A stretch of DNA of 63,606 nt, counting the filler, from Candidatus Sysuiplasma jiujiangense (lineage in GTDB: Archaea > Thermoplasmatota > Thermoplasmata > Sysuiplasmatales > Sysuiplasmataceae): assembly GCA_019721075.1 (NCBI GenBank). It is 4 parts of 4 records of this genome, joined end to end, with 100 filler letters (N's around TTAATTAATTAA, not from the genome) between each part and the next. Parts side by side here need not be neighbours in the genome. Positions count along the whole stretch, not along the records: positions 52,681 to 63,606 come from JAHEAD010000030.1; 3 more parts are not named here. One strand, 5' to 3'. The notes below the pieces were generated by a model. It had not been told where the DNA came from and ran no database searches. It saw nothing but the letters and a program-made list of their open reading frames with translations. The position numbers were made by a program, and so were the translations under genes. This document shows, one piece after another, positions 1 through 63,606 of this stretch. Within the stretch, counting starts at the first letter, position 1. The number at the start of each line of letters is the position of its first letter.

Positions 1-92
1 TTGGGAACCACTTCCATAATTAATATCCGAGATCTCAGGCCCTCGAGGGTGAGATCTCAGCTCTCCTGGGAAAAAATTCGGCGATTGATGAA

Positions 93-1097
93 TCAGAGTT
101 TCCCGGATATCTCGTTTATCAGCCACCTTGCGTTGTTCATAACCCTATCAAGGTTCTCCTTCCCGAAATCTTCTCCTTGGGACCTGGCATTATCAAGCCA
201 TCCCTTCATGTATGCCGATGAGTCGTCTTTGAAGTCAAACCCAAAATGCGAACCAACCATGTAAGTGGAAAGTTCCGCCTCAGATTCAGCGATCCCTCTT
301 GGCAGTTTCTTGTAAAGATGCTCTAGTCTTGCATGTGACATCTCGTGTATGAGAGTATGTAACATATTGGTGTCCTCTCCCGGTATTTTCATGACCACGA
401 TTTTCTGTCCTTCATCCGAATGCGCAGTATATCCTCTTGCACCGTTCTTTATGGAACCTTCCTCCACAGTGTAATGCTCTTTTGCTATCTTCTTCAGGAT
501 ACCATACAGTTTTGTCGCCTTGACGTCCTCCTCAACGGGCTTTCCCTTTCCCGGTATCACCAACGTTTGTGATATGTCATATACAGTACCGGTGCTGAAG
601 ACATGGGCGGAACCGCCTCCCTGGAGATTGAACTTCTCCTTCACCAGCTCATCTATGGCCTCATCGCTCAGCCCTTCTCTTCTCTTTTCTTCTATGAAGG
701 CTTTCACCTTCCCGGGACCGTCCTTCCCTGCGATGCCCACAGGATAGAGTACTGATATGGGGTTGGCATCATCCTTGACGTCCCTTCCGAAGTATTTCCA
801 CTCATTTCTTGACCTGACAATTGAGGGATTTGGGAACTGGTCCTGAATCAGTATTGAGTTGAATGCGGAATAATCTCCCAACGTGCCTGAGTATTTCCGC
901 ATCTGCAGCAGCAGCTGATCCACGCTTGTCACCTTGGAGAGATCTCCGAGGATTCCCCATGCTTCCCTTTCCAGATCCCTGACTGAAGGTCCCGGATTCT
1001 TGATCCGTATTTCCATCACGGTCCTGCTGCTATCCATCAGTATGTGCTTTTTCTCTTCTCCCTTTCCCTTTGTTATCCACTTCTTTGCCATTTTCAT
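93..1097 (-). CDS. ArdC-like anti-restriction/ssDNA-binding protein (ArdC-N plus HExxH zincin-like domain) with basic N-terminal tag
   Basis: YSAFNSILIQDQFP...EWKYFGRDVK (ArdC-N-like); TLIHEMSH...EAELSTY...SSAYMKGW; N-terminus KWITKGKGEEKKHI. Confidence 0.75.
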   Translation of the reverse strand: MKMAKKWITKGKGEEKKHILMDSSRTVMEIRIKNPGPSVRDLEREAWGILGDLSKVTSVDQLLLQMRKYSGTLGDYSAFNSILIQDQFPNPSIVRSRNEWKYFGRDVKDDANPISVLYPVGIAGKDGPGKVKAFIEEKRREGLSDEAIDELVKEKFNLQGGGSAHVFSTGTVYDISQTLVIPGKGKPVEEDVKATKLYGILKKIAKEHYTVEEGSIKNGARGYTAHSDEGQKIVVMKIPGEDTNMLHTLIHEMSHARLEHLYKKLPRGIAESEAELSTYMVGSHFGFDFKDDSSAYMKGWLDNARSQGEDFGKENLDRVMNNARWLINEISGKL

Positions 1098-1240
1098 TCC
1101 TCCTTTCTGTGCACGTTCTCAATTTCAGGTTTATCCGGATCCAGGGGATCCACGATTATGGCCTTGCCGTCCATTGACCATACCTGCCTTGCGTACTGCT
1201 TCCTGCTCTTTATCCTGTATTTTTCCTCCTCCGTCTTCAT
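1094..1240 (-). CDS. Small hypothetical protein (48 aa, MKTEEEKYRIKSRKQ...)
   Basis: Hand-translated; GGAGG SD; ATGA overlap with the ArdC-like gene; TATA-like box near 1303-1312. Confidence 0.6.
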   Translation of the reverse strand: MKTEEEKYRIKSRKQYARQVWSMDGKAIIVDPLDPDKPEIENVHRKEE

Positions 1241-1418
1241 TCTTTCAACCTCCAGTATTTAAACCGACCAAAAAATCGACCTAGGATCGCCGCTTGAATC
1301 ATGTATATATAATAATAGGAGAGCAACCGCCGCCACATGCCATTTCCCATCATTTTCCCCTGATATCACGGCTTCCGCGTGGCTGGCATGTAAGTGGCAC
1401 ATGCCGTCCGGCATGCCA

Positions 1419-2597
1419 TCATTCCTGGCTATCATCCTTGCTGTCCCCCTTCTTCCTGTCGCCGTCGTCTTCCAACTTCTTCTCTCCATGCTTTGCTACC
1501 CCCTCTGCAAGCCTCTCCATCAGGTCCTTCATTTCAGGCGTGATCTTATTGCCCTTGCGGATCATGCTCTCCGCCATGATGTCGAATATCTCCTCCTTTG
1601 TCATCCCAGGCCTGTACGGAGTGTTCATAGGATCGAAGGGATCCTCCTGCATGGTTCCCGCAACGTCTTTAACCACGTTGACGTGCTGCTCGCAGTTCGG
1701 GCACACAGTGCGCTTGGCACCGCCCGTATACGTCCAGGAATAGCCGCAGTGCCTGCACTTCACCTTCACGCCTGTTTCCTCCTTTTCCTCCAAATCCGAC
1801 ACATATATCCGGTGATCACAGTTTGGGCACCTCGCCACTGCCCTGTGGCCGGAATAGTCCCACTCATAACCGCACTCGTCACACTGGACCGATACGGCAG
1901 GCATTCCATTCTTTATCAGCAACCTGTCCCCGTTCAGCAGTTCCAGTTCCTCCTGGAACTCCCTGAACCTCGTCTCCATGTACTCCTTCTTCTTTGCCTC
2001 ATATTTCTCCCACAACTCCTTGGCGGGAAGCTGGAACTTGACCATCATGACCTTTATCTCCGATATCCCCCTGTGGATCCTCGGGAACTTTCCAAGGGGA
2101 CGTTCCGGGTCGAACGTGTTCCTTGAAAGCAGTTTCATCTTCATGACCCCCTGCACATCGGTCGATTCAAACCGTATGTGCACCAGTTTCCTGCTCTGTC
2201 TTTCAATGAACGTCTCGTCCGGAACTGTGATGAAGGTCAGTATCTGCTTGTACCTGAATCCCTGGGTGAGCATCCCGAAGACACGGGCAGACATCTCCTG
2301 CCACAACCTGGCGTTTATCCCCAGTCCGGCATCGTCGAACACTATGACCGACCCGGGAGGAAGCCCCTGGTTCACCAGCGCAAGGAAATCCTTCACGGTG
2401 AACACGATCCTGTCCACTGAGAAATTGGGGTCAACCCTCTCGGCAAGCCGTATGGATGACAGGGATTTCCCTGATCCCGTGTCGCCAATGAACAGTGCTA
2501 TGAGGTTGCGGTTCTTCTTTATCCGGTTGCGGATCCACTGCAGCAGCCACACGCTGTTTTTCATTGGATCGTCTTTGCCGCTCGTATTCCCCGTCAT
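1419..2597 (-). CDS. Zot/pI-like P-loop ATPase with C-terminal double Zn-ribbon
   Basis: Walker A GDTGSGKS, Walker B VIVFDD, FITVP...IERQSR; four CxxC; start moved to MTGNT (ATGA overlap, matches copy B). Confidence 0.8.
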   Translation of the reverse strand: MTGNTSGKDDPMKNSVWLLQWIRNRIKKNRNLIALFIGDTGSGKSLSSIRLAERVDPNFSVDRIVFTVKDFLALVNQGLPPGSVIVFDDAGLGINARLWQEMSARVFGMLTQGFRYKQILTFITVPDETFIERQSRKLVHIRFESTDVQGVMKMKLLSRNTFDPERPLGKFPRIHRGISEIKVMMVKFQLPAKELWEKYEAKKKEYMETRFREFQEELELLNGDRLLIKNGMPAVSVQCDECGYEWDYSGHRAVARCPNCDHRIYVSDLEEKEETGVKVKCRHCGYSWTYTGGAKRTVCPNCEQHVNVVKDVAGTMQEDPFDPMNTPYRPGMTKEEIFDIMAESMIRKGNKITPEMKDLMERLAEGVAKHGEKKLEDDGDRKKGDSKDDSQE

Positions 2598-2956
2598 ATT
2601 CCCTCCTCTCCCCCTTCCGTGTACGTCATGTTCTCGGGAATCATCAGGCCAAGACGCTTGTATAACCTTGACAATGAACCAAGCCATTCGTACAGTGCCT
2701 CGTAACCATCCACAATGTATTGCTCGGATGGATAGTTTCCTGACAGTTCCCGGATGTTCTTCTGTGCCAGCCTGTATTCCTGCAGGTACTCAGGATCGTG
2801 ATACGCGGACATGATCTGGTGCAGGGACTTCAGCTTCTTTCCCCAGCTGTATAAATTCCGGGGATTGTCTGCGGCTTCCCCGGGATATTCTGAAGCCTTG
2901 ACCAGCAGGTCATACAGCATCCTGAGGCCTTCGGGCGTTTCAGTATCACTCATCAT
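2594..2956 (-). CDS. Conserved helical hypothetical protein
   Basis: Ortholog of 37471-37830. Confidence 0.8.
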   Translation of the reverse strand: MMSDTETPEGLRMLYDLLVKASEYPGEAADNPRNLYSWGKKLKSLHQIMSAYHDPEYLQEYRLAQKNIRELSGNYPSEQYIVDGYEALYEWLGSLSRLYKRLGLMIPENMTYTEGGEEGI

Positions 2957-3203
2957 TGTCCCTCCTTGCAATGAATCTTAGTGTCCTGGGCATGTTTACG
3001 AGGCTTATTGCCGTCCTCTCATCGCTCATGGGCATTCTTTTCCCACCATCATCGAATATCATAGCCAGGGGCGGTGCCCTCTCTCCCTCGTCCTCCTCCT
3101 CTTTGTTTGCCTGGTAAAGGTGCTTTATGAACTCGTTCTCTCTCATCTCGGGCAGGGAGAAGAACAGGTCCCGGAAGGCGTGTTCCTTTCCCCAGTCCTT
3201 CAC
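2946..3203 (-). CDS. Conserved hypothetical protein (85 aa)
   Basis: GTGA-coupled start; ortholog of 37820-38077. Confidence 0.75.
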   Translation of the reverse strand: MKDWGKEHAFRDLFFSLPEMRENEFIKHLYQANKEEEDEGERAPPLAMIFDDGGKRMPMSDERTAISLVNMPRTLRFIARRDNDE

Positions 3204-4048
3204 GACGTTTCTTGCCGTGCGGCTTCACTCCTTTTCTTTATGAGCGCCTGGAGGTATTCCGGATTGCTGAGCAGCTCCTCCACCTCCTTCTCGTATATCT
3301 TGGTCTCCTCCTCCGTCAACCTCCCCTTCCTCAGGACAGACATTATGCTGTCCTTATGCGCTGAGGTGATGGCCCCAATGAGCTCCCTGGACTGTCTTGT
3401 GCCTTCAGTGATGCTCTTCACGTCCCCTGTCTGCTTCAGCTTCGCAACTTCCAGGAGTGCATCCTTGAGCATCGTCGTCAGGTCGTCGAGGACTGACACA
3501 AACATGGCATACTTTGCACGATTGTAGTGCGCCCAGGCGATCTCGACAAACCATGGGATGTTTGATCCCTCGAGGTATTTTATATCGGTGCACCAGTACG
3601 TTATCCTTCCATTTATGCGGCCCTGCTCAAGTGTCAGGCCGGTTTTCTTCTCAACAAGTGACCATATTTCATCGCTGACAAAGAGTCGATCCCAGTCCAT
3701 GAAGTCGGACGTGGGAACCATGATAAATACTCCGTTGCGGGTCCTGAGCGTTCTTGAGTAGAAATAAATCATGGGTACGTAGACCAGGACTGATACCAGT
3801 GTGTACGTGATGCCCACCAGGTCATACTCCACGTATGCCAGGATAACGCCGATGATGAGCTGAGGCAGCATCGCCCTCGCCAGCGACCGGAGGGATACGA
3901 ACTTCATGAGCCGCTGGATGTTCTCCCCAGATTTCGTTTCGAAGGCTTTCTTCAGCTCTTCCCTCCTCTCCTCCGCCGATCTCTGGGAATTCTCGAATGC
4001 GTTCTCTCTTCTCCGTTGAAAGAATCCCCTGCCCATTGCGTCCTTCAT
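3200..4048 (-). CDS. Two-TM membrane protein with C-terminal coiled coil
   Basis: Hydrophobic hairpin near aa 60-97; ortholog of 38074-38925. Confidence 0.85.
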   Translation of the reverse strand: MKDAMGRGFFQRRRENAFENSQRSAEERREELKKAFETKSGENIQRLMKFVSLRSLARAMLPQLIIGVILAYVEYDLVGITYTLVSVLVYVPMIYFYSRTLRTRNGVFIMVPTSDFMDWDRLFVSDEIWSLVEKKTGLTLEQGRINGRITYWCTDIKYLEGSNIPWFVEIAWAHYNRAKYAMFVSVLDDLTTMLKDALLEVAKLKQTGDVKSITEGTRQSRELIGAITSAHKDSIMSVLRKGRLTEEETKIYEKEVEELLSNPEYLQALIKKRSEAARQETS

Positions 4049-4884
4049 ATCCTGATGACCTCCCTTCTCTCCCTCTCCAGGAGGTATTTGCGGGCAGTGA
4101 AGAGCGCGATTATTATGGCGAACGCACTGGCAACGAAAGCCCTCGCGATTCCGTACTCGTACTGCGATAGGGTGTACTGGAGCGACGGCGGCTGCGGCCC
4201 ATAGTATTTCTGGATCGGTATTGTGGCAACAAGTTCGTTCGGGAACTTGTATACGGAATTCCCGAGGCCGATGGTCACAGTTGCCGTCGATCCGGAAATG
4301 TTGAACTGCACAATCTTCGAGCCATACACATTGCCGGAGAGGAGCTCCTGGCCGTTCAGGTATATGGAGTATGACTCGTTCTGGGTGCTCTGCATCGTCA
4401 CCGACCAGTCAGGATACATGAGTGCCCCTGCCGTGCCCGGTGCAACGGTCAGGAACTGGTCCTGTCCGGGGTACGAAGAGGATACGGACACGGACTGGAT
4501 AACCTTGTTTGACAGCGGCCCCGTGATAATATCGGCAAAGGTGTACGAAATCCCCTGGAAAACGAGTAACGCATTCGCAGGGGCACCCCCCGGCACGTTC
4601 CACACATACGTGAAATTGAATGCCCCCAGGGAATCTCCGGATTCCTTCACCGAGCCGTTGATCGAGAACGTGAAGGTACCGGATCCATACAGGTAGACAT
4701 GCCAGTCCGGATAAACCGAGACTCCGGAAGAATTGGCAGGCACATAGATGTATAAATCGGGATCCTGGTAAGTGGAATAAATGATGACATGTCCGGATGG
4801 AGTTGGAGATGCATCGACCACGGGAACGAATACAAGCCCAATAAGGGCTGTAAAAAGAAGAAGAGGCATTACGATTCGATTCAG
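4045..4884 (-). CDS. Secreted, C-terminally anchored protein with a duplicated beta domain; probable CTG start
   Basis: Signal peptide, YPDWHV/YPDWSV repeat, C-terminal TM; ortholog of 38922-39758. Confidence 0.8.
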   Translation of the reverse strand: MNRIVMPLLLFTALIGLVFVPVVDASPTPSGHVIIYSTYQDPDLYIYVPANSSGVSVYPDWHVYLYGSGTFTFSINGSVKESGDSLGAFNFTYVWNVPGGAPANALLVFQGISYTFADIITGPLSNKVIQSVSVSSSYPGQDQFLTVAPGTAGALMYPDWSVTMQSTQNESYSIYLNGQELLSGNVYGSKIVQFNISGSTATVTIGLGNSVYKFPNELVATIPIQKYYGPQPPSLQYTLSQYEYGIARAFVASAFAIIIALFTARKYLLERERREVIRI

Positions 4885-5177
4885 GGGTTTCTACCTCCTT
4901 CTTGAGGCTGTTTTGGCAGTATTCTAATTCGCTCGAGGAAGATCTTCCTCTTCAGGAATTCCTTTACCCTGATCCTCTTCTCCCTGATCCTCGAAGCGGT
5001 CAGGGACATGCCCATGATGATCCCGGAGGTTGCATTGGTCGCCGAACCGGAAGAGGGGAAGAAGAACTTGTGGAACATGCTCTCGATGGCTGGAAGATTC
5101 AGGCCAAGCCTTGTAAAGATCCACAGACCTATTATGAGGATGATGACTGCAATTGCCGCATCGGTGATCTTTCCCAT
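4881..5177 (-). CDS. Small membrane protein with basic C-terminus
   Basis: N-terminal TM; ortholog of 39755-40051. Confidence 0.8.
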   Translation of the reverse strand: MGKITDAAIAVIILIIGLWIFTRLGLNLPAIESMFHKFFFPSSGSATNATSGIIMGMSLTASRIREKRIRVKEFLKRKIFLERIRILPKQPQEGGRNP

Positions 5178-5181
5178 GATC

Positions 5182-6228
5182 TCACTCCATCCTTGGGGCT
5201 ATGATTCCCTTCACTTCGATGTGCTCACCATTTGGCCCTATCTTCCTTGTAGAAAACTCCACTGGATAGTCCCGCTTCATCCTGAGGGTCAGAACCGCCT
5301 CTTTTGGGTTCTGAAATTCATTCCTTCCCAGCATTGTCCGTATTGTTGATCGAAGATATTCTGTGGCGAAGGTTGCCTTCTCTGACGTAACCCATCCTGA
5401 TGGAACATCCCTGGGCTGCCTTGATGAAACTGCACTGACTGTTTCAATCAGCTCACGTTTCGGCTTGTATGAATCCGGATCATCAACAGACCTGTAGATT
5501 CCAACACTGGCCTTCTTTGTATCCCCTTCGAGCGAGAATCTCACTGTATCATCCTTTGTTTTCTGGAGGAAGTTCAGGAATGGCCTGAGCTGATCCCCTT
5601 CCAGCCTGACATCCCATGAATCTTGTTCGTAGTCCAGGGATGGCCAGCGAAGATTTGTTCCGCTTTTTGGCGGATTGTTCATCCATTCGGTTGAAAATTC
5701 CTTCCCATAGGATGTGGGATCAAGATATCCGTTTGGAAGATTGGTCTCCATGGTTTCCTGAATCATGGCAACATGTGACGGGTCCACGGATATGAAAGTC
5801 AGCGTGCCATTGTCAATGGTTATCTTCATGTTACCGGACGAAAAGAACATCTTCAGGTCCTCAGAATTCAGGTTCAGTTTTCCCCGCAGGTTGTCGATTC
5901 CGATGAGTTCCCGGACATCCACCTTATCGCCATAGGAAATGTTACGCTGTTTCGAGGGACCGGCTGCATTTTCCGTGGTTACTGATACGGGTTCAGGCGC
6001 TCTGGCCGGCTTCGCTGTCGCCGATGATTCTTGAAGCAGCATTCCTTCATACGGGGCGTAAAGGTCAAGCCTCTGGTTGGTCTTGATGAGCCTTGCCCTC
6101 TTGCCCTGCTTCCTCAGTTCCTGCACCTCATCGTATGCCAGGTTCCTTGGTACGCCGAACGCCTGCCTCTTCTTCACTGGATATATTTTCCTCTCCTTTC
6201 CCTTTCCTTTTGTTCTAAATTCTGTCAT
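5182..6228 (-). CDS. Divergent PCNA-like sliding clamp with tagged N-terminal extension
   Basis: SVDPSHVAMI, FATEYL, DYPVEF and terminal IIAPRME match PCNA signatures. Confidence 0.7.
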   Translation of the reverse strand: MTEFRTKGKGKERKIYPVKKRQAFGVPRNLAYDEVQELRKQGKRARLIKTNQRLDLYAPYEGMLLQESSATAKPARAPEPVSVTTENAAGPSKQRNISYGDKVDVRELIGIDNLRGKLNLNSEDLKMFFSSGNMKITIDNGTLTFISVDPSHVAMIQETMETNLPNGYLDPTSYGKEFSTEWMNNPPKSGTNLRWPSLDYEQDSWDVRLEGDQLRPFLNFLQKTKDDTVRFSLEGDTKKASVGIYRSVDDPDSYKPKRELIETVSAVSSRQPRDVPSGWVTSEKATFATEYLRSTIRTMLGRNEFQNPKEAVLTLRMKRDYPVEFSTRKIGPNGEHIEVKGIIAPRME

Positions 6229-6590
6229 TTCATTCTTCCTCCGATCCTCGTCTTTCCTCCTTCCTTGAATCCTCTTATATCGGCATAAAAAACAGAGGAG
6301 ACCTCTTTTCCGCTGCTGTAAAAGCTTGCTGCTTCCTCTCCTAGATATACTTGATTTATCCCAGACAAACGCATACCGTTGATGCTGAATTCTCTTGAAG
6401 GCCCCTTGAACTCAAACGGATCGTCATCGCTGTTCTCGAACCCGGATGATCTTATTATTTTGGCAACCTTTTGTGGTGCGAATTTCAATAAGTCCCTGGA
6501 ATTCACCCTTCGCTGAACCGAAAATTTTCTCTTCTCTATTGGCACTACCCTCTTCTTTCCGTTTTTCCTTACTGTCCTGAATGTTGTCAT
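6225..6590 (-). CDS. Tagged small basic protein
   Basis: MTTFRTVRKNGKKRVVPI; ortholog of 41130-41495. Confidence 0.8.
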   Translation of the reverse strand: MTTFRTVRKNGKKRVVPIEKRKFSVQRRVNSRDLLKFAPQKVAKIIRSSGFENSDDDPFEFKGPSREFSINGMRLSGINQVYLGEEAASFYSSGKEVSSVFYADIRGFKEGGKTRIGGRMK

Positions 6591-6914
6591 TTAATCCTCC
6601 TCAAACTTTCCCGTTGCCACATACGCAATGTCCGAATCGATCACTCTTTCCATCCTCTCGTTACCCTTATATTTTGATCTGAGCAGGGAGAGTTCCGCCA
6701 TTGTGTCAGCTTTGCCATATCTATCTACGGCTTTCCCCAGAGACCTCTTCCTGATATCATCCGCCAGGTCCACAGCATATCCTGCCAGGGACAGGCCATG
6801 GATGTGAATCTTCTTCAGGTCTGTCGTGCTGAGAACCTTGGATATCCCACTGAATCCGACACCTTTTCTCTTGGGATATGCTCTCCCGTCTTTCCTCCTT
6901 CCAAACTCAGTCAT
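6591..6914 (-). CDS. Tagged small basic helical protein (paralog of the next gene), putative DNA-binding
   Basis: LAGY...RKRSLGKAVDRYG...DIAYV; ortholog of 41498-41830. Confidence 0.8.
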   Translation of the reverse strand: MTEFGRRKDGRAYPKRKGVGFSGISKVLSTTDLKKIHIHGLSLAGYAVDLADDIRKRSLGKAVDRYGKADTMAELSLLRSKYKGNERMERVIDSDIAYVATGKFEED

Positions 6915-7251
6915 TTTTCTTCCCTCCCGATACATACCTTATGTCCTGCACTATCCTGGTCTTCAGCTCCGGCTTGTTGTAGTCCAGCCTGTACAACTCC
7001 CCGAGTTTCCGGAGCGTTTCCTTCTTCCCGTATTTTCCAATTGCCCTGTTCAATGCTGCATGCTTCGCGCCCTCCGTGCCGCTGATGTGATATCCCAATC
7101 CAGTGAGTGTCCCGGGATGCCTTATCCCCACTCCAGTCATGTCCTCGATCTGCTTCGGCGTCAGTTGCCTCTCCTTGCGGGTGATCCTGGTGCCCATTGG
7201 CACCACACTTTTCTTTCCGTTTTTCTTTATTGTCCTAAACTTTGTTCCCAT
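6907..7251 (-). CDS. Tagged small basic helical protein, putative DNA-binding
   Basis: MGTKFRTIKKNGKKSVVPM; GTLTGLGY...HAALNRAIGKYG...DIRYV; ortholog of 41823-42167. Confidence 0.8.
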   Translation of the reverse strand: MGTKFRTIKKNGKKSVVPMGTRITRKERQLTPKQIEDMTGVGIRHPGTLTGLGYHISGTEGAKHAALNRAIGKYGKKETLRKLGELYRLDYNKPELKTRIVQDIRYVSGGKKND

Positions 7252-7255
7252 TCTT

Positions 7256-10200
7256 TCACCTCTTCGTGTCCAGCTTGTATGTCTTGGTCTTGCCGCCGCT
7301 GGTAGCGACAACGTCTATGGGTGGCTTGCGCAGTTGTATGGCTGCTATCCCGATCCCTGCCAGTGTCAGCATGATAATGAGAAAGTTAGACAGGCCTCCG
7401 AAGAATGATATCAGTGTCCCAATTGTGAACGGGTTTGATGACAGGGAATTGGAGACAGAAAAGGGCATGACCATGGAATTGCTCGCAGAATTGTTGTTGA
7501 AAACAACCACCTTTATCCCGTACGTTCCCGAATCAAACTGTCCCTGGTTCATTGTGAGGTTGAAATATCCAATCTCCCCTGATGGCGTGTACGTGGAATT
7601 TATCGCTGTGGGGGAGTACATAGTGCTGCCGATGAAGGCTTCAACCGCCGTGATCCCATGCAGTGACTGCACCTTGATCGTGTAATAAGTCATAGGCCCA
7701 ACGGAGTGCTGCTCATAGGAAAGGACGATGCTGCTGTTCGTTCCCTGTGGTAGGACGCTGATGTATTGAGTTGAAGTCGAAGATGCCCCGAGACCATCGG
7801 TCACGGTGACTGATATGGTGTAGTTTCCCGCATGACTGAAGTAGAATAACACCGACTGCCCGGAATACGATGACCCGTTGATATCCCATGAATAGGAGAA
7901 GGTCGATGAGTCCGGCGCTGTGGCAGTGGCATTCAGGGAGAGCATGGTCCCAACGGGTATCTCCTTGGGGGGCGAGAATGAAATGGTTGGTTTGGCAGGT
8001 ATCATCCTCACTGTGAGGTCCTGAGTCCATGTTTTTCCGTTGTCGTAGGAGAATGTAGCGATCACAGGGTTGAACTCGTTGTATACAGGAAATTTGTAGC
8101 TTATGCTTAAGCCGGTGAGTGTCTGGCCATTTGGAAATGACCATGACATATTGTATGGGCCCTGGGCATCCCAATTAGGGGTGGCAGTGAAACGAAATAC
8201 CTGTGTGATGTTCAGGTTGGAAGAATAATTGAACTCAACAGGGGGAGGCAGGCTCTGTATGCTGATGTTCCTGGATCCGGTTGCTCCGTTTGCGCTAGAG
8301 ACGGTGAAATGAACAGAATAATTGCCCACAGGGAAAGAGTAAACGGGGTTCGGCAGCAGGGACGAGTGGTTTGGGGAGAAGGACCAGTTGTATGAGTATC
8401 CCGATCCACCCAGCACACTCGAACTGAACTGCACCGCCAGCGGTCCGAGACCGGATGTCTGGTTTGCGGCTATGGCGACGAAGAGGTGCACCTGGACTGT
8501 GAAATTCTGTGTGTCCACGTAACCGGATGAATCCGTTACCCTGGCCTCTATGGTATCGGGCCCGGATGACGAGAATACGTGCTGGATTGAAGTTCCGGAT
8601 TCTCTCTGCCCCGATGGGAAAATCCATGCTATGTTGTATGGGGCAATGCCGCCAGTCACATTGGCATATAATGGAAATTCCTCGGAAACTACAGCCTTTC
8701 CGGACCATGATACTGACACTGCCGGGTCACTGTATACTGTTACACTTACGGTAGATGATGCGTCCTTGCCGAATGAATCGGAAATGATGAGCTGAACCGT
8801 GTAATTGCCGGGAGTGGTGAATGAGTATGACACGGTTGCATTCTCATACATATGCCCGGCAATAAGCCATGTGTAACTGTAGGGCCCCACGCCTCCCGAT
8901 CCTGAAGACCGGAATGCATCCGTGACATTGGCATCAAGTAACGTCCTGGATGCTATTATGGATGCCACCGGGTATGATTCCACTGTGACGTCCAGGACAT
9001 GGGTTGAACTATCACCTTGGGAATCCTCCACAAGGAGCTTCACGGGATAAATTCCCGGCCTTGAGAATGAATAGTTAAGGGAGGATGCACTTCCGGAGAG
9101 GGAGCCGTTCACGTACCATGAGTATGAGTACCCCGGAGTGCCTCCTGTGATTACTGAGTTGAAGCTGTCAGTTACGTTGGGATCCACATTTGGGTACTGT
9201 GCAGATATCGTCACTGATGGAATGGAATTAATCCGGATCTCAATGGAAGAGGATGCCGAATTTCCAGCACCATCCGATACTTTCACTGTGACATTATAAT
9301 AACCTGACAGGCTGAAAGAATATATGAGATCCTGCTGGTACCCCACGTATCCGATGCCGGATATGGACCACGTGTAATTGTAGAATGGCGTCCCGCCCGA
9401 TATGGATGAATTGAAGTACACTGGAAATCCTATGTCCGTTGTAGTCCGGGATTCGGAGGGGGATACAACTGGCAGGGGTTTCACCGTGATATCCATGTAT
9501 GTGCTTGCCTTTGATCCCTGGCTGTCCACGATGAGCAGGGAAATATTATACGGGCCGGTTTTCGGGAAAGAATACTGGAAATACAGCCCGGATGAGGTGT
9601 TGACGCCATTCAGGTACCAGTAGTAGTTGTATGGGGCCGTACCATAGGACCCGAATCCTTCCCAGTACGTGGTCGTGGAAACATCCGTTTGGCTGGATCC
9701 CTCAATGAGTGCTGACGGTTTGGCAATCACCTTGATTGTGATAGACGATGCCGTTTGCTCGCCCAGGGAATCGGTTACCGTGAGGTTGACCGCGTATGAC
9801 CCGGGATCTGTGAATTGGAGGCGGAACTCCTGGGAGTAGTTTATGATCTTGCTGCCCAATGACCATGTATAATTGAAGGGTGAGCTCCCTCCGGTCACCT
9901 GGGCGAACAGCGTGTCATTTATCCCCTGATCCACGGTCGCATACTGGGCCTGTATGGACACCGTGGGGTCAGGGTTCACAACCTCGTTCACGGTATTTGA
10001 TGCCTGGTTTCCGCTGGCATCGGTGATTGTGAGCGATACAGTATATGTGCCGGAAGAGGTGAATGTGTAGTTCACATAGGAAGTGGTATACGCCTCACCG
10101 TTCACTGTCCATGCATACGTATAGCCTGGTGTCCCGCCGGATATGGATGCAGAGAAATTGACCCATATCCCGACGTCAGTAGGATTATGGACCACGTGAA

Positions 10201-12703
10201 TCACAACCGAAGGATCAGGGTTCACGGTCTCCGTAAGAGAGTAAGAAGCTGTATGGCCATCCCCGTCAGTGACGGTGACATTGACGTAGTATGATCCCGC
10301 CGAGGTGAAAGAGTAGGAGAATGCTGATGCGGTGGATTCCCGTACGCCATTTATGGTCCACGTATATGTGTCGGTGCCAGTCCCTCCAGAAACAACGGAA
10401 GAGAAGGATATGGAATTGCCAGCGTCAGTGGGGTTCTGCGAGCTGCTCACCGAAACAAGAGGGTTGTTGTTTATGGTAACGTTCACAGACGAGGAATACG
10501 TTTCGCCTAGGCTATCAGTTACTGTAATTTCGACAACATAGAACCCTGCGGAACTGAATGAGTAGGTAAAGTCTTGAGACGTGGACACCTGCGTTCCATT
10601 TATGATCCACGAATATGCATAGGGTGCCGTCCCTCCTGATGGGCTGGATGAAAAAGTTATATTATACCCGACATCCGCCGAACTGACTGAGGAGGATGCG
10701 GATACTATTGGATCGGAGTGCACGGTTTCGGATGTCGTGGCAGTTGCTGTTTCACCTGCCCCATCTGTTATGGACAGATCCTCGGTATATGATCCAGCTG
10801 CCAGGGTGGTGTTGAACGCAGGGGTCGTATAGGTGGACCCGGTACCTGTAAGGCTGTAAGTGTAGCCTGTGCCTGTCCCACCCATAACCGCTGTCAGGAA
10901 GAACTGCGGCACCGCCGCATCGGTGGTGCTCACGATGGGTGGGGTGCCGGAGACGGAGATTGATCCACCCGTAATATTCAGGGCGGACATTGATGCGCCG
11001 CCGCCCAGGTTCCCATTGTCAACTGCAAAGAAATACCATCCTGCCGAGAGTGTTTCCGTACCTGAATAAGCCGTAGCTCCTTGACTGACCCACGCACTGC
11101 TTCCGATGATGGATGTCCAGTCCACCCCGTTGTTGGATATGAACATTGCCCCGTTGTCGTCATATTCGCCATTAAACGTGTAAGTCCCGGCAGCGAAATA
11201 GAGCACCGTTACAGCCATGTACCCTTCATCGTATGCACCACCACTTGGCTCTGTATTCAGGACACCCAGTGATGAAGGGTATGCCACGTTGGGCCGACCA
11301 AGGAAGGACTGCCCGTTGTAATATGGATTTCCGTAGTCAAACCCGAATCCACCGTCATTGAACGTGCCCGTCCAGGTTGACACGTTGTTCGGGAAGGAGT
11401 TTGGCATCGACAGCGGGTAGGAACTGATGTCGGAATACGGAACAGCCCCCTCTGTCGGCCCTGAGGTGTACGAATATACGTAGAATACGCCCGGAGTCAT
11501 CGCATTGATGATGGCTGCCTGCGGATCGGGGTAAACGATCTGAGTCAGGGATGGGCTTTGAGCGGTATAACCATTAGTATCCGTGATGACCACATATACT
11601 GAATTTGATCCACCGGATGTGAAGTCCTCTGTCCACTGGCTGCTTGACGTGGACTGCACCGAATTCCCATTGAGATAGAAGTTGTAGTTGCTGTAGGAGC
11701 CGGAACCGCCAGAACCAGAAGCCGTGAACACAACATTCTGCCCCACATCTGACGGATTCAAATTTGAGGTTATCGAGACTCCGAGAGTGGGGTCAATTGT
11801 TTCCGCGAATGTCGGTGACGTGCCGGTCAAGCCAGAGGATGTGGCCACCACGTAGAAGTCATATGGACTTGAGGAAGAGGAAGATTCTGATGTTGTGTAT
11901 GTAGACCCCGTGGCACCCGAAATTGCCGTTCCTGATCCTGATGCACCGGAGTACCACTGATAAGTGTATGACCCTGAGCCGCCGGTTGCCGATGCGGTGA
12001 GGGTGAACTGCTGGCCGACATCGGCTGGATTTTGGCTTGAACTGACGGAAACGACAACGGGGTTCTCGACAACCTGGGTGTATGAATTGGATGCGGAACC
12101 AGCGTCTGTGGAAATCGACAGTGAAATGGTATATGACCCTGCAACTGAGTCCGTCCATGTCGGGTTGGATGCAGTTGTGCTTGAGAGAGATCCTGCGGAT
12201 GCGCTCCATGAGTATGCCCCTCCGTTCACATCTTCGAAGTTCGCATTGGACGATAAGTCGACTGTCCCGGATGTCACAACCGGGTTCGGGGAGCCCGATA
12301 CCGACGTGAGCGATGGGGCGACAGGGGACCCTGAATAATCGCTGGGATATGTTCCGGCGGTTCCCGAGGTGCCTCCGGAGACAGAATATCCCGGGACGCC
12401 ACCCAATGACCAGCTTATGGTCGGCGACGTCGATGGGTTCCTCAGTGTCACTTGGTATGTGATAGTACCACCGGGTGCAGCGCTTCCATAGCCGCCTATG
12501 GACCATGACGAGATCTCGGTAGACAGGCCTGATTCATCCCATGTCCATGTGTATGTAGTAGTCGTCGTGTCCGGGTTGTATGCAGCGATCTGCTTTTCCG
12601 CCGGGGCAAGCGTGATCAGGAGCATGAGGGATACAAATATCAGTGCAATGGGAACGACGTACCTTTTCCTGCCGTTCAGGGCACGGGCAATGATGGATTT
12701 CAT
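7256..12703 (-). CDS. Giant PKD/Ig-repeat surface protein (1815 aa) with a PA14-like insert
   Basis: N-terminal signal, many GGTxPYxYxW...GxYxVxLxVxD repeats, C-terminal TM and short tail. Confidence 0.9.
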   Translation of the reverse strand: MKSIIARALNGRKRYVVPIALIFVSLMLLITLAPAEKQIAAYNPDTTTTTYTWTWDESGLSTEISSWSIGGYGSAAPGGTITYQVTLRNPSTSPTISWSLGGVPGYSVSGGTSGTAGTYPSDYSGSPVAPSLTSVSGSPNPVVTSGTVDLSSNANFEDVNGGAYSWSASAGSLSSTTASNPTWTDSVAGSYTISLSISTDAGSASNSYTQVVENPVVVSVSSSQNPADVGQQFTLTASATGGSGSYTYQWYSGASGSGTAISGATGSTYTTSESSSSSSPYDFYVVATSSGLTGTSPTFAETIDPTLGVSITSNLNPSDVGQNVVFTASGSGGSGSYSNYNFYLNGNSVQSTSSSQWTEDFTSGGSNSVYVVITDTNGYTAQSPSLTQIVYPDPQAAIINAMTPGVFYVYSYTSGPTEGAVPYSDISSYPLSMPNSFPNNVSTWTGTFNDGGFGFDYGNPYYNGQSFLGRPNVAYPSSLGVLNTEPSGGAYDEGYMAVTVLYFAAGTYTFNGEYDDNGAMFISNNGVDWTSIIGSSAWVSQGATAYSGTETLSAGWYFFAVDNGNLGGGASMSALNITGGSISVSGTPPIVSTTDAAVPQFFLTAVMGGTGTGYTYSLTGTGSTYTTPAFNTTLAAGSYTEDLSITDGAGETATATTSETVHSDPIVSASSSVSSADVGYNITFSSSPSGGTAPYAYSWIINGTQVSTSQDFTYSFSSAGFYVVEITVTDSLGETYSSSVNVTINNNPLVSVSSSQNPTDAGNSISFSSVVSGGTGTDTYTWTINGVRESTASAFSYSFTSAGSYYVNVTVTDGDGHTASYSLTETVNPDPSVVIHVVHNPTDVGIWVNFSASISGGTPGYTYAWTVNGEAYTTSYVNYTFTSSGTYTVSLTITDASGNQASNTVNEVVNPDPTVSIQAQYATVDQGINDTLFAQVTGGSSPFNYTWSLGSKIINYSQEFRLQFTDPGSYAVNLTVTDSLGEQTASSITIKVIAKPSALIEGSSQTDVSTTTYWEGFGSYGTAPYNYYWYLNGVNTSSGLYFQYSFPKTGPYNISLLIVDSQGSKASTYMDITVKPLPVVSPSESRTTTDIGFPVYFNSSISGGTPFYNYTWSISGIGYVGYQQDLIYSFSLSGYYNVTVKVSDGAGNSASSSIEIRINSIPSVTISAQYPNVDPNVTDSFNSVITGGTPGYSYSWYVNGSLSGSASSLNYSFSRPGIYPVKLLVEDSQGDSSTHVLDVTVESYPVASIIASRTLLDANVTDAFRSSGSGGVGPYSYTWLIAGHMYENATVSYSFTTPGNYTVQLIISDSFGKDASSTVSVTVYSDPAVSVSWSGKAVVSEEFPLYANVTGGIAPYNIAWIFPSGQRESGTSIQHVFSSSGPDTIEARVTDSSGYVDTQNFTVQVHLFVAIAANQTSGLGPLAVQFSSSVLGGSGYSYNWSFSPNHSSLLPNPVYSFPVGNYSVHFTVSSANGATGSRNISIQSLPPPVEFNYSSNLNITQVFRFTATPNWDAQGPYNMSWSFPNGQTLTGLSISYKFPVYNEFNPVIATFSYDNGKTWTQDLTVRMIPAKPTISFSPPKEIPVGTMLSLNATATAPDSSTFSYSWDINGSSYSGQSVLFYFSHAGNYTISVTVTDGLGASSTSTQYISVLPQGTNSSIVLSYEQHSVGPMTYYTIKVQSLHGITAVEAFIGSTMYSPTAINSTYTPSGEIGYFNLTMNQGQFDSGTYGIKVVVFNNNSASNSMVMPFSVSNSLSSNPFTIGTLISFFGGLSNFLIIMLTLAGIGIAAIQLRKPPIDVVATSGGKTKTYKLDTKR

Positions 12704-13014
12704 GCCACCCCCCCCACCACGGGCAGGTCATGCACAATCATGCCCATTATCAGTACGATGGAAATGAATAAGGCGAGCAGGATGACAAATATAGGCAACG
12801 CAAACGGTCCCATGGATGCGGCCACCGACACGAATGATGCCATGACTCCGGAAATAACCCCAAAAATAACGCTGAGCATTAAGTTAAACAGTTCAGCCAG
12901 GTAGTACAGGGACATTGCAAAAAAGTACAGGATGATCTGTATGACGTTGTTAATGGCATCCAGCGGGTTCAGCCATGAGATCAGGGAAGGCGGGCTCACC
13001 CCATAATATGACAT
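12700..13014 (-). CDS. Small hydrophobic protein (coat/pilin-like paralog 3)
   Basis: Hydrophobic helices; ortholog of 48628-48942. Confidence 0.8.
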   Translation of the reverse strand: MSYYGVSPPSLISWLNPLDAINNVIQIILYFFAMSLYYLAELFNLMLSVIFGVISGVMASFVSVAASMGPFALPIFVILLALFISIVLIMGMIVHDLPVVGGVA

Positions 13015-13292
13015 TATTCACTCACCATATCCTTTATCGGGACCGTGAAGGAGAATACCAGGAACAATCCTACCAATGTCATGCCTCCCGATGCCACAAT
13101 GATTGTTGGGGCCAGGAATCCGTAATTCCCCTGCCATGCATTGAATACCGAGACAAAATCCCCTGTCACTGAATGAAATAGTGGCAGGATCAGGGTATTT
13201 TCCAGATCCGAGAGGAGGTTCTGGAAGAACGCATATAGAACCTTCAGGAACCCCCAGAGGGGGGACGACTGAATGGCAGAGGCTATGGACAT
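13014..13292 (-). CDS. Small hydrophobic protein (coat/pilin-like paralog 2)
   Basis: YGFLAP...PIKDMV; ortholog of 48942-49220. Confidence 0.8.
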   Translation of the reverse strand: MSIASAIQSSPLWGFLKVLYAFFQNLLSDLENTLILPLFHSVTGDFVSVFNAWQGNYGFLAPTIIVASGGMTLVGLFLVFSFTVPIKDMVSE

Positions 13293-13299
13293 TCATGCC

Positions 13300-13683
13300 T
13301 CACACATCGTCTTCCATGCTCACGAGATCCCTCATTGGCCCCACAAGGGCAAGTATCAGGAAACCAGCAAGCAAAGCGATCCCAATGCCGAAGACAAACA
13401 TCAGGGGGCCGTAGACTCCATACCCGGCTAACGAAAAACCGAATCCCTGGAACATGATATTGATGGAGTTGGAGAACCCGGAGAATATGCCTCCGAACAT
13501 TGTTCCCAGTCCGTTGACTATTACCTGCAGGAAGCCCATCAGGAGATTCCATATGCTGTTGAAAACGGTACTGCCCAGCGAGGATGAGGACGTGGCCATG
13601 GGAATGAAGGTCAGGGAGAAAATAGAGATCTTCATCCTCGCCTTCCTGATTTTCTTCACATGGAATATGAGCCGGTTTAACAT
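13300..13683 (-). CDS. Small hydrophobic protein with basic leader (coat/pilin-like paralog 1)
   Basis: Start MLNRL after a GGGAGGG SD; YGVYGP...PMRDLV; ortholog of 49232-49609. Confidence 0.8.
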   Translation of the reverse strand: MLNRLIFHVKKIRKARMKISIFSLTFIPMATSSSSLGSTVFNSIWNLLMGFLQVIVNGLGTMFGGIFSGFSNSINIMFQGFGFSLAGYGVYGPLMFVFGIGIALLAGFLILALVGPMRDLVSMEDDV

Positions 13684-13684
13684 C

Positions 13685-14914
13685 TCACTTCCCTCCCTTC
13701 TTCGCCGAATTCTGCCTGTCGAACACGCCGATGTCGTACCACGGAGCCACGAGTATGGCAGCAACGAATGTGAATATGGTGCCTATGAGGTACCCGGTCT
13801 GCTCTGCACTGTAAGACCCGATGATGGTCGTTAGGCCTGTGTTGCCATACACGTGGAAGCTGATTGATATGCTCGTAACGTTGCTCTGAACGAGGATCAT
13901 GATGTTCTCTGACTGATTTCCCGTCAGGGATGATGATGAAATCGAAAAGGAGACTGACGTTAGGTTTTTCAGTGACTGGTATGCGAACGGCTCGAAACTT
14001 GATACGTTGAAACCCGTACCCAGTGAAACGTTTGCGGGATGCGAATCAGTAGAAGATATAGATATCTTGGACACTGCGAAGTTGTTCAGCTCCGCAACGG
14101 TGAGGTTGGTACGGATCCATACCTGGTTTGAGTATGAGGTGACGTTGTTCACTGTACTGGATGGGAAATCAAAGGTCGCCGTTCCGTTGACCTGGCCAAA
14201 GGGTATCGCCCCAGAGGATCCGTAAACGTACGAGGTGATGGACTCGGATTGGAGCACCGAGGAATTGTCGGTTCCCGCTACAAGGGCATGGCCGATCCCC
14301 GCAGAGAGGAAAATCATGAGGAAGACGGATATGAGGGCGATAAACAGCCCTAAGAACTTTCGGGCCGCCTTCCCTGATCCGGATTCCTTAAAATTGAGGG
14401 ATTTTACCTTTGGTCCTTTCTGTCCCATATATCCCTTCCTGTCAGACCAGGCTGCATCCCATATGACAACGAGACCGAAAACCAGTATGGATACCAGGTA
14501 CAGTACGGCTGCCTCGTTGCCGTTGAACGCGGGCACGATGATGTACTGGGCAAAGCCAAATTCGTATCCCAGGAAACCGCCGATGAATCCTCCAAGGACA
14601 AAGCCAGCGAATGCCCGCCAGATTAGATCCAGGATGCTCTTCCCGGGTGGCGTCAGGGTTTCGATAACGGCCCAGACGACAGCCCCAAATATGATCGCCG
14701 GGGCAATTATCCCATCATTGAATACAACAACATGACCGACTATGGTATACGTGGGTCTTGCCAGCAGGCCAACAAAAAGCATGAGGGTCGCAAGCAGCCC
14801 TATGACCAGTTCGCCGATTCTCCATTTGCCCACGTGGGTCGGGATGTTCTTTTTCGTCTTTCCAGAACTCTTTGCCGGGTTGCCGGCTTTTGAACCTTTA
14901 TTTTTCTTTGCCAT
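13685..14914 (-). CDS. Polytopic membrane protein with extracellular beta domain and C-terminal TM
   Basis: About 5 N-terminal TMs, N-x-S/T-rich domain; ortholog of 49611-50840. Confidence 0.85.
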   Translation of the reverse strand: MAKKNKGSKAGNPAKSSGKTKKNIPTHVGKWRIGELVIGLLATLMLFVGLLARPTYTIVGHVVVFNDGIIAPAIIFGAVVWAVIETLTPPGKSILDLIWRAFAGFVLGGFIGGFLGYEFGFAQYIIVPAFNGNEAAVLYLVSILVFGLVVIWDAAWSDRKGYMGQKGPKVKSLNFKESGSGKAARKFLGLFIALISVFLMIFLSAGIGHALVAGTDNSSVLQSESITSYVYGSSGAIPFGQVNGTATFDFPSSTVNNVTSYSNQVWIRTNLTVAELNNFAVSKISISSTDSHPANVSLGTGFNVSSFEPFAYQSLKNLTSVSFSISSSSLTGNQSENIMILVQSNVTSISISFHVYGNTGLTTIIGSYSAEQTGYLIGTIFTFVAAILVAPWYDIGVFDRQNSAKKGGK

Positions 14915-14986
14915 CTCTACTTCTCCCCCACGGAAGAAGCGGAGCCTGAACTCACGGAAATTAGCATCCGCCTCTCCGTAAGTTCA
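14915..14986 (-). promoter_or_regulatory. Structured RNA leader (12-bp hairpin, pseudoknot, alternative SD-sequestering hairpin)
   Basis: Stem 14947-14958/14975-14986 with one G-U pair on the minus strand; same architecture at 50841-50917. Confidence 0.6.
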
Positions 14987-15283
14987 CTTACCCTTACGAC
15001 GTCCTTCATTAAATAGAACACTCTTCTTGTATCGAGATCCCCTCGAAGCAGTTCGCAGGTGAATCACATCAACCCGACCCATTTCCCCAAGACCCCGTAA
15101 GATTTTCTGGACACGGTAGATGGATGACCTACTGGAATCACTCAAGTATCCATCTCGGACCAGGATCGTGGTAATTCTTTTACAAGAGAATGACAAATTC
15201 GGATACCTGTCAAGAACAGAGAACACTCTCTGTTCCTCTTCAGACAGCAGCGACCTCCTTTCCTCTGGCGACTGTAACTGCAT
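14984..15283 (-). CDS. Putative winged-helix DNA-binding protein
   Basis: Basic 99 aa with LSEEEQRVF...RVQKILRGL...GRV pattern; coupled to the upstream gene. Confidence 0.5.
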   Translation of the reverse strand: MQLQSPEERRSLLSEEEQRVFSVLDRYPNLSFSCKRITTILVRDGYLSDSSRSSIYRVQKILRGLGEMGRVDVIHLRTASRGSRYKKSVLFNEGRRKGK

Positions 15284-15822
15284 TATTTCGATACTTTATC
15301 ACCATCCTTGCTTTCAGTATCTGGAGCTGTATCCGGACCCCACGTCAGCTCTATTTCACAGGATCCAAGGAGCAGCTTCTCGTTCTTCTTGCAGCTCCTG
15401 ACCAGGCTCCTCTTTCCCGCCGGACCAACGGAATACAGGACAAACTGGTACTTGTTCCGGCTGTACGACAGGAGATATTTCTCTCTCTCGGGGTTAACGT
15501 TTTGGGTTAACGGATTGACGGATTCATGCGTTAACCTTTTAGATGGCCTATTGAAAATGAATTCTGATGGCTTTCCCGGAATACGGAGCTGCTGGAAGTG
15601 TTCGCACTTCTCCACAGGCCTGAATGATCTCTTCGGGTCCATCTGGTTATGTAAGATGCAGACAGGGCAGATTCCCATCCAGTATCCATCCTCGTAGGAA
15701 CCGGAGACCTGGGACGTCCTTCCCCGGTTAACGGGTTTACGGTTAACAGGGTTAACGTTAACCTTGTGAGCTCTTCTCTGTCTCATGTACTCTGCCATCT
15801 TTGCTGGGTCCTTGTAGGGCAT
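15283..15822 (-). CDS. Hypothetical protein with MPYKDP...EYMR start, VN repeats and CxxC/CxH
   Basis: ORF track; stop/start coupling. Confidence 0.7.
   Translation of the reverse strand: MPYKDPAKMAEYMRQRRAHKVNVNPVNRKPVNRGRTSQVSGSYEDGYWMGICPVCILHNQMDPKRSFRPVEKCEHFQQLRIPGKPSEFIFNRPSKRLTHESVNPLTQNVNPEREKYLLSYSRNKYQFVLYSVGPAGKRSLVRSCKKNEKLLLGSCEIELTWGPDTAPDTESKDGDKVSK
15493..15762. repeat. Cluster of seven GTTAAC palindromes
   Basis: GTTAAC at 15493, 15506, 15530, 15727, 15742, 15751 and 15757; GTTTAC variant at 15735. Confidence 0.8.
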
Positions 15823-15956
15823 CAGGTCTTCCTCCCGAAATTATGATACTTCCTGGCAGCTGCTATGTCTGACTGGATTACCTCAAAGAAGATCTCCTCT
15901 TCACCAGGTGTGAGGTCCAGCTGGACCTTGAGGTTTCCGTAAGTTAGGGTCTTCAT
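15822..15956 (-). CDS. Small hypothetical protein (44 aa, MKTLTYGNLKVQ...)
   Basis: Hand-translated; fills the gap with ATGA and TGATG overlaps. Confidence 0.6.
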   Translation of the reverse strand: MKTLTYGNLKVQLDLTPGEEEIFFEVIQSDIAAARKYHNFGRKT

Positions 15957-16723
15957 TTCAGGACCTCCAGACTGACATCAGGAGCTTCCAGGTATAGCGG
16001 ACGCATCTTCCTCTTAACTTCTTCCTTAATTCGCTCATCGGTTATCTTTGGAAAATATGCCCTCAGTTCCGAAACAAGGGTTTGGTCAGAAATTATGCCC
16101 GCTTCCATGTCGGCAAAGAACTTCCTGTCAACCGATATGTTCAGTGAATCAAACGAAGCAGGCGATACGTAAGCTTTCAAATGCTCCGGGTCGGGTACAA
16201 CCCTGCCGTTCCTTATGGTGAGCTTCACTTTTGCAAGGGACCGCAACACATCCTGGTCGTTGCCTTCATAGATTACACTGCTGCCGAGGAACATGAAATT
16301 ATACTTTTTCCTGTCCTTGAGCTCCCTGCAGAGGTCAGAAATTTCACCTTCAGGCATCGGAACCGGAGTAATTCTTCTTATCCTGTTCGATTCTATCAAG
16401 GTATGGAGATACCACGCTCCGCAATCTTCCTCCACCCTGATGTCCACCTGCAGGCTCTTCTTCCTTGCAACGTTCTCCCTCAGGTACTTTGCCCTGGATT
16501 GCAGCGGTGCAAGCTCCTCAATGAGCAATCTTATTTTCTGGTCAATGTCCTCCAGTTCTTTCTCTTCCGGATCCTTTCCAAGGGCAAGGTCAATGTCCCT
16601 CTCAACCATTTTACCGATATCAAGTCCCAGTTCCCTTGCCCGTGCAAGCTTGCTTGCCCTCATGCTAATAGATACCGGGACTTTTCTGTCTTCCACCGGT
16701 GGTCTTCCCATCACAGAATTCAT
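15953..16723 (-). CDS. RHH/CopG-like regulator with coiled coil
   Basis: MGRPP...KVPVSISM...ARELGLDIGKMV. Confidence 0.55.
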   Translation of the reverse strand: MNSVMGRPPVEDRKVPVSISMRASKLARARELGLDIGKMVERDIDLALGKDPEEKELEDIDQKIRLLIEELAPLQSRAKYLRENVARKKSLQVDIRVEEDCGAWYLHTLIESNRIRRITPVPMPEGEISDLCRELKDRKKYNFMFLGSSVIYEGNDQDVLRSLAKVKLTIRNGRVVPDPEHLKAYVSPASFDSLNISVDRKFFADMEAGIISDQTLVSELRAYFPKITDERIKEEVKRKMRPLYLEAPDVSLEVLK

Positions 16724-16970
16724 GGTTTGACCTCCGTTAAGGGTAGATTTCCAGTAGAAAATAAAGTAAGAAGTGAGTAAGTAAGTAAGTTCAAGAAAGA
16801 GTTTAATAATTTAATTATTAAAGTCAATTGTAAAAAATAAGATAATAGCGGTTTTCCGAGAACCACCATTTTTACTTTCCTTATTAAGAAAAGTCCTACA
16901 TGGCTAAAATACACGTTCTCCGAGACATTGTTAAACTCTGCACTTTTCTTAATAAGATTAATAAGAAAAC
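16724..16970. promoter_or_regulatory. AT-rich intergenic region with a 15-bp inverted repeat; candidate origin or operator
   Basis: CTTATTAAGAAAAGT 16880-16894 / ACTTTTCTTAATAAG 16942-16956; GTAA tandem repeats near 16763-16790. Confidence 0.5.
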
Positions 16971-17381
16971 TCATGGCGACACCCCCAGGTCATTCATGAA
17001 CTCCAGCACGAGGGCGCGAACTCTTATGCGCAGCTTCTCTTCCTCCTGGGTCAATGTGTTTTCCCCAGGATCCACGATCCCCTCAACATCTTTCCTTTCA
17101 TACAGCGCAAGGACCAGCACCTTCCGGAACCGGTTGTCGAGAAAGTCTTTCACCAAGTTGCCTCTCACTTCCATCTTTCTTTTCATCAGAGCGTATTCCT
17201 GATTGAGGCCAGAATCTATCAGCCTCTCCAGTTCTTTCTGTTCTTCCCTGGCAGCTTCGCTAAGGAGGAGGTAAAAATCAGAAGACGGAAGCTTCTGGAG
17301 TCTTTTTCCTTTTGTTTCCCTGTTGACCAGGGCCGGAAGATCTGAAAGTATCTTTTCCGTGCGGTTCGCTGAGTGAATCAT
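16971..17381 (-). CDS. GINS A-domain-like protein
   Basis: LQKLPSSDFY...RFRKVLVLA...LTQEEEKL resembles the archaeal GINS helical domain. Confidence 0.6.
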   Translation of the reverse strand: MIHSANRTEKILSDLPALVNRETKGKRLQKLPSSDFYLLLSEAAREEQKELERLIDSGLNQEYALMKRKMEVRGNLVKDFLDNRFRKVLVLALYERKDVEGIVDPGENTLTQEEEKLRIRVRALVLEFMNDLGVSP

Positions 17382-17725
17382 CTTCTCCCCCTCCTGTAAG
17401 GCCTCTGCTCTGGCCATCTTCCCTCGCGAAAACGCTTCTGCTTCCTTACAAAGTTATCCCTCAGAACTCTTTGCTCTGGATCCTTTGAGGCCGGCATGGT
17501 GTACTTGATCCTTAGGGGGTTTCGCCCAACAACAGTACAATCCTTCTCATGCCTTTCCAGGAAGACCCTGAATTGATCCTCAGCTTCCAGGAGATCGTAT
17601 CCTATTATGGTCACTATTTCCCGGCAATTCATCAGGTCAGGCGTGGAAGTCTCGATCCCGGATCTGGACTCCATGAAGCGATCAAGTACGTTCTTGATCT
17701 TCTCCTGGTCACAAGCTGGGATCAT
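17378..17725 (-). CDS. Hypothetical protein
   Basis: GGAGGTG SD before MIPAC; ATGA overlaps at both ends. Confidence 0.6.
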   Translation of the reverse strand: MIPACDQEKIKNVLDRFMESRSGIETSTPDLMNCREIVTIIGYDLLEAEDQFRVFLERHEKDCTVVGRNPLRIKYTMPASKDPEQRVLRDNFVRKQKRFREGRWPEQRPYRRGRR

Positions 17726-17871
17726 TCGAGCACCTCCAGGAGACCTCCAAGGCTTTTCGGGAGCTCTCTCAGGGGCCACCTCATGGCGTATCTCTTTTCT
17801 AGCTCCTCAATGACTGTCGGCGGGACAAGGTTGCCCTGGATTATGCTGCTCTTTGGAATCGTTTCTAGCAT
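17722..17871 (-). CDS. Small hypothetical protein (49 aa, MLETIPKSS...)
   Basis: Hand-translated; GAGGTG SD; ATGA overlap. Confidence 0.45.
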   Translation of the reverse strand: MLETIPKSSIIQGNLVPPTVIEELEKRYAMRWPLRELPKSLGGLLEVLE

Positions 17872-18162
17872 GACACAAAACACCTCGCACCCATGTCGTC
17901 GAATCCCTCTCCCCGCGCTTTAAACTATTTGGAGAATATAGTTTTAATATGTATAACGGAATACAATCTCTTCCCATATTGACTCAAGCTTTAGTTTTGG
18001 ATAATCTGCTTTCCACCTGAAGGAAGAGTTTGCGACATATCCAACATCTCTTAGCGCTCCAAATTCTCTTTTGTCATAAAATCAGATTTTCGCTCAATAT
18101 ACTCTTCGTAAAGAGATTCATGAAAAGGGTAATTTCAATAGGAAGATTGCATTTTGATAATT

Positions 18163-18677
18163 ATGGAGCCATCCGCCACGGATTCTGACAAGATGAGGTT
18201 TGCTCTTCTCATAGATGCTGAAAATGCACGGCCAACTCTCATAGACTCGGTGATCGATGAGGTCGGCAAATACGGGTACATTATCATAAAGCGGATATAT
18301 GGCGATTTTACCATGCCAAATATGAATCCCTGGAAGAAAGTGGTAACAGATCTGGCAATACAGCCTGTACTTCAGCTGCACAATGTTTCCGGCAAGAATT
18401 CATCCGATTTTGCTATGACAATCGATGCCATGGACATCCTTTACAGCAAGGAAATAGACGCCTTCTGTCTGGTTTCAAGCGATAGCGATTTCACCAGACT
18501 CGTGACCAGGTTGAGAGAAAATGGCAAATTTGTCATGGGGGTAGGGAAAAAGGGAACATCGTCATCACTGGTGAACGCGTGCAACGTGTTCGTCTTTACG
18601 GAGATTCTCGAGAGCACGGAGAAAGAAGCCAAGTCCAAGATCAGGACACCCAAGAGAGAATCACTGAAGAGCGACGA
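18163..18677 (+). CDS. NYN (LabA/DUF88) domain protein, truncated at the contig end
   Basis: LIDAEN, GKNSSD, DAMD, LVSSDSDF motifs. Confidence 0.9.
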
Positions 18678-18777
18678 NNNNNNNNNNNNNNNNNNNNNNN
18701 NNNNNNNNNNNNNNNNNNNNNTTAATTAATTAANNNNNNNNNNNNNNNNNNNNNNNNNNNNNNNNNNNNNNNNNNNN
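18678..18777. other. Artificial contig spacer
   Basis: N-run containing TTAATTAATTAA. Confidence 0.99.
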
Positions 18778-19257
18778 ATACTACTAACTATTTAGACTCT
18801 TCGGTCCGAGCACACTGGCAATTCAAAAATCGAATCAAAAACGCTTATTTTCCTAACCCTTTATGGCCGCCATAGCCCCAGAGTTGGCCGGATCAACGTA
18901 TAATACTGCAGAAGAAGTACAGTACACAGCAGATTCCACGCGTAACTGCTGTGGAATGGAGTTGCGATGCGCATCTTGGCTACAGAACAGTTGAGGAATG
19001 CGATCTGCAGTGCTGTTCTACAACAGAGGGCTGGATGACCACACAGCCCGTTGTGTGAATGAAATCCGGCACCATTTCAGTTAAGCCGTAATCCGCAGCA
19101 AAAATAAATTTCCTTCCTGCGAATACATTTTTCCAGTCCTGAAGACTGGTTCTTGCCGATTTGAATCCTATTTCCGCGCGGAAGTCGGAAGAGAGATAAC
19201 CAATCCTTCATCGATTTAAGGAACCAATTTAATAGTTCAAACATTTACGAGTTTTTC

Positions 19258-19773
19258 ATGATGGCGGAGGGCATTGAGGAGTCAAAGCGATTCTTCACTT
19301 CGGGTGTCGCGCTTGTCACTGCTTCATTCCGTGGAACAGAGAACGTTATGTCTGCTGAGTGGTCTCTTCGTGTATCGATCGAGCCGTATCTTGTTGCCGT
19401 CTTTGTCGGTTTTGAGAGAGGGACGCTCCCACTGATAGACAGATCCGGTGAATTCGGGCTGAGCTACTGTTCTGAAGATCAGGCATTACTTGCACATGTG
19501 GCGGGAAGATATTCAATCAACGAAGGAACAGAGAAATGGACAATGGCTGAATTCAGGAAGTTCAGGGGAAAATTCATTGAGGCGCCGCTTATCGGCGGAT
19601 GCACGCTCAATCTCGAGTGCAGGGTTGTAAACCGTTTTGTCACCGGAGACCACGTCGAATTTGTAGGTGAGGTGCTCAACGCATTCTACGACAGTGAAAA
19701 GAAGCCGCTGATATACAGGGGCGGAAAGTATTTCAAAATCGGTGAAAGTGTCCAAAAAGAGGGGATGGACTGA
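19258..19773 (+). CDS. Flavin reductase family protein
   Basis: GVALVT...LECRV...GDHVEFVGEV...PLIY. Confidence 0.9.
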   Translation: MMAEGIEESKRFFTSGVALVTASFRGTENVMSAEWSLRVSIEPYLVAVFVGFERGTLPLIDRSGEFGLSYCSEDQALLAHVAGRYSINEGTEKWTMAEFRKFRGKFIEAPLIGGCTLNLECRVVNRFVTGDHVEFVGEVLNAFYDSEKKPLIYRGGKYFKIGESVQKEGMD

Positions 19774-19825
19774 ATTACCTTCGCCAGAGGATTCATTCGC
19801 TGTCGCAGAGGGCCGGTTAAGAGGG

Positions 19826-20272
19826 CTATTCATTTTTTGCTGTTTCTCTTGCCATCAGAGTTCCATCGGGAAAAATTACCACCCGCATATCCAGCTGAAT
19901 TATCCCGTTCCTGACGGATCGCCCGGAAGCAGTTCTTATCAGCGAAACTATGTCAATTGCACTGCTCTTAAGCCTTATTTCTGCCCTGTCAGCCTCTTCA
20001 ATGACCGTTCTCGCCGCGGTGAGTATATGTACACCGTTCTCCAGCTCGATCACCCTTGCAATGCCCGCCTTTGATGCTATCGCTACAGCCTCCTCAGCTG
20101 CCTTGAGATTTCTGATTGCCCTCGCCTCAAGTATTGAAACATTCTGACGGGAGGTGCCCAGGATATGTGCAATCTCTTTCTGGGTCTTATGCATTGAACG
20201 CAGTTTCAGTATCTCCCTTTGCCTGCTGGTCAGTATCCCCCGTTCACTCCGATTGCTGTTCGACCGGGACAT
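19826..20272 (-). CDS. Tfx-family HTH regulator
   Basis: LTSRQREILKLR...TQKEIAHILGTSRQNVSILEARA. Confidence 0.85.
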   Translation of the reverse strand: MSRSNSNRSERGILTSRQREILKLRSMHKTQKEIAHILGTSRQNVSILEARAIRNLKAAEEAVAIASKAGIARVIELENGVHILTAARTVIEEADRAEIRLKSSAIDIVSLIRTASGRSVRNGIIQLDMRVVIFPDGTLMARETAKNE

Positions 20273-20362
20273 GTTTATTCCCCGTTTTTTGCATCTACTT
20301 TTGTTTGCTTTATGGCAATAAGAAAGCATATTTATAAACTTCCGGCACATATCCTGTCCGGT

Positions 20363-21382
20363 ATGCGCTCAAAGCGCCTGATTTCGATATTCATAGTGAT
20401 TTCGGTTGTTGCTGCGGCTTCAGCCTACACCGTCCTCACCCATGGGCAGAAGCGGCAGCTTATCGTCTACACGGCAGACGCATATGTCAGGGAGACAAAT
20501 TATCTGCTCGCGCAGTTCCATTCGTCCACAGGCAACCCGGTCGCACCTGCCAGAGGCGGCGGCTCCTACACCGATGCGAGGGAAATAGGACAGGGTGCGC
20601 CGGCTGACATACTGATTTCGGTCGCCCTTAACGCCTACCAGAGAAATTACCTCGGGGCAAGATACAGCGGCTGGGCGGTTGCGTTTGCAGCTGATCAAAT
20701 GGTCATCTCATATTCCAACGCGACACTTAACTCCACTGCCGCAGTGCACGTAATTCATGCGTTTCAAAATGCATCCGCGAGCAATAGCAGTTCCGCATTC
20801 TACGGTGCATTTTACAACCTCACATCGGGCCGGATAAAGGTGGGAATTTCGAACCCGGACAGCGATCCTGCAGGACTAAGGGCATATCTGGCGCTTGAGA
20901 TTGCCGGCTTCCTCTACGCGGGGAATCAGTCTTACTTTCTCCAGAGGGCATCAGACAACAATGGGACCGTGTCAGCGTCAAACGCCGCTGAACTCGTATC
21001 ACCGCTGGAGTTCGGGAGCATACAGTTCCTCTTCATATACAGGTCAGCTGCCATATCGGACCACATCCGGTATATTACGCTCCCCCCGCAGCTGAATCAG
21101 GGCGATCCAAACCTCAGTGCTTTCTATTCCCGATTCTCATACACACTTGTCGGAGGATCTGTAAACGCCTCCCCGGTCTATCTCTTCGTTTCCGTAATGG
21201 CAAACTCTTCACTCAACGCGGAGGCGTACTCCTTCACTTATTTCCTGCTGAACAGCTCCTCCGAGCTGGAGAATTTCGGGCTGATGGCGCTGAAAGTGCC
21301 GCTGCTGTTTTACAACAAAATGCCGCAGCAGTTCTCGAATATGATTAGGGAGGGTGAAATGGATGTCGGAGGCACGCTCTGA
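20363..21382 (+). CDS. wtpA: Molybdate/tungstate ABC transporter substrate-binding protein (WtpA/ModA-like)
   Basis: GGS...AREI, SNPDSDPAGLRA, FIYRSAA. Confidence 0.75.
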   Translation: MRSKRLISIFIVISVVAAASAYTVLTHGQKRQLIVYTADAYVRETNYLLAQFHSSTGNPVAPARGGGSYTDAREIGQGAPADILISVALNAYQRNYLGARYSGWAVAFAADQMVISYSNATLNSTAAVHVIHAFQNASASNSSSAFYGAFYNLTSGRIKVGISNPDSDPAGLRAYLALEIAGFLYAGNQSYFLQRASDNNGTVSASNAAELVSPLEFGSIQFLFIYRSAAISDHIRYITLPPQLNQGDPNLSAFYSRFSYTLVGGSVNASPVYLFVSVMANSSLNAEAYSFTYFLLNSSSELENFGLMALKVPLLFYNKMPQQFSNMIREGEMDVGGTL

Positions 21383-21440
21383 TAAACAGGGCTGCCTGCG
21401 CATAATCCACCGTTGCGCCGGAATGTCCTACTGAACACAT

Positions 21441-22265
21441 ATGCAGGTAAAAATGATGAACGGAAACTCAGGAAGCAGACTTGACTTCATAGGCATCTGG
21501 TCGGCAGCATCGGTTTTGTTTCTAGCGGTGCCTATAGCCATTCTGGTATGGTACGGCCTGGTCGTCTTCAGGAGCTCCGTCGGCTTCGGCAGCACTGTCT
21601 TCTATTCAATAGAGCTTACCATAATATCTTCAGCAGTATCGTCCCTGGTCGTATTCCTTGCATTCACACCCGCAGCATATGACCTTGCCAGAAAGAGAAA
21701 CCCGGGACTTGAAACACTTTCGGATCTTCCAGCCTCGATACCGCATCCCATAGTGGGAATTTCGCTCCTCCTCCTGGACAGCAACATTACGCCGGCGGGC
21801 AGATTTCTACAGTCAGTCGGCATAAACTTCTTTGACACCTTCCAGGGACTCGTGATAGCACTGATGTTTGTTTCTGCACCGATATACATTCGCGCTGCAC
21901 AGTCGCTATTCTCCTCCGCCGGATACCAGCAGGAACTCTTTGCCTCCTCGCTCGGTGCATCAAGAACGAGGACATTATTCACCGTGCTTGTCCCGTCCCA
22001 CGCAAGAGAGCTTCTTTCGATAACACTTACATCCATGAGCCGTGCAATGAGCGAGTTCGGTTCAATTGCAATCATCGCGTATTACATCAATCAGGTGCCC
22101 TTCAGGGGGATAGAGCCCGCGCCGGTGCTCATCTACGAATACTACGGCTATTACGGTCCACAGGTTGCAATTACAGCCGCATCGCTCATGATACTGTTTT
22201 CCATCTCCATTCTCGTAATTGTCAGGATACTGAAAATACATGATAGGAAAGCACAATTCCGTTAA
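21441..22265 (+). CDS. wtpB: Molybdate/tungstate ABC transporter permease
   Basis: DLPASIPHPIVGI, ASSLGAS loop, SRAMSEFG. Confidence 0.8.
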   Translation: MQVKMMNGNSGSRLDFIGIWSAASVLFLAVPIAILVWYGLVVFRSSVGFGSTVFYSIELTIISSAVSSLVVFLAFTPAAYDLARKRNPGLETLSDLPASIPHPIVGISLLLLDSNITPAGRFLQSVGINFFDTFQGLVIALMFVSAPIYIRAAQSLFSSAGYQQELFASSLGASRTRTLFTVLVPSHARELLSITLTSMSRAMSEFGSIAIIAYYINQVPFRGIEPAPVLIYEYYGYYGPQVAITAASLMILFSISILVIVRILKIHDRKAQFR

Positions 22266-22309
22266 CTGCCCAAAAACTTAAACAAGTTAAACGCTGTGGA
22301 ATGTGGATT

Positions 22310-22906
22310 ATGCTGAAAGCAGTGTGCAGAAAGAGGCTTGACAGTTTCCTGCTCAATGCCGAAATGACTGACAGTGGTATGATCTTTCTTACGGGACCGA
22401 ACGGTTCAGGCAAGACAACCTTTCTGATGTGTCTTGCCGGGCATTATACGCTGGATGAGGGACTGATTGAACACAACGGTGTCGAAATGACCGGCAGGCC
22501 GCCGCCGTACAGAAAATTCGTCTACATCGACCACAATTCCGTCTTCATGCACATGTCCGTTGATAAACACCTGAGATGGGCAATGGGGGCAGACAGCAAC
22601 GATGCTCTGCTGGAGACAGTGAAGGCCAGGCTGCATGTAAATTTCGCGGGGAAGGTTCGTGACCTGAGCCTCGGGCAGAGAACCAGGGTGTCAATAGCCA
22701 CCGCAGTCCTGTCCGGCCCGAACGCGCTGCTGCTCGATGAGGTCGTCTCCAGCATAAACGAAAGGCTCGGCTTCCTGGCAGAACTGAAAGAGCTGTCGGT
22801 TTCGCGCGGCTTCGATGTCATCTATGTTACACAGGAACGCAATGACGGAGCCGTCGCGGATCATCAGTATGTCATGGAGAAGGGGAGGCTCAGCAGGATT
22901 GAATAA
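22310..22906 (+). CDS. ABC transporter ATP-binding subunit (short)
   Basis: GPNGSGKT, LSLGQ, LLLDE. Confidence 0.85.
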   Translation: MLKAVCRKRLDSFLLNAEMTDSGMIFLTGPNGSGKTTFLMCLAGHYTLDEGLIEHNGVEMTGRPPPYRKFVYIDHNSVFMHMSVDKHLRWAMGADSNDALLETVKARLHVNFAGKVRDLSLGQRTRVSIATAVLSGPNALLLDEVVSSINERLGFLAELKELSVSRGFDVIYVTQERNDGAVADHQYVMEKGRLSRIE

Positions 22907-22962
22907 GCTGCCATAAGCTGCCATTTCATGCGGCGGATGTTTTACCGTATTGCCGCAGGACT

Positions 22963-24291
22963 CTACTGCGGACTTTTCTCAATCCAGGTTGTCTTCAGAT
23001 TTGTAAATTCAAGCAGGCCGTATCTTGAAAGTTCCCTGCCGTAGCCGCTTTTCTTCACACCGCCAAACGGCACACGCGGATCTGATGCTACAATTTTGTT
23101 GACGAATACCATTCCTGCATCGATGAATGGAGCGAGCTTTTCGGCCTCGTCCGCATCGCCCCAGATGGAACAGCCAAGACCAAAGGGCGTTTCGTTGGCT
23201 AACCGCACGGCCTCGTCGCTGTTACGGAATTTTCTGAGAACGGCCACGGGTCCGAAGATTTCCTCATCATACGGCTCTGATGGCGAGGCGATGACGGGAT
23301 GGATGACATTCCCGTCGCCGCCACCATGCGGGTGAACAGGTCCCAGCTTTCCGAGCTCTTGAATCTGCTTCCTTACGGTTTCTGCCTGCTGTGCTGACGA
23401 AAGGGGGCCGAGGAATGTGCTCTCCTTCATGGGGTCGCCGATTGCAACTGAGGAAAACTGCCTCCTGAGTTCCTCCTGGAATTCATCATATACATTCTCG
23501 CTGACAATGAAGCGCTTCGATGCAATGCAGCTCTGTCCTGCATTCTGAAGCCTTCCAATTGCGGCGTGTTTTGCAGTCTTCCTTATGTCTGCGCCATCCA
23601 GAACTATGAAAGGGTCGGATCCTCCGAGTTCAAGTACGCTTTTCCTGATCAGGCTGCCGGCCTTTTCCGCTATTTTGCTGCCTGCGGCAGTCGAACCCGT
23701 GAACGAAACGCCGTCGACATATCTTATTGCCTCAAGCGCATCGGGTCCCTTCAATATTACCGATTTGAAGAGCGGCGTGTCGAATATACGCTGGATAAGG
23801 AGACTTGTGCCGCTCACTATGGACGCATGTTTCAGCACTACGCCGTTTCCCGCTATGAGTGCCGGAACGGCTGCCCTCATAACCTGCCAGAGAGGATAAT
23901 TCCAGGGCATTACGAGCATCACCACACCTATTGGATCGAAGCGGATATAGCTCCTGGCAGCATCTGTTTTTACTTGTTCCGGCTCAAGAAAAGAAGAGGC
24001 TTTTTCCAGGTAGAAATCCAGAAGACTGAAACACTTCCTTACCTCCGCAAGACTCTGCGAGATTGGTTTCCCCATTTCGAGAGTCATCGATTCGGCCATT
24101 TCGCGCTCCGATTCCTTCAGGTTTTTCAGGAGGGTGTTCCCAACATAGTCGATCCTCCTGCCCAAATCCCTTTTCCATTCGGATTGTGAAACCCTGATTC
24201 CATGAATCTTCTTTGCGACAGATTCAATGGCCTCCTCCTCGTATTCGTTCAGTTTTTCCCCGCTGTACGGATTAACCGTCCTGATAGACAC
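22963..24291 (-). CDS. gabD: NAD(P)-dependent succinate-semialdehyde dehydrogenase-like ALDH
   Basis: MPWNYP, FTGS, LELGGSDP, NAGQSC, PFGGVKKSG; probable GTG start. Confidence 0.85.
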   Translation of the reverse strand: MSIRTVNPYSGEKLNEYEEEAIESVAKKIHGIRVSQSEWKRDLGRRIDYVGNTLLKNLKESEREMAESMTLEMGKPISQSLAEVRKCFSLLDFYLEKASSFLEPEQVKTDAARSYIRFDPIGVVMLVMPWNYPLWQVMRAAVPALIAGNGVVLKHASIVSGTSLLIQRIFDTPLFKSVILKGPDALEAIRYVDGVSFTGSTAAGSKIAEKAGSLIRKSVLELGGSDPFIVLDGADIRKTAKHAAIGRLQNAGQSCIASKRFIVSENVYDEFQEELRRQFSSVAIGDPMKESTFLGPLSSAQQAETVRKQIQELGKLGPVHPHGGGDGNVIHPVIASPSEPYDEEIFGPVAVLRKFRNSDEAVRLANETPFGLGCSIWGDADEAEKLAPFIDAGMVFVNKIVASDPRVPFGGVKKSGYGRELSRYGLLEFTNLKTTWIEKSPQ

Positions 24292-24677
24292 TGCTTCATC
24301 TCCTATTTCCTTCGGTAAAGTCAACCATAAAGACACGGGATCCTCGCACATATATAGCTAAGCCTGCCGGCGGCGCGCTGCCAAAACTCAATGAGCCGAT
24401 ATTTTCCAGTGAATCGCCTTCCACCATCATCCCGGCACTTCACTCCGGGCATCCGGCACAACGCACAGTCGGGCACTCTGTCATACTGAGTCGATTCGCC
24501 ATTTGTCACTTAATATATCAAAATTGCCGGCCTTCTCAGAAGCTGCTGTCCTCTCCAATAACTGCGCTGCCCGGATAAATGAGTTTATGGATGAAAACAG
24601 CATATCATTACGGAACTGAATTAAGCGTCAGGAAAATTATTTATCAGGTATGAACATCGTTCGTGAGGTGCGTCTTC

Positions 24678-25859
24678 TTGTCAACTGTGACGATAATAGG
24701 AGGAGCGGGCCTTGTGAGCAGGGGGGTTGCATATGATCTCGCCTCTGATGACAGCATAGAGGAAATAAGAATTGCTGACATTGATGCGGAAGGCGCGAAG
24801 AAAGTTGCGCTTGAAGCGAACAGAATTGCCGGATGGAAGAAGGCAGCGGCATCAAGGATCGATGTTCTGAAAAAAAAGGAATCGCTGAGCGTGCTGAAGG
24901 GCACGGACTTCATTGTCAACGGAGTGCAGTATGACTTCAATCTTGAAGTCATGGATCTGGCGCTGAAGGCGGGCAGCCATTACCTTGACTTCGGCGGTCT
25001 TTACTGGATGACAAAGAAGCAGCTGCGCCTGAACGGTGCCTTCCGGAAAGCCGGTCTGCTCGGTATAGCCGGAATGGGGGCGGAGCCGGGACTGAGCGGT
25101 GTTCTCGCATCTTCCCTGTGCGGTGGAATGGAGAGCGTCGATACAATCAAAATAAGAGACGCATGGAGGGATAACACAAAGGGGGTTCCGCCTTTTTTTG
25201 TTACATGGTCGATACAGACCCTGATGGATGAGTACACAATGCCTGCAGAAATTTTCGAGGACGGCTTGATAAGAAGGGTTGATCCGCTGTCAATGAAAGA
25301 ATCCTACGATTTTCCGGTACCAGTCGGCACTACAGAAGTTTTTGTAACAAGGCACAGCGAGGTGGCAACCTTTCCAGGATCTTTCCGCAAAAAAGGTATC
25401 AGGAAGGTCAACTGGATGGAGGGAGGCCCCGGCTTTATCGAGCAGAAACTGCTGGCTGATGCCGGTTTTGCGGATGGTGAGCCTCTCCGGATTGGCGGAT
25501 GTGAAATTTCCCCGAGAAGATTTCTTACAGGCCTGCTGAAAAAAAAGGGACTGCTTGGCTACCCTGATAAGGTAAGAATAGAAAGCGTGGAGTGTCTTTG
25601 CGTTGAAGTTTCCGGGATCGAGAAGGGAGAAACGGCCATGAAGAGGGCGACATGCGTGTTCCCTTCCAAACCGGAATGGGGACTCGGTGCCGCAGAATAC
25701 TCTGTATGCATGCCTGCGGCCGTGGCGGTCAGGCATGTGCTATCGGGGAAGGTGGCGGAGAGAGGCGTAAAGCCGCCGGAAGTGCTCTTTGACACTGAAT
25801 GTTTCATATCCGACCTGAGACAGAAAGGATTCCGGATCGGTGTGGAGAAAATAGAGTGA
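24678..25859 (+). CDS. Saccharopine dehydrogenase/carboxyspermidine synthase-family oxidoreductase
   Basis: IIGGAGLV, HYLDFGG, GMGAEPGLS, HSEVAT. Confidence 0.85.
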   Translation: MSTVTIIGGAGLVSRGVAYDLASDDSIEEIRIADIDAEGAKKVALEANRIAGWKKAAASRIDVLKKKESLSVLKGTDFIVNGVQYDFNLEVMDLALKAGSHYLDFGGLYWMTKKQLRLNGAFRKAGLLGIAGMGAEPGLSGVLASSLCGGMESVDTIKIRDAWRDNTKGVPPFFVTWSIQTLMDEYTMPAEIFEDGLIRRVDPLSMKESYDFPVPVGTTEVFVTRHSEVATFPGSFRKKGIRKVNWMEGGPGFIEQKLLADAGFADGEPLRIGGCEISPRRFLTGLLKKKGLLGYPDKVRIESVECLCVEVSGIEKGETAMKRATCVFPSKPEWGLGAAEYSVCMPAAVAVRHVLSGKVAERGVKPPEVLFDTECFISDLRQKGFRIGVEKIE

Positions 25860-26080
25860 CACTCTGCATCATGCACGCATCTCCGCAGCATCGCAATTGT
25901 CCTGCCGGCAGATGAAAAGCCGGAGAGGTTCATGTGCTTTGCATATTGTTCATAAACCAATTAATTTCGATATACATTTTCCAGTAAAAAGAAACAAATG
26001 ATAAACTTTAAATAAATACATTCCACCTATTCCATGTCAACAGTTGCGGCATTTGACGAAACTGGGCCGGAGGTGTTGCT

Positions 26081-27454
26081 ATGGTTGTTTCAGCTTCAAG
26101 GGAAAAGACTGAAGGAAAGGATGAGGGCACGCGAATAACGAGGGAATACAACTACGGGACCTGGAGAAAGCAGGGAGGGTGGAATCCCAAACTTATCGTT
26201 TCCGCCGAGGGCTGTTATTTCACCGATTCGGAGGGTAAAAAGTACCTGGATTTCTCGTCGCAGCTCATGTGCTCGAATCTCGGGCATGGAAACAGGGCTG
26301 TGATCGATGCCATAGTAAAGCAGGCCAACGAGCTTCCATACATATCGCCTGAATTCACCACAAATGCAAGAGTGGAACTCACAAAGAAACTGCTGGAGGT
26401 GCTGCCTGACAATCTTGTAAAATTCTTCTTCGGGACGTCAGGGACAGAAGCAAATGAAGCGGCTGTCAAAATGATTCGCATGTACTTTCAGAAAGAGGGA
26501 AAATTCAAAGTTATCAGCAGATACGTCTCATACCACGGGTCAACAGCAGCCAGCATAGCCCTTACGGGCGATCAGAGAAGGTATTCCTCTGAAACGCCTG
26601 GCAATGCCGGCGGTGTCGTCAGGGCACCGGACCCGTACTGCTACAGGTGCCCTTTCAACCTCAAATATCCGGAGTGCGGCATCGCCTGCGTTGAATACAT
26701 AGACTACATGATAAAACACGAGGGAAATATCGCCGGCGTCATGGTCGAACCGATAACGGGCACCAACGGCGTGATTGTCCCGCCCGATGGCTACATGCAG
26801 AGGCTCAGGGAGATTACAAGGGATCGCGGTGTTTTTCTGATTGCTGATGAGGTAATGTCCGGATGGGGAAGGGCAGGCGAATGGTTTGCTGTGAACAAAT
26901 GGAAGGTGAAACCGGACATAATGACAACAGCAAAGGGGATTACGGGTGCCTACATTCCACTGTCTCTCACTGCGACATCAAAGGAAGTTGCTGACTACTT
27001 CGAAGACAACATGTTTGCACATGGACACACCTATGAAGCACATCCGCTCACTCTGCTTCCGGCGGTAGCGGCAATTGAAGAGTACCAGAGGATGCATCTT
27101 ATCGAGGCGTCTGCGAGAAACGGCAGGTACCTGGGCGAACGACTGCACGAGCTGGAAGAAAGGCATGAGAGCGTAGGCGACGTCAGGGGAGCCGGCATGT
27201 TCTGGGCCGTTGAACTCGTAAAGAACAGGAAGACGAGGGAACCGTTCAACACGAGGGAGGACAAGCTTGCGGGCCGGCAGACAGTTGCAGGCAGGGTAGC
27301 CCAGGAGATGGGCAGGAACGGTGTTTTTGTCAATTCATGGATAACACATCTGACAGTGGCTCCACCCCTCATTGCAGGGAAGGACGATATCGACCGTGGT
27401 GTTGAAGCGCTGGATGCTGCGCTGAAGGTTTCTGACGAGCTTGCCGTGAATTGA
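26081..27454 (+). CDS. Class III PLP aminotransferase (omega-amine type)
   Basis: SGTEANE, SYHG, IADEVMSGWGR, TAKG. Confidence 0.9.
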   Translation: MVVSASREKTEGKDEGTRITREYNYGTWRKQGGWNPKLIVSAEGCYFTDSEGKKYLDFSSQLMCSNLGHGNRAVIDAIVKQANELPYISPEFTTNARVELTKKLLEVLPDNLVKFFFGTSGTEANEAAVKMIRMYFQKEGKFKVISRYVSYHGSTAASIALTGDQRRYSSETPGNAGGVVRAPDPYCYRCPFNLKYPECGIACVEYIDYMIKHEGNIAGVMVEPITGTNGVIVPPDGYMQRLREITRDRGVFLIADEVMSGWGRAGEWFAVNKWKVKPDIMTTAKGITGAYIPLSLTATSKEVADYFEDNMFAHGHTYEAHPLTLLPAVAAIEEYQRMHLIEASARNGRYLGERLHELEERHESVGDVRGAGMFWAVELVKNRKTREPFNTREDKLAGRQTVAGRVAQEMGRNGVFVNSWITHLTVAPPLIAGKDDIDRGVEALDAALKVSDELAVN

Positions 27455-27835
27455 GCTGACTGTACAGACAAATTGCAGGCTGAGGATGCATAACACCGAG
27501 TATGTTTTGGCGACTTTCCGGACAGCTGATTTGCCGACAGCACAACGGAGATTCAGGAGATATCCGGTCCAGAGACCGGAAAAGCGGTCGCCGCTTTCGA
27601 GCGAAGAATAAGCAGGTGGAAGAGCGGTTGAGGCCGTCACAGCTACGGGCTGTGGCCGGCGCGCTATGCGAACAGCTGAAATTGTGCACTGGTCAGCAGG
27701 TCTCGGCGAAATGAGACCGGCAGGAAGACACAGCCGCTCATTCCCAGGGAGTGCCATCGTATTCAGTTTTCCACTTAGAGGAAGACCGTGGCATGAGGAT
27801 GACGCCGGAGGCAATGCAACAACATTTATTTCATT

Positions 27836-28381
27836 ATGTCATTTACCTCTTCCATGCCAGAAGAGACGGCGGAAGATATCGATTCGCTTGACAGAAAAAT
27901 ACTCCAGATTCTCTCCCATGACGGGAACATGAGTTTCCAGAATATAGCAAACAGGCTGTCGATCTCAAAATCAACTGTCCACAACAGGGTCAACACACTG
28001 CAGAAAAAGGGCATCATAAAGGGATTCTATGCCATGCTCGACCCTGAAAAGCTCGAGAACGGCATCACTGCAATCTCACTTGTCAAGGGGAGATACGGCC
28101 CGAAATATTCGCAGAATATCGGTAACGCAATATCGCAGATAAAGGGGGTATGGGGCGTTTATTTTGTCATGGGAGATGTTGATTTCATCGTACTGATAAG
28201 ATGCAGGACAAAAAACGAGCTTTCCGGCATCATTGAGCATCTCAGTAAAACGGAGGGCGTGGAGAGAAGCAGCACATTTTATGTCCTGGAAACACTCAAG
28301 GAGGCTTACAACGAGTCGGTGCTGATCGAACAGGACAGCGAAGCGGTAAAACAGACAAGACGGCCAAGAAGGTTGAAATGA
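27836..28381 (+). CDS. Lrp/AsnC family regulator
   Basis: IDSLDRKIL HTH; VMGDVDF. Confidence 0.9.
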   Translation: MSFTSSMPEETAEDIDSLDRKILQILSHDGNMSFQNIANRLSISKSTVHNRVNTLQKKGIIKGFYAMLDPEKLENGITAISLVKGRYGPKYSQNIGNAISQIKGVWGVYFVMGDVDFIVLIRCRTKNELSGIIEHLSKTEGVERSSTFYVLETLKEAYNESVLIEQDSEAVKQTRRPRRLK

Positions 28382-28735
28382 AAGACAAAGGATTGCAGAC
28401 GGGCTGGCCATGCAGCATGACTGAAACCGGTTCCGGTTTCGTGCCGGACCCTGTCATCTCTTTCCGATAAGGGAAAGTGAACAGTCCATTTGTTTGTCGT
28501 AAAGCCACTTCGATTTAATTTCGTTCAGCAGCCCATACGATCAAATGGATTTTGGGCAGCTGCGCTAAGTGATGCCAGTACAATAATTAGTAAATTTTAT
28601 TGTTTATGAAATGCCCTTTATTAAGGCGACGGAAAGGTATTAAAACGCCCTCTCTAAAGCTATTTGTAATCGTGGAGGTATCTTCAAATCAACCCATTCT
28701 GCTGATGCCGGCAAAGACGGCAGGAGGCATGGATT

Positions 28736-29200
28736 ATGACTGTTACACAGAAATACGGGCTCATTTTCGACCCGCTGAAATGCACAGGATGCAGAGAATG
28801 CGAGAAGGCGTGCGTTGATGCTCATCCTGACGACATCGTAAAGGAGCCGAGAATAAAGATAAAGAGCGGCAGCGCGGGCCCGTTCAAGGCAACCTACTGC
28901 GTACAGTGCAACGAGTGCGCCCCTTCCGCAGTCTGCCCGTCAGATCTCATTACATTCGACAAAGCCAGGTTTACATGGCTCCTGGAAGAGGAAAGATGCA
29001 TCGCATGCAACGCCTGCATACCAAAGTGCCCTTTCAACGCTATCTTCCTTGACCCTACGATGGGGGTTGAGACCGCATACAAATGCGATATGTGCATAGG
29101 TGTTACGGGCGGCCCGAAGTGCGTGTCTGCATGTCCCACATCCGCCATAGCATTTAGCATAGCCCCAATCGAGAAAGTCAGGGAGGGTGCCGTTACTTGA
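28736..29200 (+). CDS. Multi-[4Fe-4S] ferredoxin-like subunit
   Basis: CTGCRECEKAC, CVQC...CP, CIACNACIPKCP, KCDMC...CVSACP. Confidence 0.9.
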   Translation: MTVTQKYGLIFDPLKCTGCRECEKACVDAHPDDIVKEPRIKIKSGSAGPFKATYCVQCNECAPSAVCPSDLITFDKARFTWLLEEERCIACNACIPKCPFNAIFLDPTMGVETAYKCDMCIGVTGGPKCVSACPTSAIAFSIAPIEKVREGAVT

Positions 29201-30750
29201 CCGCGGACGTAAACATCAGGGAAGAAGGGAAGACACCCGAAAAAAAGACGATTCCCGAAAGAGATGCGGGTCTGCAGAATCTCGACCTTCCCGCCTGGGT
29301 ACCGGCATGGGCAAGACTTGCACCCAAGATTTCCGTCGCGCCCCCCGGGCCCAAGAGCAAGGAGATTGTGAAGCTTGACAAGGAATACGTCTCGCACGCC
29401 TATGACAGGGTGTTTACCTTCACGATAGACAGGGCGGCTGGAGCCACGGTTGCCGATGTGGACGACAACCTGTATATCGACTGGACCTCCGGAATTGCCG
29501 TTATGAATGCGGGATGGGGTCATCCTGCAGTCGTTGATGCTGTAAAATCCCAGAGCGAGAAGCTCATACACTCATTCGCGAATGATACCTATTTTGACAA
29601 GGAGGCAGAACTGGCCAGACTTCTTTCAGACATATCATTCTCGGGCAAACTCAGGGGAACATTTTTCGGAAACAGCGGTGCTGAGGCTGTTGGAGCAGCT
29701 GCAAAGCTGGCGACTTACCACACGAAGAAATTCGAATTCCTTTCATTCTACGGTGCGTACCACGGCAGGATAGGCCCTGCGCTCAATTTCACCAGCAAAC
29801 TGAAATACAGGTTCGGATTTGGCCCGCTGAACAATACACTGTTCGCACCTTATGCGTACTGCTACAGATGCCCGTTCAAGATGGAGTATCCGAGCTGTGA
29901 CCTGTACTGCATGCATTTCATGGAAGACCAGCTGATGAATTTTGGAGGCGGCACAGGATCACTGGCGGCTGTCGTCGTGGAACCAGTCCAGGGCGAAGGC
30001 GGATACGTCGTGCCTCCTGACACGTTTATGCCTTTCCTCCGTAAATTCTGTGACAGGAATAACGCACTGCTCATCGCGGACGAAGTCCAGTCCGGACTGG
30101 GCAGAACGGGTAAGATGTGGGCTTCCGAGTGGTCAGATACCGTTCCGGACATCCTTGTCACCGGCAAGGCCGTAGGAGGAGGCGTTCCGCTCGGTGCCAT
30201 CATAGCCAAACCGGAAATAATGAAAAAGTGGAGACCCGGAACACATTCAAGCACATTCGGAGGCAATGCCATCCAGATGGCCGCCGGGATTGCGCACATA
30301 AATGCCATACTGAACGAAAAGCTTGCCGACAGGGCGCTTCTGGCAGGCAATTACGTCCTGAAGAGACTGCGCGAAATGCAGGAGAGATGGGAAATCATCG
30401 GGGATGTAAGGGGCAGGGGACTGATGATTGGCGTTGAATTTGTGAAGGACCGGAAGACAAAGGAACCGCTGGACCTTACACAGATGCAGGTCAGATGCCT
30501 GAAGAAGGGGTTGCTTACCCTCACTGCAGGGCCTTACGGCAATGTGATGAGAATTGCCCCGCCGCTTATAATTTCATTGGAATTCATGGACAAGGGGCTC
30601 GAGATATTCGAATCCGTGGTGAAAGAGATGCAGACAGAACTCACGAACGCGCAGTCGCCGCCTCCGGCCTCTCAGCCGGAGGGCGGCCAGCCGGTTGCAC
30701 AGCCTAAGCCCGATTCGGCACCGGCAAGCCAGCATCAGGAAGCCATGTAG
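29197..30750 (+). CDS. gabT: 4-aminobutyrate aminotransferase-like class III enzyme
   Basis: NSGAEA, EPVQGEGG, ADEVQSGLGRTG, TFGGN; Pro/Gln-rich tail. Confidence 0.75.
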   Translation: MTADVNIREEGKTPEKKTIPERDAGLQNLDLPAWVPAWARLAPKISVAPPGPKSKEIVKLDKEYVSHAYDRVFTFTIDRAAGATVADVDDNLYIDWTSGIAVMNAGWGHPAVVDAVKSQSEKLIHSFANDTYFDKEAELARLLSDISFSGKLRGTFFGNSGAEAVGAAAKLATYHTKKFEFLSFYGAYHGRIGPALNFTSKLKYRFGFGPLNNTLFAPYAYCYRCPFKMEYPSCDLYCMHFMEDQLMNFGGGTGSLAAVVVEPVQGEGGYVVPPDTFMPFLRKFCDRNNALLIADEVQSGLGRTGKMWASEWSDTVPDILVTGKAVGGGVPLGAIIAKPEIMKKWRPGTHSSTFGGNAIQMAAGIAHINAILNEKLADRALLAGNYVLKRLREMQERWEIIGDVRGRGLMIGVEFVKDRKTKEPLDLTQMQVRCLKKGLLTLTAGPYGNVMRIAPPLIISLEFMDKGLEIFESVVKEMQTELTNAQSPPPASQPEGGQPVAQPKPDSAPASQHQEAM

Positions 30751-32093
30751 CGCAGTGCGCCTTCTATCACTTCAACCGTCCGCCGCATTTCCGGCTTGGT
30801 TATTGCAGTGGAAACAAACATCGGCATTCCGCCCGTATTGAATATACCGTTATTGAGCAGATAGATGTCAAAGATTTTTCTGGCGGCACCGTCCGAGCGC
30901 AGGAGATCACGGTATCCCTTGATTTTTCCCCTGGAAAACACTATGTTTATTATGGAAGAGAGTCCGAGCACCTGGCAGTTCAGAGAATGCGCCTCGTCGA
31001 GTGACGAGACAGACTTGCGTATTGTCTGGGATATCTTCTCGAGATAAGCGTAGGTCCCTCCCCTCCTGAGTTCGCTGAGCGTCGCCAGCCCTGCGGCCAT
31101 GCTTATCGGATTGCCGTTGAATGTGCCGCCATGATAGACCTCGGCAGCCCCCTTCTTGTACCTGTCGAGCGAATCCATCAGGTCGCGGCTGCCCGCCACA
31201 GCACCGATGGGGAAGCCGCCGCCCAGTATCTTGCCGAGGGTCGTCATATCGGGCGTAATCCTGTATCTTTCCTGCGCCCCTCCGAGACCGAGCCTGAAAC
31301 CGGTTGTAATTTCATCCAGTATAAGGGGTATATCATATCTGTCCGTTATTTCACGGACGCCTCTCATGAAATCCCTGGTTGCTGCCCTGTAGCCGCCGGC
31401 AACCGGCTCCATGATAAGGCATGAGAGCTCCTTCCTGTTTTTCTTTATTATTGCTTCGGTCTCTTCAAGCCGGTTGAACGGCATTACCACCGTTCTGTAA
31501 AGGGTATGCTCCTGTATATCGGCCGAACGTGAATAAGGGTATGGGGAACGGGCCGGACCGAGCTCCTCTCTCGGAGTGTCGCAGCTTATGAGACCGTAAT
31601 CGAAGGAGCCGTGATAATGCCCTTCAAACTTGGCCACCTTTCCCTTTCTCCTGTTTCCCATTGCGATGCGAAGTGCCAGCAGATTGGCCTCTGTTCCGCT
31701 GGAAGTGAATGCAACCATCTCGGCGGATCTCACAATATCCGAAATTTCTGTTGCCAGCTGCATTTCGAGCGGGTTGGTTGCGCCGACGAGATTTGTGCCG
31801 TATGAATCGAATATCGATGATATTGCCTTCATTACTTTGGGGTCGCCGTGACCGAGAATGAGCGAGGAGGAGCCCATGTTGTAATCTATGTAGCTGTTGC
31901 CGTCAGCATCCTTGATCCTGGCGGCCTCCGCACCCTCAATCTGCAGCGGGTACGGGAACGAAGCGAAATCGTCTCCGCTCACGCCTCCCGGAAGGACTCT
32001 TCTTGCCCGGTGCCAGGCTTCCCTGGATGACGGCGTCATTTTTCTGAATTTCCGGATCTGCTCCCTGAGTTTTCTTTCTGCGTCCTGTTGCAT
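30735..32093 (-). CDS. Glutamate-1-semialdehyde aminomutase-like class III aminotransferase
   Basis: LPGGVS, SGTEA, KFEGHYHG, DEITTGFR, GTFNGNP. Confidence 0.85.
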   Translation of the reverse strand: MQQDAERKLREQIRKFRKMTPSSREAWHRARRVLPGGVSGDDFASFPYPLQIEGAEAARIKDADGNSYIDYNMGSSSLILGHGDPKVMKAISSIFDSYGTNLVGATNPLEMQLATEISDIVRSAEMVAFTSSGTEANLLALRIAMGNRRKGKVAKFEGHYHGSFDYGLISCDTPREELGPARSPYPYSRSADIQEHTLYRTVVMPFNRLEETEAIIKKNRKELSCLIMEPVAGGYRAATRDFMRGVREITDRYDIPLILDEITTGFRLGLGGAQERYRITPDMTTLGKILGGGFPIGAVAGSRDLMDSLDRYKKGAAEVYHGGTFNGNPISMAAGLATLSELRRGGTYAYLEKISQTIRKSVSSLDEAHSLNCQVLGLSSIINIVFSRGKIKGYRDLLRSDGAARKIFDIYLLNNGIFNTGGMPMFVSTAITKPEMRRTVEVIEGALRYMAS

Positions 32094-32496
32094 CGGCTTT
32101 CAGTGTATAAATAAAAGACGTTATATTTAAAATGGAAATCGGAAAAACCAATTTAAAAGGATCGCTGACCGAAACGGCCGCGCTCAAATCCGAAAATGCA
32201 CAGAACGCAACGTGAGAAAGGAAAACTTCCGGTCATCCCGGATATTAATGTCACGTAAGCGCGAACTCGTGCCCGGTGCGACGCACCAATGATGGTTGGA
32301 TGTGATGGCGCACACCGTTCGCGGAGAGCTGTCTGCTGATTCGCAGCACCGTAATGACAATGACTCTTCTGCTGCAAATCCTCAATGCAGCAGAACCACG
32401 GTTTGTGCAGTTTCCGATCCTTTCACACCCAAGAACCGCCGAGATCATGACTTTTTTTGCTGCAAACAAAGATATCCCTAGAAGATTATCCGGCCC

Positions 32497-32985
32497 GTGA
32501 TCCTGTCTCACGGAAGCAGAACACATGCGGCTGTGCATGGGAAACGGGTGGCGGAATTACGGAAGAGATACATAAAAGAAAATTATGTCATGGTGAAGAA
32601 GGCGCATTTCCCGTACGGGCGCTATATTTTTCGGGAAGAGAACGGGGAGACATACGCTTCTTGGATTCCCTTATACAGAGACAAGAGGATAGAAGGGTCT
32701 CTCAATGATCCTGACGGAAAGGCGCTTCTCAATTCCATAATGGATGTCCGGCGCATACCCGAACATGGCGGATTGATGCTCTTCACCATCTATGATGCTG
32801 GCGGTGGAGTTGCAGCCACGTTCATGAAACCGCCCGGCATCAGACTGATTGGCGAGGAGCATTATGCTGTCATGGTGGATGACTCGGTTTATCTCAGGCT
32901 TGACGACACCTCGGGCCGCGGAAACTATTCGATCCTGGCCCTGCGGGAAGAGTCGCAGAGGTGGAACGCACAGAAAAGCATTTGA
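32497..32985 (+). CDS. Hypothetical protein
   Basis: 162-aa ORF only; start uncertain. Confidence 0.45.
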   Translation: MILSHGSRTHAAVHGKRVAELRKRYIKENYVMVKKAHFPYGRYIFREENGETYASWIPLYRDKRIEGSLNDPDGKALLNSIMDVRRIPEHGGLMLFTIYDAGGGVAATFMKPPGIRLIGEEHYAVMVDDSVYLRLDDTSGRGNYSILALREESQRWNAQKSI

Positions 32986-33352
32986 GAATATCATCGTATC
33001 TGATAAATGTCGAAGGTACTGTCAATATGCCGATTGCATTGGAATCTCTGGTCCTTGCTGGCATATACACCGGGATGGAAGCAAACATGTTAATGGAGTC
33101 GCTGGTTTGAGTGCCTGAATGACGCTGGCAAATAAGCCTGAGGCTTTACATCAGATAACCGGTGATTCTCCGCCTTCCAGGTGATGAAATTGCGTTTGAC
33201 TACAGTACACATTGCTCTCAATTCAATGGGGTTTAACCAATGACTCGAATCATTTCGCGGTCAGGCTGCCTCCAACTTGCCGCAGAATACAGGAGTCTAT
33301 TTCAATATTGAGAGTATAATGAGATCTGGAAGAAACATCGGAAGCGGCACAT

Positions 33353-34498
33353 ATGTTAAGCCAAACAGAAAATACAGCCATGAGATCTGACAGCGGAACT
33401 CTCCTCAGGATCGAAAAACTCTCCGCGTCTTACAGTACCCCTTCAGGAAAGGTCAGGGCACTCAATTCTGTCAGCCTTGAAGTGAAGAGGGGCGAAGTTC
33501 TGGGAATTGTCGGTGAGACGGGTTGCGGAAAAAGCACACTCGGCCATTCGATACCCAGGCTGCTGCCGGAGCCTCCTTCTTCAATAGATTCCGGAAGAAT
33601 AATATTTGATGGTGTCGATCTGCTCTCGGTTAAGAAAAAGGACATGCCCCTGTACAGGGGTACGGGCATCGCCATGATTTTCCAGGAGCCGATTAATTCT
33701 CTTAATCCGGCATACAGAATATATGATCAGGTCGCAGAAGCAATAAGGATAAGGAAGATGAGGGAAAACGGAAGGAATCTTCCATCCGACATCAGGCCGT
33801 TCAATTATGGGCATCCGGAAAAAAATATCCCCAGTCCGGTGAAGACGGTGCTCCTGCCGTCGACGGATATCCGGCATTCTGCCAGAACTGGAGGAAGCGA
33901 AGAAATGAAGAAGGAAGTCATAGAGTTTCTTTCAACCGTGAGAATCAATGATCCGGAAAGAATACTCAGGCTGTTTCCACATGAGCTTTCGGGCGGAATG
34001 AGACAGAGAGTCATGATTGCAATGGCGCTGTCCGAGAGGCCGAAACTCATCATTGCAGACGAACCAACAAGCGCACTTGATGTAACAATACAGGCTCAGG
34101 TTCTCTCATTGATGAAGGATCTTATCAAGAAGGTGAATACATCCATACTCTTCATAAGCCACGACCTTGGCGTCATTGCAGAGATTGCCGACAGAATTGG
34201 CGTCATGTATGCAGGGCATCTGGTGGAGATAGGGAGTTCAGAGGACGTATTCAACAGCCCTGGCCACCCATACACAAGATCGCTGCTGAAATCTTTTCCT
34301 CATGGATACAAAAGCGACGGAAGACTACCGACCATAAAAGGAAACGTTCCGAGCCTGATCAGTTTGCCTGCCGGCTGCCCTTTCAACCCGAGATGCGAAA
34401 TGTGCATGAATGAATGCTGTGATGAGTATCCGGCCGTTATTGATCTGGGAGGAGGACATCTTGTTTCATGTCACCTCTATGACGGGGGCACGAGCTGA
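33353..34498 (+). CDS. dppD: Peptide ABC transporter ATPase
   Basis: GETGCGKS, LSGGMRQR, HPYT, C-terminal CPFNPRC. Confidence 0.9.
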   Translation: MLSQTENTAMRSDSGTLLRIEKLSASYSTPSGKVRALNSVSLEVKRGEVLGIVGETGCGKSTLGHSIPRLLPEPPSSIDSGRIIFDGVDLLSVKKKDMPLYRGTGIAMIFQEPINSLNPAYRIYDQVAEAIRIRKMRENGRNLPSDIRPFNYGHPEKNIPSPVKTVLLPSTDIRHSARTGGSEEMKKEVIEFLSTVRINDPERILRLFPHELSGGMRQRVMIAMALSERPKLIIADEPTSALDVTIQAQVLSLMKDLIKKVNTSILFISHDLGVIAEIADRIGVMYAGHLVEIGSSEDVFNSPGHPYTRSLLKSFPHGYKSDGRLPTIKGNVPSLISLPAGCPFNPRCEMCMNECCDEYPAVIDLGGGHLVSCHLYDGGTS

Positions 34499-35533
34499 TT
34501 GGAAGACGGCACACTTTTCGAAGCAAAGAAGGTGACCAAATACTTTGAACTTCAGAAAACCTTTTCCGAGACACTTTTCAGAAAGAAAGCAAGACGTGTT
34601 CATGCTGTTGACGGGGTAAGTCTCAAGGTGAAGCGTGGCGAGGTTATGGGACTGATAGGCGAAAGCGGTTCGGGAAAAACAACCTTCGGATGGCTTGCAA
34701 CGAAGCTGCTTACGCCAACATCCGGAAGAGTGATTTTCAACGACACAGACGTTACAGACCTGCATGGCGAAGAACTCAGGACCTGGAGACGCAATATACA
34801 GATTGTCTTCCAGGATCCGCTAACCTCGCTTGATCCGAGGTTAAAGGTCTGGCAGATAATTGGTGAACCTCTCAGAGCGTCGGGAATCAGGAACAGGAAA
34901 GAGATACTAGAGAGGGTAAAGACGGTCCTTGACGAAGTTGGCCTTCCGGAGAACAGTTACAACCAGTATCCGCACGAATTCAGCGGCGGAGGCAGACAGA
35001 GAATATCAGTTGCAAGGGCAATAGTCCTCAACCCGAAGATGATTGTTCTTGATGAACCTACGAGCGCACTCGATGTTGCCGTTCAGGCACAGATTCTTAA
35101 CAGACTTGTTGAACTTCAGAACGAACGCCACCTTACCTATCTTTTCATTTCCCACAACATCGGTGCCGTCCGCTACATTTCCGATTCAGTCGCAATAATG
35201 TATCTTGGAAAAGTTATGGAGACTGGAAGCGTGATGGAAGTAATTGAGAAACCGATGCACCCATACACCAAAGCACTTCTCATTTCCGTACCCGTTCCTG
35301 ATCCGAAGAGAAGAAAATTCAAATTCGAAATGGAGGGTGAAATACCTTCCCTGATCGATATACCTCGGGGGTGCAGGTTTGCCGGCAGATGCCCGTTTAC
35401 AAAAGAAGAGTGCAGGACGGCGGAGCCGGAACTGAGGGATCTTGGCTCCGGTCACTATGTGGCATGCCATTTTGCTGAAGAACTTGCCGAGAATAACACA
35501 TTAACATCAGGATGGCGGCGTCACAATTTCTGA
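34499..35533 (+). CDS. dppF: Peptide ABC transporter ATPase
   Basis: AVDGVS, GESGSGKT, FSGGGRQR, HPYT. Confidence 0.9.
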   Translation: MEDGTLFEAKKVTKYFELQKTFSETLFRKKARRVHAVDGVSLKVKRGEVMGLIGESGSGKTTFGWLATKLLTPTSGRVIFNDTDVTDLHGEELRTWRRNIQIVFQDPLTSLDPRLKVWQIIGEPLRASGIRNRKEILERVKTVLDEVGLPENSYNQYPHEFSGGGRQRISVARAIVLNPKMIVLDEPTSALDVAVQAQILNRLVELQNERHLTYLFISHNIGAVRYISDSVAIMYLGKVMETGSVMEVIEKPMHPYTKALLISVPVPDPKRRKFKFEMEGEIPSLIDIPRGCRFAGRCPFTKEECRTAEPELRDLGSGHYVACHFAEELAENNTLTSGWRRHNF

Positions 35534-35542
35534 GAATCGCAA

Positions 35543-36460
35543 CTACCTCACAATTATCTTTCTTGCGCGGGGATCAAGCAGTTCTCTCAGCGCGTCACCG
35601 AGAAGGCTGAATGCGAATACCGCGAAGAATATGGCGAAGCCTGGAGCAAGGGCTATCCAGGGCGCCTGGAAAATAAAGCTCTCACCCCTGAACACCATTC
35701 TTCCCCATTCGGGAATTGGTGAAGGAACCCCGACACCAAGAAAACTTAGAGTGGAAAACGTGAGGATGACTGTGCCGATGTCCATTGTAAGGTAAATGAT
35801 GAGCGTATCGAATATATTTCTCAGTATATGTCTGAACAGTATAACAATTTCGCTGACGCCTGCGGCCCGCGCTGCAACGACATACAGCTGGTTCTTAGCA
35901 GAAAGTGTCTGACCCCTTGCGAGTCTTGCGTAGGCGGTCCACCAGATAACTGAAAGTGCTTCAATCGAATGTATTACGGAAGGACCGAGGAGCACAGCAA
36001 CCGCAAGAGCCAGTACGAGTGTCGGAAATGAAAGAAATACATCTGTTATCCTCATTATCACAGTGTCTGCCTTTCCTCCAAGATAGCCTGAAATCATGCC
36101 TACGGTTCCGCCGATGAACATCGCTATAAGGCCAATGCTCAGACCTATTCCCAGGTCCAGCGGAGTCGCATCCAGCGTTCTCGAAAATACATCTCTTCCG
36201 AGTTCGTCCGTTCCAAAAAGAAATTTTGGGCCCGGTGGAAGAAATGGTTTTCCTGTAAGTATGCGGTAAGGGTTGTAGGGAAGGACTGAATTACCGAATA
36301 TCAGAACCGCCAGCGCGGCTACCACGTAAGCCATCACAAGAACAAGCCCTATGATAGACAGCGGATTGCTCCTTAGTATGAACCATATATTCGATAATCC
36401 GAATTTGAATCTCGAATTTCTTTTGAATAGTGACTTCACCTGAAAATGCAACACTTTCAT
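35543..36460 (-). CDS. dppC: Peptide ABC transporter permease
   Basis: FGTDELGRDVFSR, PEWG, LGDALR; sequence upstream of ATG 36460 is IS-derived. Confidence 0.9.
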   Translation of the reverse strand: MKVLHFQVKSLFKRNSRFKFGLSNIWFILRSNPLSIIGLVLVMAYVVAALAVLIFGNSVLPYNPYRILTGKPFLPPGPKFLFGTDELGRDVFSRTLDATPLDLGIGLSIGLIAMFIGGTVGMISGYLGGKADTVIMRITDVFLSFPTLVLALAVAVLLGPSVIHSIEALSVIWWTAYARLARGQTLSAKNQLYVVAARAAGVSEIVILFRHILRNIFDTLIIYLTMDIGTVILTFSTLSFLGVGVPSPIPEWGRMVFRGESFIFQAPWIALAPGFAIFFAVFAFSLLGDALRELLDPRARKIIVR

Positions 36461-36653
36461 CCGCTCCTTGAAACTTACCCGCTCATCCCTAAGGATATGG
36501 TGTTCATTTCCTGAATCACAGGGGGACACTGAGCAAGGAGTTCTGCAACCTCCAGCCTCAAACAGGCGTTTAAACTCTCCGCCGAACTGGCGGCGAGCCC
36601 TGACAGATTGATCGCGGCGTTGAGGTCGCGATCAATCCTCGAGTTGCACATCT
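36461..36653 (-). mobile_element. Right end of a TnpB-encoding IS (IS607-like end), including the predicted omegaRNA region
   Basis: TnpB C-terminus followed by ...GTAAGTTTCAAGGAGCGG; GC-rich hairpins. Confidence 0.7.
36475..36651 (-). CDS. tnpB: TnpB C-terminal fragment (contig-truncated)
   Basis: Hand translation CNSRIDRDLNAAINLSGLAASSAESLNAC (RuvC-III DRDxNAAxN). Confidence 0.85.
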   Translation of the reverse strand: MCNSRIDRDLNAAINLSGLAASSAESLNACLRLEVAELLAQCPPVIQEMNTISLGMSG

Positions 36654-36753
36654 NNNNNNNNNNNNNNNNNNNNNNNNNNNNNNNNNNNNNNNNNNNNTTA
36701 ATTAATTAANNNNNNNNNNNNNNNNNNNNNNNNNNNNNNNNNNNNNNNNNNNN
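36654..36753. other. Artificial contig spacer
   Basis: N-run containing TTAATTAATTAA. Confidence 0.99.
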
Positions 36754-37474
36754 ACTCGTCACACTGGACCGATACGGCAGGCATTCCATTCTTTATCAGC
36801 AACCTGTCCCCGTTCAGCAGTTCCAGTTGCTCCTGGAACTCCCTGAACCTCGATTCCATGTACTCCTTCTTCTTTGCCTCGTATTTCTCCCAGAGTTCCT
36901 TTGAGGGCAGCTGGAACTTCACCATCTTCACCACTATCTTTGATATGCCTCTGTGGATCCTCGGGAATTTGGCAAGAGGATGCTCAGGATCGAAGGTGTT
37001 CCTGGACAGGAGCTTCATCTTCATCAACCCCTGAACGTCGGTTGATTCGAACCTTATGTGCACCAGCCTCCTGGACTGCCTCTCGATAAAAATCTCATCA
37101 GGCACCGTGATGAACGTCAGTATCTGCTTGTACCTGAACCCCTGCGTAAGCATGCCGAACACCTTGGCACTCATTTCCTGCCAGAGCCTCGCATTTATGC
37201 CAAGGCCGGCATCGTCGAAAACTATCACTGATCCTGGCGGAAGTCCGGCATTCACCAAAGCTATGAACTCCTTGACCGTGAACACGATCCTGTCCACGCT
37301 GAAGGTAGGATCAACCCTTTCTGCAAGCCTTATGGAAGCCAGCGACTTCCCCGACCCTGTGTCGCCAATGAATAAGGCGATCAGGTTCCTGTTTTTCCTG
37401 ATCCTGTGCCTTATCCACTGCAGAAGCCAAACGCTGTTCTTTGTGGTGTCATCCTCACTTACATTCTCTGTCAT
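36754..37474 (-). CDS. Zot/pI-like ATPase (C-terminus cut by the contig end)
   Basis: GDTGSGKS; ortholog of 1419-2597. Confidence 0.85.
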
Positions 37475-37830
37475 ATTCCTTCATCTCCTCCTTCAGTATA
37501 CGTGAGATTCTGAGGGATCATCAGCCCTAGCCTGGAGTAAAGCCGGGAGATGGATCCGAGCCACTGGAACAGGGCATCATAGCCCTCTGACACGTACCTT
37601 GCGGACGGGTAGTCCCTGGACACGTCCCTGATCCTCTTCATGGCAGCCCTGTACTCGGCCTCATATTCCTGGTCATGGTACCCTGATAGTAGGTGGTGCA
37701 GTGCCTTCAGTTTCTCTCCCCAGCTGTACAGGTTCCTCGGATTGTGAGGCGTTTCCCCAGGGTATTCCGACGCCTTGACCAGCAGGTCGTAGAGTAGCCT
37801 CATGCCCTCTGGCGTCTCGTTATCTGCCAT
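37471..37830 (-). CDS. Conserved hypothetical protein
   Basis: Ortholog of 2594-2956. Confidence 0.8.
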   Translation of the reverse strand: MADNETPEGMRLLYDLLVKASEYPGETPHNPRNLYSWGEKLKALHHLLSGYHDQEYEAEYRAAMKRIRDVSRDYPSARYVSEGYDALFQWLGSISRLYSRLGLMIPQNLTYTEGGDEGI

Positions 37831-38077
37831 TCTTCCTCCCTATCCTGAAGTCAAGCGTTTCCGGAAGGTCGATGAGGCTCAGCCTGGTGAACTCACTGCT
37901 CCCGTTCATCGGGTGCGAGGACTCGTCGAAGATCTCCGAGAGCGGCGGCGATCTTTCACCCTCGTCCTCCATCTCTGCAAACGACCGGTACATGTGCCTG
38001 ACCCATTCATTATCCTTCATTTTCGGGTTGGAGAAGAACAGGTCCCTGAACACGTTCTCCGTGTTCCAGTCCCTTAT
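37820..38077 (-). CDS. Conserved hypothetical protein; probable ATA start
   Basis: Homology with 2946-3203 extends to the ATA overlapping the upstream TAA. Confidence 0.7.
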   Translation of the reverse strand: MRDWNTENVFRDLFFSNPKMKDNEWVRHMYRSFAEMEDEGERSPPLSEIFDESSHPMNGSSEFTRLSLIDLPETLDFRIGRKNGR

Positions 38078-38925
38078 GACGTTTCTGGACGTGGCTTCTC
38101 ATCCTCCTTCTTCCTGATCAGCGCCCTGATGTATTCCGGATTGCCAAGCAAGTCCTGCACCTCCTTTTCGTATGCATCCGCCTCCTCCTGCCTCACGTTC
38201 TGCTTCCTCAGCACAGCCATTATGCTGTCCCTGTGCGCCGAGGTTATGGCGTCTATGCTCTCCTCGTTCTGCCTTGTGGCCTCCACAATGCTCTCAACCT
38301 TCCCCATCTTCCTTAGCTTGGCCACCTCAAGGAGCGTGTCCTTGAGCATCCTTGTCAGGTCATCCAGCACGGACTGGAACATGGCATACTTTGCCCTGTT
38401 GTAGTGAGCCCATGCGATGTTCACGAACCATGGAATGCTGGTGCCGTCCAGGTACCTGACCTCTATGCACCAGTACGTTATCCGGCCGTTTATCCTGCCG
38501 GATTCCAGCGTAAGCCCCGTTTCCTTCTCCACCAGCGACCAGATCTCGTCGCTGATGAATAGCCGGTCCCAGTCCATGAAATCGGAAGTTGGCACCATGA
38601 TGAACACGCCGTTCCTGGTGCGCAGGGTGCGGGAATAGAAGTATATCATGGGAACGTAGACAAGCACGGAAATCAGGGTATACGTGAGTCCCACAAGGTC
38701 ATATTCCACGTACGCAAGAATGATGCCTATGATGAGCTGCGGAAGCATCGTCCTGATGAGCGACCTGAAGGACACGAACTTCTGGAGCCTACCGATGTTC
38801 TCTCCGGATCTTGATCGCATGGCCTTCTTCAGGTCCTCGCGCCTCCTGTCTGCATCCGCCCCGGATTTCTCGAAGGCATTCTCGCGCCTTCTCTGCCAGA
38901 AGCCCCTGCCCATTGCATCCTTCAT
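38074..38925 (-). CDS. Two-TM coiled-coil membrane protein
   Basis: Ortholog of 3200-4048. Confidence 0.85.
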   Translation of the reverse strand: MKDAMGRGFWQRRRENAFEKSGADADRRREDLKKAMRSRSGENIGRLQKFVSFRSLIRTMLPQLIIGIILAYVEYDLVGLTYTLISVLVYVPMIYFYSRTLRTRNGVFIMVPTSDFMDWDRLFISDEIWSLVEKETGLTLESGRINGRITYWCIEVRYLDGTSIPWFVNIAWAHYNRAKYAMFQSVLDDLTRMLKDTLLEVAKLRKMGKVESIVEATRQNEESIDAITSAHRDSIMAVLRKQNVRQEEADAYEKEVQDLLGNPEYIRALIRKKEDEKPRPETS

Positions 38926-39758
38926 ATGCGGATCACCTCCCTCCTCTCCTTCTCAAGCAGGTATTTGCGGGCCGTGAACAGTGCGATCATGATGGCGAAG
39001 AACGACGCCACAAAAGCCCTGGCTATGCCGTACTCGTACTGCGAAAGAGTGTACTGCAGTGAAGGCGGCTGCGGGCCATAGTATTTCTGGATGGGTATTG
39101 TTGCCACGAGCTCATTAGGGAACTTGAATATCCCGTTTCCGAGACCAATGGTAACGGTGGCAGATGATCCGGATATGTTGAAATCCACGGTCCTGGAACC
39201 GTAAACGTGTCCTGACATTAGCTCCTGGCCGTTCAGGTATATGGAATATGAGACATTCTGCGTGCTCTGCATGGTAACTGACCAGTCGGGGTACATCAGT
39301 GCCCCTGATGTGCCTGGTGCCACTGTCAAGAACTGGTCCTGCCCCGGGTATGAGCTTGATACCGATACGGATTCTATGGCCTGGTTGGACAGCGGACCCG
39401 TGATTATGTCAGCAAAGGAATAGGATACGCCCTGGAAGACCAGCACGGCACTGGCAGTAGAACCGCCGGGCAGGTTCCACACGTATGTGAAATTGAAAAC
39501 ACCCAGTGAAACACCGGACTCCACCGCTGTGCCATTGACCTGGAACGTGAAAGATCCGGAACCGTACAGGTACACGTGCCAGTCCGGGTATACGGTTATG
39601 CCGGTCGAATTGACTGGAACGTAAAGGTCTTCATTTCCGGAACCGTAGGTCGAATAGATGATCACGTGACCTGAAGGCGGCGATGCATCCACAACCGGAG
39701 CGAATACAAGCCCGATAAGGGCTATGAACATTATGGAGGGTAGGATTATGCCCTTCAG
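38922..39758 (-). CDS. Secreted membrane-anchored protein; probable CTG start
   Basis: Ortholog of 4045-4884. Confidence 0.8.
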   Translation of the reverse strand: MKGIILPSIMFIALIGLVFAPVVDASPPSGHVIIYSTYGSGNEDLYVPVNSTGITVYPDWHVYLYGSGSFTFQVNGTAVESGVSLGVFNFTYVWNLPGGSTASAVLVFQGVSYSFADIITGPLSNQAIESVSVSSSYPGQDQFLTVAPGTSGALMYPDWSVTMQSTQNVSYSIYLNGQELMSGHVYGSRTVDFNISGSSATVTIGLGNGIFKFPNELVATIPIQKYYGPQPPSLQYTLSQYEYGIARAFVASFFAIMIALFTARKYLLEKERREVIRI

Positions 39759-40051
39759 GACCTTCCGCCCCCTCTATTCGGAGATTTAGGCAGGATATGG
39801 TTATGATCCAGGAATATTTTCCGCCTGATGTATTCCAGGATCCTTTTTTTCTTCTCCCTCAGCCTTGACGCGGAGGCAGCCATGGCGAGTATCAGGCCGG
39901 AGGTTACATTCGTGCCGGATCCGGAAGAGGGGAAGAAGAACTGGTGGAACATCTTCTCTATGGCGGGCAGCGTAAGGCCGAGCCTCGTCAGTATCCACAG
40001 CCCAATGACAAGGACAATGATGGCAATGGCGGCATCGGTTATCTTACCCAA
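39755..40051 (-). CDS. Small membrane protein
   Basis: Ortholog of 4881-5177; TTG start inferred from alignment. Confidence 0.8.
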   Translation of the reverse strand: MGKITDAAIAIIVLVIGLWILTRLGLTLPAIEKMFHQFFFPSSGSGTNVTSGLILAMAASASRLREKKKRILEYIRRKIFLDHNHILPKSPNRGGGRS

Positions 40052-40056
40052 TGCTC

Positions 40057-41133
40057 TCACTCCATCCTTGGGGCTATAAGGCCGCGTGTCTCTATTCGCT
40101 CATTATTAGGTCCGAGTCTCCTGATCATGGCGCTGAGAGGATAGTCAGCCTTGAGGTCCAGGCTTATCGCCATGCCGTTGTCAGTCTTCACCGTTCTCCT
40201 TGCCATCATGGTCTTGATCATGTTCCCGAGCATTTCCCGATCGAAGTTCGCTGTATGCCACGTATCGTCATTTACGCTGCTGGTGCTCTTTGAGGGCTGT
40301 GCAGTGAATTCCAGAACTGTTACTGTGTTCTTGTCAGGTGAATGAGAGTCCTTGAGTTGCCTTTCCCTTCCCGCTTCCTTCTCGTTAAATCCTGTGACCA
40401 GGACCCTGTTGCCCTTCATCTGGAAAGTTACAGTTTTACTGAACGGATCATCCTTGGCTGGCTTCCTGAGGAAAGCCATTAGGCTCACCAGGTTACCGCC
40501 ATCAATCTGCGCCTTCCATGAATTGGTCTCAAAGTCCAATTTTGGCATGTTGAATCTTGCAGCTGCTGGGTCTATTCCGGACTCAAGCGTGAACCTCTTA
40601 TCCTCACCCTGTTCTATGTGGTAGAAGTCGTTGGGCAGAGACGTGGGCAGAGTTTCCTCGACCATCATCACGTGTGAAGGGTCAACGCCGATATACCTCA
40701 TCTCTCCATTGTTGACGGATATCTTGGCATCGATGAAAAAATCCCTCAGCTGCTCATTTGTCATCTGGAGTTTTCCATTCTCTGTCAGGAGGCCTATGAG
40801 CTTTAACGCTTGATCCTTTTCTCGGCTGATGGTGCCGATGTGCGGAGTGTGATCGACAATATCATGTTTAGCCTCAGATTCCCCAGTTACAGGATGCGAT
40901 GGTTCCTGCGTGGCGGAAGCTGATGATGCTGCAGCCTCTGGAAGAATAGATTCGTACGGTGCATAAAGATCAAGGCGGGTGTTTGTTTCAATCAGCCTTG
41001 CCCTCTTGCCCTGCTTCCTCAGTGCCTGCACTTCATCGTATGCCAGGTCCCGCGATACCCCAAACGCCTGCCTCTTCTTCACCGGATATACTTTCCTCTC
41101 CTTTCCCTTTCCCCTTGTCCTGAATTCCGTCAT
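40057..41133 (-). CDS. Divergent PCNA-like clamp with N-terminal tag
   Basis: GVDPSHVMMV, DYPLS, LIAPRME. Confidence 0.7.
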   Translation of the reverse strand: MTEFRTRGKGKERKVYPVKKRQAFGVSRDLAYDEVQALRKQGKRARLIETNTRLDLYAPYESILPEAAASSASATQEPSHPVTGESEAKHDIVDHTPHIGTISREKDQALKLIGLLTENGKLQMTNEQLRDFFIDAKISVNNGEMRYIGVDPSHVMMVEETLPTSLPNDFYHIEQGEDKRFTLESGIDPAAARFNMPKLDFETNSWKAQIDGGNLVSLMAFLRKPAKDDPFSKTVTFQMKGNRVLVTGFNEKEAGRERQLKDSHSPDKNTVTVLEFTAQPSKSTSSVNDDTWHTANFDREMLGNMIKTMMARRTVKTDNGMAISLDLKADYPLSAMIRRLGPNNERIETRGLIAPRME

Positions 41134-41495
41134 TTCTTTCTTCCTCCAATTCTTGCCTTTCCGCCTGTGTTGAAACTTCCAATATCGAAATAAAACACCG
41201 TGGCCGACTCCTTTCCCGAACTGTAAAATGATACTGATTCCTCCCCGAGGTAAATCCGGTCTATGCCTGAGAGCCTCATTCCATTGATGCTGAATTCCCT
41301 GGGAGACCCTGAGAATTCGAAGGGCTCATCGCTGCTGTTCACAAACCCCTCCAATCTTGCAATCCTTGAGATTTTCTCCGGAGGCCATCTCATCAGGTCC
41401 CGGGCAGAGGCTTTCCTCTCCGGCGCCAGCTTCCTCTTTGTAACCGGTATCACCCGCTTCCTGCCATTCCTGGTCACTGTCCTGAACTCCGGCAT
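41130..41495 (-). CDS. Tagged small basic protein
   Basis: MPEFRTVTRNGRKRVIPV. Confidence 0.8.
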   Translation of the reverse strand: MPEFRTVTRNGRKRVIPVTKRKLAPERKASARDLMRWPPEKISRIARLEGFVNSSDEPFEFSGSPREFSINGMRLSGIDRIYLGEESVSFYSSGKESATVFYFDIGSFNTGGKARIGGRKK

Positions 41496-41497
41496 GA

Positions 41498-41830
41498 TCA
41501 GGCCTCCTCGAATCTGCCCCTGGCAATATAGGCAATGTCAGAATCGATGACGCGCTCCATTCTCTCGTTTCCCTGGTACTTTGTCCTGAGGACCGAGAGT
41601 TCGGTCAGTGTGTCCGATTTCCCGTATTTCTCCACCGCCCTGGTGAGTGCTTTTTTCCTCAGATCGTCCGCCAGGTCCACAGCATAACCTGCCATTGATA
41701 GCCCGTGGATGTGGATCTTCTTCAGGTCAGCCTGTGAGACCCTCTTGGTGATTCCAGAGAATTTTCTGTTATTGACTGGCACTGCCTGACTCTTCCCCCT
41801 GTATTTCCTTGTTATCCATCCGTTAGTCAC
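41498..41830 (-). CDS. Tagged small basic helical protein
   Basis: MTNGWITRKYRGKSQAVPV; ortholog of 6591-6914. Confidence 0.8.
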   Translation of the reverse strand: MTNGWITRKYRGKSQAVPVNNRKFSGITKRVSQADLKKIHIHGLSMAGYAVDLADDLRKKALTRAVEKYGKSDTLTELSVLRTKYQGNERMERVIDSDIAYIARGRFEEA

Positions 41831-42167
41831 TTCTCTTCCCTCCAGACACGTATCTGATATCCTGCACGATCTTCGCCTTCATCTGCGGCCTGTTGTAATC
41901 AAGCCGGTACAGTTCACCCAGTTTCCTCAGGACTTCCTTCATGCCGTACTTCTGCACTGCCCTGTTAAGAGCCGCATGCTTCTGTTGAACGGGCGCGGAG
42001 ATGTGATATCCCAGTCCAGTCAGGGAACCGGGATGCTTTACTCCTACACCCGTCAGGTCCTCTATCTCCCTTGGGGTCAACAGTCTCACAATCGCCGTCT
42101 TTCTGGTGCCCATTGGCACCACGCGCTTCTTTCCCTTTCTCTCTATTGTCCTAAACTTTGTTGCCAT
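41823..42167 (-). CDS. Tagged small basic helical protein
   Basis: MATKFRTIERKGKKRVVPM; ortholog of 6907-7251. Confidence 0.8.
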   Translation of the reverse strand: MATKFRTIERKGKKRVVPMGTRKTAIVRLLTPREIEDLTGVGVKHPGSLTGLGYHISAPVQQKHAALNRAVQKYGMKEVLRKLGELYRLDYNRPQMKAKIVQDIRYVSGGKRSD

Positions 42168-42175
42168 TCTTTCAC

Positions 42176-45100
42176 CTACTTCTTTGTGTCCAGCTGGTAT
42201 GTGTGCGTCTTGCCGCCGCTGGTGGCGACAACGTCTATTGGCGGCTTCCTCAGCTGCATCGCCGCAATCCCTATTCCCGAGAGCGTCAGTATGATGATCA
42301 AAAAGTTAGGCAGCCCCCCGAAGAATGATATCACCGTGCCGAGCGATATGGGATTCTGCGACAGGATCGATGATACGGTGAATGGCATGGTGATGCTGTT
42401 TGAGGCGGAATCGTTGTTGAATGCCACCACCCTTATGCCGTACGTACCGGAATTGTAATTGCCCTGATCCATGGTGAGGTTGAAGTATGCCACCTCGCCG
42501 CCCTGCGGTGTGTATGATGAATTGATCTCGACAGGCGAGATCATGGTTGTACCAAGGAATGCCTCAACTGCCGTTATGCCATGGAGGCTCTGAACCTTGA
42601 TTGTGTAGTACGTCATCGGTCCTGCAGCCGATTTCGTGTATGACAGCACGATGCTGCTGTTTGTCTCCTGCGGCAGAACCTGGATATTACGAGTGACAGA
42701 TGCTGCTGCACCAAGGCTGTCTGTAACCGTGACTCTTACCGAGTAATTGCCAGGATTCTGGAAATAATACAGTACTGATTGACCCGAATCCGAGGTTCCA
42801 TTGATGTCCCATGCATAGGTGAATGAGTTACTGTCCGGTGCTTTTGCAGTGGCATTCAGGGATAGCATTGTGTCTACGGGTATGATGGATGGGGGGCTGA
42901 AGGAAACTGATGGTATTGCGGGTACCATCCTCACTGTCAGATATTGGGTCCATGACTTTCCAGAACCGTAGTTCAAGGTCGCAATCACCGTGTTGATCTC
43001 ATTATACACTGGGAATTTGTAGGAGATATTCATCCCAGTAACAGTCTGGCCGTTGGGGAATGACCATGACATATTGTAAGGGCCTTTAGCATCCCAGTTT
43101 GGAATCGCCGTGAAATGGAATGTCTGAGTGATATTCAGGCCAGACGAATACTCAAATGACACCGGTGGCGGGAGACTCGTTATGGTGATGTTCTCCTCAC
43201 CAGTCGCCCCGTTTGCGCTTGTAACTTTGAAAGTGACCGAGTAATTTCCCGGCTGGAAGCTGTATGCCGGATTCTGCTGCAATGAGTGCTGGCCGTTTCC
43301 AAAAGACCAGTTGTAGGCATAGTCTGATCCTCCAAGGACGGATGATGAGAATTGCACGGCAAGAGGCCCCAGCCCGGAAGTGGTGTTGGCAGCAATGGCA
43401 ACGAAGAGATGCACATCGACAGTGAAGTTCTGCGTATCGGTGTAGCCGGATGAATCCGTCACCTGCGTTTCAATGGTATCCGGTCCGGACGACGAGAATG
43501 CATGCGTGACGTTGTTCCCGCTGATCTGTTCGCCGCTGGGGAAATACCACTGTATTGCATATGGGGCAATTCCGCCGGATATGTTCAGCGACAGGGGTTC
43601 CTCGATGGATGCCCGAATATAGGTTGGCGCGACAAAGCTTGCATGCGGGTCAGCATATACGGTCTCGTTGACGCTGGCAATGGCTTCCCTTCCGAATGCA
43701 TCGGTCACGGTGAGCTGTATGCTATATGCTCCGGATGATGAGAAGGAGTAAACCAGTGTAGCATTGGTGTAAGTATGCCCGGCTATGAGCCATGAATAAC
43801 CGTAAGGGCCAGTTCCGCCGGATAGTATACCCCTGAATGAAATGGGCACATTCGCGTCAGTCTTGTTTGTCGGGGTAACTATGGTCACCGTTGGGTTTGC
43901 TCTTACCACTATGGTGGAAGAGAGTTCAATACTCTCAGCCATTGAATCGTTCACGTATGCAGTGATGTCATACGTGCCTGGAATGGTAAAGTACTGCGCA
44001 TACGAGTCTGAGGAAGAGACGACCGCCCCGTTGATCATGATCACGTAAGTATACGGACCCGTCCCGTTGGCTGCAGTCAGGGACAGCGTATCTGTGATGT
44101 TGGTGTCCACTGTGGCGTATTGCCTGCTGAGAGTCGCAGACAGTCCCGGTTCCACCGTAATGCTCACGACCGCCGTTGCTCTCTCACCGAGGGCATCGGT
44201 GACTATCAGGGTGATGTTGTAGTCTCCCGGCTGGAAGGAATACGTGAAGTTCTCCTGCGACGATGCGGCATTGCCGTTTATTTCCCAGAGATAGTAGTAT
44301 ACCGGAGTTCCGCCGGCTACGCCGGAAGTGAACGTGTCCGACTGCCCGGAGTCGATCCTGGAATGCAGCGGCGAGATTGAAGCGGTCATGGGTGTGTTCA
44401 CAGTGATGCTCAGGGATGCACTGCCGGTGTTGCCGAAAGAGTCGCTGACGACCAGTGTAACGGTGTATGAGCCGGCTGATACAAACGTGTGGGATATGAT
44501 CGAACCATAGCCTATTACCGATCCGGAAAGTTCCCATGTGTAGTTATACGGCATGGTTCCGCCGGAAACTCCCGAGAGGAAGGAAACGGACATGCCCTGG
44601 TCCACAATGGTCCTGTTAGCCAGTATGCTTGGGACGGGAAGCCCGAAAACCGTGATGGTAGCGGGAGAAGAGGTTGTGCTGCCGTCAGCGTCCCTCAGTA
44701 TGACCTTGACAGAATACGAGCCTGCAGTAGTGAACGCATATGAAAGGGAGCTGCCATATCCTGCGGTTTGACCGTTAATCTCCCACGTGTAGTTGTAAGG
44801 AAGTGTACCATAACTACCTGTCGCGCTGAACAAGTCCTTGACGTTCACGTCAATGGCGGAATGGGAGGCAGACATTGACACCTCCGGCGGCGGGTTTATG
44901 GTCACATTGGTATAGGCTGTGACGCTGTTGCCAGCGAAATCCGTAATCCTGACCTCAATCTCCATGGTGCCTTCGGAGTTGAAGGTGTATGTCAGGTTCG
45001 GCTGCGACCCCACTTCAGACCCTCCTATGGTCCAGGAGTAGGTGTACGGAGAGGAACCGCCGGAGGCCGTGGCTGAAAATGAACCGACAAGCCCAGGGTC

Positions 45101-48100
45101 TCCAGATGATACGGATGATGAGATAGATAAAGTGGGCCTGCTTGACACCGTCACAAGGAGGTATGACGTGGCGGACGCATCCTGCGAATCGACCGCCTTG
45201 ATCGACACATTGTAAGTTCCCGGTGAGGTAAAAGAATAGCTCAGGTACAATCCTGATGAGGAGGGCGTAACGTTCACGCCGTTGACGAACCAGTAGAAAT
45301 TGTACGGTTCGGTGCCATAGGTCGCATTGCCCGTGAAGGTGGCCAGGGTGGATACATCCGTTTTATCCGGCCCGTTGATGGATATAGACGGTTTCTGGAT
45401 GACACTGATGCTAACCGATGTTGTGTAAGATTCTCCCAAGCTGTCTTTCACCACCAGCTTGATTGCCTGTGTGCCGGTATCGGGGAATGCCATGTGGAAG
45501 CTCTGCGAGTAGTTCACCACGGTAGGCCCGTCATACCATGTGTAGTTGAAGGGGTACGTCCCCCCGTTCACGTTGGCCGTGAAAGTGTCGTTCACGCCCT
45601 GATCAACCGTAGCGTATTCAGAGGAAATTGTTGCTGCCGGATCCGCATTGACTGTTTGGGTCAGGGATGCGGATGCAGTATTACCGTTGGCGTCCCGCAC
45701 AGTCAGGAGCACAGAATATGAACCTGCGGAGGTGAAGGTGTACTGGAAGGAGGATGCGTAGGACACCACCACCGAATTGATCTCCCATGTGTAGTTATAC
45801 GGTGTGGTTCCGCCGGTTGGGGATGATGAGAAGGAGACAGGCACGCCGGCGTCCGTTGGTGCGGGAGATGATGAGATGGTCACGGAGGGATCGGAGTTCA
45901 CCGTCTCAGTGAAAGAGTAGGAGGATGCGTCGCCAAGGCTGTCCTTTACGGTGACATTGACATAGTATGTTCCCGGTGAGGAGAAGGTGTAGTCCAGGCT
46001 CTGGGAGGTGGATGACTGGGTCGCACTGTTGACATACCACGTATAGGAGAAGGAGCCTGTGCCCTGCGCGGCTGATGCGGTGAATGTAACGGAATTGCCA
46101 ACATCGGTGGGATTCTGTGAACTGCTTATGCTCACTGTCGGGTCTGCATTGACTGTTTCCGTCAGCGTCGATGACGTTGCGGTGTTTCCGATGCCGTCCG
46201 TCAGGATAACGTAAATGGCGTCAGTTCCGGACGAACCGAAGGAGGTGGTGTAAGTCGATGACGTTGCACCGCTTACCGCTGCCCCGTTCAGGTACCACTG
46301 GTACGTATATGATCCGGATCCCCCGGACCCTGATGCGGTGAATGTTACGCTGTTCCCGACATCGGTTGGGTTCTGTGAACTCGAAATTGAGACAGAGGGA
46401 TCGGCGTTCACGGTTTCATCCAGCGTTGAGGAAGTGGCTGAATTGCCCACGCCATCCTTGATTGTGACATATATAGAGTCAGTTCCGGACGAGCTGAAAG
46501 AGGTGGAGTAGGTGGATGCAGTGGCTCCGGATACGGCATTCGAGTTGAGGTACCACTGGTACGAATACGAACCTGATCCACCGGATGGGGATGCAGTGAA
46601 CGTCACTGAGTTGCCCACGTCGGCTGGATTCTGGGAACTTGCTATGCTCACTGAAGGGTCCGAATAAACGGTTTCGGTGAGGGAAGCACTTGCTGTATGT
46701 CCGTCACCATCCGTTACAGTGACTTCAATTGTATATGACCCGGAAGAACTGAAAGAATAGCTCAGAGTTGAACCTGAGCCCTCTGACGCCCCGTTAACAG
46801 TCCATGCGTACGATATTGTGCCAGTGCCTCCGCTCTCGGAAGCCGTGAACGTCACTGAGTTGCTAACGTCGGTAGGGTTCTGGCTGCTTGACACCGACAC
46901 TGAGGGGTTGTTGTTGATCGTAACCGATACAGAGGCGGAATAAGTTTCGCCGAGGCTATCCGTCACCGTAACCGTGACGGTGTACGATCCGGCGGAGGAG
47001 AAGGAATAGGAGAAGTCCTGGGAAGTGGATACCTGCGTGCCTCCAATTGTCCATGAATAGGTATACGGGGAAGTCCCTCCGGAAGGCGAGGCTGAGAATG
47101 TGATTGAGTATCCCACGTCAGCCGTTGTTGTGCTTGCAGATGCTGAAACCGTTGGGTCGGAGTTCACCGTTTCATCTATTGTATTTGAGTTGACAGTGTA
47201 TCCGGCTCCATCTGTCAAGGAAACGTAATAACTATAGGTTCCCGAGGAAGAATAATCCCCGGGTGAATATGTGGACGAGGTTGCACCGCTAATTGCATTA
47301 CTGTTGGCGTACCACTGGTATGAATATGATCCGGAGCCTCCTGATGGCGATGCCGTAAGGGTTATGCTTTTTCCAACATCAGTGGGGTTCTGTGAACTCG
47401 AAATTGAGACAGAGGGATCGGAGTTCACCGTCTCGGTGATAGTATTCGACATGACAGAATAGCCGCTGTTATCCACATAGACAACGAAGATGGAATACGT
47501 GCCGGCAGATAATGAGGTACTGTATGACGATCCCGTGCCGATCTGGTCCGACGTTGATCCGGAATACCATGTGTACGATCCTCCCCCGGAACCGCCTGAT
47601 ACTGAGGAACTGAATGTGATCTGCTGGCTGGCATCCGCCGGGTTCAGGCTGGTCGAGGCGCTTACTGAGGGGTCGGAGTTCACAGTTATGGTGAGGGTGT
47701 TGGAATTGACCCCGTATCCGGCGCTGTCAGAGAGATGGACATAAACATAATAAGTGCCGGCAGAAGGGAAGGAATAGGACGGGTTCTGAGAGGTGGAAAA
47801 TGATGAATAGGACCCGCCGGACGGTTCCTCGTACCATGTGTAGCTGTACGGTGTTGTTCCTCCGGAAGGCGAGGATGAGAATGAAATGCTCTGCCCCGCA
47901 TCAACGGTCTGGACATTTGCCGAAGCGGATATTGTCGGGTCTGAGTTCACTGTCAGCGTCGTGGAAACTGTCGACGTTGATCCGGCATCCGTTGAATAGT
48001 ACAGGTATTCCGTTCCACCCGACCCACCGGAGTAAGTAGGGTTTGAGGAACTGCTTGAAACCAGTCCGGACCAGTGGTAAGTGCCGCCGTTGACGTCATT

Positions 48101-48631
48101 CGATGAAACACCGCTGGCGGAAAATGTGGTGGTCTGCCCTGCATCCACCGGATTGGGTGAGGCTGACACCGAAGAAAGAGTGGGGCCAGCAGGGCTGCCC
48201 GAATAGGTTCCAGTCTCGTCATATGTGTTGTAACCGGATGTCTTGCCGGTTACTGCTACGGTCACACTTCCGGGCGTTGAGTAGCCCGGAACGCCGCCCC
48301 ATGAAAGGGTGACGGTGAATGCGGAAGTAGTGTCCACTACCGTGATTGTTCCAGAGCTGCCTGGTGCTGGGGCGATGGTGTTTTCTCCATAAGTTGACGA
48401 AGCTGACCAGCTTGATATCTCAGATGAAAGACCACTTTCGGAAACACTCAGGTAGGCATAATAATCAGAACCACCTCCACCGCCTCCTGGCCGGCTAAAT
48501 GGGTTATAGGATGCAATCTGCTGCTCCGCAGGAGCAAGAACTACGAGCAACATCAGGGATGCGAATATCACCGCGATGGGAATGACGTATCTCTTCTTTC
48601 CTTTCAGGGAACGCACAATAATGGATTTCAC
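42176..48631 (-). CDS. Giant PKD/Ig-repeat surface protein (2151 aa)
   Basis: Signal peptide, tandem PKD-like repeats, C-terminal TM. Confidence 0.9.
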   Translation of the reverse strand: MKSIIVRSLKGKKRYVIPIAVIFASLMLLVVLAPAEQQIASYNPFSRPGGGGGGSDYYAYLSVSESGLSSEISSWSASSTYGENTIAPAPGSSGTITVVDTTSAFTVTLSWGGVPGYSTPGSVTVAVTGKTSGYNTYDETGTYSGSPAGPTLSSVSASPNPVDAGQTTTFSASGVSSNDVNGGTYHWSGLVSSSSSNPTYSGGSGGTEYLYYSTDAGSTSTVSTTLTVNSDPTISASANVQTVDAGQSISFSSSPSGGTTPYSYTWYEEPSGGSYSSFSTSQNPSYSFPSAGTYYVYVHLSDSAGYGVNSNTLTITVNSDPSVSASTSLNPADASQQITFSSSVSGGSGGGSYTWYSGSTSDQIGTGSSYSTSLSAGTYSIFVVYVDNSGYSVMSNTITETVNSDPSVSISSSQNPTDVGKSITLTASPSGGSGSYSYQWYANSNAISGATSSTYSPGDYSSSGTYSYYVSLTDGAGYTVNSNTIDETVNSDPTVSASASTTTADVGYSITFSASPSGGTSPYTYSWTIGGTQVSTSQDFSYSFSSAGSYTVTVTVTDSLGETYSASVSVTINNNPSVSVSSSQNPTDVSNSVTFTASESGGTGTISYAWTVNGASEGSGSTLSYSFSSSGSYTIEVTVTDGDGHTASASLTETVYSDPSVSIASSQNPADVGNSVTFTASPSGGSGSYSYQWYLNSNAVSGATASTYSTSFSSSGTDSIYVTIKDGVGNSATSSTLDETVNADPSVSISSSQNPTDVGNSVTFTASGSGGSGSYTYQWYLNGAAVSGATSSTYTTSFGSSGTDAIYVILTDGIGNTATSSTLTETVNADPTVSISSSQNPTDVGNSVTFTASAAQGTGSFSYTWYVNSATQSSTSQSLDYTFSSPGTYYVNVTVKDSLGDASSYSFTETVNSDPSVTISSSPAPTDAGVPVSFSSSPTGGTTPYNYTWEINSVVVSYASSFQYTFTSAGSYSVLLTVRDANGNTASASLTQTVNADPAATISSEYATVDQGVNDTFTANVNGGTYPFNYTWYDGPTVVNYSQSFHMAFPDTGTQAIKLVVKDSLGESYTTSVSISVIQKPSISINGPDKTDVSTLATFTGNATYGTEPYNFYWFVNGVNVTPSSSGLYLSYSFTSPGTYNVSIKAVDSQDASATSYLLVTVSSRPTLSISSSVSSGDPGLVGSFSATASGGSSPYTYSWTIGGSEVGSQPNLTYTFNSEGTMEIEVRITDFAGNSVTAYTNVTINPPPEVSMSASHSAIDVNVKDLFSATGSYGTLPYNYTWEINGQTAGYGSSLSYAFTTAGSYSVKVILRDADGSTTSSPATITVFGLPVPSILANRTIVDQGMSVSFLSGVSGGTMPYNYTWELSGSVIGYGSIISHTFVSAGSYTVTLVVSDSFGNTGSASLSITVNTPMTASISPLHSRIDSGQSDTFTSGVAGGTPVYYYLWEINGNAASSQENFTYSFQPGDYNITLIVTDALGERATAVVSITVEPGLSATLSRQYATVDTNITDTLSLTAANGTGPYTYVIMINGAVVSSSDSYAQYFTIPGTYDITAYVNDSMAESIELSSTIVVRANPTVTIVTPTNKTDANVPISFRGILSGGTGPYGYSWLIAGHTYTNATLVYSFSSSGAYSIQLTVTDAFGREAIASVNETVYADPHASFVAPTYIRASIEEPLSLNISGGIAPYAIQWYFPSGEQISGNNVTHAFSSSGPDTIETQVTDSSGYTDTQNFTVDVHLFVAIAANTTSGLGPLAVQFSSSVLGGSDYAYNWSFGNGQHSLQQNPAYSFQPGNYSVTFKVTSANGATGEENITITSLPPPVSFEYSSGLNITQTFHFTAIPNWDAKGPYNMSWSFPNGQTVTGMNISYKFPVYNEINTVIATLNYGSGKSWTQYLTVRMVPAIPSVSFSPPSIIPVDTMLSLNATAKAPDSNSFTYAWDINGTSDSGQSVLYYFQNPGNYSVRVTVTDSLGAAASVTRNIQVLPQETNSSIVLSYTKSAAGPMTYYTIKVQSLHGITAVEAFLGTTMISPVEINSSYTPQGGEVAYFNLTMDQGNYNSGTYGIRVVAFNNDSASNSITMPFTVSSILSQNPISLGTVISFFGGLPNFLIIILTLSGIGIAAMQLRKPPIDVVATSGGKTHTYQLDTKK

Positions 48632-48942
48632 GCCACCGCCCCCACTACCGGAATGTCATGCAGGACCATCATGAAGATCAGTGCGAAGGAGAAGAACGAA
48701 AAGAGCAGTATGACGAATACTGGCAGGGACAGGATACCAAGGCCCGTTACTGCCTGGACAAACATGCCCACAATGCCGGATACTATACCCTCAATGACGG
48801 AAAACAGCAGGTTGACTAGTTCAGCAAGGTAATACAATGCCATGGCGAAGAAATAGAGAATGATCTGGATCACGTTGTTTATGGCATCGAGGGGGTTCAG
48901 CCAGGAAATCAGTGACGGAGGGCTTACGCCATAGTATGACAT
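48628..48942 (-). CDS. Small hydrophobic protein (paralog 3)
   Basis: Ortholog of 12700-13014. Confidence 0.8.
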   Translation of the reverse strand: MSYYGVSPPSLISWLNPLDAINNVIQIILYFFAMALYYLAELVNLLFSVIEGIVSGIVGMFVQAVTGLGILSLPVFVILLFSFFSFALIFMMVLHDIPVVGAVA

Positions 48943-49220
48943 TATTCACCCACCATGTCCTTCACCGGGACAACGAACGAGAAGAGCAGGTACAGGCCAA
49001 CAAATGTGAATCCTGCGGACGCTGTCAGCATCATGGGCATCAGGATGCCATAATTCCCCTGCCACGCCTGAAACACCTGGACAAAGTCCTGGGTGAGTGC
49101 TTGAAACAGGGGCAGTATGAGGGTGTCCTCCAGGTCCAGTAGAAGATTCTGGAAGAACCTGTATATGACCTGCAGGAACACCCATAAGGGCGATGACATT
49201 ATCGCTGAACCCAGAGACAT
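48942..49220 (-). CDS. Small hydrophobic protein (paralog 2)
   Basis: Ortholog of 13014-13292. Confidence 0.8.
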   Translation of the reverse strand: MSLGSAIMSSPLWVFLQVIYRFFQNLLLDLEDTLILPLFQALTQDFVQVFQAWQGNYGILMPMMLTASAGFTFVGLYLLFSFVVPVKDMVGE

Positions 49221-49231
49221 CCATGATTACC

Positions 49232-49609
49232 TCAGAGATCGTCTTCCATGCCCACGAGATCCTTAAGCGGGCCGATGACCGCGAATATAAGGAAACCGAG
49301 CAGCAGTGCAATGCCGATGCCGAAGACGAACATCATGGGGCCATAAACGCCGTATCCTGACAGGCTGAAGCCGAACCCCTGGAACATGATGTCAATGGAC
49401 TGTGTGAAGCCGGAGAATATGCCTCCGAACATTGTCCCAAGACCATTCATGATGGTCTGCAGGAAACCCATAAGCAGTCCCCATATGCTGTTGAATATGG
49501 TCGTGCCCAGGGAGCTTGTGGCCATGGGGATGAAGGTCAGTGAGATCATGGAGATTTTCATCCTCGCCCTCTTGATTTTCTTCACATGGAAAATGAGCCG
49601 GTTCAACAT
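49232..49609 (-). CDS. Small hydrophobic protein with basic leader (paralog 1)
   Basis: Ortholog of 13300-13683. Confidence 0.8.
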   Translation of the reverse strand: MLNRLIFHVKKIKRARMKISMISLTFIPMATSSLGTTIFNSIWGLLMGFLQTIMNGLGTMFGGIFSGFTQSIDIMFQGFGFSLSGYGVYGPMMFVFGIGIALLLGFLIFAVIGPLKDLVGMEDDL

Positions 49610-49610
49610 C

Positions 49611-50840
49611 TCACTTCCCTCCCTTCGCAGCCTGGTTCTTCCTGTCGAATACACCCAGGTCATACCATGGAGCCACCAGTATGGCCGAAACAAAGGTGAA
49701 TATGGTGCCGATCAGGTATCCCGTCTGCTCTGCTGAATATGATCCAAAGATTGTGGTAAGGCCGTTGTTCCCGTATGCATGGAAGCTGATCGATATGCTG
49801 GTGACGTTGCTCTGCACCAGCACCATGATGTTTGCGGACTGGTTTCCCGTCAGCGAGGATGATGCTATGGGGAATGAGGCTGACGTGAGGTTCTTCAGGC
49901 TCTGGTACGCAAATGGCTCGAAACTTGACACGTTGTAGCCTGTACCCAGGGAGACATTGGCGGCATGGACATCAGTGGAATCGATCACGAGCTTGGACAC
50001 GGCGAAGTTGTTCATTTCCGCCACTGTGAGATTGGTCCTGATCCACACCTCCCCCTGGTATGTGGTCACATTGTTCACGGTGCTGGACGGAAAGTCAAAG
50101 GTGGCTGTTCCGTTGACCTGGCCGAAGGGTATCGCACCTGACGACCCGTAAACATATGATGTGATGGCCTCGGACTGCAGAACCGGAGAATTATCGCTGC
50201 CTGCGACCAGGGCATGCCCTATTCCAGCAGAGAGAAAAATCATCAGGAATACCGAGATGAGGGCAATGAACAGGCCTATGAACTTCCTTGCAGCCTTCCC
50301 CGATCCCGATTCCTTGAAATTCAGCACCCTGGTGTTCTTGGCCTTCTGCCCCATGTATCCCTTCCTGTCGGACCATGCGGCATCCCATATGACCACAAGG
50401 CCGAATACCAGGATGGATACCAGGTAAAGGATTGCAGCGGAATTGCCTGCATATGCAGGCACAATGATGTACTGGGCAAACCCGAACTCATAGCCCAGGA
50501 AACCGCCTATGAACCCACCCACGACGAAACCAGCAAAAGCACGCCACACAAGGTCTATGATGCCTTTACCAGGGGGCGTCAGTGTTTCGATGATAGCCCA
50601 CACAACCGCCCCGAATATAATCGCAGGCGCAATGATGCCGTCATTGAAAACCACCACATGATTCAGTATGGTGTATGTCGGCTTCGCCAGGAGGCCAACA
50701 AACAGCAGCATTGTCGCCAAAAGCCCAATAACAAGCTCCCCTATGTGCCACTTCCCAACGTGCGTTGGGATATTCCTCTTCGTCTTTCCAGAACCCTTTG
50801 CCGGATTACCGGCGCCTGAACCTTTATTTTTCTTAGCCAT
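49611..50840 (-). CDS. Polytopic membrane protein
   Basis: Ortholog of 13685-14914; start MAKKNK. Confidence 0.85.
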   Translation of the reverse strand: MAKKNKGSGAGNPAKGSGKTKRNIPTHVGKWHIGELVIGLLATMLLFVGLLAKPTYTILNHVVVFNDGIIAPAIIFGAVVWAIIETLTPPGKGIIDLVWRAFAGFVVGGFIGGFLGYEFGFAQYIIVPAYAGNSAAILYLVSILVFGLVVIWDAAWSDRKGYMGQKAKNTRVLNFKESGSGKAARKFIGLFIALISVFLMIFLSAGIGHALVAGSDNSPVLQSEAITSYVYGSSGAIPFGQVNGTATFDFPSSTVNNVTTYQGEVWIRTNLTVAEMNNFAVSKLVIDSTDVHAANVSLGTGYNVSSFEPFAYQSLKNLTSASFPIASSSLTGNQSANIMVLVQSNVTSISISFHAYGNNGLTTIFGSYSAEQTGYLIGTIFTFVSAILVAPWYDLGVFDRKNQAAKGGK

Positions 50841-50951
50841 TTCCGCTTCCTCCGCTCCGGAGAGAGGGGAAGCCACTTGCTTTTCGGAGGTCTATGGCTT
50901 CCGCTCCTCCGAAAAGCTTTGCAATTATTGAATGCTAGGAAGTTTATATAT
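50841..50951 (-). promoter_or_regulatory. TATA promoter plus structured 5' leader
   Basis: ATATATAAA at 50951-50943; perfect 12-bp stem 50879-50890/50906-50917; loop complementary to 50868-50875. Confidence 0.65.
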
Positions 50952-51000
50952 TCCTTACTCTAAAATCAACTAACGGCGAGAATCTTACGATAAAAATAGG

Positions 51001-52578
51001 CTAATTTCGATCCCAAAGATTATTTTTCCAGTAGGGCCTTAGAAAACGGTCATCCAGTAGCCAGATATTTACTGAATCCTTGGCGCTTCTATTCGCCCTT
51101 CCCACTGCCTGTTTTACTGATATCAGGGCGGGTTCGTTGTAAAGCAGGTCTTCCTTTTTTGCTCCTCCTTTTTTCTGAACATTTTTGAAGATAAAGTCAG
51201 ACATATCCTTGCGGTAATCATCAGGTGGAGGGACGGGAACCCCCGCAAGTATGACGTCACTCAACAGGTTATCTTTATTTGGAGCCATAAACTCGACTCC
51301 CTCAAGGAGAGAGCTATTGTAGGCGGTAAGAACCACTCTCTTCCCATCAAGCATCTCCCTTCTTACGCCAGCTGCCTTGTGTGGGCCAGAAGGAAGAACA
51401 CATTTATCTCCTATCTCCGGGAAGTCTTTTAAGAGATTTGCGGCGGAGGATGCCATATTTCCATTTGGGAATGCAACAAGAACGCTTTTCTCGCTCTTAC
51501 TGAATATTTCCCTCACTTTCAGTACATAATTCTTAATTAGCGCCATCCAGTCTTCTTCAGGGAGTTTCGACGCTCCTAGGGTTGTTAGCCCCCTATTTTT
51601 GAAGAAATTTCTGCTCCCTCTTTGTATTTTTATGGCGTTTTCGGGCGTCAGGTATACAGTTTCCGGCATTCCCCACATCAACTCTATGGCATCCTTTGAT
51701 GGCAACGTTCCCGACATGAAAAGGGTACAGTTTCCTCCGAGGAATGCGAAGTATTGAGAATGGTTGAAATTCATTATCCTGAGCCTCCTGAGCTTCAGAT
51801 CCCTGTTTTCGGGTTTCTTTGACTCGTATTCTTCGCAATAAATGCCGGATTCTGAACTGGACAGCGAAAACGCCTCGGTAAGAAACGAAAATACGGCATG
51901 AAGGCTCCGGTTAATATATCTTCCACTCTCTTCATCTATCCCTTCGGCCAACTTTGAAAAACTCACTCTGGATGTGATAAACAATTCCCGTATGTGATCC
52001 GGTATTGCATATCTCTTAAGATGATCATTCTTGTTTATCTTAAAGTCCTCAAGAGATTTTAAAAGCTCCAAGAGAATTTCCGCGATATTTACCATGGCCT
52101 CTGCACCTTGATGCTTTAACGCGTATGCCCTGATTTCCTCCATCTTAAGGGCAATCGTATCGCCGAATAATTCCCGAAACGCATGTCTTAAAGTGCTGAC
52201 GGAAAGCTTTCTCCCGAAATTCTCCACCGTTGAGTCGAGATTGTGAGCCTCGTCGAATATCACCAGGTCAAATAGATCAAAGACGTTCAAAGATGATTGG
52301 TCGTTCAAGGGCTCTGAGTCATCATTTCGACTCACGCTGATAGCTTCGTGGTCATTTTCCTGTCTTATTTCCTCTTCCATGGGTGTCTCGAACACGTTTT
52401 TCCTTATTGATGGGTTAAGCGCATAATTGTACGTTCCAAGGACGATTCTGGCATCTGAAAGGGAATTTCTTACTGAATAGTACGGGCAGAAGCCTTTTGG
52501 TTCAACGCCTTCTTTTATTACCCTTGAAAACCCAGCGGGGTCATCGAGAGGATACAGTTTCGCATGCCTGTCTACTGC
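51001..52578 (-). CDS. XPD/Rad3/DinG-family helicase (N-terminus cut by the contig end)
   Basis: Frame open to the contig end with CPYY and TYNY; DEAHN, MSGTL, EGVEF, QAVGRANR, LDDRF. Confidence 0.9.
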   Translation of the reverse strand, partial: AVDRHAKLYPLDDPAGFSRVIKEGVEPKGFCPYYSVRNSLSDARIVLGTYNYALNPSIRKNVFETPMEEEIRQENDHEAISVSRNDDSEPLNDQSSLNVFDLFDLVIFDEAHNLDSTVENFGRKLSVSTLRHAFRELFGDTIALKMEEIRAYALKHQGAEAMVNIAEILLELLKSLEDFKINKNDHLKRYAIPDHIRELFITSRVSFSKLAEGIDEESGRYINRSLHAVFSFLTEAFSLSSSESGIYCEEYESKKPENRDLKLRRLRIMNFNHSQYFAFLGGNCTLFMSGTLPSKDAIELMWGMPETVYLTPENAIKIQRGSRNFFKNRGLTTLGASKLPEEDWMALIKNYVLKVREIFSKSEKSVLVAFPNGNMASSAANLLKDFPEIGDKCVLPSGPHKAAGVRREMLDGKRVVLTAYNSSLLEGVEFMAPNKDNLLSDVILAGVPVPPPDDYRKDMSDFIFKNVQKKGGAKKEDLLYNEPALISVKQAVGRANRSAKDSVNIWLLDDRFLRPYWKNNLWDRN

Positions 52579-52580
52579 AA

Positions 52581-52680
52581 NNNNNNNNNNNNNNNNNNNN
52601 NNNNNNNNNNNNNNNNNNNNNNNNTTAATTAATTAANNNNNNNNNNNNNNNNNNNNNNNNNNNNNNNNNNNNNNNNNNNN
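52581..52680. other. Artificial contig spacer
   Basis: N-run containing TTAATTAATTAA. Confidence 0.99.
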
Positions 52681-52779
52681 AAAAAAAAATAAAAAAAGAG
52701 ATTGTGTGTGTAAAGATTTATATGCTACCATGCATTGTCATGTTATCCCTGGGACAGGGGATGAGGAAATGAAAATGGA
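52681..52779 (+). repeat. Left terminal inverted repeat (99 bp) containing TATA box, SD and start codon
   Basis: Exact reverse complement of 63508-63606. Confidence 0.95.
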
Positions 52780-52942
52780 TGATAAAGAAGAAGTTAAATC
52801 AAGATGGAAAATAACAAATTATGATGGGTTCGTTGTAATAGAATATTCAGGTTTTTATGGTTCTCAATTTCTCACGTTATTCGATTATGATCTTGATGAT
52901 CTTATAGATTACATTGAACAGTATAGGGAGGCTGGGTTCTGA
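52769..52942 (+). CDS. Small acidic protein starting inside the ITR
   Basis: SD plus ATG within the ITR. Confidence 0.65.
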   Translation: MKMDDKEEVKSRWKITNYDGFVVIEYSGFYGSQFLTLFDYDLDDLIDYIEQYREAGF

Positions 52943-53229
52943 TGGCATGCAAATGTAGACATGAAGCAGTTGATCATGCTTACGATGACAAAACAGCAAT
53001 AGACCCTCGCTTTCCCTGTAAGAAATGCGAATGCCTCGATTATGACATGGCACCTAAAGAAGCATATAAATTTCTTGTTAGGTGGTTGACCGCTTCCTTT
53101 ATTGTTGAATTTCTAGACCTAACCGTATGGCAGAATGTAAATTTTGTTACTCTTTTAGAATTGGATTTTGTTACGTGCCTTACATTGATAATTATAATTG
53201 ATTATATCATGGCACTATGGTTAGCATGA
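52942..53229 (+). CDS. Cys/His-rich small protein with hydrophobic C-terminus
   Basis: CKCRH...H...CKKCEC; TGATG coupling. Confidence 0.55.
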   Translation: MACKCRHEAVDHAYDDKTAIDPRFPCKKCECLDYDMAPKEAYKFLVRWLTASFIVEFLDLTVWQNVNFVTLLELDFVTCLTLIIIIDYIMALWLA

Positions 53230-53245
53230 TTAAATTGGAGGTGAT

Positions 53246-53283
53246 AATGGATCGGTGGACAAGGAAGAAAATACCGATCCATT
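53246..53283. terminator. 11-bp hairpin between the convergent genome arms
   Basis: AATGGATCGGT / ACCGATCCATT. Confidence 0.45.
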
Positions 53284-53310
53284 TCACAAAAATATATTTA
53301 TTTGGAATAT

Positions 53311-53508
53311 TTAAGGTTTTGGAACAATGGCCTGTTCTGATGCCAGGGCATTACTGATAAAGTGTTTCCCGAAGTATGCACTTATCCCTGCCATCACTGC
53401 ATAACCGATTGCCATTTTTATTGAATCACCTGACATTATCAGGTAATCTCCAACTACTATGGCAGCCCCCATCGCTGATTCTACTTTTGTTAGACTATAT
53501 TTAGGCAT
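53311..53508 (-). CDS. Small two-TM protein (holin-like topology)
   Basis: Two hydrophobic segments; GGAGG SD. Confidence 0.6.
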   Translation of the reverse strand: MPKYSLTKVESAMGAAIVVGDYLIMSGDSIKMAIGYAVMAGISAYFGKHFISNALASEQAIVPKP

Positions 53509-53510
53509 TC

Positions 53511-53702
53511 TTATACTACCTCCTTCTTGATATCCTCTTTAACCTTATTAACTTCTTCTTTTACCTTGTTTTCTGCGGGTTCGTTTTCCCTGGGCTTGGA
53601 TGCTTCTTCCAGTGCCTTTTCAAGTCTTGTGATCCTTTCATCTAACCTATTCTTTACTTCGTTCAGTTCTTGTTTCATTCTTTTTTCATGTAGATATCCC
53701 AT
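53511..53702 (-). CDS. Small coiled-coil protein
   Basis: ORF track; TAATG coupling. Confidence 0.65.
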   Translation of the reverse strand: MGYLHEKRMKQELNEVKNRLDERITRLEKALEEASKPRENEPAENKVKEEVNKVKEDIKKEVV

Positions 53703-53905
53703 TACTTTCGCCTCATCTTTTTTAATGTTCGTGCAAGGGTGATCTCTTTCTCCCTTGTCTTTTCATTGTGTTTCCTTGCGAATCCCATTGCTTTCCGGAG
53801 ATTGATATCACCGTTAACATCCATGAAATTGTGTTCCTTTGCCCATTTTTCAAGTTTGCCCCTGTGATTCTCTGGAATGGCTTTCCTGATCCATTGCTTG
53901 TTCAT
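53702..53905 (-). CDS. Small basic protein, putative virion DNA-binding
   Basis: WIRKAI...GKL...LARTLKKMRRK. Confidence 0.65.
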   Translation of the reverse strand: MNKQWIRKAIPENHRGKLEKWAKEHNFMDVNGDINLRKAMGFARKHNEKTREKEITLARTLKKMRRK

Positions 53906-54069
53906 TTTAACACCACTATGATTATACTGGTAAATGAGATTATCATGGATCCAATTAACCCGATCAGGTAACCTTTGTTCATTTGCTTTGCTTGTTTCAT
54001 TTCTTTTAAGGATTCTTTGATCCATTTTATATCTGTTTTCAGTTCTGATATGTCCTGTTCAACTGTCAT
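53902..54069 (-). CDS. Coiled-coil protein with C-terminal TM
   Basis: DISELKTDIKWIK followed by a TM. Confidence 0.65.
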   Translation of the reverse strand: MTVEQDISELKTDIKWIKESLKEMKQAKQMNKGYLIGLIGSMIISFTSIIIVVLK

Positions 54070-54070
54070 T

Positions 54071-55483
54071 TTAAACCGCCTCCACTTCCACTGTGCCAAT
54101 GGTAGCGTTTGTTACTACCAGTTCATAATACCATCCTGCTGGGACTACCATGTCATAAGTAAGGATTTGACCGTCTGCTGCTGTTAATCCTGATGGTAAG
54201 CTTACCTTTGTTGATGTTGTTACAGTGGATGTGGATGATATCCCTGTTGCAAGGGTAGCCGCTGCTGATGTTGATGGATTATACGTTATGGGTATTTTTA
54301 ATCTTATGCCATATGGATTGGTGTTCTGATAGACTGTTCCACTGACTGGGGGATTGGCTATTAAGGTCGTATCTACAAAGTCTTGAGGATATACCTTGCC
54401 TATATTTATTAGGCCATAGACATTTGTGCCATTATTGTTCGCTATTCCAATGTTTAAACTTGCAAGTACTGGACTACTGGCTTCGTGCCACACACCAATA
54501 TAAATTGGAGATGCTGGATTAATATTGTTTTGTATATAGTATTTTACTGTTCCACCGTATGGTGATGTTCTGTCTGCTACTTGTATTTTCCCTATCCAAA
54601 GCATTGAAGTTAAATTTGTATTTGCGTTATATATTGATATTTCACATGCCCCTATAGCTGCTTGCACTATATTCATATCATGTGTCAGATCGCTAGTGCT
54701 TATTCCATTTACACAACTTTCTATCTGTAAGTAATTGATATGCATGTGTTCTCCTGATAATATTCCGTTATAAAATCCACCAATACTAATAAGACCTGCA
54801 TAAGAAATCTCGCATCCCATTTGCGGAAACTTTATGCCTGTTGCTGGTGAAACTGGTGTATCAATATGATTTGGTTGAGTGAATATATTATCAAATATAC
54901 ATGTCATATCATAGCTGAAATCTATTGCAGATATACCCGTAGCACCTGAATACGGAACTACTGCAAGGTTTAAAAGAGATATTTCAACACCATTAAAACC
55001 GGCTGAACTTGAACCGTTCGCATCTATAACAGATTGATATGTCTCTGTCAATGTTGTTGTTCCGTCATATATTACTGTTCCATTTTCAGAGTATTCTCCA
55101 AGTTGTTCCTGTGTTCCAGAACCTTCTATGATTATTGGTACTTGCTTAGTTGTATATGCTATAAAAGGAAACATAATCTTGGAATAACGTGTTGAATCAG
55201 TGTTTGCCAGTAAGGGTGCATTTGTAAGGTCATAAAATCCCGGCATAATTTTTATTTTTCCGCCATTCTGTGAATAAACATAATTTATTGCGTCCATTAT
55301 ACCTAATGTCTGTGTCTTTAATGTGCTGACATAATCTGCTTTTGTTGGGACATTAACCAGTCTCTTACCGCCATTGATTACATATCCATTAGAATCAACG
55401 ATTATTTTCCCTGTGTCCTGATCGTAAACCATTGGCTGGGGGTTTCCGTTGCTGTCTGTTGGTTGTTGAACAATTACGGTCAT
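54071..55483 (-). CDS. Spike/receptor-binding protein (beta-helix-like)
   Basis: GIMDAINYV...GGKIKIMPG...IIIEGSG; C-terminal VPAGWYY domain. Confidence 0.7.
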   Translation of the reverse strand: MTVIVQQPTDSNGNPQPMVYDQDTGKIIVDSNGYVINGGKRLVNVPTKADYVSTLKTQTLGIMDAINYVYSQNGGKIKIMPGFYDLTNAPLLANTDSTRYSKIMFPFIAYTTKQVPIIIEGSGTQEQLGEYSENGTVIYDGTTTLTETYQSVIDANGSSSAGFNGVEISLLNLAVVPYSGATGISAIDFSYDMTCIFDNIFTQPNHIDTPVSPATGIKFPQMGCEISYAGLISIGGFYNGILSGEHMHINYLQIESCVNGISTSDLTHDMNIVQAAIGACEISIYNANTNLTSMLWIGKIQVADRTSPYGGTVKYYIQNNINPASPIYIGVWHEASSPVLASLNIGIANNNGTNVYGLINIGKVYPQDFVDTTLIANPPVSGTVYQNTNPYGIRLKIPITYNPSTSAAATLATGISSTSTVTTSTKVSLPSGLTAADGQILTYDMVVPAGWYYELVVTNATIGTVEVEAV

Positions 55484-56238
55484 CCCAAATTCACCTCGAT
55501 GTATGAGATGTATGCGGTTACAGTAGCAGATTCTCCTCCAATGAGTAATGATAACAGTTCATTTGAAAATACTTCAAATCCTCCAGTAACCATTTGTTCT
55601 GTTACCTCTGCCCCTTCAATGTCAGTAGCAGATCGTGATTGAACATATTTTGCCAGATCGACAACATACGTATAGTCCGCTGTAGTGGAAACAGATGCAA
55701 ATAATAGATTAAGTGATTCCGATACATCAGTTGATACCGCACCACTCGGATATATTTGCACCTGAGGGGTATCTGTGCCTGTTGCACCGGCTTGCCATCT
55801 CATGACGATACTCCTTAAAATCCATTTTTTACCTGATGGTGGACTCATTGTTATACCAACATCCCCTGTAAAGGTATTGGATACGGTTACTGGTGTTCCT
55901 GTTTCCTGTGTATAGATAAATCCTGACTGGTAATCGATATCAATGTAAGGTATGCCGGATGCCGTTGTTTTTACGATGTAAGATATGATAACATTGTAAC
56001 TGTTTGAATCGGAAAATGTTATCGAACCAACCTGAACATCCTTTAATATGACTTTTGCCGGCACTGTAAGGGTAATGGGATTTTCTGTTACATTGTTTCC
56101 TTCTGTATCGGTTATTGATATGGACTGGTTTATTGTTTGGTTTTGAATGGAAATTATCATATCATAGTATGATCCTTGTGTATTCCTAAATGAAACCGTT
56201 GATGTGGAACTTGTTGTTTTTACTTTTGGATTAAACAT
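55480..56238 (-). CDS. Beta-rich virion protein (penton/turret candidate)
   Basis: S/T/V/I-rich; located before the spike gene. Confidence 0.55.
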   Translation of the reverse strand: MFNPKVKTTSSTSTVSFRNTQGSYYDMIISIQNQTINQSISITDTEGNNVTENPITLTVPAKVILKDVQVGSITFSDSNSYNVIISYIVKTTASGIPYIDIDYQSGFIYTQETGTPVTVSNTFTGDVGITMSPPSGKKWILRSIVMRWQAGATGTDTPQVQIYPSGAVSTDVSESLNLLFASVSTTADYTYVVDLAKYVQSRSATDIEGAEVTEQMVTGGFEVFSNELLSLLIGGESATVTAYISYIEVNLG

Positions 56239-56244
56239 TTCATA

Positions 56245-56640
56245 TCACCTTATCGCAATTACAAGGGCAATAATAGCTATTGCTACAATTACAATGACTA
56301 TGATCCATAAATCTTTCTGCAGTCCAGAAAAGAAATTATTGATTGGGCCCCACATATCATTCCCTATACCACCAAAGAAATTTGAAATACCTGAACCAAG
56401 CGCACCGATACCGCCTTCGATTCCACTGCCTATACTCGAAAATGTTGACCCTGCTGCACTGCCAACGGCATTAGCTGCCCCAGTCAATGCACCGGCTGTA
56501 TCATTGGCTGCTGTGCCAAGCCCATTATAAACCCCTGATCCAACTGATGAGATGCCCTGGGATAGACTGGATGCCCCTGAACTTATTGCGTTCCCTGCAC
56601 CCTCGATACTTGATATTATTTGACTAAATGGCCACGTCAT
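56245..56640 (-). CDS. Gly/Ser-rich membrane-anchored virion protein
   Basis: MTWPFSQI start; C-terminal TM. Confidence 0.75.
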   Translation of the reverse strand: MTWPFSQIISSIEGAGNAISSGASSLSQGISSVGSGVYNGLGTAANDTAGALTGAANAVGSAAGSTFSSIGSGIEGGIGALGSGISNFFGGIGNDMWGPINNFFSGLQKDLWIIVIVIVAIAIIALVIAIR

Positions 56641-57161
56641 TTTATCACCATGAATCCAACTATGAGAGCAATTATTGCTACAATGATTATAATGTACACT
56701 GGAATCCCAAGGATTTTATATGAAAGAAAGCCAACCGGACTCTCAGAGCTTGTAACAATTGATGGATTTGTCGGTACTGTCTTTGGTGATCCCATAGATG
56801 TAACTGCGTGAGATTTTGTTTTAAGTAATGATATCCCGCTTCCAATCCCTGAAAATGATTCGATTGATCCAACTGTTCCGTTGACAATCTCTCCAGCACC
56901 GGAATTGATAACCTTTCCTAAACTTTTTGCATCGTTACCAACTCCCGAGAAAACACCATTTCCATAAGCACCTATTCCCTGTTCAATTTTCTTAAGAGAA
57001 CTGTTCATCCCTGAAACTGTATTATTTACATCTCCAACAAGTCCAGAATAGATTTTTGATCCAGAAGAATCTATACCCTGAGCTATGGCTGCACCGCCTG
57101 TTGCTACAGTGTGCCCTATACTCTCTGCACCTGACACAATTTGGCTAAAAGGCCATGACAT
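56637..57161 (-). CDS. Gly/Ser-rich membrane-anchored virion protein
   Basis: MSWPFSQI start; C-terminal GIPVYIII...GFMVIK. Confidence 0.75.
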   Translation of the reverse strand: MSWPFSQIVSGAESIGHTVATGGAAIAQGIDSSGSKIYSGLVGDVNNTVSGMNSSLKKIEQGIGAYGNGVFSGVGNDAKSLGKVINSGAGEIVNGTVGSIESFSGIGSGISLLKTKSHAVTSMGSPKTVPTNPSIVTSSESPVGFLSYKILGIPVYIIIIVAIIALIVGFMVIK

Positions 57162-57175
57162 TTAAATCATACCCC

Positions 57176-57241
57176 TTAGAACAGAACCAGAACTGCCAGT
57201 GCAATTATCGCTACAATTAAGATTATCTCCAAGGTACTCAT
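57176..57241 (-). CDS. 21-aa single-TM microprotein MSTLEIILIVAIIALAVLVLF
   Basis: Hand-translated; ATGA overlap with the upstream gene. Confidence 0.6.
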   Translation of the reverse strand: MSTLEIILIVAIIALAVLVLF

Positions 57242-57462
57242 TTTATCACCATGAACCCAATTATAAGAGCAATTATTGATATTACGATTATGATATACAC
57301 TGGAATCCCGAAAACTTGTTTTTTCAGGAAACTTTCAGTTGATGAAACTATTGATGAAGTCATTGGAACTGGTTGAGTTGTGTTCCCACTTGTAGTTGTT
57401 CCGAAAATGGAAGAAAGGGAAGAAAATATTGACTGTCCCTGATAGTAGTTACCTGATCCCAT
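57238..57462 (-). CDS. Small membrane protein
   Basis: C-terminal GIPVYIII...GFMVIK. Confidence 0.75.
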   Translation of the reverse strand: MGSGNYYQGQSIFSSLSSIFGTTTSGNTTQPVPMTSSIVSSTESFLKKQVFGIPVYIIIVISIIALIIGFMVIK

Positions 57463-58379
57463 TAGAACATCACCATCTTAAGGGTACTAAGGTATCCAGA
57501 TTCTGATGTATTGACTTTCAGGTTTATGGATTTGTTCAGGACTGGATTTGACAGGTTCAAAAGGTCGTTTGGATTTTCGTCTGACATGAACTGTTGAAGT
57601 GCGAATCCTGTGTCCGGTGTTCTTCCATATTCTGACTGATTGTCTGACTGTAACGTGTTAAAATAGTCTTCAAACAACGAAATATTGTTATTGACAATTA
57701 AATCCATGTAGTTGATAAGGGAATTTGAGCCGTTTGCTGAATAAATGGGTGCTGTCTGACTTGTGTATGCAAAATGGAGAAGTCCCTGGTAAAATGCATC
57801 TGTTGACAAATAATTTGTCAGGTCATTATCGCCTGTGATACTCAAAGTAGCCGCAACTTTCAACATTTTATATTTGAATAACTTGAAATCCACACTTGAT
57901 CTGGATATATCTCTCTCGGTCAGATACAGGGTTGAACCGGTTGTACCAGTTGGTGATCCTGACGTTACTTGGGAAAGCGGTGGAAGGGTAACTTTCATGG
58001 TGTTATTGACAAATGCGTAACTCGGAAATGCTGTCTCTTTGATATAGGTTTTCTTGCTGAAATCAAGGGCTGTCATTGGAATCTTGAATTGTGTTCCAAC
58101 CATGCTTGATACATTTCTTACTAATCTGCGAAGTTCATTGAGTTGTGGAACATCTGCGGAAACCATGGTCTCGTTATCGGCCTCGATTTTTACAGAGGAA
58201 ACCAACGGGTTCAGATAAGTGTCAGTAAAAGCCGGACTTGTTCCGCCGCTGAGAGTTCCAGGCACGATAACTAAATCGTATGCTGTTACTAAATCTGTAT
58301 TTTTCAGGGTTATATCTATGGTTGACCCCCAATCACTATCAATATTCACGGTACTGTATTTATGACTTATTTTTACCAT
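57462..58379 (-). CDS. Major capsid protein, probable double jelly-roll
   Basis: 305-aa beta-rich protein near the A32-like ATPase and before membrane proteins; own TATA box. Confidence 0.65.
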   Translation of the reverse strand: MVKISHKYSTVNIDSDWGSTIDITLKNTDLVTAYDLVIVPGTLSGGTSPAFTDTYLNPLVSSVKIEADNETMVSADVPQLNELRRLVRNVSSMVGTQFKIPMTALDFSKKTYIKETAFPSYAFVNNTMKVTLPPLSQVTSGSPTGTTGSTLYLTERDISRSSVDFKLFKYKMLKVAATLSITGDNDLTNYLSTDAFYQGLLHFAYTSQTAPIYSANGSNSLINYMDLIVNNNISLFEDYFNTLQSDNQSEYGRTPDTGFALQQFMSDENPNDLLNLSNPVLNKSINLKVNTSESGYLSTLKMVMF

Positions 58380-58399
58380 AATACTAATATTTCAGTAGA

Positions 58400-58407
58400 T
58401 TATATAA
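58400..58407 (-). promoter_or_regulatory. TATA box for a probably leaderless capsid operon transcript
   Basis: TTATATAA about 21 nt upstream of the ATG; no SD. Confidence 0.6.
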
Positions 58408-58454
58408 GGATTACTATTTTCTTGGTAATTGATAAATTAATAGTAGATACTTAA

Positions 58455-58643
58455 TTATGGGTAAATAACTTCTTTCAGGTCTTTAATCAGGTCTTGGAAT
58501 TTCAGTTCCAGGTCAATGTCATTATTAGGATCACTAAAATAATCATCCAATTTCGATTTTGCTATCCCCTTGATCCATTTTGGGATCAACAGGCCATCTA
58601 AATTTTTCACTGATTGACGATATAAAAATTCCTTGTAATTCAT
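58455..58643 (-). CDS. Hypothetical protein
   Basis: ATGA coupling to the ATPase gene. Confidence 0.65.
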   Translation of the reverse strand: MNYKEFLYRQSVKNLDGLLIPKWIKGIAKSKLDDYFSDPNNDIDLELKFQDLIKDLKEVIYP

Positions 58644-59242
58644 TGTACAATCTCCAGCCTATCAGTTTGTAAATTCAATTTGACAATGTATCTTTCCTCG
58701 CTATCAAATTCATACTGGAAAAATTGATACTTCTCAAGATGTGGAATAATCTTCTCACTGTCAGGGATATACTCTCCCAAATATTGGACATCATTGGGTA
58801 ACGTTGTCTTGGGAATGAAGATATGATGGGAATTATACAGTAACTGTTTATGGATATTGTTTGCACGTCTAAAAAGGAACATACATCCCATGCCCTTGTG
58901 TCTTCCCCTGATTATGAGATCATAAATGGGCATTGGTAGTTTTGATTGACTTATCAATACGTCAGCATCCTCAAAAACAATCATACCGGAATTGTTTGAT
59001 TCGATAAATGCGGATATTTTTCTCTCATATCCGGAAAAATAATCTTCAAGTCCTTTCGTCTTATAGATAACCGCATTTTCAAATTCATTCTTGGAATATT
59101 CACTATTGACATCCATTATGAGTATTGGATATTCTGATTTATCCATTTGCCTCAAAAAGTGTTTAGCGATTTCACTTTTACCTGAACCTCTCTTTCCCAA
59201 TATACAGAAAATGTCAGTAACGTTAATTTCCATCTGAAACAC
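58640..59242 (-). CDS. A32-like (FtsK/HerA) genome packaging ATPase
   Basis: GKRGSGKS, IVFEDAD, IRGRHKG. Confidence 0.85.
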   Translation of the reverse strand: MFQMEINVTDIFCILGKRGSGKSEIAKHFLRQMDKSEYPILIMDVNSEYSKNEFENAVIYKTKGLEDYFSGYERKISAFIESNNSGMIVFEDADVLISQSKLPMPIYDLIIRGRHKGMGCMFLFRRANNIHKQLLYNSHHIFIPKTTLPNDVQYLGEYIPDSEKIIPHLEKYQFFQYEFDSEERYIVKLNLQTDRLEIVQ

Positions 59243-59816
59243 CGCTACCTATTGATTGATAAACCTCTGATGGCTTGGTTTCTTTGCGTCCCTGTTCAAC
59301 CTTTCGTTTCTTCTCCTCTAGATCCAACTTCCTGGATTCATTTTCCAATTCGATTTTTTCGGCTTGGGCTTTTAGAACCCTTGTCAAATGTGGGAATAAC
59401 ATAGAAATTACATATTGGACAACAACAATGATCTTAGGCATCTCATACAATTCTGCAAGTTGCTTTGAAGATGATTCTATAAATTCCTGTTCAGTGTTCT
59501 TTAGTTCCTTGTCCTTGTGTACCTGTAAAGTCAGTTTTTCAATACTCACTGACATCTTGGCAAAAGCTTCCGGATTCAGGGGAATCCGGTCTGTTCCTTT
59601 TTTCTTTGACTTCTTCGCTGGGGGCTTTTTGATATCTTCCTTTACAATCTTCTTATTGTCTTTGTTATCTTCTTGTTCCTGTTCCTTGGGTGATTCTTCA
59701 AGGGACAGATCGGGATCGTCTATCTTATCAGATTCAGGGTTATCTTCATTCTTGACCTGTTCTTCTTTTTTCTTCTTACGATATTCCCTTTGCCATGCTG
59801 CCTTGTCAAAACTCAT
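59223..59816 (-). CDS. Charged hypothetical protein
   Basis: 197-aa ORF coupled to neighbours. Confidence 0.7.
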   Translation of the reverse strand: MSFDKAAWQREYRKKKKEEQVKNEDNPESDKIDDPDLSLEESPKEQEQEDNKDNKKIVKEDIKKPPAKKSKKKGTDRIPLNPEAFAKMSVSIEKLTLQVHKDKELKNTEQEFIESSSKQLAELYEMPKIIVVVQYVISMLFPHLTRVLKAQAEKIELENESRKLDLEEKKRKVEQGRKETKPSEVYQSIGSGVSDGN

Positions 59817-59947
59817 TTCCCGAATCCCCCCATACTCATAGCCATACTCAAAATCTGTTTAACCTTGGGTGCATCCTTTTTGCACACTCCAAATAACTCC
59901 TCACATGGTGATTTCAATTCTTCATTGCATAAAATACAATTACTCAT
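59813..59947 (-). CDS. Small Cys-containing protein
   Basis: MSNCILC...C...GVC; start uncertain. Confidence 0.5.
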   Translation of the reverse strand: MSNCILCNEELKSPCEELFGVCKKDAPKVKQILSMAMSMGGFGK

Positions 59948-59981
59948 AAATGAGTAGTGATTAAAAGTATATAAATTATCT

Positions 59982-60335
59982 TCAATGTTTGTATCTGTTT
60001 TTCCATTCCCTTGTTTCACGGTCATAATCTTCATGGCATTTTTCACATTGTAAAATATAAGATAATGGATGGTTAACAATGTCATAAATCCTTTCCGGTA
60101 ATCCCCTTCCCAATCCTTTTAAATTTGATGGGAAACCATGGCGATGTGAAAACTGTAAGTCAGAATCATGATGACAGTATGACTGGAACTGGAACTGGAA
60201 TCGTAAATCTTCCATCTGCAAAGTAAATCTTCTTTGTCTTGGGAATCCATTAAACATTCTTAAGGAATTTAAATTAAATGAAAATGAGAAATCAGCGATA
60301 ACCTGATCTCCCTTGATGATTATTGGATTCCTCAT
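59982..60335 (-). CDS. Hypothetical protein
   Basis: TAATG coupling; CxxC near the C-terminus. Confidence 0.55.
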   Translation of the reverse strand: MRNPIIIKGDQVIADFSFSFNLNSLRMFNGFPRQRRFTLQMEDLRFQFQFQSYCHHDSDLQFSHRHGFPSNLKGLGRGLPERIYDIVNHPLSYILQCEKCHEDYDRETREWKNRYKH

Positions 60336-60496
60336 TAATAGCCCTCTTTGGCTATCCTTTGTAATGCCGTGTACACATCATGCCAGTATTGTTCACCTTC
60401 CTTGGTACGATCCCATCGGAATCCACCCAATATCATGACAGCCAATTTTTCTGCAATCTCTCGTTCCACTTTATACATTCCTTTTATTTCGTTCAT
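60335..60496 (-). CDS. Small protein (53 aa) with FRWDRTKEGEQYW motif
   Basis: Hand-translated; coupled at both ends. Confidence 0.65.
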   Translation of the reverse strand: MNEIKGMYKVEREIAEKLAVMILGGFRWDRTKEGEQYWHDVYTALQRIAKEGY

Positions 60497-60624
60497 CTTT
60501 TATCACCATTATAATTATGTTTTCCAATGTGCCTCAATCTCTCATGGTAAGGAATGATATCATGACACTTTTGGCACTCATAGGTATCATCACCACACTG
60601 TTTATACCATCCTCTATAGTTCAT
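60493..60624 (-). CDS. C2H2 zinc-finger microprotein
   Basis: YECQKC...RLRHIGKH. Confidence 0.6.
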   Translation of the reverse strand: MNYRGWYKQCGDDTYECQKCHDIIPYHERLRHIGKHNYNGDKR

Positions 60625-60625
60625 G

Positions 60626-60856
60626 TTAATCAATCTCCCACAAACCAATAGCAGCCCCAAATAACAATGTGAATACAATTATATCTGTAAAAGCAAAGAG
60701 GATAAAAACCATGATAAATACAATGATATAGGCAACAAGGTATGAAACAGAACCTGATAGTGCAGATTCAAAGAATCCGTGCAAAAGGATATACTCGCCC
60801 CACATAATGACACCAATAGTAGCCAGTGCCAACACACTCAATATTTTATTAATCAT
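60626..60856 (-). CDS. Small membrane protein
   Basis: 2-3 hydrophobic segments. Confidence 0.65.
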   Translation of the reverse strand: MINKILSVLALATIGVIMWGEYILLHGFFESALSGSVSYLVAYIIVFIMVFILFAFTDIIVFTLLFGAAIGLWEID

Positions 60857-61266
60857 TGAATCATCATCTCCGATATGTCAATCCAAGGGCCAACCTTATA
60901 GACCACACCATTTTTAACTTTCATCTCAAAGATTCTGTTAATTTCTTCTTCACCTTGGATGGCTAATCTTCTTAGGTCAATTCCCATTCTCCAGGGATCA
61001 TCGTGCAGTAATGCACGTACCTTAAACTGATCCAATACTGACATTTCAGACGGTACAATCAATCTCAAGTGCACGTTGCCTGATGATGATTTCCTATACC
61101 ATAAAGGAAGAAGAATGTTCAAATATTCCTTTCCCTGATATTTCAACAAAATATCAATTACATATTTCCAGTTCTCCTTGATGTACTCAAATGTTCTGGA
61201 TTTTTTGAATTGTCTAAAATTCTGATCTATATCAATGTACAGCTCTTTATATTGCATTGTTATCAT
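60853..61266 (-). CDS. Minimal AEP (primase-polymerase)-like protein
   Basis: YIDID (DxD), KSSSGNVH (SxxxxxH), LHDDPWR. Confidence 0.55.
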   Translation of the reverse strand: MITMQYKELYIDIDQNFRQFKKSRTFEYIKENWKYVIDILLKYQGKEYLNILLPLWYRKSSSGNVHLRLIVPSEMSVLDQFKVRALLHDDPWRMGIDLRRLAIQGEEEINRIFEMKVKNGVVYKVGPWIDISEMMIQ

Positions 61267-61873
61267 ACCTCTTTTTCTTTTCTTCTCTTTGTATTCTCCT
61301 CATCTCTTTTCTCCTCTCATATTCCTTTGTCCTATCCCCATGATGTGATACCCCTGGCTTGTTCTTGGGCCCTGCAGGGTGCAATTCACTATTGATCTTA
61401 TCATAGAGATCATTATACGCTTTGCTTTGACTTATCACCTTTCCCTTGTTACCATATAATTCCTCACGAAAATTTATAGTAATTGTTTTGTCGCTATCAC
61501 TATCTGGATCAGGGAACATCATCAAACCCTTTGCATTTAAATAATCATTGATCTGTTCCGCTATTTTCTCTTTATCTCGTGTACTTCTAATGTAAAATTC
61601 ACTGTACACACTCTTAGCGGTATGGCTTCTCGAATCTGTTACCACATTTCCTGATACCACGATCTGCATCTTCTTTGATTTCTTCACTGGGGGCTTTTTT
61701 GGTTTCAACTTACCCAGTGGTTTCCGTTTACCATGATGTCCTCTTAGTTGTGATAATGATGCCCTTGGATAACTCTTATGCTCCCTTTGTATTCTTTCTG
61801 TGTACTCATTCTTGTAATTGTGGGCTGCTTTCCATTCACTGTATGTTCTAAATTTTGGTGAGAATCTAGTCAT
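61247..61873 (-). CDS. Basic protein (terminal-protein or DNA-binding candidate)
   Basis: K/R-rich; SLSQLRGH motif; adjacent to the AEP-like gene. Confidence 0.6.
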   Translation of the reverse strand: MTRFSPKFRTYSEWKAAHNYKNEYTERIQREHKSYPRASLSQLRGHHGKRKPLGKLKPKKPPVKKSKKMQIVVSGNVVTDSRSHTAKSVYSEFYIRSTRDKEKIAEQINDYLNAKGLMMFPDPDSDSDKTITINFREELYGNKGKVISQSKAYNDLYDKINSELHPAGPKNKPGVSHHGDRTKEYERRKEMRRIQREEKKKRYDNNAI

Positions 61874-62087
61874 AGACTCTCACCGCTTTTATATTTGTTA
61901 TCATGATATATTCTGTAGAATACTCATTTTTCAGGGTTAAAACACCCTTTTTTACCTCGGTTACGTGTCCTGTGTAGGGTTTATAAGTTCCTTCAACAAG
62001 TATGGATACCCGATTCCTATTCTCCAATGCGTCCACAAGTATAACATTCCAGGGACTCTCAAACATGCTACCATACTTGTCATTCAA
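61866..62087 (-). CDS. Sm/Hfq-like small beta-barrel protein
   Basis: VSILV...YTGHV...LTL...YIMITNIKAV. Confidence 0.55.
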   Translation of the reverse strand: MNDKYGSMFESPWNVILVDALENRNRVSILVEGTYKPYTGHVTEVKKGVLTLKNEYSTEYIMITNIKAVRVYD

Positions 62088-62331
62088 ATACGGACACCCT
62101 TTTAATGTCGATGATCCTCATGGTAGTACTGTACCTTTCCCCGTCCTCTGTCTCCGAAGACAAGGTGATCGAACCGTGCTGAATCCCTGAAATGTACCCT
62201 GAGACCCCTTTATATGTCCCGGATGCAAAGATATTGACCTTTTTTCCATCCTTAAACGCTTTCTGCAATTGTGACCTGATTGTAAGGGCTGCCTCCTGTT
62301 TTTCCTCTCTCTTATCAATTTTATCTGTCAA
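62080..62331 (-). CDS. Sm/Hfq-like small beta-barrel protein
   Basis: GKKVNIF...VSGYI...ITL...IIDIKRV. Confidence 0.55.
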   Translation of the reverse strand: MTDKIDKREEKQEAALTIRSQLQKAFKDGKKVNIFASGTYKGVSGYISGIQHGSITLSSETEDGERYSTTMRIIDIKRVSVFE

Positions 62332-62515
62332 CTTTGGACACCTCTAATTCTTCCATGGATGCAATCATCCCTGATTGTATCGTAACCTGTCTTCCATTAT
62401 CAAGGTATAACAGTACTGTTCCCTTTGAAAGTTGTTTTACTGTGCCTGTGTACTGTCCACCTGTACGTAAGCGGACATGTACCCTCTTTTCCATCATTCC
62501 TGTATCTATTTTCAT
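62321..62515 (-). CDS. Sm/Hfq-like small beta-barrel protein
   Basis: KRVHVRLRTGGQYTGTV...VLL...VTI...IASM. Confidence 0.6.
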   Translation of the reverse strand: MKIDTGMMEKRVHVRLRTGGQYTGTVKQLSKGTVLLYLDNGRQVTIQSGMIASMEELEVSKVDR

Positions 62516-62538
62516 TCTTTCACCATAAAAAATTGGGA

Positions 62539-62898
62539 TTAGGATTTAATTCCCACGATGAACAGCCCAATATTTTTCCTCTTTCCGGACTTTGTTTCAA
62601 ACAGTCTTTCCTCTCTTTTCACGGTTATAGATTTCCCAAAGAGTTCATCAAAGGTTTTAAATCCTTCATCCTTGAGAAAACCAATATTTGTCCGGTTCAA
62701 AACCATACCAACTTCTTGACCTTCCAAACCTTTCAGAATTAACATGGGTTTGATTCCATCCTCAAAGTTCCTGTCTTCCTCTGATATCACTTTGTACTTT
62801 CTTTCCTCACCAAATTCCCAATCGGATGCCCTCAAAAATTCGACACCTGAATTTAGGTAGTCCTCTATTCCTTTTCTTTTTTCGCTTTCCATTTTCAT
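62539..62898 (-). CDS. Putative OB-fold/SSB-like protein
   Basis: FLRASD...VLNRTN...GKSITV; AGGTGA SD before MKMES. Confidence 0.45.
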   Translation of the reverse strand: MKMESEKRKGIEDYLNSGVEFLRASDWEFGEERKYKVISEEDRNFEDGIKPMLILKGLEGQEVGMVLNRTNIGFLKDEGFKTFDELFGKSITVKREERLFETKSGKRKNIGLFIVGIKS

Positions 62899-62917
62899 TT
62901 CACCTATTCCGGTCTCT

Positions 62918-62976
62918 TGGCCGGCAGACATCCCTTGGGATGTTTCGACCCCAGCCACGGGGTCATCGTCAGTGCC
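62918..62976 (-). ncRNA. Type I hammerhead ribozyme
   Basis: GGCA-CUGACGA-U-GACCCC(GUGGCU)GGGGUC-GAAA-CAUCCC(AA)GGGAUG-UC^UGCC. Confidence 0.85.
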
Positions 62977-63105
62977 TTAATTCACCTGTATACTTACCTG
63001 TTGTTGGAAATGCCCACAAGACCATATCGGTACACAAAATTCCGTGAAGGTCTCACTGTATATGGGTGCACCGCATATTTTACATTCTCCTATTTTTGTC
63101 TGCAT
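62977..63105 (-). CDS. Zn-ribbon microprotein (42 aa)
   Basis: Hand-translated MQTKIGECKICGAPIY...WSCGH; AGGTGGA SD. Confidence 0.6.
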   Translation of the reverse strand: MQTKIGECKICGAPIYSETFTEFCVPIWSCGHFQQQVSIQVN

Positions 63106-63106
63106 T

Positions 63107-63220
63107 TTAATCCACCTGACATCCACATTTTCTACAGTACCATTCCTCATTTTGCATGTTCATGTAAATCCCTTCGGGATCACATGCACACTGACAATCC
63201 TTTAAGCAATGATTACACAT
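63107..63220 (-). CDS. Cys-rich microprotein (37 aa)
   Basis: Hand-translated MCNHCLKDCQCAC...WYCRKCGC; GAGGT SD. Confidence 0.6.
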   Translation of the reverse strand: MCNHCLKDCQCACDPEGIYMNMQNEEWYCRKCGCQVD

Positions 63221-63227
63221 GTTACCT

Positions 63228-63518
63228 CTACTCCCCATGCATAGGAACTATTTCCCTAAAAACTATATCCAAGGTTCTTTCATTCCATCTACAGACAAAA
63301 ATCTTAATGAACCTCAAACCTATTTTTTCCATGCTACTTATCAGCACATTAAACACACTGGCCGGAAGTCCAACTCCCTCTTTGTCATGCTGATATTCAA
63401 TAATGATCCAATCATGTTTTCCCGATGTATAATCAAAATGGTATCCAATATCATCTTGAATATCTACCAACACTTCCTCTATTCTCCTATTCTTCTCTTG
63501 TTCGTTTTCCATTTTCAT
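63228..63518 (-). CDS. Hypothetical protein starting inside the right ITR
   Basis: SD plus ATG within the ITR. Confidence 0.65.
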   Translation of the reverse strand: MKMENEQEKNRRIEEVLVDIQDDIGYHFDYTSGKHDWIIIEYQHDKEGVGLPASVFNVLISSMEKIGLRFIKIFVCRWNERTLDIVFREIVPMHGE

Positions 63519-63606
63519 TTCCTCATCCCCTGTCCCAGGGATAACATGACAATGCATGGTAGCATATAAATCTTTACACACACAATCTCTTTTTTTATTT
63601 TTTTTT
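63508..63606 (-). repeat. Right terminal inverted repeat (99 bp)
   Basis: Exact reverse complement of 52681-52779. Confidence 0.95.

Follow-up and report, generated by a model that had tools for sequence, protein, structure and literature searches.

Type I hammerhead ribozymes are known from phages and prophages; according to the available part of Perreault et al. 2011 (PMC3088659), gene-flanking hammerheads occur in prophage polycistronic RNAs and their cleavage has been demonstrated. The same part of that source reports pseudoknots in all three hammerhead types, the existence of inactive hammerhead-like RNAs, and HHphage of HF1/HF2, which lies 13 nt before the start codon of an early gene, with a mapped 5' end at most 3 nt from the cut. 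An extra nucleotide after A9 is described as a tolerated variant in the available text of PMC3705267 and PMC4209133, and a U inserted at this point raised the trans-cleavage rate 3–4 fold (PMC3705267, available text).

Here we analysed a candidate hammerhead in a 63,606-nucleotide stretch of DNA from the genome of Candidatus Sysuiplasma jiujiangense (GCA_019721075.1). This stretch, the window, consists of four contigs joined by N runs, and the candidate lies on the minus strand of contig C24 (window positions 52681–63606). As far as the available text of PMC3088659 describes them, the phage and prophage type I hammerheads share their core, junction, pseudoknot and between-gene operon position with the candidate, whereas the candidate is carried by a small ITR virus with a probable double-jelly-roll coat in an acid-mine archaeal bin. 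In that same text, HHphage is likewise an archaeal-virus hammerhead in a linear dsDNA genome, but it has an atypical 2-nt insertion near C3/stem I and needs high salt; the candidate has a consensus core with a benign extra U and comes from another virus type in a non-halophilic, acidophilic setting. The CChMVd (+) and Penelope-like-element hammerheads carry an inserted nucleotide between A9 and G10.1, as the candidate does, but belong to a viroid and a eukaryotic retroelement, with other peripheral contacts and an unrelated context (PMC3705267, PMC4209133, available text). A literature search for hammerheads in archaeal viruses found none for the small linear, ITR-bearing, probably double-jelly-roll type of acid-mine archaea. 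The remark in the preliminary description of this locus that hammerheads are rarely reported from archaeal viruses is fair, although those of HF1/HF2 were published in 2011 (PMC3088659, available text). Judged by its sequence, the candidate appears to be a convincing new case of a type of ribozyme that phages and haloarchaeal viruses were already known to carry.

Results

Architecture of the candidate

The preliminary description had proposed a hammerhead with a full catalytic core within 62899–62976 on the minus strand, with CUGACGA, GAAA and GUC, three stems and an extra U; this was correct base for base, and the complete motif spans 62976–62923. Its elements, including a predicted hairpin of the 3' product, are as follows.

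62973..62976, minus strand: 5' strand of stem I, GGCA, from the window sequence and the MFE and centroid folds; begins right behind the UAA of the upstream ORF
62966..62972, minus strand: catalytic core C3–A9, CUGACGA, with C at N7; aligns with the cores of RF03152 and of the family model R1 (below)
62965, minus strand: extra U separating A9 from G10.1, the same in all 64 aligned family members
62947..62964, minus strand: stem II GACCCC/GGGGUC with loop II GUGGCU (62958–62953), from sequence and fold; strands G62964–C62959 and G62952–C62947, closing pair G10.1–C11.1 being G62964–C62947
62944..62946, minus strand: core G12 A13 A14, from the window sequence
62928..62943, minus strand: stem III hairpin from A15.1 to U16.1, ACAUCCC AA GGGAUGU, from sequence and fold
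62926..62927, minus strand: predicted cleavage site by hammerhead numbering, 3' of C17 (62927); the 3' product starts at U62926
62923..62926, minus strand: 3' strand of stem I, UGCC, from sequence and fold
62918..62922, minus strand: 3' strand of the potential pseudoknot, GGCCA, partner of UGGCU in loop II, from sequence
62909..62924, minus strand: predicted hairpin CCGG (62924–62921)/CCGG (62912–62909) close to the 5' end of the 3' product, fold of −5.9 kcal/mol, no better than shuffles

Stems I, II and III measured 4, 6 and 6–7 bp, respectively. All sequence hallmarks of the hammerhead class were found, namely the CUGANGA core, GAA, the A62943–U62928 pair, a permitted H17 (C62927) and three helices, and the topology is that of type I: the open helix is stem I, with GGCA before the core and UGCC after the cut, and RF03152 and R1 align likewise. 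Since C17 is position 62927, the predicted cut falls between 62927 and 62926. The 2-nt AA "loop" of stem III forces the innermost C–G pair open and gives a CAAG loop. The complementarity between loop II and the 3' tail was present as described earlier and would allow a pseudoknot of five pairs, including one G·U, between U62957–U62953 (UGGCU) and G62922–A62918 (GGCCA), beginning 1 nt nearer the cut than in most relatives.

Folding of the isolated 54-mer gave the three-way junction as both MFE and centroid structure (−22.5 kcal/mol, z −2.13; 4 of 200 shuffles were as good). In a 101-nt context, the MFE structure exchanged stem I for other pairings and the energy was unremarkable (z −1.31). No motif with stems of at least 6/6/4 appeared in 300 first-order Markov windows, and the rate at 4/4/4 was 0.01 per window. 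In the 2.29 Mb genome our own scanner found 10 loose motifs (stems 3/3/3), among which the candidate alone has all stems of at least 4 bp, and a covariance-model search of the genome returned it as the sole such motif.

Position in the operon

The genes of C24 lie nearly all on the minus strand with overlapping ends, and the candidate is flanked by the following features.

62977..63150, minus strand: upstream ORF of 57 aa with CxxC motifs, by ORF call; its stop at 62979–62977 abuts stem I
62539..62898, minus strand: downstream ORF of 119 aa, first gene of the predicted 3' product, by ORF call
62890..62905, minus strand: Shine-Dalgarno AGGUGA (62905–62900) and the in-frame AUGs 62898 and 62892 of the 119-aa ORF, from sequence

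Neither the 57-aa nor the 119-aa ORF had a Pfam or PHROG match. The layout agreed with the earlier account in that the stop adjoins stem I, AUG 62898 lies 28 nt past the predicted cut, and the Shine-Dalgarno remains intact downstream. The 16S 3' end of the bin reads GAUCACCUCCU, and the second AUG (62892) would have the more usual 7-nt Shine-Dalgarno spacing. The claim that the motif occupies the only gap held along the initial ~4.5 kb of the chain of minus-strand genes, in which this gap measures 78 nt and the next largest 23 nt, but not beyond, where there are gaps of 75, 76 and 45 nt.

A family of related sequences

Relatives were retrieved from viral sequences with the pattern CTGANGATGACC-N6-20-GGTCGAAAC, taken from the candidate, which matched at least 117 stretches; among the matches listed, our own scanner recognized 87 sequences as type I hammerheads, of which 69 were distinct. 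After five dubious rows were left out, an alignment of 64 sequences remained. Its stems I–III, partly chosen for pairing by the scanner, contributed to an overall value of 89.9% paired cells, compared with 30–43% when slid, and the pseudoknot helix, which had not been used for selection, showed 81% paired cells (again 30–43% when slid), with both bases varying in each of its 4 pairs.

The family model R1 (85 positions), built from these 64 viral-contig sequences without the candidate, matched the candidate over positions 1–85 with 50.7 bits and gave no second match in the window. On genome contigs, sequences sharing only the pattern (FtsK coding sequence and chance matches) scored 17.7–39.6 bits and true hammerheads 45.7–79.3 bits. 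Because 20 R1-scored bases are fixed by the candidate-derived pattern, just the ~11 bits by which the candidate exceeds the pattern-only ceiling are independent. A second pattern that left the stem II sequence free returned 17 metagenome stretches, 15 of which were hammerheads of at least 50 bits with eight spellings of stem II; on visual inspection, most of the metagenome relatives that have loop GUGGCU showed an AGCCA partner. The combination specific to C24 (stem I GGCA, loop GUGGCU) had no match in JGI metagenome contigs or IMG/VR. Two sets of weak matches were rejected: L174 (a Methanolobus MAG), the only archaeal title among the genome-contig pattern matches, which had 23.5 bits and neither stem III nor GUC, and four R1 matches of 21–22 bits in genomes of the host's class, which had no CUGANGA core.

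The context of the candidate was also that of the family: intercistronic, with a stop directly before and a start a few tens of nucleotides past the cut. An upstream ORF ended 0–20 nt before the ribozyme in 44 of the 64 members (0 nt in the candidate), and the distance from cut to start codon had a median of 32 nt by crude ORF calls, against 28 nt in the candidate. A stem I of 4–5 bp was the family norm, and tandem copies flanked genes in relatives L063, L068, L090, L198, L232 and L239. Members of the subfamily share the extra U that follows A9, a stem II of 6 bp, a stem I of 4–5 bp and a predicted pseudoknot between loop II and the sequence just 3' of stem I. It is a widespread, poorly catalogued, phage-type group of putative ribozymes that sits between cistrons of phage and prophage operons.

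Rfam searches

The check with Infernal and Rfam suggested in the preliminary description returned no family at the gathering threshold on the window, and a sub-threshold alignment to RF03152. At E ≤ 10, the 501 nt around the candidate gave no hammerhead match; in a 106-nt search the best sub-threshold match was RAGATH-1-hammerhead (RF03152; 12.9 bits versus a gathering value of 56.3, E 5.6), and Hammerhead_1 (RF00163) was reported for the candidate in neither search. Scores fell below gathering for RF00163, RF00008, RF02275-7 and RF03152, and by Rfam's own rule the candidate is no member of any of them. The core and helices nevertheless align position for position, with RF03152 for the candidate and with RF00163 for the clear relative L005, whereas both score far under gathering. 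All 20 of the 20 relatives tested were likewise below gathering, and L005 reached just 13.0 bits with Hammerhead_1 against a gathering value of 34; the Rfam result is therefore weak evidence against the candidate. The gathering thresholds of Rfam 15 do not catch this common phage hammerhead subfamily, so automatic annotation will overlook such ribozymes in viral genomes.

Natural variants

Variants of the locus were obtained from assembled contigs in four runs from four studies of other mine metagenomes. In one natural variant, stem II was exchanged from GACCCC/GGGGUC to GGGAUC/GAUCCC, a fully compensatory swap that left the loop unchanged, and two C>U changes in stem II variants gave G·U pairs. 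C>U at N7 (62968) was the sole change in the catalytic core C3–A9, and among the variants of the four runs no change was found at conserved core positions, including G12 A13 A14. Such a pattern, confined to N7 or preserving pairing, is expected under selection for the catalytic fold and not for a mere hairpin. The block 62919–62978 was kept in contigs with diverging flanks. Contigs of runs X7 and X10 carried GC inserted behind 62936, which yields a GCAA loop on stem III; the 2-nt loop in the window may be a deletion variant of this form.

Possible refolding of the 3' product

The predicted CCGG/CCGG hairpin and the combination of stem I and pseudoknot are mutually exclusive, and CCGG...CCGG was kept in the loose ends of two variant contigs. 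By a register-free script, 32 of 46 distinct relatives have a downstream 4-mer able to pair with the first 4 nt of the 3' product, which are the 3' strand of stem I, so that the pseudoknot strand would lie in the loop. A fixed-column test on a MAFFT alignment was not significant at 60.3% pairing, a value that 185 of 500 shuffles reached; the register-free test is the one result in favour of a family-wide post-cleavage hairpin. We tentatively consider a "cut-and-refold" device, in which the new 5'-OH end snaps into a terminal hairpin in the family including the candidate, and thus in bacterial and archaeal viruses alike, to be possible though doubtful.

Contig C24 and its host

C24 is a complete linear genome of 10.9 kb. 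The ITRs named in the preliminary description were confirmed: they are 111 nt long, lie at the very ends of the contig and are 95% complementary, and each carries an inward-facing TATA-like box.

63496..63606: right ITR of C24, from sequence, with a TATA-like box TTTATATG at 63570–63563 (minus strand) facing the operon
52681..52791: left ITR of C24, from sequence

The archaeal BRE/TATA consensus is the yardstick for such a box, and by it TTTATATG may serve as a promoter. Given the inward boxes and the overlapping minus-strand genes, a long ITR-proximal polycistronic transcript is a reasonable inference.

A protein atlas assigned C24 proteins to "viral ATPase" and "P2/P3-like coat", assignments that are uninformative on the host domain; the coat-like protein is probably of the double-jelly-roll type. 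It had no match among phage records, and neither it nor the ATPase had relatives in IMG/VR. The 119-aa ORF had one weak locus there (L001), which is without a hammerhead, and the comparison of C24 ORFs with the flanks of hammerhead relatives gave no match beyond two negligible tblastn matches of 17–18 aa.

In the bin, mcrA was not found, and a search for archaeal amoA gave no match; as its control also had no match anywhere, the amoA result is uninformative. Short blastn of the bin against C24 gave one 39-nt match of 90% identity on contig C29, inside the region of a shared domain described below, and otherwise only four 18-mers.

Discussion

We consider it likely, with a probability of roughly 0.8, that the candidate is a type I hammerhead of the extra-U phage subfamily that self-processes the minus-strand operon of a probably archaeal 10.9 kb virus. 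Family membership, covariation and the compensatory variants found in nature support its identity as a hammerhead. What we infer is that transcription starts from the ITR, that the RNA cleaves itself and that the fate of the mRNA is affected. The ribozyme would be transcribed within a long minus-strand operon, presumably started from the ITR, and the three-way junction would form once stem I had been completed by its 3' strand and the GGCCA tail had followed; the pseudoknot would then hold stems I and II next to each other. Self-cleavage between C62927 and U62926 would come next. The 5' piece of ~0.6 kb would contain three small ORFs, of which two have CxxC motifs, and the folded stems II and III would precede its terminal 2',3'-cyclic phosphate; the 3' piece, the rest of the operon, would begin with a 5'-OH, a small hairpin and the intact Shine-Dalgarno, with the next start codon 28–34 nt on. 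The two pieces would then probably be independent of each other in stability and translation.

A chance resemblance to the hammerhead consensus within an intergenic region is hardly credible: the lack of a significant Rfam match and the nine other loose motifs in the genome at stems 3/3/3 would agree with it, but none of the 300 random windows held a motif with the candidate's stem lengths, the family model scored it at 50.7 bits against at most 39.6 bits for pattern-only sequences, and compensatory variants occur naturally in other mine metagenomes. A hammerhead descendant that no longer cleaves usefully and acts as a structured spacer, either as a 3' stabiliser of the upstream genes or as a brake on translational coupling, is quite improbable. 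Published inactive hammerhead-like RNAs (PMC3088659, available text) give it a precedent, and the short 4-bp stem I, a pseudoknot with a G·U pair and without a spacer, and a stem III loop of 2 nt versus GCAA in the X7 and X10 contigs could be taken as signs of decay; however, a stem I of 4–5 bp is normal in the family, the core is intact, and the population variants change N7 or keep pairing.

A different question concerns the carrier, since a true hammerhead would also be found if C24 were a bacterial phage mis-binned with an archaeal genome, in which case it would be an ordinary phage hammerhead. All 23 of the 23 titled family loci in species-representative genomes (≥45 bits) were bacterial, a search of 150 other genomes from the host's class turned up no family member, one of 400 further genomes from the phylum gave no match for the coat-like protein, and no CRISPR-like spacer in the bin matched C24 by short blastn. 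The GC content of C24 (37.8%) is below the bin median (49.5%), but viruses are commonly lower in GC than their hosts. Against mis-binning, the bin has a completeness of 97%, a contamination of 1.8% and an archaeal SSU rRNA, and the C-terminal 94 aa of the 470-aa protein of C24 are 74% identical to a 597-aa protein encoded beside tatC on contig C33 and 42% identical to its paralogue on C29; homologues of the C33 protein occur in two further genomes of the host's archaeal class. The packaging ATPase had its only match in 50,697 phage records with Sulfolobus turreted icosahedral virus 2 (STIV2; weak, E 6e-4), and the TTTATATG box in the ITR is archaeal-looking. We regard mis-binning as unlikely. 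The archaeal SSU rRNA, the STIV2-only match and the bin-shared 94-aa domain make the earlier designation of C24 as an archaeal virus probable.

With the hammerhead in a probable archaeal virus as the preferred reading, a well-supported ribozyme is added to a small linear, ITR-bearing, probably double-jelly-roll virus type with an acid-mine archaeal host, and the locus lends itself to testing ribozyme-based operon processing in an archaeal virus. The candidate refolding feature could explain how such ribozymes aid the downstream message: if true, the terminal hairpin would prevent religation and protect the downstream mRNA, and the ribosome-binding site would stay accessible. The same RNA device would then be present in bacterial and archaeal viruses, which could reflect either the spread of a ~70-nt module between domains or convergent evolution towards a single structural optimum.

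A hammerhead between two reading frames of contig C24

By every sequence-level criterion, the candidate at window 62976–62923 (minus strand, contig C24) is a hammerhead ribozyme. Its strand reads GGCA-CUGACGA-U-GACCCC-GUGGCU-GGGGUC-GAA-ACAUCCC-AA-GGGAUGU-C-UGCC, followed by GGCCA. Re-reading of the minus strand reproduced every coordinate of the preliminary description: the stop codon (62979–62977) of an upstream 57-aa ORF adjoins stem I, the predicted cut follows C17 at 62927, the 3′ product would begin at 62926, and an AUG lies at 62898, 28 nt downstream of the cut. The proposal that this is the only gap in the gene chain held for the first ~4.5 kb (78 nt, with no other gap >23 nt), but further down the chain has gaps of 75, 76 and 45 nt. 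A Shine-Dalgarno AGGUGA (62905–62900) fits the 3′ end of the 16S rRNA of the genome bin, GAUCACCUCCU, and its spacing is 1 nt to the first AUG and 7 nt to a second in-frame AUG (62892); thus the second AUG may be the true start of the downstream ORF. The ribosome-binding site and first codons of this ORF (GAAAUGAAAAUGGAAA; MKME...) recur at the first ORF inside each of the inverted repeats at the contig ends (ITRs; 62878–62901 versus 63498–63521 and 52754–52777, 92% over 24 nt), so that three genes share one start cassette.

The isolated 54-mer folded into a three-way junction in both the MFE and the centroid structure (z −2.13). Within 101 nt of context, alternative pairings displaced stem I in the MFE structure, at an unremarkable energy (z −1.31); this is expected, because the 4-bp stem I relies on a pseudoknot that the folding program cannot model.

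A subfamily of type I hammerheads with an extra U

The retrieval pattern CTGANGATGACC-N6-20-GGTCGAAAC, taken from the candidate's core and outer stem II, matched at least 117 stretches in IMG/VR. Most were complete hammerheads by inspection and scanner, and among the matches listed 87 were type I, 69 of them distinct. The alignment A1 contains 64 sequences, five having been dropped for a spurious-looking stem III or I (L008, L038, L069, one of two L074 solutions and L078). By eye, some viral contigs combine this extra-U core and the GACC/GGUC stem II with the type III topology (GUC, stem I hairpin, then core; L006, L008, L011, L012, L017, L022 and others).

A1 shares with the candidate an invariant U after A9 and the G10.1–C11.1 and C15.2–G16.2 pairs. 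Stem I is 4–5 bp long, mostly CCGC/GCGG, and a loop II segment, usually (U/C)GGC, complements GCCA 5–6 nt after the cut. Pairing was found in 89.9% of cells, versus 30–43% with partners slid. Stems I–III were partly scanner-selected for pairing and the pseudoknot was not, so the latter is the informative part of the covariation: it was paired in 81%, with both-side changes in 4 of 4 pairs and spellings including UGGC:GCCA, UGAGAC:GUCUC, UUGAC:GUCAA, UGGUU:AACCA and GUGGA:UCCAC. The ribozyme begins 0–20 nt past the stop of an upstream ORF in 44 of the 64, and the median distance from cut to next plausible start, by crude ORF calling, was 32 nt. Tandem family copies surround single genes at L063, L068, L090, L198, L232 and L239, with two or three hammerheads 0.3–1 kb apart on one contig, each before a short gene; this is the arrangement published for prophages in 2011, as far as excerpts of that report describe it.

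A covariance model built from A1 without the candidate (R1) gave a single match in the window, the candidate at full length (50.7 bits, rough E 1.6e-15), which was also its sole match in the whole genome. Since 20 scored positions are fixed by the retrieval pattern, this score was calibrated on pattern-only sequences. In one-genome-per-species prokaryote contigs the pattern matched 100 stretches, many coding and others chance matches; pattern-only sequences scored 17.7–39.6 bits and true hammerheads 45.7–79.3 bits (n = 33, 32 loci), the candidate falling inside the latter range. About 16 of the 100 were, by eye, the FtsK motif ELADLMMT...EVET. This FtsK/SpoIIIE coding motif fits the retrieval pattern, reaches up to 39.6 bits with R1 and will readily give false positives when ribozymes are sought by pattern (L121, L127, L130, L140, L141, L149, L152, L153, L155, L158, L161, L182, L183, L191, L195, L212). 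A second pattern, fixing only the core, stem II length and loop GUGGCU, returned 17 metagenome stretches, of which 15 were hammerheads of at least 50 bits with eight stem II spellings; in most, AGCCA partners the loop (by eye). R1 places the candidate in a subfamily of phage-type, pseudoknotted type I hammerheads that carry an extra U. This U occupies the same place, between A9 and G10.1, as the extra nucleotide described in excerpts on CChMVd, where A10-to-U raised the rate 3–4 fold (PMC3705267), and on Penelope-like elements (PMC4209133).

Chance occurrence and Rfam models

A descriptor scan of both strands of the 2.29-Mb genome for the core, an optional extra base and three stems gave 10 loose matches at stem lengths 3/3/3, and the candidate alone had all stems ≥4. 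In 300 random windows with the same dinucleotide statistics, matches per window numbered 0.1 at 3/3/3 and 0.01 at 4/4/4, and the candidate's 6/6/4 was never reached. Rfam 15 yielded no match at gathering in the whole window and nothing hammerhead-like at E ≤ 10 in 501 nt around the candidate. The search with Rfam hammerhead models that had been suggested as a check therefore stayed below gathering; with 106 nt, however, RAGATH-1-hammerhead (12.9 bits, gathering 56.3, E 5.6) aligned the core and stems I and III correctly. By itself this outcome would speak against the candidate. None of 20 clear viral-contig relatives matched at gathering either (L005, for example, had 13.0 bits with Hammerhead_1 versus a gathering score of 34), so the failure of the candidate says little.

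Natural variants of the candidate

The candidate stretch is present in DNA runs of six studies, labelled as metagenomes of mine tailings, mine drainage and sediment. Variants were compared in contigs from four runs of four studies at ≥80% likeness, in which, as these are contigs and not reads, rare variants are invisible. C>U at 62968 affects N7, the sole free core position, and C>U at 62962 and at 62959 each convert a stem II C-G into U.G. One contig has GGGAUC/GAUCCC, fully complementary, in place of GACCCC/GGGGUC in stem II and leaves loop, core and stem I strand unchanged. Runs X7 and X10 carry GC inserted behind 62936, converting the CCC-AA-GGG hairpin into CCC-GCAA-GGG. C3, U4, G5, A6, G8, A9, G12–A14, A15.1, U16.1 and C17 were free of listed changes in the four runs. 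Several variant contigs align over about 62919–62978 alone and diverge on both flanks; thus the ribozyme persists in altered surroundings. The R1 score of 50.7 bits, the covarying pseudoknot and these compensatory variants bear out the hammerhead reading at the sequence level.

Contig C24, a probable virus genome

The window joins contigs C17, C18, C19 and C24 of one 55-contig, 2.29-Mb genome by N runs (18678–18777, 36654–36753 and 52581–52680), and features are therefore not to be read across the joints. C24 (52681–63606, 10,926 nt) is set off from the rest of the bin by its GC content (37.8% versus a bin median of 49.5%), by 111-nt inverted repeats, 95% complementary, at both exact ends, by a gene chain running almost throughout on the minus strand with overlapping ends, and by ATPase- and coat-like genes:

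58640–59242, minus strand: DUF87/HerA-type packaging ATPase (HerA/FtsK-type; Pfam E 1.2e-7; phrog_2666 E 8e-21)
57462–58379, minus strand: weakly P2-like coat protein (C-terminal domain of PM2 coat protein P2, matched below threshold at E 0.0011)
54071–54352, minus strand: shared 94-aa domain, C-terminus of a 470-aa ORF, the largest viral protein (also at L221:2630–2902 and L222:2942–3199)

Protein-atlas look-alikes were viral ATPases for the ATPase and P2/P3-type coat clusters for the coat-like protein. C24 looks like a complete linear genome, tentatively that of a small, tailless virus with a probable double-jelly-roll coat. Three consecutive small minus-strand ORFs at 61866–62515 (64, 83 and 73 aa) are paralogue-like, one matching DUF6897 (E 2.9e-7) and the other two giving weak YolD/LapA matches. 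Two minus-strand ORFs have a hydrophobic C-terminal segment in common, since a 72-nt direct repeat (56637–56708 versus 57238–57309, 88% identity) covers their 3′ ends.

We consider it probable, at roughly 0.8, that this virus is archaeal. Completeness of the bin is 97% and contamination 1.8%, and its SSU rRNA is archaeal, matching RF01959 (1497 bits) best of its clan. Among 50,697 phage records the ATPase matches only the Sulfolobus virus STIV2, weakly (E 6e-4; 90% of the query aligned at 20.7% identity). With its last 94 aa the 470-aa protein matches the end of a 597-aa protein, encoded beside tatC on contig C33, at 74% identity, and a paralogue on C29 at 42%. Partial homologues of the 597-aa protein occur in two further genomes of the class and in none of nine genomes of the same family. 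The shared domain is possibly host-derived or receptor-related and a possible link between virus and host. Against an archaeal virus stand the departing GC content and the bacterial nature of all 23 titled genomes with family hammerheads. No family hammerhead was found in 150 genomes of the host's class and no C24-like coat gene in 400 genomes of the phylum. Nor did any match between the bin and C24 resemble a CRISPR spacer; the only short matches were four 18-mers and one of 39 nt (90%) within the shared-domain region of C29.

Proposed processing of the operon transcript

The right ITR holds aaagaTTTATATG (63570–63563), directed into the operon, and the left ITR holds the same box, which we take to be a plausible promoter by the archaeal BRE/TATA consensus. 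A transcript starting at the right box would be cut ~0.6 kb from its start. Its 5′ piece would comprise three small ORFs, the second and third with CxxC pairs, and have stems II and III folded at its 3′ end. On the 3′ piece, a 5′-OH at U62926 would be followed by a predicted CCGG/CCGG hairpin (62924–62909; −5.9 kcal/mol, no better than shuffles) and a free ribosome-binding site. The cut would uncouple stability and translation of the two pieces.

In A1 (L002–L118), within 20 nt past the cut, the stem I 3′ strand can re-pair with a downstream 4-mer, leaving the pseudoknot strand in the loop (GCGG...CCGC, GUGG...CCAC, AUGG...CCAU, GCAG...CUGU, GGCA...UGCC). Such a hairpin starts no more than 2 nt from the new 5′ end in 57 of 64 sequences, versus 22.6 ± 3.3 in shuffled tails, and at offset 0 in 32 of 46 distinct tails, versus 11.2 ± 2.6 (maximum 20 in 500 shuffles); it survived 95 of 368 exchanges of the 4-mer for that of another sequence. 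Counting in fixed columns of the ungapped MAFFT alignment gave no significant result, and the sequences are related, so we take the hairpin as a lead: it possibly puts the 5′ end of the family's cleavage product into a refolded form. The candidate's analogous hairpin begins at offset 2; two variant contigs preserve it, with loops that differ.

Relation to known hammerheads

Targeted literature searching for hammerheads in archaeal viruses gave nothing relevant, and the 2011 survey (PMC3088659) surfaced by other terms. Excerpts of it describe archaeal examples, hammerheads flanking prophage genes, pseudoknots for each of the three hammerhead types and demonstrated cleavage of ~2 kb native prophage fragments. 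In haloviruses HF1/HF2, the same excerpts place a hammerhead 13 nt before the start of an early helicase gene and a mapped transcript 5′ end ≤3 nt from the cut. The family context fits the hammerheads published there as cutting long prophage transcripts to gene-sized pieces.

Rfam 15 at gathering misses the extra-U subfamily (20 of 20 relatives tested), and within this family the possible post-cleavage refolding hairpin is of interest. Hammerheads in archaeal viruses were already known from HF1/HF2, as far as these excerpts go; the type of virus represented by C24 would be new as a hammerhead carrier.
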